NCBI GenBank assembly: GCA_050123155.1
Contig: JASFHP010000008.1
Coordinates: forward strand, 15,186-79,185
Reading direction: 5' to 3'
Source of the DNA: Candidatus Bathyarchaeota archaeon
GTDB taxonomy: Archaea > Thermoproteota > Bathyarchaeia > Bathyarchaeales > Bathyarchaeaceae
DNA: 64,000 nt
In this document: positions 1-64,000 of the stretch, piece by piece
How the letters are laid out: every line of letters starts with the position of its first letter
How positions within the stretch are numbered: position 1 is the first letter of the stretch
Program-made: the position numbers and the translations under genes
The notes under the pieces: generated by a model
Databases searched by the model: none
The model's input: the letters and a program-made list of their open reading frames with translations, nothing else
Told to the model about the DNA's origin: nothing

Positions 1-2
1 AG

Positions 3-584
3 AAAATTGTAATCTGTGTTAGCGGAATGACGGGTTCCGGAAAGAGCACAGTGGCGAAAAGACTAGCCGACAAGTATGGACTTGGTTACTTCTCTGGCGG
101 AAACGCTTTGAAAACGTTAGCCCAAGAAGAGGGATACAATTCTGATGTAACTGGGTGGTGGGAAACCGCTGAGGGCCTGAGGTTTCTTCAGCAGAGGATG
201 GGAGACCCTGCCTTCGACAAGAGAATTGATGAGAAGTTGCTGGAGTTGGCGGAGCAAGGCAACATTGTTCTTGACAGTTGGACCATGCCTTGGCTGTTAG
301 ATGAGGGCTTCAAGGTGTGGTTGGAGGCTTCGCCTCAGGTTAGAGCCAAACGGGTGATGAATCGAGACTCCATCAGCATTGAAGAGGCATTGAAAGCTCT
401 AACCGAAAAGGATGAGCGAACTAGGCAAATATACAAGAAAATCTATGGGTTCGATTTAGGAAACGACCTTTCACCCTTCAATCTTGTTCTCGCCACAGAC
501 GAGCTGGAACCCGACGAAGTATTCCACGCCGTCTGTTTAGTTACTGACCGCCTAGTTTTTGGAGCGAAGACGAATAATAGTTAG
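3..584 (+). CDS. cmk: Cytidylate kinase, archaeal type (5'-truncated by the window edge)
   Basis: The frame is open from the window start: KIVICVSGMTGSGKST (P-loop), then DKRIDE and VWLEASPQVRAKR, and a RTRQIYKKIYG lid. Confidence 0.85.
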   Translation, partial: KIVICVSGMTGSGKSTVAKRLADKYGLGYFSGGNALKTLAQEEGYNSDVTGWWETAEGLRFLQQRMGDPAFDKRIDEKLLELAEQGNIVLDSWTMPWLLDEGFKVWLEASPQVRAKRVMNRDSISIEEALKALTEKDERTRQIYKKIYGFDLGNDLSPFNLVLATDELEPDEVFHAVCLVTDRLVFGAKTNNS

Positions 585-863
585 CGAAAAATTATGTGAC
601 CGATTGTATTCAGAAGTTAATTTTTCCATTTCTGTTATGAACCTACGTTCATGTAATCTTTGGAGATTTCTCCATTTCTCCCGCAATCCGAAGTCTAACT
701 TCTGATTTCTACTTTCTCCAATATGATTAGTTAACTAAACTAGGCTATGAAGTGATATGAAAGAAATTCTAGAAATAATGAATATTGAATTTTAACCACC
801 AAACCCTACCGATACCGATAGTTTGAAGAACTAGAAAAAACATTTTTCACTCGAGGGTATTTA

Positions 864-2612
864 ATGTCTCTTTCCCAGTTACAGGAAGTGCCGATAGCAA
901 AAACTGTTTTATTGGTTGGCCCTCCTGGAGCTGGGAAGTCAACGTTCTGTCAGCAGACTGTTCTCCACAACTTGGCTGTGGATAGACACGTCATGTTTGT
1001 AACAACTGAATATGGTGCTAATGAGGCAGAAGCGCTTCTGAAAGAGAGAGGATTGGCCACCACTTCCACTGATTTACTGAAATATGTTGATGGATATAAT
1101 CAGACTGTAGGATTACCAGTTACAGACCGCTCTGACACTCTTAATGCCAGCTGTGGAAATCTAACTAGTATAGGTATTGCCATAGCGAAGCATCAAAGAA
1201 GGATACGCAGAAAAGGAGTTTTAATGGTTTTCGACTCTTTAACTTCACCTTATCTTTTATGCGGTTCCGAAGTTGTTCGGTTTCTTAGGTTTAATTTGTC
1301 CAGATTTGCTGGTGATGGAAATTCCGTTTTGGTTTGTTTTGATGAGGGAAGTGGCAAAGAAGAAGACCTTGTGGGTATGATGAGCATCTCTAACGGCGTA
1401 ATAAAGATGAGTGTTGAGGGCGATAGGAGAGTCTTCAATGTTATTAAGCATCCTATAATGAAACCTACAAGAATCGATGTCTCCTTAACTTCAAGTCCAC
1501 CGAAACAAATACGCCTCACTAATGTCGATTACGTTAAGCAGAATGTAAGATTAACTTTTGGGGCTCCTGAAATTGTTTTAAGAAAAGAAATTGGTGACTT
1601 TGTTAACATTGCTTGGCGAGACCTAATTCTGTGGAGTGGGATGCTTTGGGATCCTAAAAGATTTCCAACGATAATGTATGATTGGATTAAATTTCAATAT
1701 GACCCAAGAAATTGGGGTATAGACATTCTGTCGTTTCTTCCCTGGCAAACAAGATTTGCTTTTAAAATTTTCATGCCCAAAAGCTTCAGCAAAGTAAAAG
1801 ACATGAAAAAATGGGCAACAAGCTTTCTGAAAAATCAGGAAGTAACTTTTAGAGTAGGCAAATCAGAATACCTTGAAAACATTTCCAAAACAGATGAACA
1901 CTACTATAGAGTTTACGAGAATTATGAGTGCTGGGGATTTGGGAATGTTGGTGCACCTTTGACACTGGTGAGACTTGCAATGAATGGAGTTTCATTAAGT
2001 GCAACAGAGAGAGAAGAGGGAAAAGACTGGAATGTAGTTGAAACGAAATGTATAGGATTGGGCCATCCCTACTGTGAATACAAAATGGTTCCTGGAGAAA
2101 TTGCTGATCTGAAGGCTTCTCTGGAGAAAGACGGTTCCGTTATAGAAGATGTAAACGATCGCTTACTGAATTATATTTCGGATTTTCTGCTCCATGGAAA
2201 ACCTCTAATGGAAAGACCTACTTTAGGAAGCCTTGTACACATGCATGAATTGCAAAGGATTACACGGGCTCCTCTTGCGCTAGAAAAGCTAAAATTGATC
2301 TTTAGGATGGGTGGTGCCAAAGCTGGCAAGATGCTGGGTGAACGTCTGTTGAACTCAGGTCTGAAAGAACAAGAGGCTGTTGAAGACCTTATCAGATTGA
2401 TTGATCATTGTAAAGCAGGAAATGTCGCATTGGATGAGACATTAAGAATAAGCGAGAACTGTGAAAGATTCGGACACAAAACTAAAGAGCCTTCTTGTTA
2501 TTTCACAACAGGTTTTCTCAACGGTTTCTTCTACGCTGTGAAGAACCAGCATGTTAGAGAAACAAAATGTATAGCTGTCGGAGATCCATATTGTGAATGG
2601 GAATTCGTTTGA
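864..2612 (+). CDS. KaiC/RAD55-family ATPase fused to two V4R domains
   Basis: Walker A GPPGAGKS and Walker B VFDS. Two V4R signatures, ETKCIGLGHPYCEY and ETKCIAVGDPYCEW. Confidence 0.85.
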   Translation: MSLSQLQEVPIAKTVLLVGPPGAGKSTFCQQTVLHNLAVDRHVMFVTTEYGANEAEALLKERGLATTSTDLLKYVDGYNQTVGLPVTDRSDTLNASCGNLTSIGIAIAKHQRRIRRKGVLMVFDSLTSPYLLCGSEVVRFLRFNLSRFAGDGNSVLVCFDEGSGKEEDLVGMMSISNGVIKMSVEGDRRVFNVIKHPIMKPTRIDVSLTSSPPKQIRLTNVDYVKQNVRLTFGAPEIVLRKEIGDFVNIAWRDLILWSGMLWDPKRFPTIMYDWIKFQYDPRNWGIDILSFLPWQTRFAFKIFMPKSFSKVKDMKKWATSFLKNQEVTFRVGKSEYLENISKTDEHYYRVYENYECWGFGNVGAPLTLVRLAMNGVSLSATEREEGKDWNVVETKCIGLGHPYCEYKMVPGEIADLKASLEKDGSVIEDVNDRLLNYISDFLLHGKPLMERPTLGSLVHMHELQRITRAPLALEKLKLIFRMGGAKAGKMLGERLLNSGLKEQEAVEDLIRLIDHCKAGNVALDETLRISENCERFGHKTKEPSCYFTTGFLNGFFYAVKNQHVRETKCIAVGDPYCEWEFV

Positions 2613-2650
2613 TATTCTAAGTAATTACGCCCATAGAATCTATAGGAAAC

Positions 2651-3418
2651 TCATTTATTCGTAACAAATTTCTTGATTTCTCTTCCAGCAATCCACTTAG
2701 CAAACCTCTTCTTATAGAAGGGGACCTTGACATCGTAATAGTAACCTGTTTTGTCCTTGTAATACTCATAATCTGCAATGCCTTCTTTCTTGTTTAATTC
2801 TGAGATTGCTTTCATAATGTGGAACTGAACTAAATAACCAAATTCTGGTTCGAATCTCTCTCCCTTCTGGATTGCCGAAATTAATTTCCTAACGGCTTGA
2901 ACAATCTGTTCTTTATTGTATTTCGTTTCTGCTTCTGATTTTGTAGAAATGTATAATTCAACTGATGAAACAAGGTTAAAGCCATATTGCCCTATATTAC
3001 TACTCATGTATTCATTAGCTAAATCTGCCCCAAATCCCTTGCATGTCGCGACAAACACGGCATATTTATCAAAAAAATATGGTCTATGGGCAATATAGCC
3101 GAGCTTATCCATGAACTTCTTCATTAATACAGTGATATGTCTTGTATTTGTTGGAGTTGCGAAAATCACTCCATCAGCCTCTTCCATCTTTTCAATAATC
3201 ACGTCTCGGTCATCTTTTAATGGACATTTTTCTGGACCGCGATTGATACAGGCATAACAACCATAGCAATCCTTCATATTCATGTCTTTTAGCATGAGAA
3301 TCTCATAGTCAACGTCAGGGAATTCTTCTTTAATTGAATTTAGTACTTTGAAGGTTCCACCTTTACGTTGACTTCCACAGATTGCAAGTATCTTCACTGT
3401 ATCTTCTCCCTCTGACAA
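2651..3418 (-). CDS. Flavodoxin family / NAD(P)H-dependent FMN reductase (Isf-like Cys motif)
   Basis: ICGSQRKGGT, CYGCYAC...CPLKDD, ADGVIFATP. Confidence 0.85.
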   Translation of the reverse strand: MSEGEDTVKILAICGSQRKGGTFKVLNSIKEEFPDVDYEILMLKDMNMKDCYGCYACINRGPEKCPLKDDRDVIIEKMEEADGVIFATPTNTRHITVLMKKFMDKLGYIAHRPYFFDKYAVFVATCKGFGADLANEYMSSNIGQYGFNLVSSVELYISTKSEAETKYNKEQIVQAVRKLISAIQKGERFEPEFGYLVQFHIMKAISELNKKEGIADYEYYKDKTGYYYDVKVPFYKKRFAKWIAGREIKKFVTNK

Positions 3419-3494
3419 CGTTATTCAACAGAATTCCATTAACTTTTTGTCTCAACTAGGGATTCGTTAGTTTTGGCTCTTGAATAAATTCGTT

Positions 3495-3782
3495 TTATTG
3501 AGCCCGTTCAGCTTTTAGTTTTTCTAATTCTCTTTCAGTCATTCGGTCTTCCATATTGTCAAGAGAGTTCCCACGAAAAGTAACTACTCCATGAATGACC
3601 AGAGCTATTCCCCATCCAACCAATGGATAAATGAACCACGGAATTCCATTTGAATCAGAGGTAAAATACCAAATCGAAACAAGCAGAACATTAACAATAA
3701 CATATACTATTAAATGAATGTAAAAGCCAGTTTTGGCTTTGGCTCTCGCTCGAGCTATTTTTCTTAACTCTTCTTCTGTCAT
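3495..3782 (-). CDS. 2TM-domain small membrane protein
   Basis: GFYIHLIVYVIVN...WFIYPLVGWGIALVIH signature. Likely start is ATG 3782 (MTEEELRK). Confidence 0.8.
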   Translation of the reverse strand: MTEEELRKIARARAKAKTGFYIHLIVYVIVNVLLVSIWYFTSDSNGIPWFIYPLVGWGIALVIHGVVTFRGNSLDNMEDRMTERELEKLKAERAQ

Positions 3783-3832
3783 AACAAATCCCTTTTGCGA
3801 ATTGTATGTTAAATTTGGGTATATATGATTTT

Positions 3833-4618
3833 TCACTTGGAAATAAAGGATTGTAATGAAATTAAGGTTTCAAAGTTTTCTCTTGTACGTTCCCGCTTGT
3901 ACCTTCGCAATTTTTGTATAAGCTGTTTTTCGTCAATTTTGCCCAGCTTCTCCTTCACTTTCTCTGCGATCTGGCTTCCCAACAAAAGGTACTGGCAGAC
4001 TGAAGTGACATTTGATACTCTCCGGTTTATGCTGGCTGTCTCAAAGTCCACCAGAAAGGAACGGTCATCAGCGTCAACGAGTATGTGTTTCGGCGCGTTA
4101 CTCAGCTCTCCATGATCCAATCCAGCCATATCAAGCCTGTGGCACTGCTCCAAAACATCTTTTAGAAGCAAGCGAACACGCGACTGGCCTTCTCTTTCTT
4201 CCAAAGATTCGAGCCACTCTGGAAAGTGGCTTCCTTCAATTAGCTCCATGAGAAGAAAGTTTTCGCTGATCGCAAGCAACTTTGGTCCAACATCTACGGC
4301 ATTCGCTCTTTTCAGCATCTCCCCTTCATGGAACATTCCCTTGCGGTCAGCGTCAACTCTGCGAATCTTCAAAGCGGCTCTCCCCGAAACTGTGTATGCT
4401 ACCACAACGATGCCCACGCAGCCTTTCCCCAGAACCGGCACACCAAAAACGCTCTTCTCTCCCGTGAACTCCAGAGCTTGCACTCCAAGTCTCTCCAGCT
4501 CCTTGAGGCGTCTCTCCAACTCTTCCTGTTCACATCTTGGGTAACCTAGAACTTTACAGTGTTTCATTTCCCCTAACGCTTTCAGGGAGACCACTTCACC
4601 CGCCTTCACTCTTCTCAC
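3833..4618 (-). CDS. RIO-like serine/threonine protein kinase
   Basis: LGKGCVGIV glycine loop, ALKIRR, HGELS, VDFETA. Confidence 0.85.
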   Translation of the reverse strand: MRRVKAGEVVSLKALGEMKHCKVLGYPRCEQEELERRLKELERLGVQALEFTGEKSVFGVPVLGKGCVGIVVVAYTVSGRAALKIRRVDADRKGMFHEGEMLKRANAVDVGPKLLAISENFLLMELIEGSHFPEWLESLEEREGQSRVRLLLKDVLEQCHRLDMAGLDHGELSNAPKHILVDADDRSFLVDFETASINRRVSNVTSVCQYLLLGSQIAEKVKEKLGKIDEKQLIQKLRRYKRERTRENFETLISLQSFISK

Positions 4619-4674
4619 CCTTAAGATGCTGGTTTTCTGAGAGCAGTTATTAAATATGGCATTTTATCATCTGA

Positions 4675-5493
4675 ATGATGGCGGGTTCCATGTCTATAAT
4701 ATCTTTGCTCTCCGATTTCGGCAATAAGGACCCTTACGTGGCGGAGATGAAAGCCGCAATCCTCTCCATTAATCCTCAAGCCCGCATCGTGGACATAACT
4801 CATGAAATTGGAAAGTTCAACATCCGCATGGGCGCCTACGTCCTCGCCTCGGCAGCCCCGTTCTTTCCCCCAGACACAGTTCATGTAGCGGTTGTGGATC
4901 CGGGTGTGGGAACAAAAAGGCGTCCCATAATTGCAGAAACCAGCCGTAGCCTCTATGTTGGACCCGACAATGGGCTCCTCATGCTGGCTGCCCACAAGGA
5001 ACACATAACTAACGTTTACAGCATAGACAACCCAAAATACATGCTATCAGACGTGTCAAAAACTTTTCACGGAAGAGACATCTTCGCCCCAGCAGCCGCG
5101 CATCTAACGCGAGGAAACAAGCCATCCGATTTTGGACCAGCAATACGCGATTACGTTTTTCCCGAGTTCGCGAAACCCGTTGCAAGAGATGGAGAACTGC
5201 GGGGTGAGGTTCTTCACATAGACGATTTCGGCAACATCATCAGCAACATTTCATCGGAAGACTTGGAGAAAATGGGTTTTCATAAAGGACGTTCTCTTCT
5301 TGTTAGGCTTGGCAACAAAACCTTGACCATCAGGTTCTGTTCAGCCTACGGCGAAGTTCCAGCTGGCACTCCCTTGACATTAATCGGCAGCAGCAACTTT
5401 CTTGAAGTAGCCGTTAATCAGAGAAGTGCCTCAGGAGTTTTCAAGGCAAAGGTTGGAGAAGCATTTCACGTCTCTGGGGAGGTCTCCAGCTAA
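4675..5493 (+). CDS. SAM hydroxide adenosyltransferase (DUF62, chlorinase/fluorinase family)
   Basis: LSDFG..DPYV, VVDPGVGT, GPDNG, TFHGRDIFAP. Confidence 0.9.
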   Translation: MMAGSMSIISLLSDFGNKDPYVAEMKAAILSINPQARIVDITHEIGKFNIRMGAYVLASAAPFFPPDTVHVAVVDPGVGTKRRPIIAETSRSLYVGPDNGLLMLAAHKEHITNVYSIDNPKYMLSDVSKTFHGRDIFAPAAAHLTRGNKPSDFGPAIRDYVFPEFAKPVARDGELRGEVLHIDDFGNIISNISSEDLEKMGFHKGRSLLVRLGNKTLTIRFCSAYGEVPAGTPLTLIGSSNFLEVAVNQRSASGVFKAKVGEAFHVSGEVSS

Positions 5494-5504
5494 CCATATT
5501 TGTG

Positions 5505-6095
5505 TTAGTAGTTTTCTATCCATAACGTGTCTCTGCGGGATCTTGCCAAGGCGTAGCCGATTATCAGCCCAGCTGCCAGTCCGCCAAAGTGGGCGATTAT
5601 ATTGACGCCTGCGCCTGTGCTCAGAATTAGAAGCAGAAAGGCGTACATCAATGCTCCTATAATGGATTGACCGAATGTTTTTCGCATGTATATGATGCCT
5701 GCGCCGTACATTCCGAATATTGCCCCTGATGCCCCAGCGGAAACCGTGTTTGGCGACATTAGAAAGAGTGTCAGTATGCTGCCTGAGAGTCCTGAGAACA
5801 GGTAAACAAAAAAGTATTCTTCTGTGGTGAAGAGTTCTTCGGCTCTTAAACCGAATATGATCAGGAATAGCATGTTCAGTGCAATGTGACTTATGTCCAC
5901 GTGAACGAAGATGGATGTTAACAGCTGCCAGTAAGCGCCATTCAACACGTTGATGTTAGATTGCCCAAACTGGAGGAGCACACCATAGTCTGTTTGGATA
6001 AAGTTTCCGCCCACCACCGAAGTGTAAACGTAAACCAGTATGTTCGCAGCTACCAGAAACGTTGTCGGCGTTAGCATAGACCGTCTTCTTCTCAT
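5505..6095 (-). CDS. Rhomboid intramembrane serine protease
   Basis: WQLLTSIFVH, HIALNM, GASG (catalytic Ser), AHFGG (catalytic His). Confidence 0.92.
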   Translation of the reverse strand: MRRRRSMLTPTTFLVAANILVYVYTSVVGGNFIQTDYGVLLQFGQSNINVLNGAYWQLLTSIFVHVDISHIALNMLFLIIFGLRAEELFTTEEYFFVYLFSGLSGSILTLFLMSPNTVSAGASGAIFGMYGAGIIYMRKTFGQSIIGALMYAFLLLILSTGAGVNIIAHFGGLAAGLIIGYALARSRRDTLWIENY

Positions 6096-6206
6096 TCCGA
6101 ACCATCCTCAAAAGCAAACACCCCGCCGTATATATGCATACCTTGGCTACTCTTTGCTTCTGGTTGACCGTAAGGTAAATGTTGATGAGCTTCTATATTT
6201 GCGGGC

Positions 6207-7001
6207 ATGATAGTTGATGTTTTCCTTCCATCTGTTCTGTTTCTGGTCGGAGTGATCGTGGTTTTTCTTTACTCCAGATTAGACCGGAAGGTTAGTCAGC
6301 TCTTCGGCGGGCAGGAACTCCGTCTAGAGCACATAATTTTGTTAGTGGCGGCAATGGGCGCAATGGTGACGGTGCTGGTGTTTGTTCCAGAGCAGTCTAT
6401 GCTTGTTCTCTTTTCCCTTGCTTATGTTGTCAGCCTGTTCCTTTTCACTTACCTGTTGGTGCCAAAGTGGTATGTGGCAGTGGTGCCGCCTGTCCTGTTC
6501 ATCTTGTCGTTTCTCTATTTCTGGAACATTTATCTCTTCAACTTCTTTGCCATAGTATTCGGTATCAGCGTTTCAGTTTACATGGGAAATCTGTTCACGT
6601 GGAAAACAACCTTAGGCTTCGTCTCCTTGCTGACCATCATCGACATCATCCAAGTGCTGGTCACACGATTTACAGTGGCTTCGGCGCAAAAGGCTCTTGA
6701 ACTCGGGTTGCCCGTGGGCATTATGCTGCCAACAATTCCATTCACTGACAGTTACACGTTTCTTGGTTTGGGAGACATCTTCTTTATGGGGCTGCTCGGC
6801 ATCCAAAGCACACGGAAATATGGAAGAAAGTTTGGGCTTGCCTCCATCGCAACAATGGCGTTCGTCTTCTTTCTGTTTCAAACCTTTATGCTAAACTCCA
6901 CTATCCAAAATTTTCCGGCAACCGTTTTTGTTATCAGCGGCTGGCTAGCCGCTCTAGCTGCAAGATTCCTCTATAACCTGTTCACTTCTAAAAGAGAATA
7001 A
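6207..7001 (+). CDS. GxGD intramembrane aspartyl protease (presenilin/signal-peptide-peptidase-like)
   Basis: Polytopic membrane protein with an intramembrane Asp (TIIDII), then LGLGD, and a PAL-like FPAT near the C-terminus. Confidence 0.75.
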   Translation: MIVDVFLPSVLFLVGVIVVFLYSRLDRKVSQLFGGQELRLEHIILLVAAMGAMVTVLVFVPEQSMLVLFSLAYVVSLFLFTYLLVPKWYVAVVPPVLFILSFLYFWNIYLFNFFAIVFGISVSVYMGNLFTWKTTLGFVSLLTIIDIIQVLVTRFTVASAQKALELGLPVGIMLPTIPFTDSYTFLGLGDIFFMGLLGIQSTRKYGRKFGLASIATMAFVFFLFQTFMLNSTIQNFPATVFVISGWLAALAARFLYNLFTSKRE

Positions 7002-7041
7002 AACTTTAGCCCCAAACCCCAACTTCTAACTTTTTAGTGTT

Positions 7042-7057
7042 GTCAAGAATCTTTGAC
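7042..7057. promoter_or_regulatory. Palindrome GTCAA-N6-TTGAC, candidate operator
   Basis: GTCAAGAATCTTTGAC. The same pattern occurs twice at 38696-38746. Confidence 0.35.
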
Positions 7058-7144
7058 TGCTCTTTTTGGTTTTTCTGAAGAAGGGCTGTTCTAACGTGTA
7101 GAAATATATGTAGGTAAAGCCCAATAGCCGCGGCGGTCAACGCT

Positions 7145-7933
7145 GTGAGTTCAGATGTAATCGAAAAGGTAAGGCATCTTTTTGAATTAGTTTCAGTAGT
7201 TTTGCTTTTTGGATTACAGACATTGCTTAGTGCTGGATTGTTTATGGGGATTATGACAATTCCATTGTTGCCTTACATTTGGAAAATGATTTCAAGTGTG
7301 GATACTAATTTTGCAGCGAGAGTTGTTAAATATCTTTATGTTATGCTTTTTGGGGTGGAGTTTTGGATTGGCAGATTAATCATATTTGCTGGTATCGCAA
7401 TCTTGTTTATCGCATTGTTTCAACTGCTCCTAAGTCGCCGCAGAGGAAATGAACTTGTTAGATCAGGATTGTACTCACGTATGAGGCATCCGCAGTTTAC
7501 TGGCATAATTTTGATTACTTTTGGGATAAGTATCCTTGTTGCAACAATGGGTCGCTACTTTAGTATCACTAGATTTAAAATAATGAGTTACTGGCTATTG
7601 TCCACTTTTGGATACATTGCTATTGCCAAATTTGAGGAATGGCGACTAACCAAAAAATTTGGAGATATGTTTTGTCAATACAAGGAAGCTGTTCCTTTTC
7701 TGTTTCCCATAAAGTCATCAAAGAAGATTCCTGAGATGCTTCTGACCGTGTTAATCGTAACTCTGTTTTGGATTGTTCTTTTATATTTTCCATTTCCGCG
7801 TTTGCTTGGGTTTGGTTTCCGCCAAGTTATTCAGATTGAGTTGTCACCATTTGTTTGGGGAATAGCTATTGTGACATGGATTACTCCTTTCTTGGTTGCT
7901 GCTCTGGTCTACCTGAAGAAACGTAAAAACTAG
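7145..7933 (+). CDS. Isoprenylcysteine carboxyl methyltransferase / PEMT-family membrane protein
   Basis: LVRSGLYSRMRHPQFTG, EEWRL..KFG..F..YK..VP. Confidence 0.75.
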   Translation: MSSDVIEKVRHLFELVSVVLLFGLQTLLSAGLFMGIMTIPLLPYIWKMISSVDTNFAARVVKYLYVMLFGVEFWIGRLIIFAGIAILFIALFQLLLSRRRGNELVRSGLYSRMRHPQFTGIILITFGISILVATMGRYFSITRFKIMSYWLLSTFGYIAIAKFEEWRLTKKFGDMFCQYKEAVPFLFPIKSSKKIPEMLLTVLIVTLFWIVLLYFPFPRLLGFGFRQVIQIELSPFVWGIAIVTWITPFLVAALVYLKKRKN

Positions 7934-8018
7934 CTCATCTTCTCTAGTTTCTAGTTTTTGTGTCAGTCAGTACAGTGGTTATCGTAAGAGTAATTACTGT
8001 GTTGGTTGGGGTAAAACT

Positions 8019-8546
8019 TTAGTCTACTCTATCCGTTTTGTTTAGTTGCCGAAGCCTCGCGTCACCGTCAATCTCTTCTATGAACTCTGCAACGCTGCTT
8101 GGCACAAGTTCCTTCCAGTTTTCTCCAGCTAACATGCGTCTCCGGATTTCCGTAGCCAAGTAAACCTTCCGCTTTATGAAAGGCACAGACTCGACTCTGA
8201 ATCCGGCTTCTGTGAAAAGGCGACTGGTTAACGGCTCGTTAGCGTAGACAACATCAAATTTTGGGGAGTAACCTACAATCTGGGAGACCCACAGTGCATG
8301 TTGGTGAACGTCCGGCACCGGTATAATCCAGATTCTCGACAACTGGATTCCCTCTTCCTGTAGGGCTTTTCGTATCATGGTGATGCGTTCGCCAGTGGTG
8401 AAGGGGTTGTCGAGCCTATGGCTGTACTGGCAACTGCCCACAATCATAACCAGCTCATCAACATCCTTCAAAATCTTCTTTACGACTTCCAGGTGTCCTT
8501 TATGAAATGGCTGAAACCTTCCCACAAAGAGCCCGCGCCTCACCAT
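8019..8546 (-). CDS. nadM: Nicotinamide-nucleotide adenylyltransferase
   Basis: GRFQPFHKGH, NPFTTGER, ATEIRRRM. Confidence 0.93.
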   Translation of the reverse strand: MVRRGLFVGRFQPFHKGHLEVVKKILKDVDELVMIVGSCQYSHRLDNPFTTGERITMIRKALQEEGIQLSRIWIIPVPDVHQHALWVSQIVGYSPKFDVVYANEPLTSRLFTEAGFRVESVPFIKRKVYLATEIRRRMLAGENWKELVPSSVAEFIEEIDGDARLRQLNKTDRVD

Positions 8547-8606
8547 TTTCTCCTCTCCGCCAGAGAACCTACAGTTTCTTGGTGTATATGTGGCTCCTTT
8601 GGTCTC

Positions 8607-9197
8607 TTAAAAGCTCTCCCTGTTTGGTTTAACCCATTCTGCTGGAAACAGAGCCAACTCTTTCCCTTCCACTTCTAGTCTCTTTGACTCTTCGTAGCCT
8701 CTCTTCTCCCTGTGAAGAATCTCCAGCTTAAGCTGCTCTCCACCGCCGTAGCCGCCTAAACTCAAATCTGAGCGCACAACCCTGTGGCAGGGAATCAACA
8801 GATGAACATGATTTGATGCCTCAACGTTTCCCACAGCCCTTGCGCCTCCCCCCGCAACCTTGGCTATGGCACCATACGATGTCACGTATCCGACAGGAAC
8901 CAGACGCGTACATTTAAGCACCTTTTGTGTGTAGCTGGAAAGATGATTCAGGTTTATCTTGAACGCGTAAGATTCTCTGCCCTTTCCGTTGAAAATCTCC
9001 TCTAGAGCTCCCAGAACATCTGCTAGAAGCTGATCAGGTTCCTCTGCAACCTGAAAGGAAACGTTGTCTGGTAGCCTTTGCAGTAGACGCCTCAAATCAG
9101 GTTCTTCAAAAGAAAATGTTGTGGCAAGAATTTGGTCATCCTGCACCGCGGCAGCATACCAAACTCCGCCCATTTCCTTGCTGTAAACATTTATCAT
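8607..9197 (-). CDS. ogt: Methylated-DNA--protein-cysteine methyltransferase
   Basis: VPVGYVTSYG, ARAVG, IPCHRVV active site. Confidence 0.9.
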   Translation of the reverse strand: MINVYSKEMGGVWYAAAVQDDQILATTFSFEEPDLRRLLQRLPDNVSFQVAEEPDQLLADVLGALEEIFNGKGRESYAFKINLNHLSSYTQKVLKCTRLVPVGYVTSYGAIAKVAGGGARAVGNVEASNHVHLLIPCHRVVRSDLSLGGYGGGEQLKLEILHREKRGYEESKRLEVEGKELALFPAEWVKPNRESF

Positions 9198-9237
9198 CTA
9201 AGCGCCTCCGTTTGTCGTTATCTGCAATCAAGCATAT

Positions 9238-10131
9238 TTAGAATTTTTTGAGCATACCCCTCTTTCGCACATAAACATCGGTTAAACGAAATATAAACAC
9301 GCCAAAGAGAATCCAAGCCGCGCCCAAGACTAAGAGATGCAGAAAAACGTTGCCGAAAGCCTCTGCATGATAATTCTCCATCAGGAAACTTCGCATTCCG
9401 ATCAAAGCCGGTGCGGTTGGAAATAGGGCGCTTGCCTGTTGAGCCAATGTGGGAAGCACAATCAAGGGATAAGCAACAGGGGAGAGAATCATCATGATGC
9501 TGTAAAGGGCATCGGAGACCACCCAGCCCTCCTTTAAAATCAAGCCTAAAGCTGAGATTACTATGCCGAAGCCGTAAAGCGCAAGCATCATGAGTGCAAA
9601 AATCCCTAGCGCAGGCAAAATCCCCTCGATCTTTAAGGCTAAACCGAATGTGAGGTATATGACGATTAACTGGATGATTGTACCCAATGTTTGGTGAACT
9701 GTGCTGTGCAGAGCCATCCCTAATACTTGACCCAAGCGGCTGCTGGGCGTCACATAAATTGCCTCTAACGTTCCAAACCATCGTTCTCTTCTTATGCTGA
9801 ATCCCATCGCCCAAACGGCTGTTCCAATGAATCCCATCAACATGTAACCTGTGAAGATGAAGGTTACCACGTCTCCTGTCCCCACTAGCTGTTCTAGGTT
9901 TGGGCTGTATCTTCCTCCAACTAAGGCAAGGCCGTAGAGTAGAAAAGGCAGCAGGAAGACGAGGGGAGAAATCAGTTGGCGAATGAAACTTACTGGATAA
10001 GCAAACTCTATCTTCCAATCTTTGATGTATGATTCCCAGATGGCTTTCAGTTCAGCCTTTAGGTTGCTCCAGTTGAATCCTGTTGGGCAGTTGACTTCCC
10101 GCAACCTGTGTTCTCTATTGCTTTTGTCCAA
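9238..10131 (-). CDS. ABC-2 type exporter permease
   Basis: Multi-TM protein with ERWFGTLEAIYVTP and YPL..LP motifs. Same operon as the ATPase. Confidence 0.85.
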   Translation of the reverse strand: MDKSNREHRLREVNCPTGFNWSNLKAELKAIWESYIKDWKIEFAYPVSFIRQLISPLVFLLPFLLYGLALVGGRYSPNLEQLVGTGDVVTFIFTGYMLMGFIGTAVWAMGFSIRRERWFGTLEAIYVTPSSRLGQVLGMALHSTVHQTLGTIIQLIVIYLTFGLALKIEGILPALGIFALMMLALYGFGIVISALGLILKEGWVVSDALYSIMMILSPVAYPLIVLPTLAQQASALFPTAPALIGMRSFLMENYHAEAFGNVFLHLLVLGAAWILFGVFIFRLTDVYVRKRGMLKKF

Positions 10132-10144
10132 TCTGGTTTTCTCC

Positions 10145-10999
10145 TTAGTGGTGGCTTATGGTGCCAGATTTCTTCGTTTTCTCCTCCATCCAGTTGAACA
10201 GATAGAATCCCGCGAGTAACAAGGCGATGTCGATGATTATGAGCGCTGCAACCTCCAAGTAAACCGCTGAAAGATCAGTTCCTAGAAGCATGAAGCTTCT
10301 CACAATAACAAGGGCGTAGGTGAGGGGAATGAGTTTGCCGATGATTTGAGCCCAAGTTGGCAGGCTTTCAACGGGGTAGCGCACTGGAGCAAAAATGTAG
10401 AAAACGTATCCTATGCTCTCCGAGAGGTCGTAGGATTGCTTGTACATGAGAGAGAATGCAGCCATGATGAGGGATATGCCATACAATCCCAGTATCAGCA
10501 GAATGGTTATGAAAAAAACTGGAACCATGACTCCCAATGTTATGCTCATTCCGAAGAGGAGCACTGAGATGGTGAGTTGACTGGCGGCGAAGATTGTGCT
10601 GGAGAGGCTTTCGCTTATGGCTTTTCCGATTAACACATAAGCCTTATTGCATGGGGCTGCGAGCACGTAGTCCAGTGTTCCTTGGTATGCTTCCTTTCTT
10701 ATGTTTTCTCCCATGCCGTAGAGCAGAGTGTTCACGTAGCTGTTGAGGACGGCGCCTATCACGATGAAGGGCACATATTCTCCGCTGCCGGTGATTTGCG
10801 CAAAACTTGCGCTCTCTAAGCCGCCTACAAAAGCTTGCCCCTGAAGAATGAAGGGGATGAACCAGAAAATAGGGAATATAGCCCAGAAAACGATGATGGT
10901 CGGGTATGCCAGCAGCGTCTTAATGTTTTTTGTAACCTCGTTCCAGACAACAAAGAGATTGCTGCGTAAAACAGACTGCTGATAAGAGCTTTTCATCAT
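10145..10999 (-). CDS. ABC-2 type exporter permease
   Basis: EAYQGTLDYVLAAP, YPVESLP, PLTYA. Confidence 0.85.
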   Translation of the reverse strand: MMKSSYQQSVLRSNLFVVWNEVTKNIKTLLAYPTIIVFWAIFPIFWFIPFILQGQAFVGGLESASFAQITGSGEYVPFIVIGAVLNSYVNTLLYGMGENIRKEAYQGTLDYVLAAPCNKAYVLIGKAISESLSSTIFAASQLTISVLLFGMSITLGVMVPVFFITILLILGLYGISLIMAAFSLMYKQSYDLSESIGYVFYIFAPVRYPVESLPTWAQIIGKLIPLTYALVIVRSFMLLGTDLSAVYLEVAALIIIDIALLLAGFYLFNWMEEKTKKSGTISHH

Positions 11000-11003
11000 C
11001 CTG

Positions 11004-12077
11004 TTACGCTCCGCCCTCCGTGAGTTTTGCGCCGGTTAACTTGATGAAAACATCTTCGAGCGTGGGAACGCCAACGTTTAAGCTGCCGATACGGATGTTC
11101 TTCTGTCTGAGCGCATCAATGATTGTTCCAATATGTTCTTCTGCGGTTCCCCCGATTATCTTGATTCTCGAAGGATTTCCTTCATCCTCGTCGCCGCGGA
11201 TAAGCTTGACAACTTCTAGGTCAGGTAACAGGGAGCGGATGTGCTTTTCGATGTCAGCTGGTGGACGGTAAACAGCCACTTCCACGAGCTCCTTCTCTTT
11301 GACCATTGCCTTGAGCCTGTTTGGGGTGTCAACCGCAACGATTTCGCCGTTGTTTATGAATGCCACCCGATCGCACAGCTGGTCCGCTTCATCCATGTAG
11401 TGGGTGGTCAGAAGAACCGTTTTTCCTTGTTTCTCTGAAAGTTCTCTTATTTGGCTGCGAATCTGCCTCGCGAAACCTGGGTCTAAACCTAAGGTAGGCT
11501 CATCCAAAAGCAGAATTGGCGGGTCATGCAGCAGGGCTCGGGCTATAGCAACCTTCTGTCTCATGCCTGTGCTGTAGTCCTCCAGTCTCTCGTCGGCTCG
11601 GTCAGATATTTGCAGAGTTTCCAGTAGTTCTTCGATTCTTTTTTTGGCGTGTCTTCTCGGCATCTTATACAACGAAGCGAAGTAGGTGAGGTTGTCTCTG
11701 GCTGTGAGTTTCCAGTATAATGTTCTCTCCCCGCCCACAACCAGTCCCAAGCTCGCTCGGACCATGGCTGTTTCTTTTTGGATATCAAAGCCGTTCACGA
11801 TAGCGGTGCCTTCGTCTGGAATCAGGATTGTGGACAAACATTTGATTGTGGTAGTTTTTCCGGAGCCGTTTGGTCCCAGAAGTCCGAAAAGTTCTCCGGG
11901 ACGGATTTCAAGGTTGACTTTATCCAAGGCTACTGTAACATCACTTTTTTCTTTATGTTTATTCTCCGACTGGTTTCTTCGAAGAAAACCGAAGAAGCCC
12001 CTGTGCCTCTTCTTGGCGAATCTCTTAGTCAGATCGATTGTCTGGATGCTGAACACTTTGTCTTTGTCGATAACCAA
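11004..12077 (-). CDS. ABC exporter ATP-binding subunit (DrrA-like)
   Basis: GPNGSGKTT, YSTGMRQK, LLLDEPT, TTHYMDEA, C-terminal PTLEDVF. Confidence 0.92.
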   Translation of the reverse strand: MVIDKDKVFSIQTIDLTKRFAKKRHRGFFGFLRRNQSENKHKEKSDVTVALDKVNLEIRPGELFGLLGPNGSGKTTTIKCLSTILIPDEGTAIVNGFDIQKETAMVRASLGLVVGGERTLYWKLTARDNLTYFASLYKMPRRHAKKRIEELLETLQISDRADERLEDYSTGMRQKVAIARALLHDPPILLLDEPTLGLDPGFARQIRSQIRELSEKQGKTVLLTTHYMDEADQLCDRVAFINNGEIVAVDTPNRLKAMVKEKELVEVAVYRPPADIEKHIRSLLPDLEVVKLIRGDEDEGNPSRIKIIGGTAEEHIGTIIDALRQKNIRIGSLNVGVPTLEDVFIKLTGAKLTEGGA

Positions 12078-12230
12078 ACCCTAAACCTCGCATAATCCCG
12101 AAGAGCAAAGAATGAGACCTGTCACTATCCACCACGCCTTTCAAATAGAGTGGTAGTACCAGCGTAAAAACTTATTCAAACCACATGACACAAAGCTTTT
12201 TTGATTAGCTTTTAACCCCAAACTCACAAT

Positions 12231-12265
12231 CATATTAGAAGCCTAATAACTGAAGATTGTTGAAA
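12231..12265. repeat. Dispersed 35-bp intergenic element, copy A
   Basis: CATATTAGAAGCCTAATAACTGAAGATTGTTGAAA, 29/35 identical to copy B. Confidence 0.7.
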
Positions 12266-12307
12266 ACTAGCTTTTTTCAGGAAAACCAAACCGATAAAGC
12301 AAAAAAG

Positions 12308-12398
12308 TGGACCGGGCGGGAATTGAACCCGCGACCTCCGCCTCTTTCTGCGCAAGGCATGCGAAGGCGGCATTCATACCAGGCTGAACTACCGGCCC
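12308..12398 (-). tRNA. tRNA-Ala(CGC) with a 16-nt intron at 37/38 (12344-12359)
   Basis: Acceptor GGGCCGG/CCGGTCC with the G3:U70 Ala determinant and A73. Anticodon stem CCGCC/GGCGG, loop TT-CGC-A|intron|A, T-loop TTCAATT. Confidence 0.93.
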
Positions 12399-12516
12399 CT
12401 TCTACCGTTTGAATCAAGGATAATATTTAACGTTATTGAATAGGCTGCCTGCAGGTAAAAAACAGTTTTATTAAACGGCAGATTATGTGTATATCCGCAA
12501 CGTGGAGATATGAAAG

Positions 12517-13002
12517 ATGGGTTGTAAGCCGCGACCTGACTGGGACAGATACTTTCTGGATTTGTGCGAGGCTGTTTCTAAGCGTGCCACCTGTGACAGG
12601 GGAAAGGCTGGGTGTGTAATTGTTAAAGACCGACGAATAATGACAACGGGTTATGTGGGGGCGCCTGCGGGGCTGCCGCACTGTGATGAGGCGGGGCATG
12701 ACATGAGAAAAGTTTTGAACGAAAACGGAACTGTTTCGCAGCATTGTGTGCGCACCTTGCATGCGGAGCAGAATGCGATTATTCAGGCTGCAAAGTTTGG
12801 GATACCTCTTGACGGCTCCACGCTGTATTGTAAGATGACGCCGTGCAGAACGTGCGCCATGATGATAATCAATTCGGGCATCAAACGTGTTGTCTGCGAG
12901 AAGCATTACCATGCAGACAAGGACACGATAGAATTGTTCAAACTGGCGGGCGTCAAATTGGATGTCATGAGCAACACGGTTGAAGAATACGACAGGCAGT
13001 AA
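12517..13002 (+). CDS. dCMP deaminase (ComEB-like)
   Basis: RATC.R, HAEQNA and TPCRTC zinc motifs. Confidence 0.9.
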   Translation: MGCKPRPDWDRYFLDLCEAVSKRATCDRGKAGCVIVKDRRIMTTGYVGAPAGLPHCDEAGHDMRKVLNENGTVSQHCVRTLHAEQNAIIQAAKFGIPLDGSTLYCKMTPCRTCAMMIINSGIKRVVCEKHYHADKDTIELFKLAGVKLDVMSNTVEEYDRQ

Positions 13003-13022
13003 TCTGCTTCGTCTTCCTGTCC

Positions 13023-13919
13023 CTAAACTCCTGTTTCACCGTTATTCAGTAACTTTTCTGAAATCACAAAACGGATAACATGCTTGTCTGCGCTTTGCAA
13101 CATATACATGGCTAACCATTCTCGGAACAGCTTCCACTCGATGGGAAAATCGTTGTGGCTAACAACGTTCAGTCCAAGCTTTTTGGCTTTGTCCATGTTT
13201 ATCACCTCATCATGCGTCTTAAAGCCTCGCACTATGCAGTAGCTTATCTTCTTGCATTCTTCTCTGCTGTAACCACAATCCTCCAAGATTTCAAGAATAT
13301 ACTCTTCCATCAAACTCAACGAAGCCAAAGCATCCCTGATGTCAACGCCATCACATTTGTCCGCCAGAGCCTTGTAACTGTAAGGCGCATCCTCCACCGA
13401 AACATCATCAAAGAGCCTAGTGACAAACTGATGCGCATCCACAACAGAGTTCGCCGAGACAGTCCCATCCTCAACTTCTGCTTGCGGATCAAGCGGCGAC
13501 AGCTGGCTCATCATGCCCATGACTATCTTGTTTCCGGTGAGGGCAAGCAAAGTTCCTCCACTTGCTGCTATGTGGGGAACAAAAACAATGATTTCCTTGA
13601 ACGTTTTCCTTAATGCTCGCGCTATCTTATAGGAGGATTGAACCAGTCCACCGGGACTGTTAACCAAAAGCAGCAGTTTTCGGGCATCAGTTTTTGCTTG
13701 TATCTGATTAATTGCCGTCTCTACGGCAAATTCTTCAGAGAGCCCCATTTGAGCGTTTATTGTTTTTGTGGGAGAAATCTTTAGTCCTACATATGGGGCG
13801 ATGCAAGCCATTAGAACGGCGTCATGTTTTTTGCTGATTTCGGCTAGTTTTTCTGAAAGCTTCTGGGCATCTTCTTCTTTTACATCGATTATTTCGGTTA
13901 TGGAATCTACGGTTCCCAA
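13023..13919 (-). CDS. SDH/ClpP-class serine protease
   Basis: LVNSPGG, AASGGTLLAL, SQLSPLDPQ, THDEVI...AKKLGL. Confidence 0.8.
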   Translation of the reverse strand: MGTVDSITEIIDVKEEDAQKLSEKLAEISKKHDAVLMACIAPYVGLKISPTKTINAQMGLSEEFAVETAINQIQAKTDARKLLLLVNSPGGLVQSSYKIARALRKTFKEIIVFVPHIAASGGTLLALTGNKIVMGMMSQLSPLDPQAEVEDGTVSANSVVDAHQFVTRLFDDVSVEDAPYSYKALADKCDGVDIRDALASLSLMEEYILEILEDCGYSREECKKISYCIVRGFKTHDEVINMDKAKKLGLNVVSHNDFPIEWKLFREWLAMYMLQSADKHVIRFVISEKLLNNGETGV

Positions 13920-14066
13920 CTCAACATCTTCCCCAAAAGAATTATTAATGCCAATTCTTTGACGTATATAAATTTTAATACCTACATCATTTTCTTCGTC
14001 ACATAAGTATATAACATTTGTTTTACATAATATACAGAGAAGGCATGAGTCAAGAAGTGGACTGAC

Positions 14067-14258
14067 ATGAGTGACCCCATGAAATATTTTGAAGCCAAAC
14101 TGAAAGACATGAGCTTAGCTGAGCTTCAAGACTACAAGAAACGCTTGGACGAAAGCATAAAACAGAAAATTTCAACAAACAAACCCAATGACCAAATTGC
14201 ACCCCTCATAATCTACCGGGGCATACTTGAGCACGAAATAGAAACAAGAAAGAAATAG
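14067..14258 (+). CDS. Small helical hypothetical protein (63 aa)
   Basis: Clean ORF with an AT-rich upstream region and protein-like composition. Confidence 0.65.
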   Translation: MSDPMKYFEAKLKDMSLAELQDYKKRLDESIKQKISTNKPNDQIAPLIIYRGILEHEIETRKK

Positions 14259-14435
14259 AACCATAACAACCTATTGACCCATTTTTCGGACTTATCTGTT
14301 CTCTTTTCAATCTTCAGTCTTTTTCTGAAGCCTCCGAAGCTTTTGAACCGTTTTTGATTTGGTAGTGCACACTATTTTTAAGGGCTTCTTCCACTACTGT
14401 GGTATTAGCTACACTATCACAAAAGGGTATCTTGT

Positions 14436-15476
14436 ATGAATAACGAAGTAGCCAAAATCCTGACTGAGAAAGCCTGTGCATCGATTCGATATAGAACAAG
14501 AAAGGAAATCATAGAAGAAAGTCCCGATATTGCGGAATATCTTGATGAGATACTCGATGATAAAAGAGTTAAATATGTATTCACATGGCAAAAAGCCGAC
14601 GGCTATCTGGGGCAGAATTTTCATGCCGGCTGGATACCAGATGCCAAGCTAAAACGCTATAATACCGGTGCCGAAGTAGCTTTACGGTTTCTGTCGGAGA
14701 TGGGCGTACCTGAAAATTACCCCGTGGTAGAAAAATGTTTGAATGCATTACTGAAGGATAACTGGAATCCCGACCCATGGAAGTGGTCAACAGTTTATGA
14801 ACCTGAAATTGGCTTATTCGGGGCGAACCATATCCGTGCAGTGGTTTTTTCATATTTTGGGATTGAAGGATATGATTTTATAAAGACTGAAATTCAGCAA
14901 ACTCTTGAAACAATCAACAGAATAACAGAAATTTCATCCATAGAAGATATAACCAGCACATATCGGAACAAGCTATACTTCAGTAAGGGCATCGCGCTGC
15001 CAGACAGTTACCATCTGAAATTGTTGGCGTTCACTAAAGGCTGGAGAAATAGTAAAAATACTAGCACTGTAGCCAAAGCGTTAGGACGTCTCGTTGATTT
15101 ATCGCCGATACCACATATTTATATAAAATGCGGATGTCAGCTAGCTGCCCCGGCTGAAATAACTCCACGGGACTTAAAGCAGTCCCCACATAACTTACAG
15201 GATAAGGACTGGTTCTGGTGGCTGCATACCATGGAATTACTTGCCAGAATGGGTATTGTGAAGCAGATACCCGCTCTAATACAACAGGCAAACGATTTGA
15301 AAGAAATACTTCAGGAAGGTGATGGCTTTTTCCCAGTCAAACCAAACAGTTCCTATTTTAAGAAGTGGAGTGCCCATGGCGGTCTGGCTCTGGAAGATAG
15401 CTGGAAAAACAACCGATGGAAATATGACCTGACCTTTAGAGCCCTATTAATATTGAAATACGCCGACATGCTTTAA
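14436..15476 (+). CDS. Hypothetical protein, possibly an alpha/alpha-toroid (prenyltransferase-like) fold
   Basis: 346-aa ORF. QKADGYLG resembles a QxxDG repeat. Trp-rich. Confidence 0.7.
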   Translation: MNNEVAKILTEKACASIRYRTRKEIIEESPDIAEYLDEILDDKRVKYVFTWQKADGYLGQNFHAGWIPDAKLKRYNTGAEVALRFLSEMGVPENYPVVEKCLNALLKDNWNPDPWKWSTVYEPEIGLFGANHIRAVVFSYFGIEGYDFIKTEIQQTLETINRITEISSIEDITSTYRNKLYFSKGIALPDSYHLKLLAFTKGWRNSKNTSTVAKALGRLVDLSPIPHIYIKCGCQLAAPAEITPRDLKQSPHNLQDKDWFWWLHTMELLARMGIVKQIPALIQQANDLKEILQEGDGFFPVKPNSSYFKKWSAHGGLALEDSWKNNRWKYDLTFRALLILKYADML

Positions 15477-15644
15477 CAAGATGGTATAATGGGATATTAA
15501 TCAGGGAAAGGTTTCCCACAAATCCTGCAACGGCTCATTCCGCGAGTCATCAAGAAACTGTCTCACAGCAATTTTAAACCAACAAGAACTAAAGAAAAGG
15601 AGGAAGATGGACGGAAGACATCGCCACTGAAAGAAGATAAAAAC

Positions 15645-16730
15645 TTAGTAGACGACTTGTTCCAGAACATTTTGTGCGTTTGCATTCTTTATTTCTCGGG
15701 CGATTCTTCTGCCCATGTACATTCCTTCGCCGTACTTCAGGTACGCGTATGGAGAGGTGCCGATGCCCACGTTGCTTCCTGCAACTATTCGCGCAGAAAT
15801 CTCGAACGTGTAGATTTTCATGTCATCCGTGATAACCGTTTCCAAGCAGAAAGGTCCTATGATTCCTGGAGGCGCAATCTTCTTGGACACTTCCACTACT
15901 TTTTCGCCCATCCTGAGAAGCTCTGGCAGAAGCGACTCCCTTGCAACTATGGGAAAATTGCCGACAACCGTGTATGTGGGGTTCACTTTGATTTCCAGTT
16001 GTTCGCTGGCAGGTATCTTTCCTATGCTGTCGACTGTGGATTCGTAGCGTCTGTCCATTCCCAGCAGCTCAACTTCTTTGGTGAGGGGCGAATAGAAGTA
16101 CAGGGGGTAAACGTTCACTCCAATTATGTACTCTTGGAAGTGGATGTTTTCTAGGTTCTCTTTGGTTATGTGTCCCCGTTTTAGCATGTCCTCGGCTTTA
16201 CGTTGAAACGCCTTCGGAGATTCCACAAGAAAGTATCCTTTCCCGCCCATCGCCCCGGGAAACTTTGCGATAACCAGCCCATCAATATCCTCTGGGTCAG
16301 AGAAGATTCTGGGCAACCTTAAACCTGCTCTCTGCAGCCACTCTCTCTGCTTTTCCCTGACCGTTTCCCAGTGCAGAAGCTCTCTGTTGCCAAACAAGGG
16401 CACCTCTAGCTTGTCGATCATCTGGTCTGTTCCAACGTAGGCGTTGAAGGAGCCGTGCGGAACTAGGATTGTGTTTGCCTGTTTGAGTTTCCGCTGAACA
16501 GCCTCGTCAAGCAGGTCTGTGTATTCTTTGATGGGGATAATCTGGTCTGCCAGAGGGAACCGCTTGTACATGATTTCGTTTTGCTTTTTGCAGATGCATA
16601 CTGTGTTTAACCCTTCCTCTTTTGCTCCCTTGAATATGTTGAGTGCAGAGTGGGAGCCAATTGTGCCAACTGTAATTTTCTCGCGGTCGTATTTTCCGAG
16701 AATATTGTTTATTTCGGTTTTTGGTATCAA
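15645..16730 (-). CDS. purP: Formate--phosphoribosylaminoimidazolecarboxamide ligase (FAICAR synthetase)
   Basis: TIGSHSAL, PHGSF, GGKGYF, DRRYES, GPFCLE, FEISARIVAG. Confidence 0.9.
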   Translation of the reverse strand: MIPKTEINNILGKYDREKITVGTIGSHSALNIFKGAKEEGLNTVCICKKQNEIMYKRFPLADQIIPIKEYTDLLDEAVQRKLKQANTILVPHGSFNAYVGTDQMIDKLEVPLFGNRELLHWETVREKQREWLQRAGLRLPRIFSDPEDIDGLVIAKFPGAMGGKGYFLVESPKAFQRKAEDMLKRGHITKENLENIHFQEYIIGVNVYPLYFYSPLTKEVELLGMDRRYESTVDSIGKIPASEQLEIKVNPTYTVVGNFPIVARESLLPELLRMGEKVVEVSKKIAPPGIIGPFCLETVITDDMKIYTFEISARIVAGSNVGIGTSPYAYLKYGEGMYMGRRIAREIKNANAQNVLEQVVY

Positions 16731-17824
16731 GTGACTATCATCTCAAGCTTGTTTTCTGCAACCGCTTTCTTGATTTCCCTGGCGACCCTTCTTCCCGGAC
16801 CAACCTCCATGCCATACTTGTATTTCATGTATGGGGATGTGGGTTCCACGCAGGGGCAGCCGGGTATTCTGGGGCTTACATCAAAAATGTAGAACTCCAA
16901 ATTCTTGTTCATAGCTCCCTGCAACGCAAACAAACCAATTATCCCGGGCGGATACTCCTTTTTGCAGGTTTCAACAAATTTTTCTCCAGCATCCAGTATC
17001 TTTTCTATTTGGGATTCTCGCATGGTGGCGCCCATGTGTCCTATCTCCACGTTCTGTGTTGAAATCTTTGCTTCTAGTTGTTCGTCAGCGGGCAAATCTA
17101 GAACTCCGTCCAGGCTTGTTTGTATTCTTCTGTCGAAGCCAAGCAGGTCTATTTCGTCGGTTATTGGGGACCAGAAGTAGTTGGCGTTGAATTTGGCTCC
17201 AACAACATACTCTTCAATTATTGATTCCGCCAAGTCTTCGCGGTCAATTATCCCTTTTCTTATCCGCTCTTCCGATCTTCTTTTAAACTCCTCTGGAGAC
17301 GAAGCGTAAAAGAAGGCACGTTCTATGCTTCTTGTTTTCTCAGGAACCTTCACTATCGCCAGTCGGTCAATTTCTTCTGGTGACTTGAATATCTTTGGCA
17401 GGTTTAATCCTGCGCGTACGATCAAGTCGTATTGGTTGTTAGGCACGTTTCTTTCTTCGCTTCTGAGCATGAATCTGTTTCCTAGGAGTGGAACCTTGAG
17501 TTTCTGTTCGATGTTGTCGTAGCCGATGTAAACAGAGAAGGACCTGTTGGGCACGAATATGGTGTTCAGTTCCCGCAGCTTGGCTTGGTTCTCTTCCTTA
17601 ACCATGTCAGCGAATTTGTCCAGCAGCAGAACATGGTTGAAAAGGTTTCTGTAGTGTTTTGTGTAGGTTTTTTCTCTTCCCTTCTGGCAAACTACAACTA
17701 CTTCGAATCCTTCCTGCTTGGCGCCATAACCCATCTCCAAGGCAGAATGCGACCCAAGCACGCCAATCTTGACTTCTTCGGGGTCATAACCCGCCACTAT
17801 TTCATGAATTGTTTCACGCTTCAT
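16727..17824 (-). CDS. PurP-like ATP-grasp paralog
   Basis: LGSHSALE, PNRSF, ERAFFYA, DRRIQT, GLFALQG, DVSPRIPG. 4-bp overlap with purP. Confidence 0.88.
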   Translation of the reverse strand: MKRETIHEIVAGYDPEEVKIGVLGSHSALEMGYGAKQEGFEVVVVCQKGREKTYTKHYRNLFNHVLLLDKFADMVKEENQAKLRELNTIFVPNRSFSVYIGYDNIEQKLKVPLLGNRFMLRSEERNVPNNQYDLIVRAGLNLPKIFKSPEEIDRLAIVKVPEKTRSIERAFFYASSPEEFKRRSEERIRKGIIDREDLAESIIEEYVVGAKFNANYFWSPITDEIDLLGFDRRIQTSLDGVLDLPADEQLEAKISTQNVEIGHMGATMRESQIEKILDAGEKFVETCKKEYPPGIIGLFALQGAMNKNLEFYIFDVSPRIPGCPCVEPTSPYMKYKYGMEVGPGRRVAREIKKAVAENKLEMIVT

Positions 17825-18219
17825 TTCTGTTCACCTAAATCTGCTTTATAGCGCATGCGCATTTGCGGGGGGCATTTCTCGCACCGCTCTTCCTTTACGC
17901 CGTTTCTGGTTGCAGTCCATTTCAAAAGAGGTATAATAGATTTTCTGAGTGCTGTTCCGTCTTTTGTTAGCGAGTATTCGACTCGTGGCGGTATCTCAGC
18001 GAAGGATTCTCGTTTGATTAAGCCTTCTGCTTGGAGGTCTTTCAGTGTGTCTGACAGGGTTTTTGGGCTGATTCCGCTTAACGTTTCCATGAGTTTGTTG
18101 AACCGCAACTTTCCGTAGTTGCCTAGAGTATTGATGATTAGTAGCGCCCATTTTTTGCTGATTATGTCGATGATGCCTTTAAGTGGGCAGATGCAGGTTT
18201 GTTCCGTTTTTTCACACAT
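17821..18219 (-). CDS. HxlR-family winged-helix regulator (Cys-rich ends)
   Basis: CPL...KKWAL, RFNKL, GISPKTLS..LK, PPRVEYSLT. Confidence 0.9.
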   Translation of the reverse strand: MCEKTEQTCICPLKGIIDIISKKWALLIINTLGNYGKLRFNKLMETLSGISPKTLSDTLKDLQAEGLIKRESFAEIPPRVEYSLTKDGTALRKSIIPLLKWTATRNGVKEERCEKCPPQMRMRYKADLGEQK

Positions 18220-18328
18220 GATTATCGCTTTCGTTGAAGATAGTAACTATGTTAGTATAAACTTGATAGTTTAAATACTTTACCTTTGATACTATTAGCT
18301 GTTTAGAAGCGGAGGTGAAACAAAGAAC

Positions 18329-18496
18329 ATGTGCGGAACCTGTTGCTGCGGTCCAGATGGCCACGACCAAGGTCATGGACATAGAAAACGATTTTTAACG
18401 AAAGCAGAAAAAGTCGAGAAACTAAAGAAATACGCAGAAGAACTGAAAAAAGAACTTACAGCCGTAGAAGAACACATCCAAGAACTCAGCAGTTAA
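18329..18496 (+). CDS. 55-aa Cys/His-rich coiled-coil microprotein (DUF5320-like), absent from the ORF track
   Basis: GGAGGTGA RBS, then MCGTCCCGPDGHDQGHGHRKRFLTKAEKVEKLKKYAEELKKELTAVEEHIQELSS*, followed by a pyrimidine/T tract. Confidence 0.8.
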   Translation: MCGTCCCGPDGHDQGHGHRKRFLTKAEKVEKLKKYAEELKKELTAVEEHIQELSS

Positions 18497-18668
18497 TCAC
18501 CCAAAAGCCTCCACTCCCCCTTTTTCTGTGCCCCACTTTTTGGCACCTCTCAACAAACCAGTGGTTGACCTGCCTCCACAGCCACAAGGAAGTTGATGAC
18601 AGAGGCAGACAATTTTGGCGAAACGATACGAAACGCATAAATTGTGATTTTTCGTTGGTATGGTCTGT

Positions 18669-18825
18669 CGGGAGGTAGCTCAGCTTGGTAGAGCTTCCGA
18701 GCCAGCCTAACATCTGTCTGGGCTGACGGAGACGCTGTAGACGCCTACCAGTGGTGGGCATCATTTAGCCTATCAAGCGTACAGACACCGGATTGTCGCA
18801 GGTTCAAATCCCGCCCTCCCGACCA
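18669..18825 (+). tRNA. tRNA-Tyr(GTA) with two introns: 30/31 (18700-18733) and 37/38 (18741-18786); CCA encoded
   Basis: Acceptor CGGGAGG/CCTCCCG (C1:G72, A73). Spliced anticodon arm TCCGG-CT-GTA-GA-CCGGA. Both junctions fold as BHB-like motifs. Confidence 0.88.
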
Positions 18826-18881
18826 CAACACACCTTCTGGAGAGTCTGGCAAGAACACCAAAACTGGCGCAGACAAATCCG

Positions 18882-18916
18882 CATATTAGGAGACTAATAA
18901 AGGTACATTGTTGAAA
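18882..18916. repeat. Dispersed 35-bp intergenic element, copy B
   Basis: CATATTAGGAGACTAATAAAGGTACATTGTTGAAA, 34/35 identical to copy C. Confidence 0.85.
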
Positions 18917-18951
18917 AACAGCTTTTTCTACGATTCACAGGCAAAAACATT

Positions 18952-20199
18952 CTATGTGTACTTGTAGAATCCTTTTCCCGTTTTTTTGCCTGTCCACCCT
19001 CTTTGCACGTAATCTTTGAGGAGAGGGCATGGCTTGTATAATTCCGTTTTGTGTTGGCTGTAGGCTGTTTCCAGCTGATCCAGAATCCAATCTAACCCTT
19101 TATTGTCAGTGTATTCGCAGGGACCGGAAGGCCATCCTGTCCCCAGCTTCATTCCCAAGTCTATGCTCTCCGGCTCGGCAACATCCGCTAGAACCATCCA
19201 CGCTGCCTCGTTCACGGCAACAGCCCAGGATCTTTCAATGTCGTATTTTCCAGCCAATCTGGAGGGTATGCTGGGTCTGCCTTTGCTCCAGTCATAGAAT
19301 CCTCTTCCTGTCTTCTGACCCAGCTTCTTCTCCTCCACTAGAGGCTCGGTGAGTTCTAGGCATGGCTGGAATCTTTCGCCGTGGGCTTCATGCAAGATTT
19401 TGCTGACATCATATTCGAGGTCTACGCCAACAAAGTCAACGAGTTCGAACCAGCCCATGGGAAAACCGCCAATGTATTTTGCGGATGCGTCTATCTGCTC
19501 CATGGAGGCTTCTCCGCGACTGTAAGTCCAGAAGGCTTCGTTGAAAACCGCAACAAGGACTCTGCTGACAATAAATCCGCGAGCGTCCTTCTTGCATAGT
19601 ATCGGCGTTTTTCCAAGTTTTCGGCTGACATCCATTATGGCGTTTATGGTTTCGCTGCTGGTGTCGTTGCCCTTAATCACCTCAATCAGCCTAGTCAGCT
19701 GCGGGGGGATGAACCAGTGCATTCCAACGGTTTTTTCTGGTCTCGCTGTTGCCTTCCCCATCTCAGTTACACTCAATGTGGAGGTGTTAGTTGCTATTAT
19801 GGTGTGGGATGGCGATGTTTCATCAATCTTCGAGAAGACCAACCGCTTCAAGTCCATGTTCTCGGAGACGCATTCAACAGCTAAATCAATGTCAGCTGCC
19901 GCCTCATCATACAAGGTGGTTGTGGCGATTCTTGACAAAGCCGCCTCCGCCTCGTCCCTGCTGATTCTGCCTTTCTCCACAAACTTGTTCAGGCTCCACT
20001 CTATCTCCTGAACCGCCTTCCTCAGGCTGTCTTTGCTTCTGCTCAGAAGATTCACTTCGTAACCTTTCACGGCGAAAGCTTGTGCTATGCCATGTCCCAT
20101 CAGTCCAGTTCCAATAACAGCCACCCGCCGAATCTCTCTGTCTGTCGTCTTCTTCACCCTTTTTCTAGATTGGAATAAACTCATAGCTGGCTCTCTCAT
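18952..20199 (-). CDS. 3-hydroxyacyl-CoA dehydrogenase (two C-terminal domains, no crotonase)
   Basis: VIGTGLMGHGIA, ECVSE, ATNTS, GMHWF, LGQKTGRGFY and GKKTGKGFY. Confidence 0.9.
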   Translation of the reverse strand: MREPAMSLFQSRKRVKKTTDREIRRVAVIGTGLMGHGIAQAFAVKGYEVNLLSRSKDSLRKAVQEIEWSLNKFVEKGRISRDEAEAALSRIATTTLYDEAAADIDLAVECVSENMDLKRLVFSKIDETSPSHTIIATNTSTLSVTEMGKATARPEKTVGMHWFIPPQLTRLIEVIKGNDTSSETINAIMDVSRKLGKTPILCKKDARGFIVSRVLVAVFNEAFWTYSRGEASMEQIDASAKYIGGFPMGWFELVDFVGVDLEYDVSKILHEAHGERFQPCLELTEPLVEEKKLGQKTGRGFYDWSKGRPSIPSRLAGKYDIERSWAVAVNEAAWMVLADVAEPESIDLGMKLGTGWPSGPCEYTDNKGLDWILDQLETAYSQHKTELYKPCPLLKDYVQRGWTGKKTGKGFYKYT

Positions 20200-20605
20200 C
20201 AGAGGTGACCTTAGCTACGAGCCTAACCTTCATGCCCACTTTCACATCTTCTCTTTCCACACCAACAAGCCAAGCCAACGCTCTGACGCCCTCCCTGAGC
20301 CGAGCAATAACAACAATGTAGTCAGACTCCTCTGAGAAGCTGGCAGGCTTCACAACTATTTGCGTGAAGGTTTCGATTTCGCCCTCCCCATCCAACTCTG
20401 TCCACTTCAGGTTTGATGAGCCGCACTCCCCGCAATCAGCAACTGGAGGAAAATGTAGCTTTCCGCACTTCTGACATTTTGTGGCGTAGATCTTTCCTTC
20501 TTTGAGTCCCTGCCAGAACTTGGATGTTCTGCTTATGGGCAGACGGTAGGTTATGTGCAATGTTCTGGCGCTCTTCAATGTCGAAGGTTTGTCCACGTTT
20601 TTCAT
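20165..20605 (-). CDS. DUF35 Zn-ribbon/OB-fold thiolase partner
   Basis: CQKCG..HFPP..DCGECG followed by an OB fold. 4-bp overlap with the thiolase. Confidence 0.9.
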   Translation of the reverse strand: MKNVDKPSTLKSARTLHITYRLPISRTSKFWQGLKEGKIYATKCQKCGKLHFPPVADCGECGSSNLKWTELDGEGEIETFTQIVVKPASFSEESDYIVVIARLREGVRALAWLVGVEREDVKVGMKVRLVAKVTSDERASYEFIPI

Positions 20606-21759
20606 CTCCTCAATATAGTCACATAGCAGTAGTGTCCTGTTCCTCCAGTGTTGTGGGCTAACGCCGTGTAGTTTTTCATGGGAACCTGTCTCGCCCTCGG
20701 TTTTATTTCCTCTCTTAGCTGCTTCGTCAATTCCACAAGCATGGAGACTCCGGTGGTTCCGATAGGGTGACCTTTAGCCTTCAGTCCTCCATCAACGTTA
20801 ACTGGGATTCTGCCGCCCACCTCAGTTTCTCCCTCCCTAACCATTCTTGCTCCTTCACCTTTCACGCAAAAACCTAGGTCTTCATATGCCATGATTTCTG
20901 CTATGGTAAAACAATCGTGAACTGTCGCCACATCCACATCCTTCGGCGAGACACCAGCCATTTCATACGCCGTTCTTGAAGCCCTTACAGAAGCCTCTAG
21001 CCCCGCATAGTCTTCTCTTTTGGACAGGTTAGCTGTGTCAGAAGAGAATCCTATGGCTTCTATCCACACGGGCGCTTCTACCCCCAGCTCCTTCACCTTC
21101 TCCTCAGACGCCAACACGACGGCTGCAGCGCCATCAGTGATTGGACAGCAATCATAGAGCTTCAATGGCCACGCAATCACGCTGGAATCAAGCACTTTTT
21201 CCACGGTTATCTCATTTTGTAGGTGAGCCAGCGGATTCATGGCACCATACCGATGGTTCTTAACGGCGACCAAGGCGAGGTCTTCCTCTGTGGTACCATA
21301 CTTTTCCATGTGCTGAACTGCGTGGACAGCATAGTAGGCTGGGAAGGTCATGCCGAAATTCTCGAACTCCCACAGGTAATATCCTGCTCTGCCTATCATC
21401 TCCAATGCTGTTGGAGTGTCTATCTGCCTCATCTTCTCGACTCCAACAACCAACACCGCTTCCAGTTGACCGCTTGCTATTGCAGAGTAGGCGTTGAAGG
21501 CGGCGGCGCTTCCTGAGGCACAGGCTGCTTCACATCGGACCAAGCCGGCTCCTGTTAGTCCGCAGTATTCTGCTATGACAACGGCGGGTAAGGGCTCCTC
21601 TGACCAGACGCCCATCGAGCCCACAGCCATGTAAGGTATCTGTTTGGCTGTTAGTCCTGAATCTTGGAGGGAGGGTTGGACAGCCTCAAACGTCAACTCG
21701 GAGAGGTTAACGTCTGATCTGTCTCCGAATCTGCTGTGACCCACCCCGATGATTGCCAC
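20602..21759 (-). CDS. Thiolase (SCP2/archaeal type)
   Basis: EAACASG, HDCF, KGHPIG, HNTGG. Confidence 0.9.
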   Translation of the reverse strand: MAIIGVGHSRFGDRSDVNLSELTFEAVQPSLQDSGLTAKQIPYMAVGSMGVWSEEPLPAVVIAEYCGLTGAGLVRCEAACASGSAAAFNAYSAIASGQLEAVLVVGVEKMRQIDTPTALEMIGRAGYYLWEFENFGMTFPAYYAVHAVQHMEKYGTTEEDLALVAVKNHRYGAMNPLAHLQNEITVEKVLDSSVIAWPLKLYDCCPITDGAAAVVLASEEKVKELGVEAPVWIEAIGFSSDTANLSKREDYAGLEASVRASRTAYEMAGVSPKDVDVATVHDCFTIAEIMAYEDLGFCVKGEGARMVREGETEVGGRIPVNVDGGLKAKGHPIGTTGVSMLVELTKQLREEIKPRARQVPMKNYTALAHNTGGTGHYCYVTILRR

Positions 21760-21823
21760 TTTATTCGTGTTTCATCCCAGCCAAACCTTTGTTATTCTGA
21801 CCTACTTGGTGAAATTTAAGATT

Positions 21824-22972
21824 TCAATATGACCTGATTAGCTGCTTGAGGATGGCTAATCTTTGAATTTCGGATGTTCCCTCGTAGATTTCGGTTACTC
21901 TGGCGTCCCTGTAGAATCTTTCAACCCTGTATTCGCCTAGATACCCGTAACCGCCCAAAGTTTGAATCGCCGCATCTGTTGCCCTAACTGCAACATTGCC
22001 TGCGTACAGCTTTGCCATAGAAGTTAACATGAGATCCACCTTGTTTTGGTCAATGCTGCATGCAGCCTTGTATGTTAGCAGTCTTGCTGCCTCGATTTCG
22101 GTTGCTAGTTGGGCGAGTTTGGTTCCTATCTGCTGGAACCGGATTATGGGCTGCCCTGCGGATTCACGTTGTTTGGCGTGTTTGAGGGCGATTTCTAGTG
22201 CTCCCTGAGCTGTTCCCACTGCCTGAGCAGCGATGACCGTTCTGCTTATGGTAAAGAAGCCTATGGAGTGGCTGAAACCGTTGTTCAGTTCGCCTAGCCT
22301 GTTGCTGTTACTTACTTTCACGTTTTTTAGTTCGACTTCGCCTGTTGCTACACATCGGATTCCCATCTTGTCAGACAATTTGGTAACCGTTAGTCCCGAC
22401 TCCTCTTTATCTACTATGAACAGAGTTTGGCTTTTGCGTGGTTTGTCTCTGCTTCCTGTCTGACACAAAACGGTGATGAAATCGGCTATGGTCGCGTTTG
22501 TTATGAGAGTTTTCGTTCCGTTTACCATCCAACCGTTTCCATTCTTGGTTGCCGTGGTGTCCACCGTTGTTATGTCCGTTCCACGTTGTGGCTCTGTAAA
22601 GGCTGCAGCGGATATGATGTCTCCACGGCAGAGGGGTGGAAGGTAACGGTTTTTTTGTTCCTCCGTTCCGTGGAGGAGAATCAGGTCGCTTCCGAAGGTC
22701 CCGATCATGCACGCCAACCCAAGGGACGAGTCTGCTCGGCACATTTCCTCCATGGCTAAACAAGCCGCCAAGTAGCCTTGTCCTCCGCCTCCGTATTTTT
22801 CTGGGATAAATAGGCTTGGGAATCCTTGCTTTGCAGCCTTCCTGTAGAGTTCCATGGGAAACGTTTCTGTTCTGTCCAGCTGCAGCGCAACGTCTGTGTT
22901 GAACTCTTTTTCGCAGAATGTTCTGACATGATTTTTTAGTTTCTGCTGCTTCTCGGTTAGCCCGAAATCCAT
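21824..22972 (-). CDS. Acyl-CoA dehydrogenase
   Basis: FTEPQRGTD, NGTKTLITN, KMGIR, GGYGY, YRDAR..EIYEGTSEIQR. Confidence 0.93.
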   Translation of the reverse strand: MDFGLTEKQQKLKNHVRTFCEKEFNTDVALQLDRTETFPMELYRKAAKQGFPSLFIPEKYGGGGQGYLAACLAMEEMCRADSSLGLACMIGTFGSDLILLHGTEEQKNRYLPPLCRGDIISAAAFTEPQRGTDITTVDTTATKNGNGWMVNGTKTLITNATIADFITVLCQTGSRDKPRKSQTLFIVDKEESGLTVTKLSDKMGIRCVATGEVELKNVKVSNSNRLGELNNGFSHSIGFFTISRTVIAAQAVGTAQGALEIALKHAKQRESAGQPIIRFQQIGTKLAQLATEIEAARLLTYKAACSIDQNKVDLMLTSMAKLYAGNVAVRATDAAIQTLGGYGYLGEYRVERFYRDARVTEIYEGTSEIQRLAILKQLIRSY

Positions 22973-23068
22973 CAGAATTCACCAATAGGTAATCTGAATG
23001 GGGTGGGAGGATAAAACTGTTCTCGAATCTGAGAAATGCGGTTTCTGAGCTGGTTGCTTATAGTTAGT

Positions 23069-23404
23069 TTATCTGTCTTTGTACATTCTGTCTAGGGTTG
23101 CCCTTAGTTGCCGTATTTCCTGTTCTAGGTCGTTTACTTTGGCTAGGAGGTTGTTGAATGCTTCGTTGAATCTGACTTGATTTTCGAATGCTGTGATGAT
23201 GTCGTTTCCATGGTTTTTGAAGCCCTTAATCACAAACTCCATGAGAAACAGGAATTCGTTGTCCTTTTGGCTCAGCTGTCCTCTGGCTCGGAAACCATCT
23301 AAGAACGCTTTAGCCTTCAAATATGCATCTTCATTCTCTTTTCTGGTCTTCTGTAACCTCTGAAGCGCTTCCTTCTCATCCACAAGAAAACCCTCACTAC
23401 TCAC
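23069..23404 (-). CDS. Hypothetical coiled-coil protein
   Basis: 111-aa ORF with a heptad-like C-terminus. Confidence 0.7.
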   Translation of the reverse strand: MSSEGFLVDEKEALQRLQKTRKENEDAYLKAKAFLDGFRARGQLSQKDNEFLFLMEFVIKGFKNHGNDIITAFENQVRFNEAFNNLLAKVNDLEQEIRQLRATLDRMYKDR

Positions 23405-23469
23405 ATTCTATCTTTTCTAAGCATTTAATATTTAAGCTGAACTTGGAAAAATGCTACATAGAAAAAATT

Positions 23470-23591
23470 GAAACCATATTCGTGATTGATGCAATCAAGG
23501 GAGGAAACAGGAAGCCTGACGATGCAGAAAGAGCTGTCGGCGAAATGGTGAAGAAGGGAGCCAAAAAGCAACTCTGTCTGAGATTGCATAG
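23470..23591 (+). pseudogene. 3' remnant of a nicotinamidase/isochorismatase-like gene
   Basis: Reads ETIFVIDAIKGGNRKPDDAERAVGEMVKKGAKK, then TLSEIA* after a one-base shift. No plausible start or 5' part. Confidence 0.5.
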
Positions 23592-23775
23592 GTTCTGCTA
23601 ATTCAAGATTTGTTTTGATTAGGTGCACAAAATCAGCTTTTACATAAACTGTTAACTGTTTAGTTGACTTTTCACTTCGAATTTCTGAAATACCAATTGG
23701 CTCAATCACTCTTTGCGAGTTTCCATCCGTAACTAATTAAAGCATATCACAGAATTATTGAAACGGGGTCTTCAT

Positions 23776-24570
23776 ATGACTGATATACAAATCTTTGACC
23801 TTACTCCAGACAACATTGCCGATTACGGTGTTTGCGGATATAAAGACGTAAAAAAACATCTGGAACTAAGAAGAAAAATAGATTGGTTCAAGCAACTCTA
23901 TCCAAAGGGCTTAAGGATAAAAGCAATCCTGTCAAAAAAAGGCGGTTATCAAGGTATGCTTGAGTATATCCCCGGTAAGTATGCACACCGCCCTGTAGAT
24001 GCGGAAGGATACATGTTTATTCATTGCATCTTTGTCGGATTCAAAAAAGAATTCAAAGGAAGAGGTTACGCTTCTTCTCTAATCGATGAATGTATTGAAG
24101 AAGCAAGAAATTCGAATATGCAAGGCGTTGCTGTTGTTACAAGAAAAGGATCCTTTATGGCTAAAAAGGACATTTTTGTCAAAAAGGGTTTTGTTGTGGT
24201 AGATAAAGCAGAACCAGATTTCGAATTGTTAGCTTTAAAATTCAATCACAAAGCAAAAAATCCAAAGTTTAAGAATATGAAAAAACAGTTTCAGAATTAT
24301 GAAGAAGGACTGTTTGTACTCCGCTCAGTTCAATGCCCATATACTGAAAAAAACGTAAATGCAATCCTTGAATCTGCCAGGAACAAATTCAACTTGGAAG
24401 CTAAGTTGATAGACTTGAAAGATTCAACTGCTGTTCAAAATTCACCTTGCGCTTTTGGGAGCTTTTGCATTATTTACGATGGCAAAATTATAGCGCATCA
24501 TCCAATCAGTAATGCGAGATTTGAAAATATAATGAAAAAAGAGATGAATATAGAATCAAAAAAGGAGTGA
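23776..24570 (+). CDS. GNAT acetyltransferase with C-terminal YoaP-like domain
   Basis: LEYIPGKYA, IHCIFV, FKGRGYAS, QCPY, SPCAFGSF. Confidence 0.85.
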   Translation: MTDIQIFDLTPDNIADYGVCGYKDVKKHLELRRKIDWFKQLYPKGLRIKAILSKKGGYQGMLEYIPGKYAHRPVDAEGYMFIHCIFVGFKKEFKGRGYASSLIDECIEEARNSNMQGVAVVTRKGSFMAKKDIFVKKGFVVVDKAEPDFELLALKFNHKAKNPKFKNMKKQFQNYEEGLFVLRSVQCPYTEKNVNAILESARNKFNLEAKLIDLKDSTAVQNSPCAFGSFCIIYDGKIIAHHPISNARFENIMKKEMNIESKKE

Positions 24571-24674
24571 AAAAACAGCCTTCTTACAAACTGAAAAAAG
24601 GGGAGTTTTAGAACTATCACCAGAAGACACATTAGATCATCGTTTAATCAGTCTTTCAGCTTTTGATTCACAGG

Positions 24675-25412
24675 CTACTCTCTTCTTCTTTTGGTTCTGC
24701 TGCCGGCACTTCTCGCCGCGATTAAACCAACCTTTTTGCCTGGAGGAGCATTCCGCGACACAGTTGTAACCTTACGTCCACCCTTCTTGCTGCTACCATA
24801 AGGATGACAAGCGGCAATCATGGCGATGCCTCGGGTGCGAGGATACATGTGTCCCTTAGCCTTCATAAGATGAAACTTGCTTCCCGCCTTGAGAAAAGGC
24901 TTCTCGGTGCGACCTGCTCCTGAGATTACGCCAATTGTTGCTCGGCAGAGACTGTTCACGGACTTGGTTCTTTTGGAGGGAAGCTTCAAGATTGTTCCGT
25001 CAGGCGTGTGCGCTACGACGGTTGCGTAGGCTCCTGATGAACGCGCCATTTTGCCTCCGTCTCCGGGAGAAAGCTCAATGTTGCAGACCATAGTGCCTTC
25101 GGGAATCTTGCCCAAAGGAAGAACGTTTCCTATCTCCACGGAGGCTTCGCTACCGATTTGGGTGGGCTGTCCCTCATAGACGCCCTCTGGAACCACCGAG
25201 TAGTAGGTTTCACCGGTCTCAAGCTTCACGGCGACCATAGGCGCCCCTCTTCCGGGATCGTGGACTATGTCCTTGACTTGACCGTTGATGGCTCCTTCCT
25301 GTTGTTTGGCGGACATGGGAGGATACTGAGCCGGGGCTACCCTCTTGTGGGTTGATGCCCTGAACGTTGGGGTTCCTCTTCCGCGTCTTTGAACTCGAAT
25401 ACGTTTACCCAA
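24675..25412 (-). CDS. rpl2: 50S ribosomal protein uL2
   Basis: MGKRIRVQRRGRG, HDPGRGAP, RNAPPGKKVGLIAAR. Confidence 0.97.
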   Translation of the reverse strand: MGKRIRVQRRGRGTPTFRASTHKRVAPAQYPPMSAKQQEGAINGQVKDIVHDPGRGAPMVAVKLETGETYYSVVPEGVYEGQPTQIGSEASVEIGNVLPLGKIPEGTMVCNIELSPGDGGKMARSSGAYATVVAHTPDGTILKLPSKRTKSVNSLCRATIGVISGAGRTEKPFLKAGSKFHLMKAKGHMYPRTRGIAMIAACHPYGSSKKGGRKVTTVSRNAPPGKKVGLIAARSAGSRTKRRRE

Positions 25413-25473
25413 AATGATGCATCTTCCTTTGAAACATTCAGCTTCTACAGATGAAACTCCTTTTTAAATACTT

Positions 25474-26196
25474 TTAGTTTTCCTTTTCCGCTGTGTACCT
25501 TCGCGTTACAAGCCAGTATACCACAAAAATCACAGCTATCACCGCAACCACTCCCAGCAGCACGTAATTGAATTGAGTAACCATGCTCTGAAGTTCGGGA
25601 GGTATCTCTCCGGTTAGTTTGTAGTGTTCTAGGAGCTCTTGGAATGTTACTCCAAAAAAGCTGCCCAAAGTGGTGTAGAATAGTGCTCGAGGCAACGTGC
25701 CTATTATTGTGGGAATCATGAAATTCTTCAGTTTCATTGTAGTTAAGCCTGCACTGTAGGATATGGCGTCAAAGGGTATGAATGGTGCAAATCTTCCCAG
25801 CAGAATAGCCCAAGCTCCCCAGCGGTTAAACCAGTTATCTGCGAAGTTGATTCCTCTCTCGCCTACTAACTTTATGGCAAGTCCCCTGCCGCCTTTTTGG
25901 GCAATGTAGAAGCCTATCAATGCAGCAACTATTGATCCTAATGCGCCAACAAGCCATCCGAACGGGAATCCGAAGGCTAATCCTCCGGCGATTAGGACAA
26001 GCTCGGAGGGAACGGGGATGGCTATGGCCTGTATGATCATCATGACAAACAGGAGGGGGAGTCCTCCAGCTTGGAAAGATTCTATCACCCAGATTAGAAT
26101 ATCGTATATGAGCTGCGGGTAGACGAGAAGAGTCAGAGAAGCTACAATAACTAAAAGAAACACTATAGCGGGAAAAATTTTGGAGGAGCGTGGCAT
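25474..26196 (-). CDS. DedA/VTT (TVP38/TMEM64) membrane protein
   Basis: IPVPSE...GGLAFG, RFAPFIPFDAISYSAG, TIIGTLP. Confidence 0.88.
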   Translation of the reverse strand: MPRSSKIFPAIVFLLVIVASLTLLVYPQLIYDILIWVIESFQAGGLPLLFVMMIIQAIAIPVPSELVLIAGGLAFGFPFGWLVGALGSIVAALIGFYIAQKGGRGLAIKLVGERGINFADNWFNRWGAWAILLGRFAPFIPFDAISYSAGLTTMKLKNFMIPTIIGTLPRALFYTTLGSFFGVTFQELLEHYKLTGEIPPELQSMVTQFNYVLLGVVAVIAVIFVVYWLVTRRYTAEKEN

Positions 26197-26222
26197 TTTC
26201 GAAAACCAAAAGCCCCTATGCT

Positions 26223-26483
26223 TTAGATGATGCCTAGCTTGATGGCAACGTCAACTGCTTTGTAGTCTGGGTGCAGTTTCACAAAAGCTTTTTTTTCGCC
26301 CTCAGGAGTTATGGTGGAGTTGACCTTATCTACTACTACATCATAAAGCTCCTCTACCGCCAGCTTGATGTCCCGTTTAGTGGCTTTTATGTTGACGACA
26401 AAAACGAGTTTGTTTTCCGCCTCAAGTATGCGGCTTGTAACCTCTGTCATTACAGGATATCGGATAGTTTTGTATGGATCCAA
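26223..26483 (-). CDS. rpl23: 50S ribosomal protein uL23
   Basis: PVMTE, NKLVFVV, VNSTIT..GEKKAFVKL. Confidence 0.96.
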   Translation of the reverse strand: MDPYKTIRYPVMTEVTSRILEAENKLVFVVNIKATKRDIKLAVEELYDVVVDKVNSTITPEGEKKAFVKLHPDYKAVDVAIKLGII

Positions 26484-26484
26484 T

Positions 26485-27267
26485 CTATTTTCCTCCGAAG
26501 ACAGTCTCTAGTTTTTCAAAAGCTGAAGTCGTCCAAACTGTCAGTCTTCCCGGGTGGGTTCCTGGTGCCAACAGTTCAGCGTTCAAGTTCTCAACTGAAG
26601 CAACCTCTACGCCGGGAAGGTTTCGGGCTGCCTCGGCTATGCCTTCGTTTTTGGTTATGACCAGCAGAGGACCAATGGCTTGTTTCATCTTTCGCCCCCG
26701 CATCTTTCCTTTGCCTGCTCTAACCTTCCGGCTTTCTTTGACGCGGAAGATGTCTGGCCATACTCCAAGGTTGATGAGGGCTTCCTCAATGTCTTTGGTT
26801 CTTTTCACGCCTTGAATTTCATCCACGACAACCAGCGGAAAATCGGGAACATCCTCCACCATGTGACCTCTAGAAGCCACAATCTCTTTGGATGCTGTTG
26901 CCGCGATTGCTGAACGCAAGGCTAAACGCATCTCCTTTTTCGGAATCTTCTTTCTGATCTTCTTTTCAGTCACAGGAGGATGAGCTACTCTGCCCCCCAC
27001 AGTGCCCGGGGCGAATGCGGCTCGTTGTCCCCTCTCCTTCAATCTTGGCACACGTGATATTCCCAAACCCGCATGCCGGGACTCTGCTGTTGTTCGTTTT
27101 CCAGCCATGGGGTCTCTGCCTTGCGGTTGGAACCTGTGAGACTGGATGGCGACTACCGCCCGCTTTATTACGTCTGGTCTGCTGGGCGTATGAAAGATGT
27201 GAGGAAGATTAACTGTGGCTGCTTCTTCGCCATTCAGATCAAAAACTTTAGCTGAAATCTTACCCAT
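26485..27267 (-). CDS. rpl4: 50S ribosomal protein uL4
   Basis: QPQGRDPMAG, RAGKGKMRGR, LLAPGTHPGRLTVWT. Confidence 0.97.
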   Translation of the reverse strand: MGKISAKVFDLNGEEAATVNLPHIFHTPSRPDVIKRAVVAIQSHRFQPQGRDPMAGKRTTAESRHAGLGISRVPRLKERGQRAAFAPGTVGGRVAHPPVTEKKIRKKIPKKEMRLALRSAIAATASKEIVASRGHMVEDVPDFPLVVVDEIQGVKRTKDIEEALINLGVWPDIFRVKESRKVRAGKGKMRGRKMKQAIGPLLVITKNEGIAEAARNLPGVEVASVENLNAELLAPGTHPGRLTVWTTSAFEKLETVFGGK

Positions 27268-27281
27268 AGTTTACCACCATT

Positions 27282-28289
27282 CTATTTTTGCATTGACTCC
27301 AAAGATATGTAAGTGACGTTTGGCGGAGAGTCAGCCATCTTTGTGGGAGGACGAACTGGATACCGCAGCCGCACCAGACGTTTGGCGGGACCTGGAAGGC
27401 TTCCGTCCACGAGGAGGTATGTTCCTTTTACCTCTCCATAGTTCAGGAATCCACCCTTTGGAGTAACGGTTTTGCCGTCTATGCCGATTTTTAGGATGCG
27501 CTTGTTGTATTCGGTTCTTTGGTGGTAGCCCATCTGCCCAGCTCTGGGAACAGTGTATAGAACCCTTGCAGGTTTCCATGGTCCGATGGCGGCTACTCCC
27601 CGCTTGGTCTTTCTGGACTTGCGGGGCAAGATTTTGATTCCCCACCGTTTCACTGGACCTTGGAAGCCTTTTCCTTTGGTTATCGCCACCACATCCATGA
27701 AGTGTCCTTCTTTGAAAACGTCTGTAATGGAGACAGTTTTTCCTAGCAGGCTCTTAACGTACTCAAATTGCTCTTGGATTGAGCCTCCATCCACCTTGAT
27801 TTCTGTAATGTCCGGCTTCTTCTTCGGAACCGCTGCAAGCCTCGGCTGTGTTGCAGCCAATATGCGTATCTCCGCAATTTCCTCTATGTTCTCTTCAATC
27901 TTCTTCAACTTCTCTTCAGTGTTGAACTCTTCAGGTAAAACAAGGGCGCGGTCAAAATCCTTGGGTGGGCTTTTCATCCAAGCCTCAGTAAAGGTGTGTA
28001 AACCATACTGGTCTTTCGTGTAGGCGCGAATGGCAAAAACGATTATTGGGGGAACATCCAACACGGTCGCTGGATGCGATGCCTCTTTGCCAAAGGCTAG
28101 GGAGTCTGGCTTATCCTCTATCATCATGATGTGAGTCATTCCGGCTTTGTAGCCCATGAATCCGAGCAGGGTTGGGCCCTCTTCCACTTTGGGCCAGAAA
28201 CGGATTCTTCCCACCTTTCGTTTGGCGCGTCCCCTAGGTAAATATGCTAATGAGCCATGCTTAGGTGCATGCTTTTTTCTGTGACCCAT
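27282..28289 (-). CDS. rpl3: 50S ribosomal protein uL3
   Basis: HGSLAYLPR, GYKAGMTH, TKGKGFQGPVKRWG, GQMGYHQRTE. Confidence 0.97.
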   Translation of the reverse strand: MGHRKKHAPKHGSLAYLPRGRAKRKVGRIRFWPKVEEGPTLLGFMGYKAGMTHIMMIEDKPDSLAFGKEASHPATVLDVPPIIVFAIRAYTKDQYGLHTFTEAWMKSPPKDFDRALVLPEEFNTEEKLKKIEENIEEIAEIRILAATQPRLAAVPKKKPDITEIKVDGGSIQEQFEYVKSLLGKTVSITDVFKEGHFMDVVAITKGKGFQGPVKRWGIKILPRKSRKTKRGVAAIGPWKPARVLYTVPRAGQMGYHQRTEYNKRILKIGIDGKTVTPKGGFLNYGEVKGTYLLVDGSLPGPAKRLVRLRYPVRPPTKMADSPPNVTYISLESMQK

Positions 28290-28483
28290 ACTTGATATCC
28301 TTCTGTTGTGTTATTTCCAGTTCGTCTTTTCCAATAAGAACGTCAAGTTATAAATATTGCTCTGGGTTAAACCGAATCTTCCATAGACTGCACAGGAAGT
28401 GTTGAGTTATTATCTGTGGCTAACCGTCTCTAGCGTCGTGCAACTATAGACGACAACAAGAACATCTTTTTTTTGGTATGCTT

Positions 28484-30415
28484 TCAGATTGTGAGTATCC
28501 TGAATGCTATGCCGCCTACAAGCAGGGCGAACGCGATTTCGAAAGTGGTGATTAGCAATGCTTTTTTCCATCCGAACTCCTTAACCAAGGCGCCTATAGT
28601 GGCTACGCAGGGGATGTACAGCATAACCACCAACGTGAAGACTATCATCTGAACCGGAGTCATAACCTGAGCAAAATTTGTGGTTCCGAAGAGAGTTGCA
28701 AGCATAATCAAAGTTAACTCTTTCCTCAGCACACCGAAAATCAGCGCTATCCCCGTGACTGCCGGCAAACCCAGCCAAGCAACAGTTACAGGACTAAGTA
28801 TGCCCTCGATTGGCGCTAGCAAGTTTACAACCTCTACAAGTTTGATTACGAGGCTGCCTGCGATTATGAGGGGAAACGCCATCACTATGAATTCTCGTAG
28901 CCTGAACCATGTTTGCTTAGCAACCGTTTTCATGTGGGGTACCCTGTAGTCGCTCATCTCCATTATCAGCTCGGTTGGCTCACCGGGCAATGCTTTGAAG
29001 GCTATTCTTCCAAGCACAAAGATGATGATCAGGTTGATGATGTAAAGAGCCAGTGCCCACTCGATGCCTACAAATGCTCCAACCAATCCAAGGATGATGA
29101 CTGATGTTGCGGCGCAGGGGACAAGAGTGACAACAAAGGCGGTTAGCAGTCGTTCTCTTGTGGTCTCCATTATTCTGCATCCTAGGCACCCTGGAACGTT
29201 GCAGCCGAAGCTCAGCATGACCGGAATGAAGGCTTTTCCGTGCAAACCCATCTTGTGCATTATGTTATCCATCAGAAAGGCAACTCGGCTTAGATACCCT
29301 GAATCTTCGAACAGATACAAGATGAAGTAGAACGGAAGAATATATGGCAACGCAACTGTGATGCCGCCGACAATTCCCTCCATAACCCCTCCCCAAACCA
29401 GTTCTCCAACGATTCCTGTCCCTAGAACGCTATCGAAAGCTGGCTTCAAACCAAAAAACCAGTCACCCAAGAGAGCAGACGTGAAGTCTCCGAAACTGAA
29501 TATCGCAACAAAAACTGCTAGAACCGCCGCTAACATAATTGGGAAACCAAAAATTCTGTGGGTTGTCACTCTGTGCAATCTTTCTCTCAGAGGAGGCTTC
29601 AAGGGTTCCGTTATCTTCTGGATTTCGGACGCGATTTTGCCTGCAACATTGTACCTCTCACAGCTAACAACAGTTGGACAAGAGTGACCGTGAAGCTCCT
29701 CAAGTTCTTCCCTAAACCTTTCTGCAGTTGCCACAATCTCGGGGCTTACTTCAAGAACCTCTTTCTCAACCTCTTCGTCTTCATCCAGAAGTTTTATTGC
29801 AACCCATCTAGCCGGATACCTCAACTGAATTTTGTCAAGAAGTATGATGAGGTCTTCAATTCTTTCCTCGATTTCTTTTCCGTATCGTGGCTTCAGTGGC
29901 TTCATTTTCGTTTTTTTCTCGATAACTTCGATTGCCTTTTCCAGCATACGGTAGATGCCCTTTCCGCTCACCGCAACTGTCGGAACAACCGGCACCCCTA
30001 GAAGCTTCTCTGCCTTCTCATAATCAATCATAATTCCCTTTTTCTTAGCCATGTCCACTTGGTTTGCGGCTATGAGCATGGGGGTTTCCAGTTCAAGAAG
30101 CTGCAGCGTGAAGAAAAAGTTTCTTTCGAGAAGCGAAGCGTCTACAACGTTTATCACCAAATCAGGCTTTTCAGTGGCGATGTACTCCCTTGAAACCAGC
30201 TCCTCTATGGAGAATGTTGAGAGAGAATAGATTCCTGGCAGATCGATTATGTCTATGGTGTAACCCTTGAAGTGGAGGGTTCCCTCGGCTTTCTCAACTG
30301 TTTTTCCTGGCCAGTTTCCAATGTGCTGGTGCAAGCCTGTAAGCTGGTTGAATATAACTGATTTTCCTACGTTAGCGTTTCCTGCCAACGCAATTCTAAA
30401 ATGCTTGTTGCTCAT
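28484..30415 (-). CDS. feoB: Ferrous iron transporter B
   Basis: GNANVGKS, GNWPGKTVE, DLPGIYSL, FGCNVP, YIPCVAT. Confidence 0.95.
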   Translation of the reverse strand: MSNKHFRIALAGNANVGKSVIFNQLTGLHQHIGNWPGKTVEKAEGTLHFKGYTIDIIDLPGIYSLSTFSIEELVSREYIATEKPDLVINVVDASLLERNFFFTLQLLELETPMLIAANQVDMAKKKGIMIDYEKAEKLLGVPVVPTVAVSGKGIYRMLEKAIEVIEKKTKMKPLKPRYGKEIEERIEDLIILLDKIQLRYPARWVAIKLLDEDEEVEKEVLEVSPEIVATAERFREELEELHGHSCPTVVSCERYNVAGKIASEIQKITEPLKPPLRERLHRVTTHRIFGFPIMLAAVLAVFVAIFSFGDFTSALLGDWFFGLKPAFDSVLGTGIVGELVWGGVMEGIVGGITVALPYILPFYFILYLFEDSGYLSRVAFLMDNIMHKMGLHGKAFIPVMLSFGCNVPGCLGCRIMETTRERLLTAFVVTLVPCAATSVIILGLVGAFVGIEWALALYIINLIIIFVLGRIAFKALPGEPTELIMEMSDYRVPHMKTVAKQTWFRLREFIVMAFPLIIAGSLVIKLVEVVNLLAPIEGILSPVTVAWLGLPAVTGIALIFGVLRKELTLIMLATLFGTTNFAQVMTPVQMIVFTLVVMLYIPCVATIGALVKEFGWKKALLITTFEIAFALLVGGIAFRILTI

Positions 30416-30711
30416 CGTTCGACATCTACCAGAATTCTGCTAGCCATTCCTCTGCCTATAGCCAACCTTGAACCCCTAACAGAAACTTCTAAGGGTCCAT
30501 TGAAAGGTGCTGACTTTACCACAGTTACCTTGGTGCCTGGAGTTAGACCTAAGTCGCTGAGTCTTTTGGCGAAACGAGCGACCCTGAAATGCTTTCTCCA
30601 ACGTCCTCTTCTCGCTTTATGTTCGCACATTCCTTTTGGTTCTGAACTGAAATCTGTAGAGGTTATGACCCCGGTTTCGCCGTTCTTCAACGAAGTTAAT
30701 GGCAGATTCAT
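30412..30711 (-). CDS. feoA: FeoA domain protein with a basic loop insertion
   Basis: RLSDLGLTPG, APFNGP, RGSRLAIGRGMA. Confidence 0.9.
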   Translation of the reverse strand: MNLPLTSLKNGETGVITSTDFSSEPKGMCEHKARRGRWRKHFRVARFAKRLSDLGLTPGTKVTVVKSAPFNGPLEVSVRGSRLAIGRGMASRILVDVER

Positions 30712-31397
30712 CAGTTCTTCACTTCTCCATTCTTCTTAACGTAGATTATCGATGCCAAGTCAGGGTCAATTGTGCAGCTTTCTCCCTCAACAATGATTAC
30801 TAAAGAACCGTTAGAAACTGTCTTATCTTCAACTTGCACCCGCTTTCCAAGTGTCAGATTCAGTCTAGTAAGCTGTTGCAGCGTCTCAGTTTTCTCTTCA
30901 GTTACCTTGACGATAACGCCACCCGTTTTGGCGCCGAGTTCGCTTAGAGCCATGTTTTCTTCTTCAAAGATTTCTCCACAACTTGTCGGTATCGGCTTTC
31001 CGTGAGGGCATCTTTTTGGATGTCCTAAGGCTTTTTCTAAGGGCTTAAGAATTTCGGGAGAGAGGGCGTGTTCTAGTTTGCAGGCTTGGTCGTGAACTTC
31101 GCTCCAATCCAAGTGTAAAATGTCTGTTAGCAGTCGTTCTGCGAGGCGGTGTCTCCTCAGTACGCTTGAGGCGATTTTTCGTCCATTCTCAGTTAATTTT
31201 ACTCCTTTGTAGGGTTGGTGAGTAACGAGTCCTTTCTTCTTCAGGTTCTCTATTGTGTTTGTAACCGAGCCCGGAACAACGTTCAAGTTTTTGGCAAGTT
31301 CCATGGTTCTGGCGAAGCCTCCCTTCTGCTCTAAACGGTAGATTGCCTCAAGGTATTCCTCGGCTTGGGGAGTGACTGCTGTTTCTTTGGTGCTCAT
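30711..31397 (-). CDS. DtxR/MntR-family metal-dependent repressor with a C-terminal FeoA-like domain
   Basis: EEYLEAIY, RRHRLAERLL, ACKLEH, CPHGKPIP. Confidence 0.92.
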   Translation of the reverse strand: MSTKETAVTPQAEEYLEAIYRLEQKGGFARTMELAKNLNVVPGSVTNTIENLKKKGLVTHQPYKGVKLTENGRKIASSVLRRHRLAERLLTDILHLDWSEVHDQACKLEHALSPEILKPLEKALGHPKRCPHGKPIPTSCGEIFEEENMALSELGAKTGGVIVKVTEEKTETLQQLTRLNLTLGKRVQVEDKTVSNGSLVIIVEGESCTIDPDLASIIYVKKNGEVKN

Positions 31398-31412
31398 GAG
31401 TTAACCTGCCTG

Positions 31413-31434
31413 AAATTACGACCTCTCGTAGTTT
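31413..31434. promoter_or_regulatory. Inverted repeat, candidate operator of the DtxR-feoAB operon
   Basis: AAATTACGA-CCTC-TCGTAGTTT (8/9 paired), lying between a minus-strand TATA-like TATTAAAA (31432-31439) and the start codon. Confidence 0.4.
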
Positions 31435-31594
31435 TAATACAAGTGACATCATCACAGATAAACTTTACTCTTCAAACAACAATAAATCACCCAAACCCCA
31501 CTCACTCACCAAGCAAGCAGCGCCTCAACCAAGCTGAACGTTACTGCACAAGAAATTTGAGGTCAATAGCATTCGCGACATTTCAATTTTGACG

Positions 31595-32200
31595 TTACGA
31601 TTCTTCTGGCTTGAAGTGTTTCTGGAAGACATCTTGGATTTCTTCGGGTTTTTCCACTATAACGATGCCATCCATGGCGGCTAGCTTTTTGGTGTTTTCA
31701 ACGTCTTCTTTTCTCACCTGTATTTTCATTTTACTGCCGTCGGGAAGCTGCGTGACTGTCACTCCCTCCCTATAGTCGCAGGGCAGTATGTATACGGGTA
31801 TGAAGCTTTTCAGAGCCATTATTGTTGCGTTACATAGTAACGTGTCTGCTATTCCCGTTGCGAGCTTTGCCACCGTGTTTGCCGTTGTTGGAGCAATAAT
31901 CAAAAATTCGATTTTTCCGCTCTGCAACTGAACAGCAAGAGTGGGCACATTCGAGTTGACTTCAACCCTGACTTTGTCAAAGTTTTCCTCCAAATCTTTA
32001 GCTAAACCGTAAAAATGTATTACCTGATTTCCTGCCTGCGAAAGATACACTGTTATTCTGATTTCGTCTTGATACTGTTTTTTGATCTGTTTCATAGCCT
32101 CAATTGTTTCAATAAGCCGGTCTCCGCTGCCTGTGATTCCCCACGCAACCCTTTTCGCTTTTTTCTGTTTCTTTTCTGTTTCCGCAGTTACGGCAGCCAT
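31595..32200 (-). CDS. afpA: Archaeoflavoprotein AfpA
   Basis: VAWGITGSG, IAPTTANTVAKLATGIADTL, PVYILPCD. Confidence 0.88.
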   Translation of the reverse strand: MAAVTAETEKKQKKAKRVAWGITGSGDRLIETIEAMKQIKKQYQDEIRITVYLSQAGNQVIHFYGLAKDLEENFDKVRVEVNSNVPTLAVQLQSGKIEFLIIAPTTANTVAKLATGIADTLLCNATIMALKSFIPVYILPCDYREGVTVTQLPDGSKMKIQVRKEDVENTKKLAAMDGIVIVEKPEEIQDVFQKHFKPEES

Positions 32201-32211
32201 TTTTTATCACT

Positions 32212-32808
32212 TCAACTCTGCTCTTTTATTTCGATTCTGTTCAGGGCTTCGGTGAATCGTTTAACAGTCTTTTTCAAGCTTCTGAAGCCTTCCTCATCTT
32301 CTTTTACGCCTTCCAAGGTGTCTTTTGACCAGAAGGTTGCTCCCAGGTTTGCTCCGAATGGACCTCCGCTTACGGGTATGACGCCGTTTAGGATGTAGAA
32401 TGTGTGGATTTGCTGTAGTGCCAGTTCCTGTCCTCCAATTCTGTCTCCCCCAACTGCGATTGCCATACCTGTTTTGTGTTTGAAGACTTTGGGGTTTGCG
32501 GCTAACAGGGCTCTGCATCTGTCCAATATTGCCTTTGTTTGGGCGCTGACTCCCCCGTTGTAGACTGGAGTGGCGATTATTATTCCCTGAGCCTGCCTCA
32601 GTAGACTGTACAAGATTTTCATGTCATCATTTAGTATGCACTCTTTATTTTCTAGGCAGTGGTCGCAGTGGATGCAGGCTCCGATTTTTTTGTCTCTGAC
32701 TGTAAAAAACACCGAGTTGAAGCCCGCTGTTTCCAGCATGTTTAGGGCTTCTCTTAAAACGTGTTCTGTTGCACCTTTTCTAGGGCTACCGCATATGCCG
32801 ACAATCAT
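32212..32808 (-). CDS. Iron-sulfur flavoprotein (Isf/flavodoxin family)
   Basis: ICGSPRKG, CIHCDHC....C...DD, ATPVYNG, GGDRIGGQE. Confidence 0.88.
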   Translation of the reverse strand: MIVGICGSPRKGATEHVLREALNMLETAGFNSVFFTVRDKKIGACIHCDHCLENKECILNDDMKILYSLLRQAQGIIIATPVYNGGVSAQTKAILDRCRALLAANPKVFKHKTGMAIAVGGDRIGGQELALQQIHTFYILNGVIPVSGGPFGANLGATFWSKDTLEGVKEDEEGFRSLKKTVKRFTEALNRIEIKEQS

Positions 32809-32938
32809 GGTGAATCATCAAACTTCTATGTTCAACTAACTCAATAAATGTTACTAAGAAAAAGAAACGATGAACTGCAGGTTTGAAGATAAGTATAGAA
32901 GATTTTTGATTAGGACCAAGCACATTGCCTTTCATGAT

Positions 32939-34240
32939 TTATTGGTCGTCCCATGGTCCAGGCCATTCTGGGAAAGTATATGTTACGCCTTCTTGCTCTT
33001 TGACTTCCCTAGGATATACTGGAACTAGTGTTTCGTTGGCTTGCCACTGGAAACAGTATTGTGTGCCATATCCCTTTCCGAATATTATTTCATGGGAATC
33101 TGCTGATATTGCAAAGCGTGGGGTGGAGACTAATTCTAAGTCAACTTCTTCTAAGGCCTTAATTACGGCTTCGGTTTCAAGTGTTCCAGCTCTCTCCAAC
33201 GCATCAGGTAAAATGTAACGGATTACGTCATAGACAGCCATTGCCATGAAGGTAGGCGGTACACCCCATCTTTCTATATAAGCTTCACGCATTGGAAGCG
33301 TCTTGCTTGAAATAGGGTATCCTGAGTCTAGTGCGGTGGTAATTGCGGCTACATGTTCGCATTTTCCTTCTGTGGTCTCCCAAAAGTCAGGAGATGCTGC
33401 TTTTCCGAGTACTCCCCACATGACCATTGGTGACTGGCGTTCATACCAATCCTCAGTGAATGCGGTTCCTAACTCTCCTGATATAATAGGAATTAAAATT
33501 TCGGTCCCAGCCGCTTCAGCACCCGCAAAATAGCTTGAAAAATCTAGTGTGTCAGAAGGAACTCTTCTTCCGTATACAAGTTCAAAACCGTGAAGTTCAG
33601 CTAATGGCTCTATGGCGAATTCTATGAATGTGTCCCACATTTCGGCTTCCTCTACAATGTAAGCAACTTTGTTTAAGCCAGTGTATTCTCTAAGAGCGAC
33701 CACCGTGTCACGAGTACAAGCAGATAAGTCACCTTCACTTGGTGGACCGACTTTGAAGAAATACTTGTATTTCTCGTAATCATTTTGCACCTTCTCTGTT
33801 AGCACGTCACCAGGAGAATTACATCCAATGAAGATTTTTTTGTGTTGTGCAACAAGTTCCTGTATTATTTGATTATCTGTAACCGTCGCTCCTCCGGTCA
33901 TGAAATCCACTTCGTGATGAGTTAACAGCTTCGTCACAGCTAGACTTGCCTTGGTGGGGTCAAGCGGAGGAGTAAAAGCGTCAGTATCTTCGATAACTAG
34001 CTCAATCTGTTTTCCTAATATACCACCTTCAGCGTTGATTTGTTCGGCAGCTAATGTTGCTCCATTTACACTATCATCAAAACTGCCTATATCTGTACAT
34101 ATGCCTATCTTGATGGTTCCTGTGGATTGTGTGTCCCCATCCCAAAAAACGTAAATGGCAACTCCACCTAGTGCAGCAACAAGAATAACCACAATTAAAG
34201 CAACAGATTGGATTTTCGTTAATGCTTTAGAATCTAACAA
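32939..34240 (-). CDS. Orphan ABC substrate-binding protein (LivJ/branched-chain type)
   Basis: N-terminal TM anchor, AAEQINAEGGILGKQIEL..ED, ALERAGT. AGGAG precedes TTG 34240. Confidence 0.85.
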   Translation of the reverse strand: MLDSKALTKIQSVALIVVILVAALGGVAIYVFWDGDTQSTGTIKIGICTDIGSFDDSVNGATLAAEQINAEGGILGKQIELVIEDTDAFTPPLDPTKASLAVTKLLTHHEVDFMTGGATVTDNQIIQELVAQHKKIFIGCNSPGDVLTEKVQNDYEKYKYFFKVGPPSEGDLSACTRDTVVALREYTGLNKVAYIVEEAEMWDTFIEFAIEPLAELHGFELVYGRRVPSDTLDFSSYFAGAEAAGTEILIPIISGELGTAFTEDWYERQSPMVMWGVLGKAASPDFWETTEGKCEHVAAITTALDSGYPISSKTLPMREAYIERWGVPPTFMAMAVYDVIRYILPDALERAGTLETEAVIKALEEVDLELVSTPRFAISADSHEIIFGKGYGTQYCFQWQANETLVPVYPREVKEQEGVTYTFPEWPGPWDDQ

Positions 34241-34423
34241 AGCAACTCCTCGATTGCTATCAATTGAATAGTGAAATAATATAACATTTTCGTAAAACAT
34301 TTGCTGGATTTGGGGATTGAAATTTAACCTTGATTGGAAGGAAATTTGCAGATATTGCAATTAATGTTGTTAACCGCTCAAAAGGGCAACACCTAAAAGC
34401 AAGAGGCAACCGAACTAGCCCAT

Positions 34424-35275
34424 ATGAAAAAGAAGAAAGTTGCACTTATAGCAGTAGTTTGTGGTGTCGCCATTTTTGGCATAAAGCTCGTGGCCTATTT
34501 TGTTTCGAATTCTGTGGCTCTGCTTTCTGACGCCCTCGAATCTATCGTTAACATAGCGGCTTCAGGGCTGATGCTTTTCTCGGTTTGCGTTTCAGAAAGA
34601 GCCCCAGACAGCAGCCACAAGTATGGGCACGAAAAAATCGAGGACATATCAAGCCTCATGGAGGGCATCTTCGTACTCATAGCCGCACTTTTCATTATCT
34701 ACGCCGCGGCGGGGCGCCTCTTCGAACCCACTGAACTGTTTGAACTCGATGTTGCCATTGGAATCTCGGTGTTAGCTACTGCCCTAAACGCGGGGCTATC
34801 TTTGCTGTTAATCAAAACTGCTAAGAGTTGTGGCTCAATGGCTCTTGAGGGCGACGCGAAGCACCTGTTCTCTGACGTAGTCTCAACTGTGGGTGTGTGG
34901 ATAGGACTGATTGTTGCCCAATTAACTGGTTGGAGCTTCTTGGATTCTATTCTAGCCTTTGTGGTCGCAGCTTTGATTGTAAGAGTGGGTGCCAAACTTG
35001 TTCTGAAGTCTTCAAATCGCCTAATGGATCAATCGTGTATAGCAGAAGAGAAGAAGATAAATGAAATCCTTGGCAGACATTCCTTCAAGTTTATAGACTT
35101 CCACGATCTGAAAACCCGCCGACACGGGAACCAAGTTTTTGCGGAACTGCATCTCTCAGTTGACGGTTCCCTGAGCGTTAAGGAGGCTCATGATCTCACG
35201 GATCATCTGGAAGAGGAATTGAAAGAAGAGCAGCCAAACATACACCTAACAATTCACGTTGAGCCTCCAGAATAA
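34424..35275 (+). CDS. Cation diffusion facilitator (FieF-like)
   Basis: SVALLSDALES, HKYGHEKIE, DAKHLFSD, EAHDL, IHVEP. Confidence 0.92.
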   Translation: MKKKKVALIAVVCGVAIFGIKLVAYFVSNSVALLSDALESIVNIAASGLMLFSVCVSERAPDSSHKYGHEKIEDISSLMEGIFVLIAALFIIYAAAGRLFEPTELFELDVAIGISVLATALNAGLSLLLIKTAKSCGSMALEGDAKHLFSDVVSTVGVWIGLIVAQLTGWSFLDSILAFVVAALIVRVGAKLVLKSSNRLMDQSCIAEEKKINEILGRHSFKFIDFHDLKTRRHGNQVFAELHLSVDGSLSVKEAHDLTDHLEEELKEEQPNIHLTIHVEPPE

Positions 35276-35380
35276 CATGGTAAGAAAAACCGTTTCATTT
35301 CTTGGAACGCTTTTTTCATGATATCCCTTATCTTCCACGAATGTATGATATATTGCTATAGTGGATGTGAGGTGAAGAAA

Positions 35381-36139
35381 ATGACTGACACAAAAAGAGG
35401 TGCTTTCGGCTTCGCAGTTCTGTCTCTTCTGATGCTGCTGACTTTTTCCGCTTTTGTTTCTGTCCAAGCAAACGGACAAACCGTTGGAGGCAGCACTCCG
35501 CCAGATATGCCCCCTGATGCTTCGCAATACAATCGGACCGACACCACACCATCTGGATACATGGAAACGGTGCAAGCGATGGAGATGAACGTCTTCTTCT
35601 ACAGAAATGTTACCTTAATGATGAACTGCACCAGGAATTGTGAAATGAATGTAACCATAGATTCACAAGTCAGAAACAGGATTGTCTCCGTTACTGTTGA
35701 TCCTAACAGAACAATGACGCTGACCATGAACGTTAGCGCTTCACCGCCCCAAGGCGAAGCAGTGATGGAACGTACCTTAAACTTCTACATGGGACTGGAA
35801 CCAAACGCTACATTCCAACTGCAAGCCCAGTTGAGATTGCTTATCAACCAGACCGAACTCAGTGCTGAACTTGGCAGAGAAGTCAACGCTTCGAGGCTAA
35901 CATGGATGTACTGGAACCGAACTCAGGCGCAGTGGGTTCCAGTTGAAAGCTACATGGACCAAAACGGCTACCTAGTCTGCAACACAGATCACTTCTCAAC
36001 CTGGGCTATCGCTGAGGTTGGATCACCAGATGAAGTGCCCGAAAACATACACACATACACAGTAATAGGCTTGGTAGTAACCGTAACTCTTGCCACAGTA
36101 TTGTGGAACCGAAAGAAGCAAAATCAGCAGAGCCAATGA
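35381..36139 (+). CDS. Secreted, C-terminally anchored surface glycoprotein with an HFS motif
   Basis: Signal peptide (..VQA), many NxT/S sequons, CNTDHFSTWAI, then VPE + TM + RKK tail. Confidence 0.75.
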   Translation: MTDTKRGAFGFAVLSLLMLLTFSAFVSVQANGQTVGGSTPPDMPPDASQYNRTDTTPSGYMETVQAMEMNVFFYRNVTLMMNCTRNCEMNVTIDSQVRNRIVSVTVDPNRTMTLTMNVSASPPQGEAVMERTLNFYMGLEPNATFQLQAQLRLLINQTELSAELGREVNASRLTWMYWNRTQAQWVPVESYMDQNGYLVCNTDHFSTWAIAEVGSPDEVPENIHTYTVIGLVVTVTLATVLWNRKKQNQQSQ

Positions 36140-36192
36140 GCTGTCGGAGTCATCTCCAACAAACTCCCTTTCTCTTTTTAACTCGTCTTCTT

Positions 36193-36765
36193 TTACCATC
36201 GTGAGATGTTTGCCAGTGTCTTTTTGCTGACCGCCTCAGCGACCTGTTTTCCAGCCAATTTTTCTGCCAGTTTAAGGGCAAACGGAAGCGCTGTTGCGGG
36301 TCCTCTGCTTGTTATGATGTTGCCGTCAACCACAACAATGTCATGTTTGGGTTTACCTCTGCCCGCCTCCAATTCTTCGTCCATTCCCGGATAAATCGTG
36401 CAGGCTTTCCCTTCAAGAATGCCCGCGTCCGAGAGAACTGTGGGACCTGCACAGATTGCGGCTACTATTTTGTTGGAGTTGAACGCCTTTTTGACCATAG
36501 CTATCACTCGTGGGTCCTTTCTGAGGTTCTTGTAGCCCGGATTCCCTCCCGGAACCACAACTGCATCAAAATCTTCTACTTTCACATCATCGATGGATTT
36601 GTCTGGAACAACTTTAACTCCATGTTTGCCTTCGGTCACGTTTGGTGTCAAGCCAGCAACTGTTACGTCTACGCCGGCTCTTCTGAGGATGTCCACAACT
36701 GTTAATGTTTCGATTTCTTCGAATCCTGTGGCAAGAAAAACTAATGCTTTAGCCATACATAACAC
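36193..36765 (-). CDS. DJ-1/PfpI family (YajL-like) protein
   Basis: GFEEIE, VPGG, AAICAGP, ITSRGPATA. Confidence 0.92.
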   Translation of the reverse strand: MLCMAKALVFLATGFEEIETLTVVDILRRAGVDVTVAGLTPNVTEGKHGVKVVPDKSIDDVKVEDFDAVVVPGGNPGYKNLRKDPRVIAMVKKAFNSNKIVAAICAGPTVLSDAGILEGKACTIYPGMDEELEAGRGKPKHDIVVVDGNIITSRGPATALPFALKLAEKLAGKQVAEAVSKKTLANISRW

Positions 36766-36767
36766 CT

Positions 36768-37505
36768 CTATTGCTCTAGTTCTTTGACTAGCTTCACTAT
36801 CTGTTCTATCACGTACTCGTTTATTTTTTGTCCCTTCTCAGCAGACGCTATTGTCGGGTCGCCCATAACTCCACTCGGAAAGTATCGCTCTGGGTCTGGG
36901 ACAACCTCAAATCTGGGCAAATCTGGATAGTTCCGTGTTCCTTTCCCCCTTATCAGGTCTGAGCGGATAGCCATCGTTCTTGAGGTTTCGATGGTGCCCG
37001 CGTGGGAATCTCGGTCATCAAAGTCTTTACCTCTGAGGTCAAAGGCGAAGTCATAATCTGAGCAGACCATAATTCTAGGTCTATTCTCCTCGTTCATGTG
37101 GTTGCTCACAACCGTTTTGGCTGCAAGCTTAAGCGCCGTCATGTGTGAGCCGCCTGCGTGACCTGTTATGATCAGCAATCTCTTGAAGCCGTTGCGGATG
37201 AAGTCTTCCAGAATGTCAGTCATTATGCTCCGCAGCGAATCAAAGGTTATTGTGATTGTGCCCGGAAAGTTTCTTGTAGAACTGCAGAGACCATACCGGA
37301 GGGGCGGCGCAACCAAGCAGCCTGTTTTCTGGGCAACACCCAAAGCCACATACTCTGCCTGAATGCTGTCTGTGCAGAGCGGCAGATGAGTTCCATGCTC
37401 TTCTATGCTTCCGCACGGGATAATCACAACTTTTCCTTCTTCAGCCGCCTTTTCCGCTTCAGGCATGCTCAACTCGTCAAACCAGTATGTTTGTTTTTCA
37501 CTCAA
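36768..37505 (-). CDS. Creatininase-family amidohydrolase
   Basis: GSIEEHGTHLPLCTD, GHAGG, HAGTIETS, SGVMGDP..ASAEKG. Confidence 0.9.
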   Translation of the reverse strand: MSEKQTYWFDELSMPEAEKAAEEGKVVIIPCGSIEEHGTHLPLCTDSIQAEYVALGVAQKTGCLVAPPLRYGLCSSTRNFPGTITITFDSLRSIMTDILEDFIRNGFKRLLIITGHAGGSHMTALKLAAKTVVSNHMNEENRPRIMVCSDYDFAFDLRGKDFDDRDSHAGTIETSRTMAIRSDLIRGKGTRNYPDLPRFEVVPDPERYFPSGVMGDPTIASAEKGQKINEYVIEQIVKLVKELEQ

Positions 37506-37556
37506 ATTCGATACCTCTTCTTTCTTTTGTCTGTCACAGAAGCTACGTACACTATC

Positions 37557-38615
37557 TCACTCTTTGATTACCTTTAAGGTTTGTTCGTAGTAGCGGGGAC
37601 CATAACTTAGGGTGATCTGATGGAATGCATCGGTGTCAGTCACTACTTTTTCGAGGTTTCCTTCAACCAGTACCCTTTCACCCTGTTTCGCTTGCATCCT
37701 AAACTCTTCCATGTACGAGAATATGCGAGTGATATCATCAACTTCTGGTCCTTCCAGAATTTCTTTCATTTCAATCGGGTATATGGATGGGATAAACGGT
37801 GCATCTTTGTCGTCCGTTACCTCAGCAATTGCTTTAATCCAGCCTACATGAGATATCCGTGTGGATGGGCTGTATTCGTTGCAGATTTCTGTCCAGTCCT
37901 TCACTGGCTCAAACTCTGCCTTAACAACTCTCCCCGCATCCTCTGAATCAAAGTATGCGTAAATCATTTTTCTCCGCTGATGCCAAACATACTCCTCCAG
38001 ACTGTAATTCAGGAACTTCCAATCTTTGGACTCGACAGCCTTCATGCTGTCAAACTCGTTCCGCAAACATGGGTCTTCCCTGTAAAGAGTCTCCAGCGCC
38101 TCGCAGAGCCTGTCCATGTTTTCTTTGCCGTAAACAATGAAGTCCAAGTCAGAAAAGTTGGGATGATAAAAACCGTGCAGAAGAGAGCCGAACACCCCAA
38201 AATCCTTTTCGTTCAACCCTGATTGAGATGAAACCCGCGAAAACAAATCCTGTAACGCCTTCAACAGAACATCATCAGGCTCTTCTGCAAGCACCTGCTG
38301 CAACCCAATGTCTGGTCTGCGGACTTCTGTTATGTCGTCTTCTTTTACGCCCACCAGACGCTTCTGCAAAGGCTCACAGAAGACTGTGTACTGAGGAAAC
38401 TTGTTTAGGATAAGCTTCATTCCCTCGTCTGCAAAGAATTTGTAGTAAACTGGTTCAGCTTCGCCTCTCCGTGCCCTAGAGTTAGTTGACCTGAAGACAG
38501 TTGGTGACGCATATTCTGGGTCACACACATAAGCGCCTGAAGGATGAATGTAACCGTAAACCCTGAAAATTATACCTTCACCTGTGAGTATAGCGTCACG
38601 GTCTCGGAGTTTCAT
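37557..38615 (-). CDS. Uncharacterised pol-beta-superfamily nucleotidyltransferase, paralog 1
   Basis: GVFGSLL...SDLDFIVYG, N-terminal RDRD...GYIHP, OB-like C-terminus. Confidence 0.82.
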   Translation of the reverse strand: MKLRDRDAILTGEGIIFRVYGYIHPSGAYVCDPEYASPTVFRSTNSRARRGEAEPVYYKFFADEGMKLILNKFPQYTVFCEPLQKRLVGVKEDDITEVRRPDIGLQQVLAEEPDDVLLKALQDLFSRVSSQSGLNEKDFGVFGSLLHGFYHPNFSDLDFIVYGKENMDRLCEALETLYREDPCLRNEFDSMKAVESKDWKFLNYSLEEYVWHQRRKMIYAYFDSEDAGRVVKAEFEPVKDWTEICNEYSPSTRISHVGWIKAIAEVTDDKDAPFIPSIYPIEMKEILEGPEVDDITRIFSYMEEFRMQAKQGERVLVEGNLEKVVTDTDAFHQITLSYGPRYYEQTLKVIKE

Positions 38616-38695
38616 AGTCTCAACATTTCTCTGTTGCTATATTACTGTTCCGAACTGCTACGAATTTCAGTGACAACTATACTAGTCTGCAGTTA

Positions 38696-38746
38696 GTCAA
38701 TTTTTCTTGACTATGCAGAGGTGTGGTTTGGTCAAGTTTTCTTGAC
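38696..38746. promoter_or_regulatory. Tandem GTCAA-N6-TTGAC palindromes
   Basis: GTCAATTTTTCTTGAC (38696-38711) and GTCAAGTTTTCTTGAC (38731-38746), in a divergent intergenic region. Confidence 0.45.
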
Positions 38747-38806
38747 AAAAACGCTTTTCAACGTTATCTAACGGAGTTATTATGGGGTATACCTGCAGTG
38801 TATAAA

Positions 38807-39997
38807 ATGAAGAAGACATTCTACCCTGCATTTTTAGTAACATTACTAGCAGGATTGGCTCTAGAGGGCACTACATGTTTTAGCATAGTGCAAGCTTCTA
38901 CAGAGGTTGCAGGCATAATCACTACGGATACTATTTGGACGCAGGCACATAGTCCATACTATCTTGCAGGAAACGTTCTTGTGGACAAAGGGGTAACCTT
39001 GACAATTGAATCGGGTGTGACTGTTAACTTCACTGACTCCGATTATTACATTCGAGTGGATGGCACTTTAATTGCTAGAGGAACCAATGAAAACCCCATT
39101 TACTTCAATTACGGCAGATCAATAAGGTTTACAGAAGACAGTAACGGATGGAAAGAGGAGACTGATGAAGGCTCTATAATCGAAAATGCAATTTTGACGC
39201 GTGTTGATTTAGAGGTGTATGGATCTCCAAAAGTAAATAATAACACTTTTGTGCGCAGCGGAATCGGGATTCAGAGAGGAAATGCTTCAATCGTAAATAA
39301 TTTTATTGATGGCACAATCTCTGTTTTAGCTGATTCACCTGAAATTGTGAACAACACGATTTTGGGCAAAGCAATATCTGATTCGTTAGGTCGCCCAGTT
39401 TACAAAGATTACGGGATTTACATCGACACTATGAATGGCGATGTTAGTGCCCTCATAGCGAATAACGTAGTTTCTGGTGATTTTACCCAAGCATCGATCA
39501 AAATAGACGGAGGTACGCCAATAATTGAAAGAAACTTGGTATCCAACAGTTATGGCTACGGTAGTGATTCTGACCGCCACCAATCGGGAATTCTAATCGA
39601 TAAACATGCAGAACCTATAATTCAAAACAACACCATTACAAAGAATGCTAGAGGAATCACTTGCGGTTCTTCGTTAGTAACGATAAGTTACAATAACTTA
39701 CACGACAATTCTGGTTACAACCTTTACTTGAGCTCAGGTTCGACAGGAGAACTTAATGCTACAAACAATTGGTGGGGCACAACTAACACTACATTAATCA
39801 GTCAATCAATCTATGACTTCGAGGAAGATTTTGACTTAGGCACTGTCACATTTGTCCCCTTTTTGACTGAACCAAACCCAGAAGAAATGTCTACTTCAAT
39901 CCCCGAGTTTCCCCCATGGACAATTTTGCCGCTGTTACTTACTGCAACTGTGCTAGTCATATTTTGCAGACGGAAACTGAAGACTATACAAGAGTAA
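38807..39997 (+). CDS. Secreted right-handed beta-helix protein with a PEF-type C-terminal sorting tail
   Basis: Signal peptide, WT...SPY, repeated I.NN.I turns, ATNNWWG, then IPEFP + TM + RRK. Confidence 0.85.
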   Translation: MKKTFYPAFLVTLLAGLALEGTTCFSIVQASTEVAGIITTDTIWTQAHSPYYLAGNVLVDKGVTLTIESGVTVNFTDSDYYIRVDGTLIARGTNENPIYFNYGRSIRFTEDSNGWKEETDEGSIIENAILTRVDLEVYGSPKVNNNTFVRSGIGIQRGNASIVNNFIDGTISVLADSPEIVNNTILGKAISDSLGRPVYKDYGIYIDTMNGDVSALIANNVVSGDFTQASIKIDGGTPIIERNLVSNSYGYGSDSDRHQSGILIDKHAEPIIQNNTITKNARGITCGSSLVTISYNNLHDNSGYNLYLSSGSTGELNATNNWWGTTNTTLISQSIYDFEEDFDLGTVTFVPFLTEPNPEEMSTSIPEFPPWTILPLLLTATVLVIFCRRKLKTIQE

Positions 39998-40010
39998 CAA
40001 ACGAAGCCTT

Positions 40011-40045
40011 CATATTAGGAGACTAATAGAGGTACATTGTTGAAA
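40011..40045. repeat. Dispersed 35-bp intergenic element, copy C
   Basis: CATATTAGGAGACTAATAGAGGTACATTGTTGAAA. Confidence 0.85.
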
Positions 40046-40111
40046 TCAGTCTTTTTTCTGTTTTTCCAAGCAAGACAATTATTTGTTCTTATGTGCTGGG
40101 TGTTAACCAAA

Positions 40112-41152
40112 TCAAACAGGCTCAAGGTACTCTTTCTCCCTTGTAGCCGTGCCCACAACAACCTGATAGCTGACCGCGCCAGTTTCAACGTTTTCCACCC
40201 GCTCCAGCGTCCCCGAAACCTTAACCCTGTCTCCCCTACGAGCCACATTCCGGTAGTAACCAATCATAGATAACACCCTTGCTGGTACCTGTTCTTCTGA
40301 CAGTTCTGACGCTGAATCGTCTGGCTGATAGTCTCTAATCGGGTAGATTGCTGGCCTGAACATGTTCTCGCTGTCATCCACAACCTCGCAACTGAAACTG
40401 ACATTCTTGACTGGCGTGTACCTCATTTTTCCGTGCTGAGCATCTATCTCGTCATATTTTCTTACAGCATTGTACACGAAACGCCTATCGTTATAGCGCC
40501 CCCTATGCTTTCTTGCATGATCAATCTTCTTGGTGCAAACATACGAGAACACACCCTCATCAGCAAGCCTGTTAACCGCAGCTTCCAACTTCTTGAAATT
40601 CTGGGAACCATAAACCACAAGATCAATATCCGAATACTCAGAATGCATATTCAACCCAACAGACCCGTGAATCCCAAAATCTTGGATGGGCACCTGCGAT
40701 TCCTTGGAGAGCAACGAAACCAGCTCCACAGTCTCGTTCTGCAAGGCATCTCTCTCTTCTTTTTTGAATATCGCCTGCAGGCACTCGCCCGGTGAAAACA
40801 CCTTTTTTATTTTGTCTAATTGAACGCTTAAAACCTCTTTACCTCTAAAGGGACAACAATACAGATGATGCGGGAAATTCTTTCTGAGTGCCTCAACGAA
40901 TTTCTGATAGTTCTGTGGCGTGTAAAGCTTCTCTGGTCTGGAGAGTTCCCTGTTTTCGAGGTTCCACTTCTGTTTGAGAAACCGTATGGGAAAATGATGC
41001 GCCAAGCTGGAGGGAATATATTTCAGAAATGCGAAAACCCGATTCCCCGGATGCTCATATCCAAAAACGTAGAAAATAAAACCTTCTTTGGTGAGAAGCG
41101 TTTCACCGTCTCTGGGAACCCAATCTTTCGCTGCCAAACCAGTCATCCTCAA
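40112..41152 (-). CDS. Uncharacterised pol-beta-superfamily nucleotidyltransferase, paralog 2
   Basis: GIHGSVG...[13 protein letters not shown]...GYEHP...KYIP. Confidence 0.82.
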
Positions 41153-41276
41153 TGCTAAGACAGCAAACCTTGCAGACCACCATCAGCTTTAAACATTTCC
41201 TGAAATGTGGCTAACCAAAAAAGGGTGTGGGTTAATCCACAAAGTTTGCGGCTCACAAAAAGGCGGAGCCACTAAT

Positions 41277-42329
41277 TTACTGGTCGACGTACTTGGTATC
41301 GGAGGTCACTGAAGTTCCGTTTGCCGTTATGGGGTACGCTCCACAGGTTTTGCATACAGTGGCGTTTTCGGGGACGTTAGAGTGACATTGCGGACAGGTT
41401 CTTGCATCTGGGTCTTTGGCGTGGGGTACACCCACAACTTCTCTGTAGGCTTCATAGTAAATCAGCTGCTCCTTATCGCGGATTGTGACGTTGTCTCTTT
41501 CCAGAATCTTCTTCTTCTTTGATGCAAACTCTGAGTCAGAGATTTTCTTTGCCAGATACTTGGGCAATATTGTGGTGCCGGAACCAACTTCTATGGGGTT
41601 CTTGTCTCTCCATCTGACCTCAGGCGGAAGCACATCCTCGTAGGCTTTGCGGAGAATCCATTTGCCCCAAACTTCTCCCCGCTCCTCCTGAACGTTATAT
41701 CTTGGGTCCAAGTTCATGGCGAACCTCTGAACTTCCGGGTCTAGAAAGGGCTGTTTCACTTCGATGCCAAAATGTTTGCCCAATGCTCCTGTGGAAAACG
41801 CCATTATTCCCCACATTTTCTTCAACTTTTCGCTTAGCTTCTCTTTGTCTCCCACATACCGGTAATACATGTGATAGCCCGCGAAGAGCTCATCTGCTCC
41901 GTCTCCAGTGATCAGTTTGGTTGAGCCGTAAGATTTGGCGAATTTCAGTCCGATCGTGATTGTTATGCTGTTGCGGACTTCCATGGGATCAAAGCACTCC
42001 AAAATTTTGACAACATCTGGAATCGCAGCAAACACTTGGTCTTCGTCGAAGGGGTTCATGTAATGTTCAATGTTTAATCGTTTAGCCATCAGCTTAGCGT
42101 ATTTGATGTCCAACGCGTTGGCTTGTTTGAATGCGCAGGTGAAGCCTCTGATGCGAACATGTTTTGCTACGATAGTTGCTAGGATGCTTGTGTCTATGCC
42201 CCCAGAAAAGAGCATGTCCTCTGTCAGGTTTTTCTCTACAGATTTTTCAAGTAGTGCCCGCAGCTCAGCAGCAACTTCGTCCACGTTTGCCAGAATATCT
42301 TCTTTTTCTGCAGCTCCCATAATATACAC
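41277..42329 (-). CDS. Asparagine-synthase-like ATP pyrophosphatase (no glutaminase domain) with a C-terminal Zn ribbon
   Basis: FSGGIDTS, TGDGADELFAGY, PFLD, KWILRKA, CPQC...CKTC. Confidence 0.85.
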   Translation of the reverse strand: MYIMGAAEKEDILANVDEVAAELRALLEKSVEKNLTEDMLFSGGIDTSILATIVAKHVRIRGFTCAFKQANALDIKYAKLMAKRLNIEHYMNPFDEDQVFAAIPDVVKILECFDPMEVRNSITITIGLKFAKSYGSTKLITGDGADELFAGYHMYYRYVGDKEKLSEKLKKMWGIMAFSTGALGKHFGIEVKQPFLDPEVQRFAMNLDPRYNVQEERGEVWGKWILRKAYEDVLPPEVRWRDKNPIEVGSGTTILPKYLAKKISDSEFASKKKKILERDNVTIRDKEQLIYYEAYREVVGVPHAKDPDARTCPQCHSNVPENATVCKTCGAYPITANGTSVTSDTKYVDQ

Positions 42330-42570
42330 CTTTATTCAATAGAACAACCCAATATTACAGTTTTATATATAAACATTTTCCTGTAACTGAAGAAAATCCC
42401 GTCTATACGCCAAATAAATGAACAAACATTCAAAAAAACACTCCCTAGTTGACTGTACAACTGAATGCTTGACCCCTTTCACCACTATCTTACTAATCAG
42501 CTAGAAGAAAGGTAACTGTTAATAAACAACTAGAACATTTATTCAAACCCAATCTGGAAAAGGAACCGTT

Positions 42571-43275
42571 ATGGAGAACCAGTTCGATTGGAAAGCAAAA
42601 ACAGCATTCCTATGTTACATTGCATTGGCTGCTGGAGTTATTGTGGGAAGCATCATAGTAGCCATCATGCTGCTCGGGTTGGGGCTCGACCTTCAGGAAT
42701 CGAGTTTTCCAATTGCCCTAATATCTCTTCCAATCACTGAAGGCATAATCCTCGGAATCACGCTTCTGTTCGCTAAACATGAAGGCGCAAGTTTAAGAAA
42801 ACTGGGTTTAAAAAAACCAAGCCTCAAAATAATAGTAATCGTATCCGTTGCTGCAATGCTTCTTCTCTTTTTAGCTGGAAGCATTTCCTTGGTTGAAGAA
42901 ATTGTTCTTGGTCCAGACCCAGAGGCAGAACTTCTTACAGAGGCTTTACTGCCCAGAGACTCGTTACAATTGATTGCCCTGATTGGCATCTCACTAGCCC
43001 TAGTTGGACCAGTTGAAGAATTAGCTTTCAGAGGTTTTGTGCAGAGGGGGTTTGAAAACTCGTTCGGGAATACAGCGGGTCTGTTGATTGCCTCTATCTT
43101 GTTCGGTCTCTTGCATGGACTCAATTCTTTGCGGGCTATCCTTCCGGTAACTGTTGTCAGCTTGTTTCTGGGTTATATCTGGCAGAAAACTGATGGAAAC
43201 ACGGTTGCATCAGCTTGGATGCATGGGCTCTACGACGCAATAGCCATAGCAATAACATATTTTGCTTACGCCTAA
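42571..43275 (+). CDS. CPBP (CAAX/Rce1-like) intramembrane protease
   Basis: EELAFRG, FGLLH, HGLYD. Confidence 0.9.
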   Translation: MENQFDWKAKTAFLCYIALAAGVIVGSIIVAIMLLGLGLDLQESSFPIALISLPITEGIILGITLLFAKHEGASLRKLGLKKPSLKIIVIVSVAAMLLLFLAGSISLVEEIVLGPDPEAELLTEALLPRDSLQLIALIGISLALVGPVEELAFRGFVQRGFENSFGNTAGLLIASILFGLLHGLNSLRAILPVTVVSLFLGYIWQKTDGNTVASAWMHGLYDAIAIAITYFAYA

Positions 43276-43332
43276 AGCAATCCACCCATCCTCGGTTAAG
43301 TATAATAGTGTCTTTTCGAGACTGTTGAGGGT

Positions 43333-44379
43333 ATGCGTGGCTTCAGGGACCGAGATTTTCTTCAAACCAGTGAAGGCTTCTTTTTTTGTGTAGTTGGTCC
43401 GTTGCATCCGCCCGAAAGGGTCATCTCCTACATCAAGTACGTTCCCTCAGAATCTGGCATCTGGGGAAAAGACGAAAAAATGTTCAGCAGAATATTACAG
43501 CAATACACGATTCCGAATCTGCTGGAAACCTTCAGCTATCTAGAGACAAACTATCCCCATTACCTGTTCCATTCTCCCGTAGATAACATCACCATAACCG
43601 CGGTCCCTCACCGAAACATAAAGGAACATTTCAAGCCAGAAAAAAAGCTGTCTCAACTGAGGCAAGCATCGCAAATAGACTCGTTACAGCAGAAACTGAT
43701 TAGATTCACAAGGTTTTTGGAGGAAACGAGCGGTGTTCCCGAGAAGTCGTTTGGGGTAACCGGTTCACTTCTTCTTGATATTCATCAGCCCAAATTTTCA
43801 GACCTTGACGTAACTGTATATGGCGTGAAGGACAGCTGGCTTCTGCACAAAGCCTTGAGCGAAAACCGCTATTCTGAGATTCCTATGAAACGTCTCAAAG
43901 GAAAAGCTCTCAAAGAGTGGTGCATCAGAAAAGCTGAGCAGTATCCTCTGTCACCGGCGGAAGCATCAAAGATTTATGAACGGAAGTGGAATCTAGGGGT
44001 TTTTGGGGACAAGTGGGTTTCTATCCACCCGGTCAAGCTTGAAAACGAGGTTACCGGAGAATACGGCGAAGCAACCTATCATCCCTGTGGTCAAGTAACC
44101 ATCCGAGCCGTTGTTCGCGACAACACCGACTGCCTTTTTCTTCCTTCGGTCTATCAACTCAAGGAAGTGGAGGTTCTGGAAGGTCCCCAGCTTGGCAAGG
44201 TCACCGAAGTTGTTTCTTACGAGAGTCTATATGACAGTCTAGCTGAAAATGGCGAAACCATCCAAGCCAAAGGTAAACTTGAGCGTTTCACAGAAAAGGG
44301 AAGCAGCCGAGAACATTATCGTGTTCTGGTAGGTTCTCCTGAAGGCAAAGGTAAAGAATACGTAAAATTGCAGGGTTAG
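43333..44379 (+). CDS. Uncharacterised pol-beta-superfamily nucleotidyltransferase, paralog 3
   Basis: GVTGSLL...SDLDVTVYG, RDRD...GPLHP...KYVP. Confidence 0.82.
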   Translation: MRGFRDRDFLQTSEGFFFCVVGPLHPPERVISYIKYVPSESGIWGKDEKMFSRILQQYTIPNLLETFSYLETNYPHYLFHSPVDNITITAVPHRNIKEHFKPEKKLSQLRQASQIDSLQQKLIRFTRFLEETSGVPEKSFGVTGSLLLDIHQPKFSDLDVTVYGVKDSWLLHKALSENRYSEIPMKRLKGKALKEWCIRKAEQYPLSPAEASKIYERKWNLGVFGDKWVSIHPVKLENEVTGEYGEATYHPCGQVTIRAVVRDNTDCLFLPSVYQLKEVEVLEGPQLGKVTEVVSYESLYDSLAENGETIQAKGKLERFTEKGSSREHYRVLVGSPEGKGKEYVKLQG

Positions 44380-44395
44380 CCGCAAAAAAGGTGGG

Positions 44396-45358
44396 CTACT
44401 CCAGATTCAACACTTCTTTCAGAACGCCTTGATAAGGACCAAGCTTGCCTCCGTAATTTCCAGCCGTAATCTTCACAACGCCCGGAACCTTGATTGCAGC
44501 CATTATTCCCACACACATAGCCTTTTTCACAGTTTTCTGGTTCAAACCGTTTATTACAATCTCAAGGACACTGCCAACATCTTCAGAAAGTTTAGAGTCT
44601 GGTACCAGCTTTCTGAGAGTGGGACAGTATGGATGATTGGTTGATGCTGGAAGCTTGTAATTCAGTGACCCCACCTTAGATCCTGCCCTGCAGAGACCAC
44701 CCGGGAAAGGCATAATTGCCCCTCTGATACTCTTGCTGATTGCTTCTTTTGCTTCCTCTGATGCTTTAAGCGCAGTCTTCCAGTCCTTTGCTAGGATGAG
44801 CATGTTTCCGCTGGCAACAGCCCTCATGATGCCGAAGTCGTCTTCAACAATAAATTCGCCCTCCATAACTGGAATGCGCCAAACTTTTCTTCCCCCAACC
44901 TCACCCTCCTTTTGGAAGCCATCTCCGAAGAGGCGCAGGCTTCTCCCTATCTTCACTCTGCGTTTGGCTTTAGGTAGGCCGTCGAAGGCTGCTGTTGTTG
45001 GGCACGTCATGACGCACTGTCCGATTCTTAGACTCATCTGGTGCTTGAGTGCACCTCTTGAGCTGTGGTAGATTTGGATAATGGCTCCTGGGCGTCCGTC
45101 TGGTGTTTCTTTGGGGGATACGAGAGTTTCTACTGCCGCTTCTGCTGGTGACATGATGATTGACGATGCGAAGCCAGCTGCGGTTCTTGCCGCGATTAAA
45201 GCCCATTTCTCGTTAGCGGCTGTTATCAACACTCTGCCTGCCCACATGGGAAACATTTCTGCGAAAGTATCCTCTATTCTAACTGTTTCTTTTCGTCCAG
45301 GCACCTTTATAATAAAATCATCCTTTTCTTTTTTTACAACTTCAAGTTTTGCCATCAT
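44396..45358 (-). CDS. ftr: Formylmethanofuran--tetrahydromethanopterin formyltransferase
   Basis: IEDTFAEMF, TPDGRPG, RIGQCVMTCPT, GSKVGS, ITAGNYGGKLG. Start is probably 45358 or 45355. Confidence 0.93.
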   Translation of the reverse strand: MMAKLEVVKKEKDDFIIKVPGRKETVRIEDTFAEMFPMWAGRVLITAANEKWALIAARTAAGFASSIIMSPAEAAVETLVSPKETPDGRPGAIIQIYHSSRGALKHQMSLRIGQCVMTCPTTAAFDGLPKAKRRVKIGRSLRLFGDGFQKEGEVGGRKVWRIPVMEGEFIVEDDFGIMRAVASGNMLILAKDWKTALKASEEAKEAISKSIRGAIMPFPGGLCRAGSKVGSLNYKLPASTNHPYCPTLRKLVPDSKLSEDVGSVLEIVINGLNQKTVKKAMCVGIMAAIKVPGVVKITAGNYGGKLGPYQGVLKEVLNLE

Positions 45359-45847
45359 GTTTTGCTCCGTTAAATTTTGTTTTGTTCCGCTCCGAAACAC
45401 ATCGTAAACCGATTCGAGAAGTTCTCATCTTCATTTACACTTTTAGATGTTACGGTATTTTGTGACGGTGATTTTTGTTGTTCTGCAAAGAAAATTGTTT
45501 CAGAGAACATTGATGAATCCAACCACTCACTATGAATCAAACAGTCCTTCATGTATCTGTTGTTCTAGTTCCTCGATGAGTGGCATGGTCACGATGTAGT
45601 ATGTATCGTGTTTCAGCGATAATGTTGTTCTTTTGGGAGAGGAAGTTGGTTTTAACCGAAAAATAAATAAAGTGACGGTATATGGACGGTATATGGAGAG
45701 CGGATTAAGAGGTAACGTGTCTTTTCTCGGAGAGAGAAACAAAAGGAAATGTGTGAACGCTTGAAAGAATTACGAAATTTCGGGAACAGGGGAGAAGTAA
45801 CCTCGAATACGCGAGAAAAGGCGCTAAAAAGCTTACGGAGGTTCTAG

Positions 45848-48800
45848 ATGGGGAGACAGGTTAGCAAACAAAAAAGGCGCTTGGCGGAAGAAGATGCGGA
45901 GAAAGTGAGAGAAGATTATGTACAGAAAATGAGAGATAATTATCCTCTTATTATCCGCACCCTTATGCACGACCTCATTTTTAGTGTTGATAAAGACGGC
46001 AATCTTGTGTTTTTGAATGATGCAGCCGTTGAATTCTTGGGTATGCCAAGTGAAGAAATCATAGGAACCCATTTCGTAGATTACTTGTATCCTGAAGACG
46101 TAAAAAAAACACAGGCCGCCCTTCAAGAGATAATCAAAAGCAAGGGTCAGGTTAAAGGTTTAATCATCAGAGTGAAGAGTCCAAGGGGAGCAAGAAAAGT
46201 AGCATTGAACGCAGTTGCAATATTTGACGAAGAAGGAAATCATGTGGGGATACAAGCAACTGGCAAAGACCTCACAGACCTCCTGCGCACTGAAGAAGAA
46301 CTGGAGCAGTCACGTAGCCATTTTCGACGGTTGTTCGAAGTTCTGGTGGACCCCGTTGTAATCGTGGACATGAATGGAAAGATTTTGGAACTCTCACAAT
46401 CGGCGGAAGAAATACTGGAATTCCCAAGAGAGGATCTTGTTGGAAAGCAATTTATGGAAAATGATGTTGTCACGGATAAAAGCAAAGCTATGATGATGAA
46501 AACTCTGGAGAAGCTGAAAAAGGGTGAGTATGCCCCACCACACACTATTGAGGTGGTCACAAAAGACGGAAAGAAGCTGCTTTACGAGTCGACTCCTACG
46601 AAGCTAATGTACAAAGGCGAACCAGCAATCTTAGGTATATTTCGCAGCATTACTGAACAGAAGAAGGCTGAGGAGAAACTACAAGCTTCTGAAATGCGGT
46701 TTAAGTATTTTCTAGAGAATGCTCCTGAAGCAATTTGGGTGCAAGATCTTGTTGGCACTTTTCTTGATGGAAATAAACTGGCAGAGGAGCTGACTGGCTA
46801 CAAGAAGGAAGAATTGATTGGAAAAAGCATGTTAGAGATGAATCTTGTTCCATCAGAATATATACCAATAGCTATGGAGGCGTTCAAAGCAAACAAACCT
46901 GGAGAAATAAGTGGACCAAATGAGTTAGAGTTGATAAGAAAAGATGGGAGCTTAGTTTCTGTTGAGGCATCCACTATCCCCGTTGAAAGGGACGGAAAAA
47001 TCGAGATTATTGGCATAGCAAGAGACATCACCGACCGCAAGAATGCGGAAGAGGCGCTGAAAGAGAGTGAGAAGCGGTCTAGAGAGTTGAGTGATTTACT
47101 TCCTGAAGTTGTTTTTGAAACGGATGCGACTGGGCGGCTTACATTTGTGAACCAGATAGCGTTTGATCAGTTTGGTTATTCTCAGGAGGATTTTGATAAA
47201 GGTTTGAATGCTGCTCAGATGTTGATTCCAGAGGATCGAGACAGAGCCATGGAAGAAATTGATAGAGTATTGAGTGGAGCCGACGTAGATTTTACAGAAT
47301 ATACTGCATTGAGGAAAGACGGTAGCACCTTTCCGATTATGATCCACTCCACTCCTATTATTCGTGGAAATATGCCTGTGGGATTAAGAGGAATAATCGT
47401 AGACATCACTGAACGCAAAAAAATGGAGAATGTGCTGAAGGAAAGTGAGGAAAAGTATAGGACTGTCTTTGAAGGCGCCACTGACGGCATCGCTGCTTTA
47501 GATCCTAAAACAATGAAAGTTATTTTCACTAACCCCAAAATGACCGAAATAACGGGTTATCCTCTTGACGAGTTGCTCAACGCAACTATTATTGACTTTG
47601 TTCCCAAAGATGAACTGTCTTTGGTAATACAGCAGTTCCAGAACCATGTGGGAGGAAAGAGAGACCTTACTAGATACATACCCGTTGTGAGAAAAGATAA
47701 AACAAAGATCTATTGCGACGTCCGTTCTAAGTTCCTAAATATCGGAAACCAACAATATTTGATGGCATTTGTCAGAGACGTTACTGAACAGAAGAAGGCT
47801 GAAGAGGCACTCAAAGAGAGTGAGAAACGATTCAGAGAGCTGAGTGAATTGCTTCCTGAAATTGTTTTTGAAACAGATGCGACTGGGGAGCTCACATTTG
47901 TGAACAAAGCTACGCTTGATTCTACTGGTTATTCTCAGGAGGATTTTGATAAAGGTTTGAATGCACTTCAGCTGGTGGTTGCCGAGGATCGAGATAACAT
48001 CAAGAAAAGTATTGGTGAGCTATTGAGTGGCAAAAAGATAGGCACTAGTGAGTATACTGCATTGAGGAAAGACGGCAGCACATTCCCAATTATCATACAC
48101 TCCAATTCCATCACTCGCGAAAATAGAGTTGTGGGCATGAGAGGACTAATTGTAGACATCACCGACCGCAAGAGAGCGGAAGAGGCGCTCAAGGAGTCGG
48201 AGGAACGTTTCCGGAGTACACTTGATAACATGATGGAAGGTTGCCAAATTGTCGATTACAACTGGCGTTATCTCTACGTTAATGATGCAGGTGCAAGACA
48301 TGCTCATTTGGCGAAGAAAGATTTGCTTGGCAAAACAATCATGGAAACGCAGCCGGGAATTGAAAAGACAGAATTGTTTGCGGTCTTACGCAGATGCATG
48401 AACGAACGCGTGCCCGCACACATGGAATATGAGTTTTTGTATCCCAACGGTGAAAGAAATTGGTTTGAACTCAGCATTGAACCCATGCCTGACGGCATCT
48501 TTGTAATATCAATAGACATTAACGACCGCAAGCGTGCAGAAAAAGAACTGATTCGTCTATCTAATGCTGTAAGAATGTCTAACGATAGCATAGTGATCAG
48601 TGACCTTGATGGAACAATTCTGGACGTAAATGAGGCTAGCCTGAAAATGCACGGCACTGACGACAAAAGCGACCTGATTGGAACCAACGCCTTCGGTCTT
48701 GTCGCTCCTGAAGATCAAGAAAAAGCGTTAGCAGGCATGAAAGAGGTGCTGGAAAAGGGGTACGTCCAAAGTCGAGAGTATCAAATTGTCACCAATGATG

Positions 48801-50419
48801 GCAGCAAAATTCCTGTGGAGATGAGCACAGCAATTATGAAAGATGCGAATGGCAAACCAATAGGATTTGTTTCCGTAACCAGAAACATCACAGAGAGGAA
48901 GAAGGCTGAGGAGGCACTCAAAGAGAGCGAAAAGAAGTATAGAGAAATGATTAATGGAATGAACGACGTGGCTTTGGTTCTTGATTTTGATACGAACATT
49001 ATTGATGCTAACCAGACTGCAGTTGATGTTTTGGGTTACTCTATGGAAGAGTTGCTTTCTATGAAAGTCCACCAATTCGATGCTAGTCTAACCGCGAAAG
49101 AAATAAAAGGTCTTGCCGAAAAAATGAAAACCAATGGATTGGTGGTTTTGGAGACAACGCACACCACCAAAGACGGAAGGACCTTTCCAGTGGAGGTTAG
49201 CGCCAGTCCGGTGACTTATCAGGGAAAACCTGCGCTTCTGAGCATTGAAAGAGACATCACCGAACGCAAGAAAGCAGAAGAAGCTTTACGTAAATCAGAA
49301 GAGGCGGCAAGGCGTCTGTTAGAGTTTCAAAACAAAATTATTGACACCGCTACTGTGTGGGTTAATCTGATTGATCCAAAGGGAAATGTAATCTTATGGA
49401 ATCGTGCGGCAGAGCTTGTTTCTGGCTACTCTCGTAAAGAAATTATTGGAAATAACAAGATATGGGAATTGCTCTACCCTGATCCTGACTACCGTACCAA
49501 GATTTTTTCCGTCGGAAAAGAAATCACTGAAAAAGGAAAACGAATAGAAGACTTCTATTCGACCATCAGATGTAAAGATGGATCAGTGAAGACTATTTCA
49601 TGGTATGCCACTAACATACGGGATGAAAAAGGAGAGCCAGCAGGTAGCATTTCCATCGGGGTTGACGTAACAGAAAGGGAGAAGGCTCAGCAGGCAATAA
49701 ACAATGCCTTGGCTCTGTTGAGGCAGTCGAACAGGGAGCTGGAGAGTTACACGTATGTTGTCTCTCATGACTTGAAGGCACCCCTCAGAACAATACGTTC
49801 CTTCGGCACCTTCCTTTTAGAAGACTATAAAGACAAACTAGATGAGACAGGCAAAGACTATCTACATAGGATGATTAACGCATCTTCCCATTTGAACACC
49901 ATGATTGAAGACTTACTCGTTCTTTCGCGTGTTGGACGAAAATTCACTGAACTCGAAAAAGTGGACCTGAACGAGCTCCTGAAGGAAATCATATCCGACC
50001 TTGAAGCAACAATTAAGGAACGCAAAGCAAAGGTTATCGTCGACAAACTTCCCGTCCTATCCGCCCAGAAAGTATGGAACAGACAATTGTTTATGAACCT
50101 AATCAGCAACGCCTTAAAGTTCAACGAATCCAAAACCCCGAAGATCGAAGTATTATACGAAGAAAAACAAAACGATCATCTGTTCAAGGTTCGGGACAAT
50201 GGAATAGGCATCGAAAAAAAGTATCTAGAGCGCATATTCAATCTTTTCGAGAGAGCACCCACAGACAAGAAGTATGATGGAACTGGAGCTGGATTAGCAA
50301 TCTGCAAAAAGATTGTTGAGCAGCTCGGAGGAAAAATCTGGGTTAAAAGCACACTCGGTAAAGGCAGCACATTCATTTTCACAATACCCAAGGAGTTGAA
50401 ACAAACAGAGGAGACATAA
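45848..50419 (+). CDS. Cytoplasmic sensor histidine kinase with 10 PAS/PAC modules (Cph1-type HisKA)
   Basis: Ten PAS modules, most ending in D(I/V)T(E/D)RK-like linkers. SHDLKAPL, NLISNALKF, DNGIGI, GTGAGL. No TM segment. Confidence 0.93.
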   Translation: MGRQVSKQKRRLAEEDAEKVREDYVQKMRDNYPLIIRTLMHDLIFSVDKDGNLVFLNDAAVEFLGMPSEEIIGTHFVDYLYPEDVKKTQAALQEIIKSKGQVKGLIIRVKSPRGARKVALNAVAIFDEEGNHVGIQATGKDLTDLLRTEEELEQSRSHFRRLFEVLVDPVVIVDMNGKILELSQSAEEILEFPREDLVGKQFMENDVVTDKSKAMMMKTLEKLKKGEYAPPHTIEVVTKDGKKLLYESTPTKLMYKGEPAILGIFRSITEQKKAEEKLQASEMRFKYFLENAPEAIWVQDLVGTFLDGNKLAEELTGYKKEELIGKSMLEMNLVPSEYIPIAMEAFKANKPGEISGPNELELIRKDGSLVSVEASTIPVERDGKIEIIGIARDITDRKNAEEALKESEKRSRELSDLLPEVVFETDATGRLTFVNQIAFDQFGYSQEDFDKGLNAAQMLIPEDRDRAMEEIDRVLSGADVDFTEYTALRKDGSTFPIMIHSTPIIRGNMPVGLRGIIVDITERKKMENVLKESEEKYRTVFEGATDGIAALDPKTMKVIFTNPKMTEITGYPLDELLNATIIDFVPKDELSLVIQQFQNHVGGKRDLTRYIPVVRKDKTKIYCDVRSKFLNIGNQQYLMAFVRDVTEQKKAEEALKESEKRFRELSELLPEIVFETDATGELTFVNKATLDSTGYSQEDFDKGLNALQLVVAEDRDNIKKSIGELLSGKKIGTSEYTALRKDGSTFPIIIHSNSITRENRVVGMRGLIVDITDRKRAEEALKESEERFRSTLDNMMEGCQIVDYNWRYLYVNDAGARHAHLAKKDLLGKTIMETQPGIEKTELFAVLRRCMNERVPAHMEYEFLYPNGERNWFELSIEPMPDGIFVISIDINDRKRAEKELIRLSNAVRMSNDSIVISDLDGTILDVNEASLKMHGTDDKSDLIGTNAFGLVAPEDQEKALAGMKEVLEKGYVQSREYQIVTNDGSKIPVEMSTAIMKDANGKPIGFVSVTRNITERKKAEEALKESEKKYREMINGMNDVALVLDFDTNIIDANQTAVDVLGYSMEELLSMKVHQFDASLTAKEIKGLAEKMKTNGLVVLETTHTTKDGRTFPVEVSASPVTYQGKPALLSIERDITERKKAEEALRKSEEAARRLLEFQNKIIDTATVWVNLIDPKGNVILWNRAAELVSGYSRKEIIGNNKIWELLYPDPDYRTKIFSVGKEITEKGKRIEDFYSTIRCKDGSVKTISWYATNIRDEKGEPAGSISIGVDVTEREKAQQAINNALALLRQSNRELESYTYVVSHDLKAPLRTIRSFGTFLLEDYKDKLDETGKDYLHRMINASSHLNTMIEDLLVLSRVGRKFTELEKVDLNELLKEIISDLEATIKERKAKVIVDKLPVLSAQKVWNRQLFMNLISNALKFNESKTPKIEVLYEEKQNDHLFKVRDNGIGIEKKYLERIFNLFERAPTDKKYDGTGAGLAICKKIVEQLGGKIWVKSTLGKGSTFIFTIPKELKQTEET
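47173..47964 (+). repeat. Intragenic duplication between PAS4 and PAS6
   Basis: A 39-nt exact match, 47173-47211 = 47926-47964 (offset 753 bp), within more broadly similar modules. Confidence 0.85.
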
Positions 50420-50420
50420 A

Positions 50421-50861
50421 ATGCCACAAAAATATTCGATAACTGAACAACCGATTCTTCTAGTGGACGATAGCCCCGATGACATAATGATAGCCAAAAG
50501 AGCCTTTGCAAAATCGCAGATTCACAACAAAATCTACGTGACTCATGACGGTGACGAAGCCATACAATTCCTGCGAAAAGAAGGAAAATACAAAGACATG
50601 CCAACAGCGGGCTTGGTTATACTAGATTTAAACATGCCTAAAGTTGACGGCTTCGAAGTGCTGGAAACAATAAAAGGTGATGAAAAACTGAAGAGCATTC
50701 CAATAATAGTGTTGACTTCTTCAAGTAGACCTGAAGACATAGAACGAGCCTACAAACTAGGATGCAACAGCTTCATCGTGAAACCCGTCAGCTTTGAAGA
50801 CTTCATTGAGGCTGTGATAGAGATAAAACGTTACTGGTTAAGCCTCTCAAAAATACCGTAA
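50421..50861 (+). CDS. Stand-alone response regulator (Rcp1-like)
   Basis: LLVDDSPDD, ILDLNMP, LTSS, FIVKP, YW. Confidence 0.93.
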   Translation: MPQKYSITEQPILLVDDSPDDIMIAKRAFAKSQIHNKIYVTHDGDEAIQFLRKEGKYKDMPTAGLVILDLNMPKVDGFEVLETIKGDEKLKSIPIIVLTSSSRPEDIERAYKLGCNSFIVKPVSFEDFIEAVIEIKRYWLSLSKIP

Positions 50862-50881
50862 AAAATGGAGATGTAAAAAAT

Positions 50882-51898
50882 TTGGTTGAATTAAAAATCC
50901 GAATACTATATGTTGAAGACAACCCTGACGACCAATTGATCCTAAAGCGGTCACTCAAAGAAAAAATGCCCATCAATTACGATCTGATAACTGCAGATAC
51001 AGCAACAAAAGGCTTAAACAAGATTGAAAAAGAAAACTTTGACCTGCTCATTTCGGATTACAGGCTACCGGACATGACAGGCATCGAATTAATCCAAGAG
51101 CTAAAGAAAAGAAGCCTCAAAACCCCAACCATTCTGCTTACCAGCAAAGGAAGCGAAAACATTGCAGTTGAAGCTATGAAACTTGGCGTCAAAGATTACA
51201 TAGTCAAAGAAGACCTCGCCTCAAAACGTCTAGTAGACAGCATCAACGCCATACTGCTGAAGGCAGCCTTACCTGACACCGTGGACCTTGAAACAGCAAA
51301 ATCTATAGCAACTCTCTTCGACAAAACCCCAATCATACACATCGAATCAGTCAACACTTTAATGTCTAATCCAAGAAGCGAAATCCCCACGGAACAACTG
51401 ACTTCAACATTAAGAACTCTTGCAGACATAGACATTGTAGATGAAGAGCCCTCACGCTCAGTAATCGCATGCCCAGACTGCGGTTTCCTCGACTTTGCCC
51501 TCTACGTGGAGTGCCCCGAATGCGAAAGCACCCAAATGAACAAAGAAGAAGCCTTGGAACATTTTGACTGCGGCAACATAGATTTCAGATCCAAATTCGA
51601 TAAAGGTGAGGGCAGCCTAGTTTGCCCCAAATGCGGAAAAAAGCTGAAAGTAATAGGAGTCGACTACAGGAAAATCGAAAACTGGTACAGATGCTCAAAC
51701 AAACACTTCTTTGGTCAACCCAACCTCAAGTTCGTGTGTTCCAAATGTAATGGACGTTTCTCACTGGAAGAAACAAAGGTAGACACGCTCCACAACTACA
51801 AGTTAACAAAGAATGGTAGTCAGCTATTGAAACTCGGCGTGAAAGCCACCAAATTAAAAGAAAAAAGCAAAGACAAAAAATCCAGCCAAGAAACCTGA
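50882..51898 (+). CDS. Response regulator with a TackOD1-like multi-Zn-ribbon output domain
   Basis: REC domain (VEDN, SDYRLPD, DYIVK), then CPDC, CPEC, EHFDCG, CPKC, YRC..KHFF and CSKC. Confidence 0.85.
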   Translation: MVELKIRILYVEDNPDDQLILKRSLKEKMPINYDLITADTATKGLNKIEKENFDLLISDYRLPDMTGIELIQELKKRSLKTPTILLTSKGSENIAVEAMKLGVKDYIVKEDLASKRLVDSINAILLKAALPDTVDLETAKSIATLFDKTPIIHIESVNTLMSNPRSEIPTEQLTSTLRTLADIDIVDEEPSRSVIACPDCGFLDFALYVECPECESTQMNKEEALEHFDCGNIDFRSKFDKGEGSLVCPKCGKKLKVIGVDYRKIENWYRCSNKHFFGQPNLKFVCSKCNGRFSLEETKVDTLHNYKLTKNGSQLLKLGVKATKLKEKSKDKKSSQET

Positions 51899-51917
51899 AA
51901 ATTTTGGTTGTTCATGA

Positions 51918-53405
51918 ATGGACATCAAGAAATTAGTAATAACTGCTGTTGTGCTGGCGCTCGAACTCATCTTAATAGCCTTGGTCATACCCGGCTACAT
52001 CGCTTGGATATGCCTAATCCTGGGCGCCATAGCTGCCTCATATTTTCTGTTTGCTGCTAGACAGGCTCAAAAAAGCGAAATCCGGAAGCCTTCAAGACAC
52101 ATCACCATACTTGCAGTTCTTTCTATGCTCGTAATTCCTGTTATTGTCGGGTGGCTCACCTTATATCTAGGCTACCTCTCAATAGCGACAGCACTTCTGG
52201 CAATAGCATTAACGGTTGAATTCTTCTCAAATTACCTCGCACTCCCACTTTGCGTATACCATCGGTATCTGGAGTTAAACATGAAACTAAGCCCGATTCA
52301 TCGCTGGCCAGTAGTCACCATAGTAGTCCCAGCCCACAACGAAGAAAAAGTGGTAGAACGATGCCTCGAAGCCATTTTGGAAATAGACTACCCAAAGCTG
52401 GAAGTCATCGTGGTGGATGATGGGTCAACAGACAGAACTTACCAGCTAGCCTCAAATTACAGAACAAAGGGCGTGAAGGTAATCCGTAGACAGAAGGCTG
52501 GCGGAAAATCCGCTGCATTGAATACGGGTATGCTGATTGCTCAGGGCGAAATCATAATCACCTGTGACGCTGACAGCATGATCGCTAGAAGTGCAATTAA
52601 AAAGATTGTCAGCCGCTTTCAGAACCAATCGGTTAGTGCCGTGGCGGGAAACGTTAAGGTTCTGAACAGGACGAATCTGGTGACAAAGTGTCAGGCGCTT
52701 GAATACATCGTCAACGAGAACATATACAGAAGAGTCTTCGACATCTTCGGCGTTGTGCCCGTGGTTCCGGGTCCTTTGGCTTCCTTCAGGAAACGAACCT
52801 TGAAAGAGATCGGTTTCTACGATCGAGACACTCTAACTGAAGATTTCGACATCACAGTCAAACTTTTGAAGACACAGAGAATTGTGCAAGCCTTGAGTGA
52901 CGCCAACGTGTACACCGAAGCGCCAGTCACTTGGAGAGACTTCATGAAACAGAGAACAAGATGGAATAGGGGAACATTCCAGACGATCATGAAGCACAGA
53001 AACGTTTTCGGGAATCCACGGTTCGGTTACTTACGGAACTTAACTTTCCAGTACATTATACTGTCTATGATATTTGTTCCCTTCGTCTCAGTCGTGTCGC
53101 TCATTGTCATATTCCTTGCAGTTTTAATGGGGCATGCTTTCCAAGTTCTGAGTGTGATGGCTGTATTCATGTTGATTCAAGCCACATACAGTTTCTTAGC
53201 CATAATGATGGATGATGAAGACTGGAAACTTGCTGTTTACTCGCCATTGTTTGTGATGGGCTACAAGGAAGTGCGAAACTTCCTCAAAATCAGAGCCCTC
53301 TTCGACGTATTTTCAAAAAGGGAGATGAAGTGGGGCACGCTACAGCGAATCGGAGCGACAGAAACAAGGTCAACAGCAAAACCGACCGATTCTGCACAAC
53401 GCTGA
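51918..53405 (+). CDS. Processive GT2 glycosyltransferase (PgaC/IcaA/cellulose-synthase-like)
   Basis: VPAHNEE, DDGSTD, GGKS, DAD, TED and QRTRW motifs, with flanking TMs. Confidence 0.9.
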   Translation: MDIKKLVITAVVLALELILIALVIPGYIAWICLILGAIAASYFLFAARQAQKSEIRKPSRHITILAVLSMLVIPVIVGWLTLYLGYLSIATALLAIALTVEFFSNYLALPLCVYHRYLELNMKLSPIHRWPVVTIVVPAHNEEKVVERCLEAILEIDYPKLEVIVVDDGSTDRTYQLASNYRTKGVKVIRRQKAGGKSAALNTGMLIAQGEIIITCDADSMIARSAIKKIVSRFQNQSVSAVAGNVKVLNRTNLVTKCQALEYIVNENIYRRVFDIFGVVPVVPGPLASFRKRTLKEIGFYDRDTLTEDFDITVKLLKTQRIVQALSDANVYTEAPVTWRDFMKQRTRWNRGTFQTIMKHRNVFGNPRFGYLRNLTFQYIILSMIFVPFVSVVSLIVIFLAVLMGHAFQVLSVMAVFMLIQATYSFLAIMMDDEDWKLAVYSPLFVMGYKEVRNFLKIRALFDVFSKREMKWGTLQRIGATETRSTAKPTDSAQR

Positions 53406-53430
53406 TTTGCTCAGGAAGTTTTGTCTCGTT

Positions 53431-54510
53431 CTAGTCGCTGTGGCAACTCTGGTTGGCTGTATCCAAGGGTTTTTGGTCACGCTTTTGTGTGCCTCTAATC
53501 TTGCCGATAAACCGGGTTTCGAACAGAAAGACGATGGTAAGGTAGATGAACATCCAAGCAATGAAAAAGAATTCTCCATAGAACTCGTGGAACAGTTTAG
53601 CCGGTGAGTCTCCGCTGTTGATTCCTATTACATAAATAGTTACTATCCGTAGTATGTTGACGAAGAATGTTCCAGCCGCACCTACTGCAACGTAGATTAC
53701 TTTTCGTGTTCGGGTTATGCTAGTGCCCCTGAGGAACAGCATAATCATGAAGGAATACAGGAAGAGGCTGTGGCTTCCCGCGCAAGACCAAGCAATAATA
53801 GCCTTATAGGGTTCCCCACCGCCCAGACTGACCTCGAGATATAAACCATCATCGCCTGCTGGCCATGTTGCTGTCTCGTACCCTAAGAGATTCAGGATTG
53901 CAGACACTCCAGAGGTGGTTATTGGAACAAGGGACTGCAGAGTAGCAAATGTTCCGTTGGGATAGAATGTGTCAATCATGTAGAAGATGCCAACGCCTCC
54001 GACAAAAAAGGCTGACACAGAGAACGCTTTCAGTCCCCGAACTCCATACAGAAGCCAAATTGATGTCACAAAGAAAATTGCGAAGAGAACATACTCGAGA
54101 GAGAAGGGCCAGGAATGCGTCAAATACCATGTATCGCCATCTATAATGGGCACGCCAACAGCTCTTCCTAACTCCACTATTCCAGAATGTAAACCGAAGT
54201 TTAATCCCACAGCATAGACTGTTGGCAGAAGCAGGATTACTGCAGCTAACACTGTTCTTTTGGTCCAAAATGTGGTGTGCTCAGTTTTGAGGTTTTTCCA
54301 TCCAAGCGCAGCCTCTAAGACGAATAGCCAGAGAAATAGAAGATACGGTGCTCTGCCCTTCCACAGATAATCGAAGGAGCCAGAGTCTATGACGTAAAGA
54401 ATAATCAGTGACACAATGAACGCTGCGAAAACGATAACGGTCTTCAAAAGAAGGGAACGGTCAATCTCGGAGAGAAGCCTCTTTAGCTGTTCTTTTGAGG
54501 GGATTATCAT
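53431..54510 (-). CDS. Archaeosortase/exosortase family protein (thaumarchaeosortase-like)
   Basis: Multi-TM protein with catalytic Cys in WSCAG, Arg in NILRI and His in FHEFYGE. Confidence 0.85.
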   Translation of the reverse strand: MIIPSKEQLKRLLSEIDRSLLLKTVIVFAAFIVSLIILYVIDSGSFDYLWKGRAPYLLFLWLFVLEAALGWKNLKTEHTTFWTKRTVLAAVILLLPTVYAVGLNFGLHSGIVELGRAVGVPIIDGDTWYLTHSWPFSLEYVLFAIFFVTSIWLLYGVRGLKAFSVSAFFVGGVGIFYMIDTFYPNGTFATLQSLVPITTSGVSAILNLLGYETATWPAGDDGLYLEVSLGGGEPYKAIIAWSCAGSHSLFLYSFMIMLFLRGTSITRTRKVIYVAVGAAGTFFVNILRIVTIYVIGINSGDSPAKLFHEFYGEFFFIAWMFIYLTIVFLFETRFIGKIRGTQKRDQKPLDTANQSCHSD

Positions 54511-54613
54511 GGTGATTATGCCTTACCGAACATGAATACAGTTACCTGAGCGTAGAGGATACCCTTATCCCCTTCACAGTAAAAAAACGTTTGTTCCTCG
54601 GATGCTGACGAAG

Positions 54614-55024
54614 TTATTCTTTCTTTTTCTTAAACTTGAGGGATACCGAGTTTATGCAATAACGCTGACCCGTAGGTGTGGGGCTGTCACCGAAAACATG
54701 TCCAAGATGTCCACCACACTTTTTGCACCTCACCTCGATTCTGTGCATTCCAAAGCGGTCATCAACCTTTTCCTCGACACTATCCTTGGAGACCGGAGTC
54801 CAGAAACTAGGCCAGCCTGTGCCAGAGTCAAATTTGGTTTCTGAACTAAACAGTTCGTTTCCGCAGCCAGCGCATACGTAGGTGCCCGTTTTCTTGTTTT
54901 TCAGATATTTTCCAGAAAATGCGGGTTCGGTTCCCTTTTCTCTCAGCACATGATACTCTTCTGGAGAAAGAACTTTCTTCCACTCCTCTTCTGTTTTGGT
55001 TACTTTTGATTTGATGGCTCTCAC
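54614..55024 (-). CDS. msrB: Peptide-methionine (R)-S-oxide reductase
   Basis: [29 protein letters not shown]. Confidence 0.96.
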
Positions 55025-55077
55025 CTCCTTGAAGATGTTTTAATCAGAAGCAACAAAAATAATAGCTAATTAACAAA

Positions 55078-55902
55078 TTAGCGTGCGCGTTCTAGTATTT
55101 TGTGTTTGTGTGCGGTTTTCCATAGTTGTTCAAAGTAGTTTTGAAATAAAGCGGTAAGAAAGGGGCTGTTTGACAAAAAAACATTCTCACTTCTTTGTAT
55201 CGGATTATTTTGTTCGGTGGCAAGAATTAATTGTTTCTTGTCGAGTAAACCCCCTAGAACAATAGGGGGAGTGAAAATAAATGCCTTCTGATAGTTGGGA
55301 TTGTTCCTGAAAGTTTGATCATTTTTATATAGTGTTTTTTCGTTTTCAGATACGTAAATGATCAGTCTGGTCTTTACGCCTCTATTCAATTGTTCTTTTA
55401 GTTCATTATCATGGTAAAAAGTAATAGTCTTGTGATCACTCCATGTGAGAATGCTATCATTTGTCTTTTGAATGTCTTTAGATCTATTTTTTAGCCACTT
55501 CAAGTGGGCATTTTTTCCGGGCATTATAACAAATTGATACTCGTCTTTCTGAAGCCCCGCTCTTTTTTTGTTTTCCCTGATGAGATTGATAATTTCTGTT
55601 GTTTTTGTCTGCAACTCGGAAGTTTCCTTCTTTCTATTTTCCAGCAAAAGTGATAATCCATCCTCTAACGGCGTTGCTCTCCATCTGGTTGGTATACCAA
55701 TTAGTTTTTCAACCAAGCAAACGTTTTGTAGCTTAGGCATTATTCGATAGATTTCTTGCCGATTAATACCTGTGATCTTTGAAATTTTTTTTGCCGTGGA
55801 TAATCCATTTTCAACAAGTGCTAAGTAAATCTTTGCCTGCGAACAATTAAGCCCCAAACGAACCAAAGTTTCAACTGCTTCGCCCTGAGCTGATTCATTC
55901 AT
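55078..55902 (-). CDS. TrmB-family transcriptional regulator
   Basis: LGL...QAKIYLAL, RQEIYRI..KL, PLD-like C-terminal domain ending YFEQLW. Confidence 0.85.
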   Translation of the reverse strand: MNESAQGEAVETLVRLGLNCSQAKIYLALVENGLSTAKKISKITGINRQEIYRIMPKLQNVCLVEKLIGIPTRWRATPLEDGLSLLLENRKKETSELQTKTTEIINLIRENKKRAGLQKDEYQFVIMPGKNAHLKWLKNRSKDIQKTNDSILTWSDHKTITFYHDNELKEQLNRGVKTRLIIYVSENEKTLYKNDQTFRNNPNYQKAFIFTPPIVLGGLLDKKQLILATEQNNPIQRSENVFLSNSPFLTALFQNYFEQLWKTAHKHKILERAR

Positions 55903-55938
55903 ACCTCAAGTAGTCACTGTATGTTGAAATAAATCTTT

Positions 55939-55954
55939 CTCACCTGTCGGTGAG
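55939..55954. promoter_or_regulatory. Palindrome CTCACC-N4-GGTGAG, candidate TrmB operator
   Basis: Perfect 6-bp arms in the divergent trmB / beta-propeller intergenic region. Confidence 0.5.
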
Positions 55955-56025
55955 TGGTACACACTCTAAGGCTTAAGTTCACTTCGAAATATAATGAGAA
56001 CTTTAAAATTTGAAGGTGAAAAAGA

Positions 56026-58647
56026 ATGAAAACAAAAAGATTTACAACTCGAACAAAAATTTCTATGGCTTTAATTCTGTTGTTAACAACATCTGCTACG
56101 ATTATTGCTTTACCTGCTGCCACCGCACAAGAAAAGATATATGATTTCCCGAGTTACTTATTTGTGTCCCTTGCACCTAATCCCGTAGGCGTCGACCAAC
56201 TCGTTTATGTTAGCGCCACCTTCAGTAGACCCACACCCACAGCTGAGGGCTATGGTGGCGATTGGTATGAAAATGTAACCGTCGAAATGGTGGATCCTGC
56301 CGGAGAAAAGACCATTTATGGACCATACCTTACAGGCATGGTAGGAGGGATAACGATAAACTTTGTGCCCCATCAAGTCGGTGAATACACTTTCCAAGCC
56401 TTTTACCCTGGAGAAACACTAGACCTGACTAATCCTACAGATCGGAATCCCAACAGGGGCTGGAACAGGCATCTGAATGGCAGTCGGTTGCTGCCCACTG
56501 AAAGCGAAATAGTGACACTCACCGTACAGGAAGATCCTGTAGAAGCACCATATCACTCTCCTGCGCTTCCAGACGAATATTGGACTCGTCCAATATATGC
56601 AACGAACTGGGCTTGGGCAGAGGTTGGCGCCAACTGGTTTGGAATAGGCGGATCTGGTAAGTACGATGCCACTGGAAACCTGCAGCCATATGGTACAGCA
56701 CCAAATACTGCTCACATAATGTGGACAAAAGATCTAGCGGGATTCTTCGGAGGTCAACCTGGAGCACCCATCCTCGGCGATCAAGCGACTCAGTATTCAT
56801 CGACCTCAGGCGTTGCAACCTACTACACGCCAATAATCATGAACGGAATACTCTATTACAACAAACATTACAGTGACCAATTTACGATAGGAGGCTGGGA
56901 AGCCGTAGACATTCGCACAGGAGAAACAGTGTGGAGCAAACCTGCGGGCGTAACAGGTCAAGAAAGTCTTTCATTTGGTCAGATAACACGTGTTCATAAC
57001 GAACAGGAGTTTGGATCTTGGGCATATCTGTATAGTAGCCCTACGAATTTAGGTTGGGGTGCACCGTCCTGGAGAGGAATATATGATGCAAAGACCTGTA
57101 CTTTAGTTGGTAACATTACTAACGCTGTCAGTGCGAACTTTCTGATGAGTTGCGAAGACAACACGAAGGGAACACTATTAGGCTATTATACTTCTGGTGG
57201 CAATCTCGAAATGTGGAACTCAAGTAAAATGTTCACTTATGCGCAAGAGTATATGGGCTTCATAATTGGTATAAGGACACACACATTTGGCACCCATAAT
57301 TGGACAGAAGGAGTAGAGTGGTCCGTGCCACTCCCGACGGAACTCAACGGTAATCCCATCAGCCTCAGCGTTGGCGCTACAACCCCTGAAGTGATACTCC
57401 TCCGCCAATTGGGCGGTCCACTCTCGAACCAGGGAGTCAATACGGAGGGCTGGCAGATTACAGCAGGCTACGACGCAACAACAGGTGCACTACTCTGGGG
57501 GCCATTCAACCAATCAATCCCTGCATTAGAAGACGTGGCTCTTGTTGCTGCACGTGACGGATACTACGTGTTACACAGCAAGGACAAATTCCAAGCATAC
57601 TGCTACAGTCTAACAACCGGAAAAAAGGTATGGGGTCCAGTTCAACTGGAAGGAAACGCGTGGAGTGCTAGCTGGCGTTCAGCAGAAATCGCTTACGGTA
57701 AAGCCTATATCTGGGACCTCGGCGGCTGGGTGCAGGCTATCGATCTTGAATCAGGAGAGATCGCGTGGAAATTCACCCGCGGAAGCGCTGGATACGACAC
57801 ACCCTATGGTACATACACTATCTTCGGCTATAATGCGCATAGTATTGCTGATGGAAAACTGTTCCTTTCAGAGGGAGTTACGTACACTCCGCCACTGTCT
57901 CCATCTCGACGACTTGCTATAAACTGCACTGACGGAAGTCTAGTGTGGAGCACATTAAACTTCAACAGTAAAGTTGTTGGTGCTATTGCAGACGGCTACT
58001 TGGTGACATGGAACTGCTTCGACAACCAGTTATACAGCTTCGGCAAGGGACCAACCGAAACCACAGTCTCGATAAAAAACAATGTTATATCAAGAGGAAC
58101 TAGTGTGCTGATAGAAGGAACGGTAATGGATATCTCTGCAGGCTCAGAGCAAGAGGGAATGATTGAACGCTTCCCACATGGTCTTCCCGCAGCAGCTGAT
58201 GAATGCATGAGCGAGTGGATGGAATACGTCTATATGCAGCAGGCAGAGCCCGAAGATTTTGAAGGTGTCAAAGTATTCTTGAAAGTACAAGATCCTAATG
58301 GCGACTGGTACTCAGCCACTGTCGCAACCGATAGAAATGGTAGGTTCAGCCACATGTGGACTCCCGCCATTGTCGGCGAGTACAAGGTCACTGCAATGTT
58401 CGAAGGCTCCGAATCCTACTACGCCTCACAGGAAACAGCCACCTTTGGTATAGACGAAGCACAAGCACTAGCAGGTGCTCCTAGTGCAGAAGAGATTGCG
58501 GAGACCACAGTAAACCAGATGCCAGTATACCCAACAATCCCAGAAACACCCGCCTACCTGACAATAGACTTGGTCATACTGATAATTGTTGCAATCGGCG
58601 TGGTCATCGGCTTACTGGCCTACATGACACTCAGAAAACAGAAATAA
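56026..58647 (+). CDS. Large secreted PQQ-like beta-propeller surface protein with a C-terminal anchor
   Basis: AGGTGA RBS and signal peptide. Repeated A.D..TG..W blades, Ig-like flanks, then TM + RKQK. Confidence 0.85.
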   Translation: MKTKRFTTRTKISMALILLLTTSATIIALPAATAQEKIYDFPSYLFVSLAPNPVGVDQLVYVSATFSRPTPTAEGYGGDWYENVTVEMVDPAGEKTIYGPYLTGMVGGITINFVPHQVGEYTFQAFYPGETLDLTNPTDRNPNRGWNRHLNGSRLLPTESEIVTLTVQEDPVEAPYHSPALPDEYWTRPIYATNWAWAEVGANWFGIGGSGKYDATGNLQPYGTAPNTAHIMWTKDLAGFFGGQPGAPILGDQATQYSSTSGVATYYTPIIMNGILYYNKHYSDQFTIGGWEAVDIRTGETVWSKPAGVTGQESLSFGQITRVHNEQEFGSWAYLYSSPTNLGWGAPSWRGIYDAKTCTLVGNITNAVSANFLMSCEDNTKGTLLGYYTSGGNLEMWNSSKMFTYAQEYMGFIIGIRTHTFGTHNWTEGVEWSVPLPTELNGNPISLSVGATTPEVILLRQLGGPLSNQGVNTEGWQITAGYDATTGALLWGPFNQSIPALEDVALVAARDGYYVLHSKDKFQAYCYSLTTGKKVWGPVQLEGNAWSASWRSAEIAYGKAYIWDLGGWVQAIDLESGEIAWKFTRGSAGYDTPYGTYTIFGYNAHSIADGKLFLSEGVTYTPPLSPSRRLAINCTDGSLVWSTLNFNSKVVGAIADGYLVTWNCFDNQLYSFGKGPTETTVSIKNNVISRGTSVLIEGTVMDISAGSEQEGMIERFPHGLPAAADECMSEWMEYVYMQQAEPEDFEGVKVFLKVQDPNGDWYSATVATDRNGRFSHMWTPAIVGEYKVTAMFEGSESYYASQETATFGIDEAQALAGAPSAEEIAETTVNQMPVYPTIPETPAYLTIDLVILIIVAIGVVIGLLAYMTLRKQK

Positions 58648-58653
58648 CCCAAA

Positions 58654-58675
58654 ACTTTCCTTCCCCTTTTTTATT
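58654..58675 (+). terminator. Pyrimidine/oligo-T terminator
   Basis: CTTTCCTTCCCCTTTTTT immediately after the stop codon. Confidence 0.45.
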
Positions 58676-59228
58676 GGGGCGTAAAGCATCAGAAGAAAAT
58701 GGGGCTGAGAAGACTCGTGCATGAGAGAGTTGAAGCAATAGTAGTTAGGTTAGGAGGTTTTATTCATTTTCTCCTCCAAAATTCCCCAAATTCAACATCG
58801 TGCAGGAGTCTCAGCAAACCCTATTCTTCTTGATAGTAAGGCCGGCAGACAATAAAGAGGTTATGGTGAATGGCTGAGAGGGCTTTGAAGAGTGCCCACA
58901 TTCGGCGACAGTGTGGTGGGTGCTTCATGTTTTGCTTCTCCTTTCATTGCACTTTTCAGAGCCTCAGCAAATATTCGCAGTGATGCTGGGCATCTCTCTC
59001 ATAAGAGTTATGTGTTCATCCTCTTATGACTAGCAACTATTCATTGTAATATAGATAGAAAAAGCTGCTTTTGGTTCGTTGTTGTTTATTTAAGTGTTCA
59101 TGTTAAATCGGTAAACACATATTTATTTCTGCTTGAACATTAATTGTTATGCCGGATGACGAAAAGGCATTAGCTTGACGTTTCAGGATGAAAGTTCAGA
59201 GTTACTCTGACGGCATATCTGCTCATTT

Positions 59229-59399
59229 TTACTTATTTCTGTACAGGAGCATTGTCCACATCAGAACTACGCCTGTTAATGATTGCAATCCGACAAAACC
59301 AAAGTTTAGCGGAAATTGAGTTACCGCAAATACCCAGATGGAAAAGACTGCCCACATAATTGCGAGCCACATAAGCAAGATTTTGTTTGAAAGTCTCAT
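59229..59399 (-). CDS. 56-aa two-TM microprotein, absent from the ORF track
   Basis: MRLSNKILLMWLAIMWAVFSIWVFAVTQFPLNFGFVGLQSLTGVVLMWTMLLYRNK*, with AGGTGA upstream. Confidence 0.5.
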   Translation of the reverse strand: MRLSNKILLMWLAIMWAVFSIWVFAVTQFPLNFGFVGLQSLTGVVLMWTMLLYRNK

Positions 59400-59665
59400 T
59401 TTTCATCTTTTGTCACCTTGTCCTCGTTGAGTACAAAAAGACTATGAACAGAAAATATGGACTCTGAATATTGACTACAGAAAACTCGAATAGGCGTTTT
59501 CTGAAACCTGTAAACTTGTGCGCGTTTTATTTAACTTAGAAAGTTAATGCTGCTATCTCTCCTTTATTATAATTATTTACCAAGCTTTGGGTTATACGAA
59601 TATATATATGCGGTAATATCATATATACGACACTCGCTTGTTTATGAATGAAAAGGTGATTAAGT

Positions 59666-60682
59666 ATGGATCAACGCAAAATCATGTCTCTCGGAAGGTC
59701 CTCACTGGTTATCTCGTTGCCCAAACACTGGACGAAACTGAACGAACTAAAGCAAGGTGATGTTGTTTCCTTGGCAATTCAGCGAGACCATTCTTTAGCC
59801 ATTTTCCCGGGAACAGGAAGTAAAAAAGGTGTCAAAGAAATAATTCTTCACATAGATCCAAACGAGAAAGCCAAAACAATTAAGCGACACATCATTTCGT
59901 GCTACTTAAATGGATATTCAAGCATCAAGCTTTTTTCAAAGAGCATCTTTCCTGTTTTCCAACAGAAGGCAATACGTAACATAGTAAGGATACTTTACAT
60001 GAGAATCATGGAGTGCGACGCTAAGAGCATGCACATAGTAACGTTAATGGACGAAACACAAGCGTCCGTGACTTCAGGAATACAACGGATGCATATCCTT
60101 TCGACTTCGTTGTTTCAAGATGTGTTAACTTCCCTGAGGACTCAAGATCAGTTATTGGCAAAGACAGCTTTCCAATTAGATGACGATGTTGATCATTTCT
60201 CTTTTTTCATGCTACGTTTAGTCAAAAGAGCAGCTTTGGAACCAGCATTGGCAAACAAGTTGGATATAGAGATAAGTGACTGTCTTGATTATCAAATGTT
60301 TATCCGCCTAATTGAACAAGTCGCCGATTACGCTACCAAAATAGCAAAAAATCTAGTGCAGTTAGGCGCAGAAAAACTAAAAATCTCTGAACCACTGATT
60401 AAACTAATGGTAACTGCAGGCAAGAATGCAAATGCACTCTATAACCAAGCGGTTAAGGCTTTTTTTTCAAATGACGCTGAAATGGCTGAAGGAATAATTG
60501 AACGCGGAAAAATCATCGACAAATCTGACAAAGAAATTGCGACTTGGTCTTTCTTGCATGAAAAGAGAAACCCAGTAATAATTTGTGCCACATGTTCCAT
60601 GCGTGAAAGTATAAAAAGAATAGCGGAAATTGGACGTGAGATCGCACTCTATACGATCCATCGTTCTTTTAAGCCAAAATAG
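59666..60682 (+). CDS. AbrB-PhoU-PhoU family regulator
   Basis: RKIMSLGRSSLVISLPKHW (AbrB), YLNGY, DDDVD, IEQVADYA, SIKRIAE. Confidence 0.9.
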   Translation: MDQRKIMSLGRSSLVISLPKHWTKLNELKQGDVVSLAIQRDHSLAIFPGTGSKKGVKEIILHIDPNEKAKTIKRHIISCYLNGYSSIKLFSKSIFPVFQQKAIRNIVRILYMRIMECDAKSMHIVTLMDETQASVTSGIQRMHILSTSLFQDVLTSLRTQDQLLAKTAFQLDDDVDHFSFFMLRLVKRAALEPALANKLDIEISDCLDYQMFIRLIEQVADYATKIAKNLVQLGAEKLKISEPLIKLMVTAGKNANALYNQAVKAFFSNDAEMAEGIIERGKIIDKSDKEIATWSFLHEKRNPVIICATCSMRESIKRIAEIGREIALYTIHRSFKPK

Positions 60683-60730
60683 GTTTTGTAGCCCCTGAAA
60701 TAGAGGGGGCTAACTTCTCTTAACTCGAAG

Positions 60731-62470
60731 CTACTTCTTTTTATCCGCGTAACTAAGAGTTAATTCAAGTGCAGCTGGGCGAATCGTTTTTTGCAGTAGT
60801 TTTCTTGCAAGTTCCATAGCGAAGTTGTAGTTGTATGTGCCCTTTCCAATTCTCCGGACTTCTTTCAGCATCTCAATCTCTACTTCGTGTTTCAGTCGTC
60901 CTATCGCAAGTGCACCAACACCGTAAATCCCTGGCATAATTTCACGCATGTCGTCGTGTGGCTTTATTCCATCAACTCCTAGAGGTGGAATGGCGTTGAT
61001 GTCAGCCAAAACTTTGAGGAGTTTCACTTTCTGTAGCATCTCTTTGTCTATGATTTGGACTCCGCGGGTTCCCGCGCAGAAGATGACTTCGGCTTTCTTA
61101 AAGAGTTCAAATTTTTTCTCAGGTGTAGGTGCAAAGAATCCTTGCACTTGCGCTCCGTATCGGGTGTTTAGCTTTTCGGCGAGTTCCGCTGCGTATTCGT
61201 CACCGTTCTCACGGTTCGGATTCAAACTAGCAATCGTGACATCGCAACCAAGCTTTGTCAATAAGACGGCTACTATTCTGCCGACCGAACCTGTTCCAAA
61301 AATAGCACACGTTTTATCGCCTAAACTTCCGAGTTTCTGGGAAGATATGGCGTCTTGGACCTTCGCTACTGCTGCTGCCGCTGTGGTATATGCACCGGCA
61401 GGATCTACTATTACACTCGCGTTGAATGGCGGGAACATGGCTTTTGTTATGACTTTTGTTATTTCCTCTGCAAGGTCGATGTCTTTTCCGCCTATGAAAA
61501 AGGTGGTGCGCCTTACTCCTTTTGGTCCTCTTGAGAAAACGGCGTCCTCAACTATCTTCTTGGCGTCTTTAGAGTTCACGTTTTCGTAGGGTATTACTGC
61601 ATTGTATCCAGCGTCGTAAGCCATACACACGTCAAATGGACTAGCTATTTGGTCTGAGTCTAGGAAAAATAGCAGATAAGGCAATTCTATTGCAGTCTTT
61701 TTGATTGTTGGTTTTACTTTGATTTGCATAGCCTGTAATAGTTCATTAATTCCTTTTAAGTTAGAGGTTTCCTTGATCGGCAAAATCACTTCTTTCGAGA
61801 CTTTGATCGTTTCAACCGTCACGTTAAATGATTCTAAAAGCTTTGTTACGCCCTTGACATGCTCAGGGCTGCTTATGTGAATGCTTACAAGTTCTTCCTT
61901 CGATTTTGTGTTTCTAGCGTTATCCAAAAGTTTCATTACTATCCAGCTTTCCCGTACCGAAAAATTAGCTTCCTTTTCTTGTTTTTCCAGCTCACTTTGT
62001 AGGTATTGGCCATAGGCGATCAAATATTCCTCTTCAGTACTGAGGTCTTTGCTTCGCCCTTTTTCCTTGAGGCGCTCATCCAGCGCTTGGATTATTCGGT
62101 CTCTTAATTCTTTGTTCTCATCCAAAATTTGGGCTATGTAGCTTCTGGCATTTTCGTCAATATCAACCGGGTGAAAGGGTATTTTGTTTCTCTTAAAGAG
62201 TTTTGATATGTCATTGCTTTCGTTAAATTCCTTATGTGAGCGCAAACCAAGCTCTTCAGTTGCAAACTCTGGCTTTATTTTTTTGATAAGCTTTTCTAAG
62301 AAACTCGTTAGAGCTATTGATGGTTTATGGAGTACACTCAGGTCACTAGTGGGTTTGGTTTTCGGTTCTATTAGCCAAAACGGTTCGTTATACTCTTTTT
62401 CAACTATTAACACTGTTAATTTCTTGTCTTTCAAGGGTTTGATTTGTAATGTTTCCAATTTCCTCACCAT
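60731..62470 (-). CDS. MtdB-like NAD(P)-dependent methylene-H4MPT dehydrogenase fused to an N-terminal TraB/ChaN/EreA-like domain
   Basis: C-terminal part: SPFDVCMAYDAG, FSRGP, FIGGKD, PPF, DPAGAYTTAAA, FGTGSVG, ADINAIPPLG. Extra N-terminal region of about 260 aa. Confidence 0.85.
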   Translation of the reverse strand: MVRKLETLQIKPLKDKKLTVLIVEKEYNEPFWLIEPKTKPTSDLSVLHKPSIALTSFLEKLIKKIKPEFATEELGLRSHKEFNESNDISKLFKRNKIPFHPVDIDENARSYIAQILDENKELRDRIIQALDERLKEKGRSKDLSTEEEYLIAYGQYLQSELEKQEKEANFSVRESWIVMKLLDNARNTKSKEELVSIHISSPEHVKGVTKLLESFNVTVETIKVSKEVILPIKETSNLKGINELLQAMQIKVKPTIKKTAIELPYLLFFLDSDQIASPFDVCMAYDAGYNAVIPYENVNSKDAKKIVEDAVFSRGPKGVRRTTFFIGGKDIDLAEEITKVITKAMFPPFNASVIVDPAGAYTTAAAAVAKVQDAISSQKLGSLGDKTCAIFGTGSVGRIVAVLLTKLGCDVTIASLNPNRENGDEYAAELAEKLNTRYGAQVQGFFAPTPEKKFELFKKAEVIFCAGTRGVQIIDKEMLQKVKLLKVLADINAIPPLGVDGIKPHDDMREIMPGIYGVGALAIGRLKHEVEIEMLKEVRRIGKGTYNYNFAMELARKLLQKTIRPAALELTLSYADKKK

Positions 62471-62632
62471 TGTTTTCGTTTGTTAACTTTTGTTTGAGGT
62501 CATGTTTTCTTGGAAAAATATATATTTTTTGCCTATATCGTATATAAGAGTTAATAGGATATATACAGAGTTGCGAGATACGAGCCAAATTATATAAGCC
62601 TCTTCATTGCTTGATGCTTAATACATGATCAG

Positions 62633-63535
62633 GTGGTTCTGATGGACGAATCTTTACCTAAAATAAAGATAGGTGTTTTCAAGTGTGGCAACGTCGGCAC
62701 AGCTCCCATATTTGAACTTCTTCTCGACGAACTTGCACAACGAAAAGACATCACCGTTCGCACAGTAACTACTGGTGCAAAAATGAGTCTAGAAGAAGTT
62801 AAAGATGCTCTTCCCAAAATTTTTGAATTCGAACTTGATCTTCTCGTTCTAATCTCTCCAAACCCTGCAGTTTCGGGTCCTGCTGCAGCCAGAAGTATGG
62901 CTCTAGCAAAGGGAGTACACACAATTGTGATGTCAGACGCTGTAGCAAAGCGAATGACGAAAGAACTTGAAAAGCAGGGATTGGGCTACATAGTTGTTCT
63001 TGGCGACCCCTTGATAGGAGCACGAAGACAATTCTTGGACCCTGTAGAAATGGCACTCTTCAACACAAACATAATCAAAATACTCGCAATAACCGGAGTT
63101 TTCAGACTGATACATCAAGAGGTCGACAGAGTAATAGCTGTTCTAAAGGAAGGACTAGCCGTTCGTCTACCGAGATTGGTGATAGATACAGAAACAATTC
63201 GTGACAATTCGGACTTTGCAAATCCTTACGCAAAAGCCAAAGCTATGGCTGCCTATCACATAGCGTCTAAGATTCCCGAGATCAACACAAAAGCTTGCTT
63301 TATGGAGAAAGAAAGTGAAAAATTCATTCCTCTTGTTACTTGTGCACATGAAATGGCTCAGGTAGCAGCTAAATTGGCTGAAGAAGCGAGAGAGATCGAG
63401 AAATATTCTGACAGTTTGGTTAGGAAACCCCACTCAAAGAAAGGAGAGCCCTTAACAAAAACCAAATTAATGCAGTCACCCACGTTTGATGATGAACTAT
63501 ACAAGAAATGGCTCAAAACTTTGCCAACCAACTGA
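62633..63535 (+). CDS. mtd: F420-dependent methylenetetrahydromethanopterin dehydrogenase
   Basis: KCGNVGT, LLLDE, GAKM, SPNP...GP, IGARRQFLDPVEMALFN, FANPYAKAKAMAA, RKPH. Confidence 0.9.
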   Translation: MVLMDESLPKIKIGVFKCGNVGTAPIFELLLDELAQRKDITVRTVTTGAKMSLEEVKDALPKIFEFELDLLVLISPNPAVSGPAAARSMALAKGVHTIVMSDAVAKRMTKELEKQGLGYIVVLGDPLIGARRQFLDPVEMALFNTNIIKILAITGVFRLIHQEVDRVIAVLKEGLAVRLPRLVIDTETIRDNSDFANPYAKAKAMAAYHIASKIPEINTKACFMEKESEKFIPLVTCAHEMAQVAAKLAEEAREIEKYSDSLVRKPHSKKGEPLTKTKLMQSPTFDDELYKKWLKTLPTN

Positions 63536-63684
63536 GAACAACCTTTTTAGGAGAAATCTGTGCGGGTAAAGTATGCTTGATAAGTTCATATTGAAACGTT
63601 CCGAACTGCAATAAGACAGTAAAAACCAAATAAAATATTACACACAATTTAGTCCAGTTAATAGTCAAGAAGTGGGTGACGTTT

Positions 63685-64000
63685 TTGCTCAAACTCTACA
63701 ACAGCTTAACCCGAAAACTTGAGACTTTCAAGCCCCTAGAAGATGGAAAAGTGAAGCTGGTCACCTGCGGACCGTCCATCTATCAGTTACCCCACATCGG
63801 TAACTATCGTACTTTTGTCTTTGAGGACATCCTCCACCGTTACCTTGAATATCTCGGCTACAAAGTGGAGCGAGTTTTGGTCATCACTGATGTGGAGGAT
63901 AAAGCCTTAGCTGAGGCTGAGAAACAAAACATACACCTAAAGGACTTGGCAGACAGAAACATCGAAACTTTCATCAGCGAACTGAAGCACCTGAACACCA
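63685..64000 (+). CDS. cysS: Cysteine--tRNA ligase (3'-truncated by the window edge), absent from the ORF track
   Basis: LKLYNSLTRKLETFKP...TCGPSIY..PHIGNYRTFVFEDIL.RYL...ITDVEDK. Confidence 0.88.
   Translation, partial: MLKLYNSLTRKLETFKPLEDGKVKLVTCGPSIYQLPHIGNYRTFVFEDILHRYLEYLGYKVERVLVITDVEDKALAEAEKQNIHLKDLADRNIETFISELKHLNT

Follow-up and report, generated by a model that had tools for sequence, protein, structure and literature searches.

A dehydrogenase fusion with a domain predicted to bind its neighbour, F420-dependent Mtd, in a Bathyarchaeota archaeon

A fusion of a separate N-terminal domain with an MtdA/B-type dehydrogenase is encoded beside F420-dependent Mtd in a 96.8% complete genome of Candidatus Bathyarchaeota archaeon, and structural modelling predicts that this N-domain binds the neighbouring Mtd. 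The fusion may be an inducible carrier switch, which would block Mtd and provide an NAD(P)-dependent path through the methenyl/methylene-H4MPT step; we put this reading forward tentatively. The whole stretch of DNA analysed, called the window here, comprises 64,000 nt (GCA_050123155.1, contig JASFHP010000008.1, positions 15,186-79,185).

RESULTS

The gene pair

Both open reading frames lie where an earlier note on this DNA had placed them, and they belong to two unrelated families for the same C1 step (Table 1). The fusion gene and mtd are divergent in this genome, with a gap of 162 bp counted from the GTG of mtd or 171 bp from ATG 62642. The latter is the likelier mtd start because it is preceded by AGGTG at 62631-62635 and is retained in seven of the nine divergent loci that were aligned.

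Table 1. Features of the locus, in positions of the window
Feature	Position	Strand	Remarks
Ftr, formylmethanofuran:H4MPT formyltransferase	44396..45400	-	15 kb off; tblastn 64% identity to NCBIfam-confirmed Ftr
AbrB-like + PhoU-domain regulator	59666..60682	+	convergent with fused gene; PF01895 above cut-off, PF04014 below
Hairpin, terminator-like	60689..60712	.	between convergent stop codons; weak, 5 sites found versus 2.9 expected by shuffling
Fusion gene	60731..62470	-	579 aa: N-domain 1-~255, linker 259-261, MtdA/B-type 266-561; fused in 80/80 best GTDB loci
MtdA/B-type domain	60731..61675	-	D-x-D...S-P-F-D motif at its N-terminus aligns with MtdA; SLNP replaces GRK/TSR
N-domain	61706..62470	-	alpha/beta core, long helical hairpin 106-187; predicted Mtd-binding residues 4-10, 104-117, 167-179
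TATA-like box, fused gene	62517..62524	-	from sequence; columns invariant in 9 divergent loci
44-bp AT-rich conserved element	62525..62568	-	adjoins the TATA-like box of the fused gene on its upstream side; here between both TATA-like boxes
TATA-like box TTATATAA, mtd	62590..62597	+	from sequence; conserved in divergent loci
F420-dependent Mtd, DEL subtype	62633..63535	+	likely start ATG 62642

At 579 aa, the fusion is not a stand-alone enzyme of ~290 aa. Its PF09176 Mpt_N domain (fusion residues 278-358) scored 103.5 bits against a cut-off of 27, with a Rossmann domain at about 380-490. Residues 266-561 match Methylorubrum MtdA (1lu9/6tlk) with E of about 1e-34, the model of this part gave a target-normalised TM-score of 0.92-0.93 against MtdA, and the MtdA fold was confirmed by Foldseek (E 2.8e-25, rmsd 1.9-2.2 Å, ~300 columns). 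The Arg after beta-B (GRK in MtdA), which we take to be the NADP-type determinant, is absent from the fused domain, where SLNP stands instead. Distant members of the fused clade carry Glu at the neighbouring position and the unfused clade carries SR, so that the fused clade could reach NAD; judged from these residues, the fused enzyme appears to lean toward NAD.

The pterin-domain and Rossmann motifs are kept across 23 fused forms. Together with the preserved fold, this argues against the very improbable reading that the fused MtdB domain is dead or H4F-specific and merely a pterin/nucleotide sensor for a regulatory complex. The altered nucleotide-binding loops would suit such a sensor, as would a fused gene broken near its C-terminus in genome G196 (516 + 85 aa) and the acceptance of both H4F and H4MPT by MtdA, described in the available text of PMC9012536. 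Also against it, FolD was not found in the host genome, while Mch, Ftr, Fwd and Cdh of the H4MPT pathway are present.

The second gene is an F420-dependent Mtd by PF01993 (380 bits, cut-off 25) and the NCBIfam equivalog NF002162 (375 bits, cut-off 297). The changes of motif that the earlier note had pointed out, DELAQR and RRQF, are both in its sequence. Leu replaces the DERA-motif Arg of Methanopyrus kandleri in 74/74 Mtd adjoining a fused gene and in 6/38 others, and the Gln of RRQF occurs in 11 of 112 Mtd sequences. As the motif change is found in four Mtd-only genomes and missing from nine fused-form genomes, it is a lineage trait. Co-adaptation of DELA to the fused partner was ruled out, as the distribution tracks lineage.

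The N-domain and its predicted contact with Mtd

The earlier note had overlooked the N-domain. In profile searches it gave no Pfam or NCBIfam match above cut-off. Its predicted structure is confident (pLDDT 91), and searches for a known fold gave no clear structural match: there was no Foldseek match at E<=0.001, and no solved relative was found by sequence. The longest alignment among the 50 matches listed was to ChaN 2g5g (Z 8.4, rmsd 5.0 Å, 146 aa), a Z score tied with those of unrelated matches (coiled coils, CbiL), and the nearest named Atlas cluster was TraB/GumN (0.79). The linker of the fusion has low confidence (model pTM 0.57).

When the N-domain was modelled with two copies of Mtd, the median complex score was 0.75 (0.69, 0.78, 0.75) and the best of three controls scored 0.00; the runs used alignments built for this analysis and two Mtd copies, a set-up outside the calibration, in which the mark was reached by 116/157 solved pairs and 2/215 mismatched pairs. 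The runs share at least 76% of contacts, with a partner pLDDT of at least 77. Since the searches turned up no solved structure of a sequence relative, the prediction is unlikely to reproduce a similar complex already known.

On the Mtd side the predicted contact involves residues 50-52, 77-81, 103-107 and 127-131 of the N-terminal part and 215-226 of the C-terminal part, as well as A35 of the second Mtd copy, and F223 makes the tightest contacts. A35, K50, A130, R131, C222 and F223 are invariant in 111/111 Mtd, whether or not the genome has an N-domain, although the interface set as a whole is no more conserved than the remainder (Mtd, p 0.16-0.22; N-domain, p 0.68). Judged from general descriptions of the enzyme and this invariance, the invariant contact residues probably belong to the active-site cleft of Mtd, and the bound surface would then be the substrate/cofactor cleft. 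Because it covers invariant Mtd residues, the predicted contact is no less compatible with blocking than with relaying, and to that extent it counts against a tethered relay. In such a relay the N-domain would anchor MtdB on Mtd with both enzymes active, and catalytic methenyl/methylene-H4MPT would move hydride between F420H2 and NAD(P)+. The predicted binding and the low-confidence linker suit a relay too, and we regard it as possible, if on the unlikely side.

Distribution of the module

A class sample of 251 genomes was surveyed; these are related, so the counts that follow are not independent. All 23 genomes with fused forms have F420-Mtd, while none of the 35 with unfused MtdB has Mtd over cut-off. 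The N-domain occurs in 25/251 genomes, with Mtd present in 25/25; the device is lacking from 135 of 160 Mtd genomes and from all 35 unfused-MtdB genomes, which counts against the switch. The sole unfused member of the fused clade is in G148, where Mtd was not found. Unfused MtdB could run the same loop without a complex and was not found with Mtd in any of the 35, which speaks against the relay, as does G005, where a standalone N-domain occurs alongside Mtd and MtdB was not found, so that the N-domain has nothing to tether there. Plain redundancy would equally account for the 0/35.

Pairing of the two genes is well above chance: mtd is immediately upstream of the fused gene in 67 of the 80 best GTDB loci, co-oriented in 58 and head-to-head in nine. 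Conservation of the pair, which the earlier note had proposed as a check, is thus borne out. Its shared divergent promoter holds for this genome, but with only 9/67 adjacent loci head-to-head it fails as a general feature, and we discarded it as the key one. With mtd co-oriented upstream in 58 loci, read-through could co-express both genes, which weighs against a switch. A frhB-like gene within 5 kb of the pair in 28/80 best GTDB loci, and nfnAB-like genes downstream of the fused gene in G053, likewise fit the relay and weigh against the switch.

More distantly, 37 metagenome loci of a Promethearchaeota-like form (the taxa of the distant fused proteins being assigned by likeness to protein P0034, named Promethearchaeota) have the N-domain with MtdB in 27 and with a Cdc48-type ATPase in 20, and Mtd within 5 kb in only three. 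In this Asgard form the module appears as an operon in which two paralogous N-domains, MtdB and the ATPase are separate genes. One further match, P0136 with saposin domains, was dropped as unrelated.

The upstream element and the neighbouring regulator

The 44-bp intergenic element, which the earlier note had not recorded, beat the best shuffled score at 77 of 79 GTDB loci and has a single match genome-wide. It is present at 18/20 class-sample fused loci, 0/28 short-form loci and 0/27 mtd-only loci, and the fused gene keeps its own copy even downstream of a co-oriented mtd. The element is likely an operator. The TATA-like box of the fused gene is assigned by the usual archaeal promoter layout; a sigma-70 promoter scan, a model unsuited to archaea, did no better than chance. 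A PhoU-like regulator gene adjoins in 72 of the 80 best GTDB loci and also lies beside the standalone N-domains in G005 and G053. The AbrB-PhoU neighbour is a candidate binder of the element.

These observations would also be expected of independent isoenzymes specific for condition or direction (CO2 reduction with F420, methyl oxidation with NAD(P)) and under transcriptional control only, the N-domain having another role and the predicted binding being false or catalytically silent. The location of the two genes on separate contigs in 10/23 class-sample genomes with the fusion, and the scarcity of Mtd near the Promethearchaeota-like loci, point the same way. We nevertheless judge this improbable: it accounts neither for the restriction of the N-domain to Mtd genomes and its loss in G148 nor for a complex score far above the controls, at a mark that mismatched pairs seldom meet. 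Sensing, partnership with the PhoU-like regulator and a scaffold are other roles that the N-domain could have among independent isoenzymes.

RNA matches came from wetland metatranscriptome contigs only, with small word shares of 0.05-0.15. Short contigs from close relatives matched the fused gene in 4/4 runs and mtd, over its 5' part, in 2/4; since a control gene was also matched, in 3/4, these contigs do not allow co-expression and exclusivity to be told apart.

F420 supply and hydride exchange

Fno was not found in the host genome, nor in 21 of 23 fused-form genomes, which fits the transhydrogenation loop that the earlier note had proposed and favours a relay. The absence explains little, because Fno is missing in 64/68 genomes of the order with or without the pair, and G199 and G038 have both; with Fno found in 4/68 there is no contrast inside the order that would make its absence a driver of the pair. 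A relay would run near equilibrium, at about -4 kJ/mol, given potentials of -340 mV for F420 and -320 mV for NAD(P). Lacking the NADP-type Arg, the fused clade could have NAD within reach, unlike Fno (PMC8498797).

The host genome encodes cofE, two FrhB-domain proteins and an LLM enzyme of the F420 type, but searches for cofC, cofD and cofG came up empty, as did a search with the cofC/cofD genes of a congener; cofD is present in 14 of 23 fused-form genomes. F420 supply is therefore uncertain, and this part of the check on cof genes goes against the loop, as does a NuoE-NuoF-FrhB cluster encoded elsewhere in the host genome. That cluster is a candidate NADH:F420 oxidoreductase and could exchange hydride directly. 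FrhB presence proved uninformative as an indicator (65/72 genomes across all groups). What stands of the loop is the conserved pair, the lack of a detected Fno, an H4MPT pathway with no FolD found and the predicted physical link; the cluster and a contact that suits blocking tell against it.

Mer was not found in the host genome and is over cut-off in only 7/23 fused-form genomes, which ruled out supply of F420H2 to Mer by the pair. A break in the methyl branch for want of Mer was considered too, and dropped when a MetF-like gene appeared at the mer locus.

DISCUSSION

Working of the proposed switch

In the carrier switch, the fused gene would be induced through the 44-bp element and the AbrB-PhoU neighbour, the trigger perhaps being F420 shortage or redox state. 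The N-domain would dock on Mtd over the substrate/cofactor cleft, docking would presumably inhibit Mtd, and the fused MtdA/B-type domain would take over the step with NAD(P). Two active enzymes on one H4MPT pool could give an F420H2/NAD(P) short circuit, which would thereby be avoided. The confinement of the N-domain to Mtd genomes, the fused gene's own upstream element and the gap in cof genes likely support this reading. In addition, a relay alone gives no reason for a binding domain, because the coupling of Hmd and Mtd is described, in the part of PMC12350162 available, as needing no complex.

A switch of carrier was the second idea of the earlier note; it is ranked first here, with the relay as a close rival. 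Somewhat less probable than the switch itself is a wider reading: a metabolic enzyme fused with an inhibitor dedicated to its non-homologous isoenzyme, one induced polypeptide that would shut off F420-Mtd and put an NAD route in its place in the archaeal Wood-Ljungdahl methyl branch, with the module reaching Promethearchaeota-like contigs as a split operon. The literature searches brought up no report of a protein that regulates Mtd.

Bathyarchaeia abound in anoxic sediments. Papers on their genomes infer a Wood-Ljungdahl pathway in which the feeding of the F420 and NAD pools is unaccounted for; the source of F420H2 is left open in the available text of Loh et al. 2021 (PMC7886697). A relay, if true, would be a hydride route without Fno, and a switch, if true, would be protein-level control over carrier use; either would change Wood-Ljungdahl reconstructions. 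Since the two proteins are soluble and published assays exist for Mtd as well as for the coupled reaction (PMC12350162), the question can be tested directly.

Comparison with known systems

Residues 266-561 resemble MtdA/MtdB of Methylorubrum extorquens (PDB 1LU9, 6TLK) in sequence and fold; the fusion differs in its extra 255-aa N-domain, in the lack of the beta-B-loop Arg and in coexisting with F420-Mtd. In subgroup 6 of the Bathyarchaeia, the unfused NAD(P)-type Mtd is of the same family and class, and Loh et al. 2021 (PMC7886697, available text) place it nearer to the NADH-dependent bacterial homolog. Unfused forms found here in the class have, unlike the fusion, TSR loops, no N-domain, no upstream element and genomes without detected F420-Mtd. 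ChaN, TraB-GumN and EreA-like domains resemble the N-domain weakly, with scores within the chance range, and the N-domain differs from them by its long inserted helical hairpin and lack of a Pfam match. The Mtd aligns with that of M. kandleri (1QV9) over 15-283 (E 3.6e-73); it is of the DEL subtype (L34, G124, L127, N146), in a host in which neither cofC/D/G nor Mer could be detected.

Fno (F420H2:NADP+ oxidoreductase) would catalyse the same net reaction as the relay but, unlike the pair, is a single unrelated enzyme, and it was not found in this genome. Hmd and Mtd of hydrogenotrophic methanogens are likewise two non-homologous enzymes on methenyl/methylene-H4MPT, one of them F420-Mtd, and offer the relay a precedent in moving hydride from H2 to F420 (PMC12350162, text available in part). 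As there, one genome here encodes two enzymes for one H4MPT couple with different carriers, and both systems could shift hydride between two carriers; the place of the [Fe]-hydrogenase beside Mtd is taken here by an NAD(P) Rossmann enzyme.

Both genes of the pair lie where an earlier note, made from sequence, had placed them, and the pair is real, conserved and has more structure than was first described. The mtd product is an F420-dependent Mtd by both Pfam and an NCBIfam equivalog, and it matches the sequence of the M. kandleri structure with an E-value of 3.6e-73. Translation of mtd probably starts at an ATG rather than the GTG, which extends the intergenic gap from the 162 bp of the earlier note to 171 bp. 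In the (-) strand product, the match to MtdA is confined to residues 266-561, and a model of this fused protein superposes with MtdA at ~2 Å. A separate domain (the N-domain), which the earlier note does not mention, spans residues 1-~255.

Coordinates of the features (G000, genome under study; other G numbers, genomes of the class sample; C, contigs; L, loci)
Feature	Position	Strand
Multi-PAS histidine kinase (1523 aa), then two receiver-domain genes (translations)	window 45848-51898	
Fused gene, 579 aa	window 60731-62470	-
44-bp element, immediately upstream of the TATA-like box of the fused gene	window 62525-62568	
mtd, counted from GTG	window 62633-63535	+
Probable mtd start, ATG	window 62642	+
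fwdD/B/A/C-like genes after cysS and dinB, just past the window end, ~3 kb beyond mtd	G000:C8:81716-85893 (L204)	
Consecutive NuoE-like, NuoF/HydB-like and NuoG-N/FrhB-fusion genes	G000:C10:587-4476 (L199)	+
MetF/MTHFR-like ORF, 242 aa	G000:C3:89705-90430 (L208:2206-2931)	-
Fused gene broken near its C-terminus, 516 + 85 aa (G196)	L004:846-2604	
MtdB-Mer frame	G063:C16:135244-137094	
MtdB-Mer frame	G107:C4:24531-26342	

Distribution of the fusion

The N-domain is fused in 80 of the best 80 of 163 GTDB loci, a set skewed to close relatives and overlapping the class sample; 72 of the 80 contain a PhoU-like regulator gene. Pairing held up, with mtd directly upstream in 67 of these loci, but the head-to-head orientation did not generalize. 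Since 58 of the 67 are co-oriented and 9 divergent, and in the class sample only 11 of the 23 pairs adjoin (one is close by, 10 are split between contigs and one is unlisted), the divergent arrangement is a local layout and not the rule. Records titled Bathyarchaeia account for 78 of the 80; a contig titled Candidatus Sulfotelmatobacter (L169), with an mtd-fusion-phoU block identical in make-up to that of Bathyarchaeia, is probably mis-binned.

In the sample of 251 Bathyarchaeia genomes, which are related and in some cases incomplete so that counts are not independent trials, Mtd passed the cut-off in 160 and Mpt_N was present in 58. The N-domain fusion occurs in 23 of these 58, all 23 with Mtd; in the other 35, Mtd never passed the cut-off, with one weak match in G176 (E 5e-4). 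The N-domain profile matched 25 genomes, all with Mtd: the 23 with fusions, one with a contig-end fragment (G062) and one (G005) in which a standalone copy occurs together with Mtd and MtdB was not found in the genome. Neither N-domain nor MtdB is present in 135 of the Mtd genomes.

Other architectures were also seen. A form similar to a named Promethearchaeota protein was seen at 37 metagenome loci, which have two N-domain paralogs each; 27 of these loci have MtdB (3 fused), 20 a Cdc48-type ATPase and 3 Mtd. The operon of this type (L217-L249) comprises the two paralogs, MtdB, the ATPase and a small ORF; an HTH-HdrA-MvhD fusion and hydrogenase genes are transcribed away from it. Protein P0065 has MtdB first and the N-domain homolog at residues 317-489; given this reversed order and its different tree branch, it is likely an independent fusion. 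The broken gene of G196 may be an assembly error, since the same genome has mch in pieces and a stop inside cofE. In G063 and G107, unfused-type MtdB and Mer share one frame of 647-649 aa adjoining an frhB-like gene.

Predicted binding of the N-domain to Mtd

The N-domain model is confident (pLDDT 91, pTM 0.86) and combines an alpha/beta core and a long helical hairpin. Searches of Pfam, PDB sequences and Foldseek gave no significant match; ChaN gave the longest structural alignment, its Z tied with unrelated rows. Because the N-domain tracks Mtd in distribution, complex prediction was run on the N-domain with two Mtd copies. The runs scored 0.69, 0.78 and 0.75 (median 0.75), compared with 0.00 for the best of three controls. 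The mark used is reached by 116 of 157 solved pairs and 2 of 215 mismatched pairs, counts that hold only roughly for the custom alignments and two-copy stoichiometry used here. At least 76% of contacts were shared between runs, with partner pLDDT of at least 77. These predictions support binding of the N-domain to Mtd.

The predicted interface on Mtd (GTG-ORF numbering) comprises residues 50-52, 77, 79-81, 103-104, 106-107, 127, 130-131, 215-216, 219-220 and 222-226, and A35 of the second copy, and would cover the mouth of the substrate cleft. All 111 Mtd sequences compared, 26 of them from genomes without the N-domain, share the same residue at six of its positions; conservation of the interface overall is not significantly higher than that of the rest (p 0.16-0.22). 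Such a contact could tether the two enzymes as a relay, a possible reading ranked second; the full-length fusion model has no fixed orientation between its two domains (pTM 0.57).

Upstream element and cofactor residues

In 77 of 79 GTDB loci the 44-bp element outscores every shuffled control; its sole match in the G000 genome is here, between both TATA-like boxes. Of 20 fused loci in the class sample, 18 carry it (some overlap the training genomes), the exceptions being G029 and G053 of the Arg-bearing clade; none of 28 unfused-MtdB or 27 mtd-only loci of that sample does. Co-oriented loci, too, have it in the gap between the two genes, so the fused gene appears to be separately controlled. 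We infer that the neighbouring AbrB-PhoU protein binds the element. That the pair are simply independent isoenzymes is ranked third and seems unlikely.

The fused clade holding the studied protein lacks the Arg after beta-B that MtdA and every unfused member of the other clade have, and its distant members have Glu next to this site. Under general Rossmann rules this pattern would point to a leaning to NAD. Some fused proteins (G029, G053, P0042, P0046 and P0065) belong to the Arg-bearing clade. A dead sensor, in which the fused protein would have no catalytic role, is ranked last and is very improbable.

As to the Mtd motif changes pointed out earlier (DELAQR, RRQF), the R-to-L change, G124 and N146 occur in 74 of 74 sequences adjoining a fused gene and L127 in 73, while Leu34 occurs in 6 of 38 not adjoining one; the Q of RRQF is found in 11 of 112 Mtd sequences. 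Because 4 genomes with Mtd alone have the DEL type and 9 fused-form genomes do not, it marks a lineage.

Host pathway and F420 supply

G000 contains Mch, CdhC, Ftr and Fwd-like genes, and its contig C18 carries a second fwdA/C plus mch. FolD, Pfam-level MTHFR, Fno and Mer were looked for in G000 and not found. In the class sample, 73 of 251 genomes have Fno; the fused-form genomes have it in 2 of 23 cases, and those of the order in 4 of 68. The MetF-like ORF occupies the site of mer in congeners G090 and G199; it scores 0.95 in the Atlas to an MTHFR-domain cluster and has no Pfam, NCBIfam or PDB match. Of 72 genomes, 36 have this ORF, 15 have Mer above the cut-off and none has both, and the ORF is likely a Mer replacement. 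This bears on the 'Mer-less' lineages of PMC7886697; PMC9012536 proposes a MetF-for-Mer switch for ANME-1, with relatives in Bathyarchaeota.

The earlier note held that a genome lacking F420 would speak against its transhydrogenation loop, and here the answer is mixed: cofE passes the cut-off and F420-type enzymes are present, but searches of G000 (96.8% complete) gave no cofC, cofD or cofG, nor did a congener's cofC/cofD genes match there. Fused-form genomes have cofD in 14 of 23 and cofE in 23 of 23; the 72 genomes have cofE in 68 and cofD in 41. The occurrence of cofE without the other three genes (G000, G199, G160 and G090, a single contig with Mer and Fno) suggests salvage of F420, and several loci have ECF S-component-like genes nearby. 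The NuoE-NuoF-FrhB cluster of G000, a possible NADH:F420 oxidoreductase and hence a candidate direct route, is downstream of an unknown gene that also precedes fno in G090.

Mechanism and comparison with known systems

The redox potential of NAD(P) is -320 mV. That of F420 is -340 mV according to PMC8498797. If both enzymes were active on a shared H4MPT pool, F420H2 and NAD(P) would come to equilibrium, with a standard driving force of ~-4 kJ/mol. We tentatively place a switch of electron carrier first, because unfused MtdB was not found with Mtd, the N-domain of the coexisting form is predicted to contact invariant positions of Mtd, that form appears to be separately regulated and the N-domain can stand alone beside Mtd. 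The gap between this switch and the tethered relay is small and depends on where the predicted interface is judged to lie.

Both enzymes are members of known families. In the open-licence papers and preprints searched, no description of the fusion, the gene pair or a protein binder of Mtd was found, and within that literature neither the Mtd-linked domain nor its predicted binding to Mtd appears to have been described. For Hmd and Mtd, PMC12350162 states that coupling needs no complex; likewise, none would be needed for two enzymes sharing an H4MPT pool.
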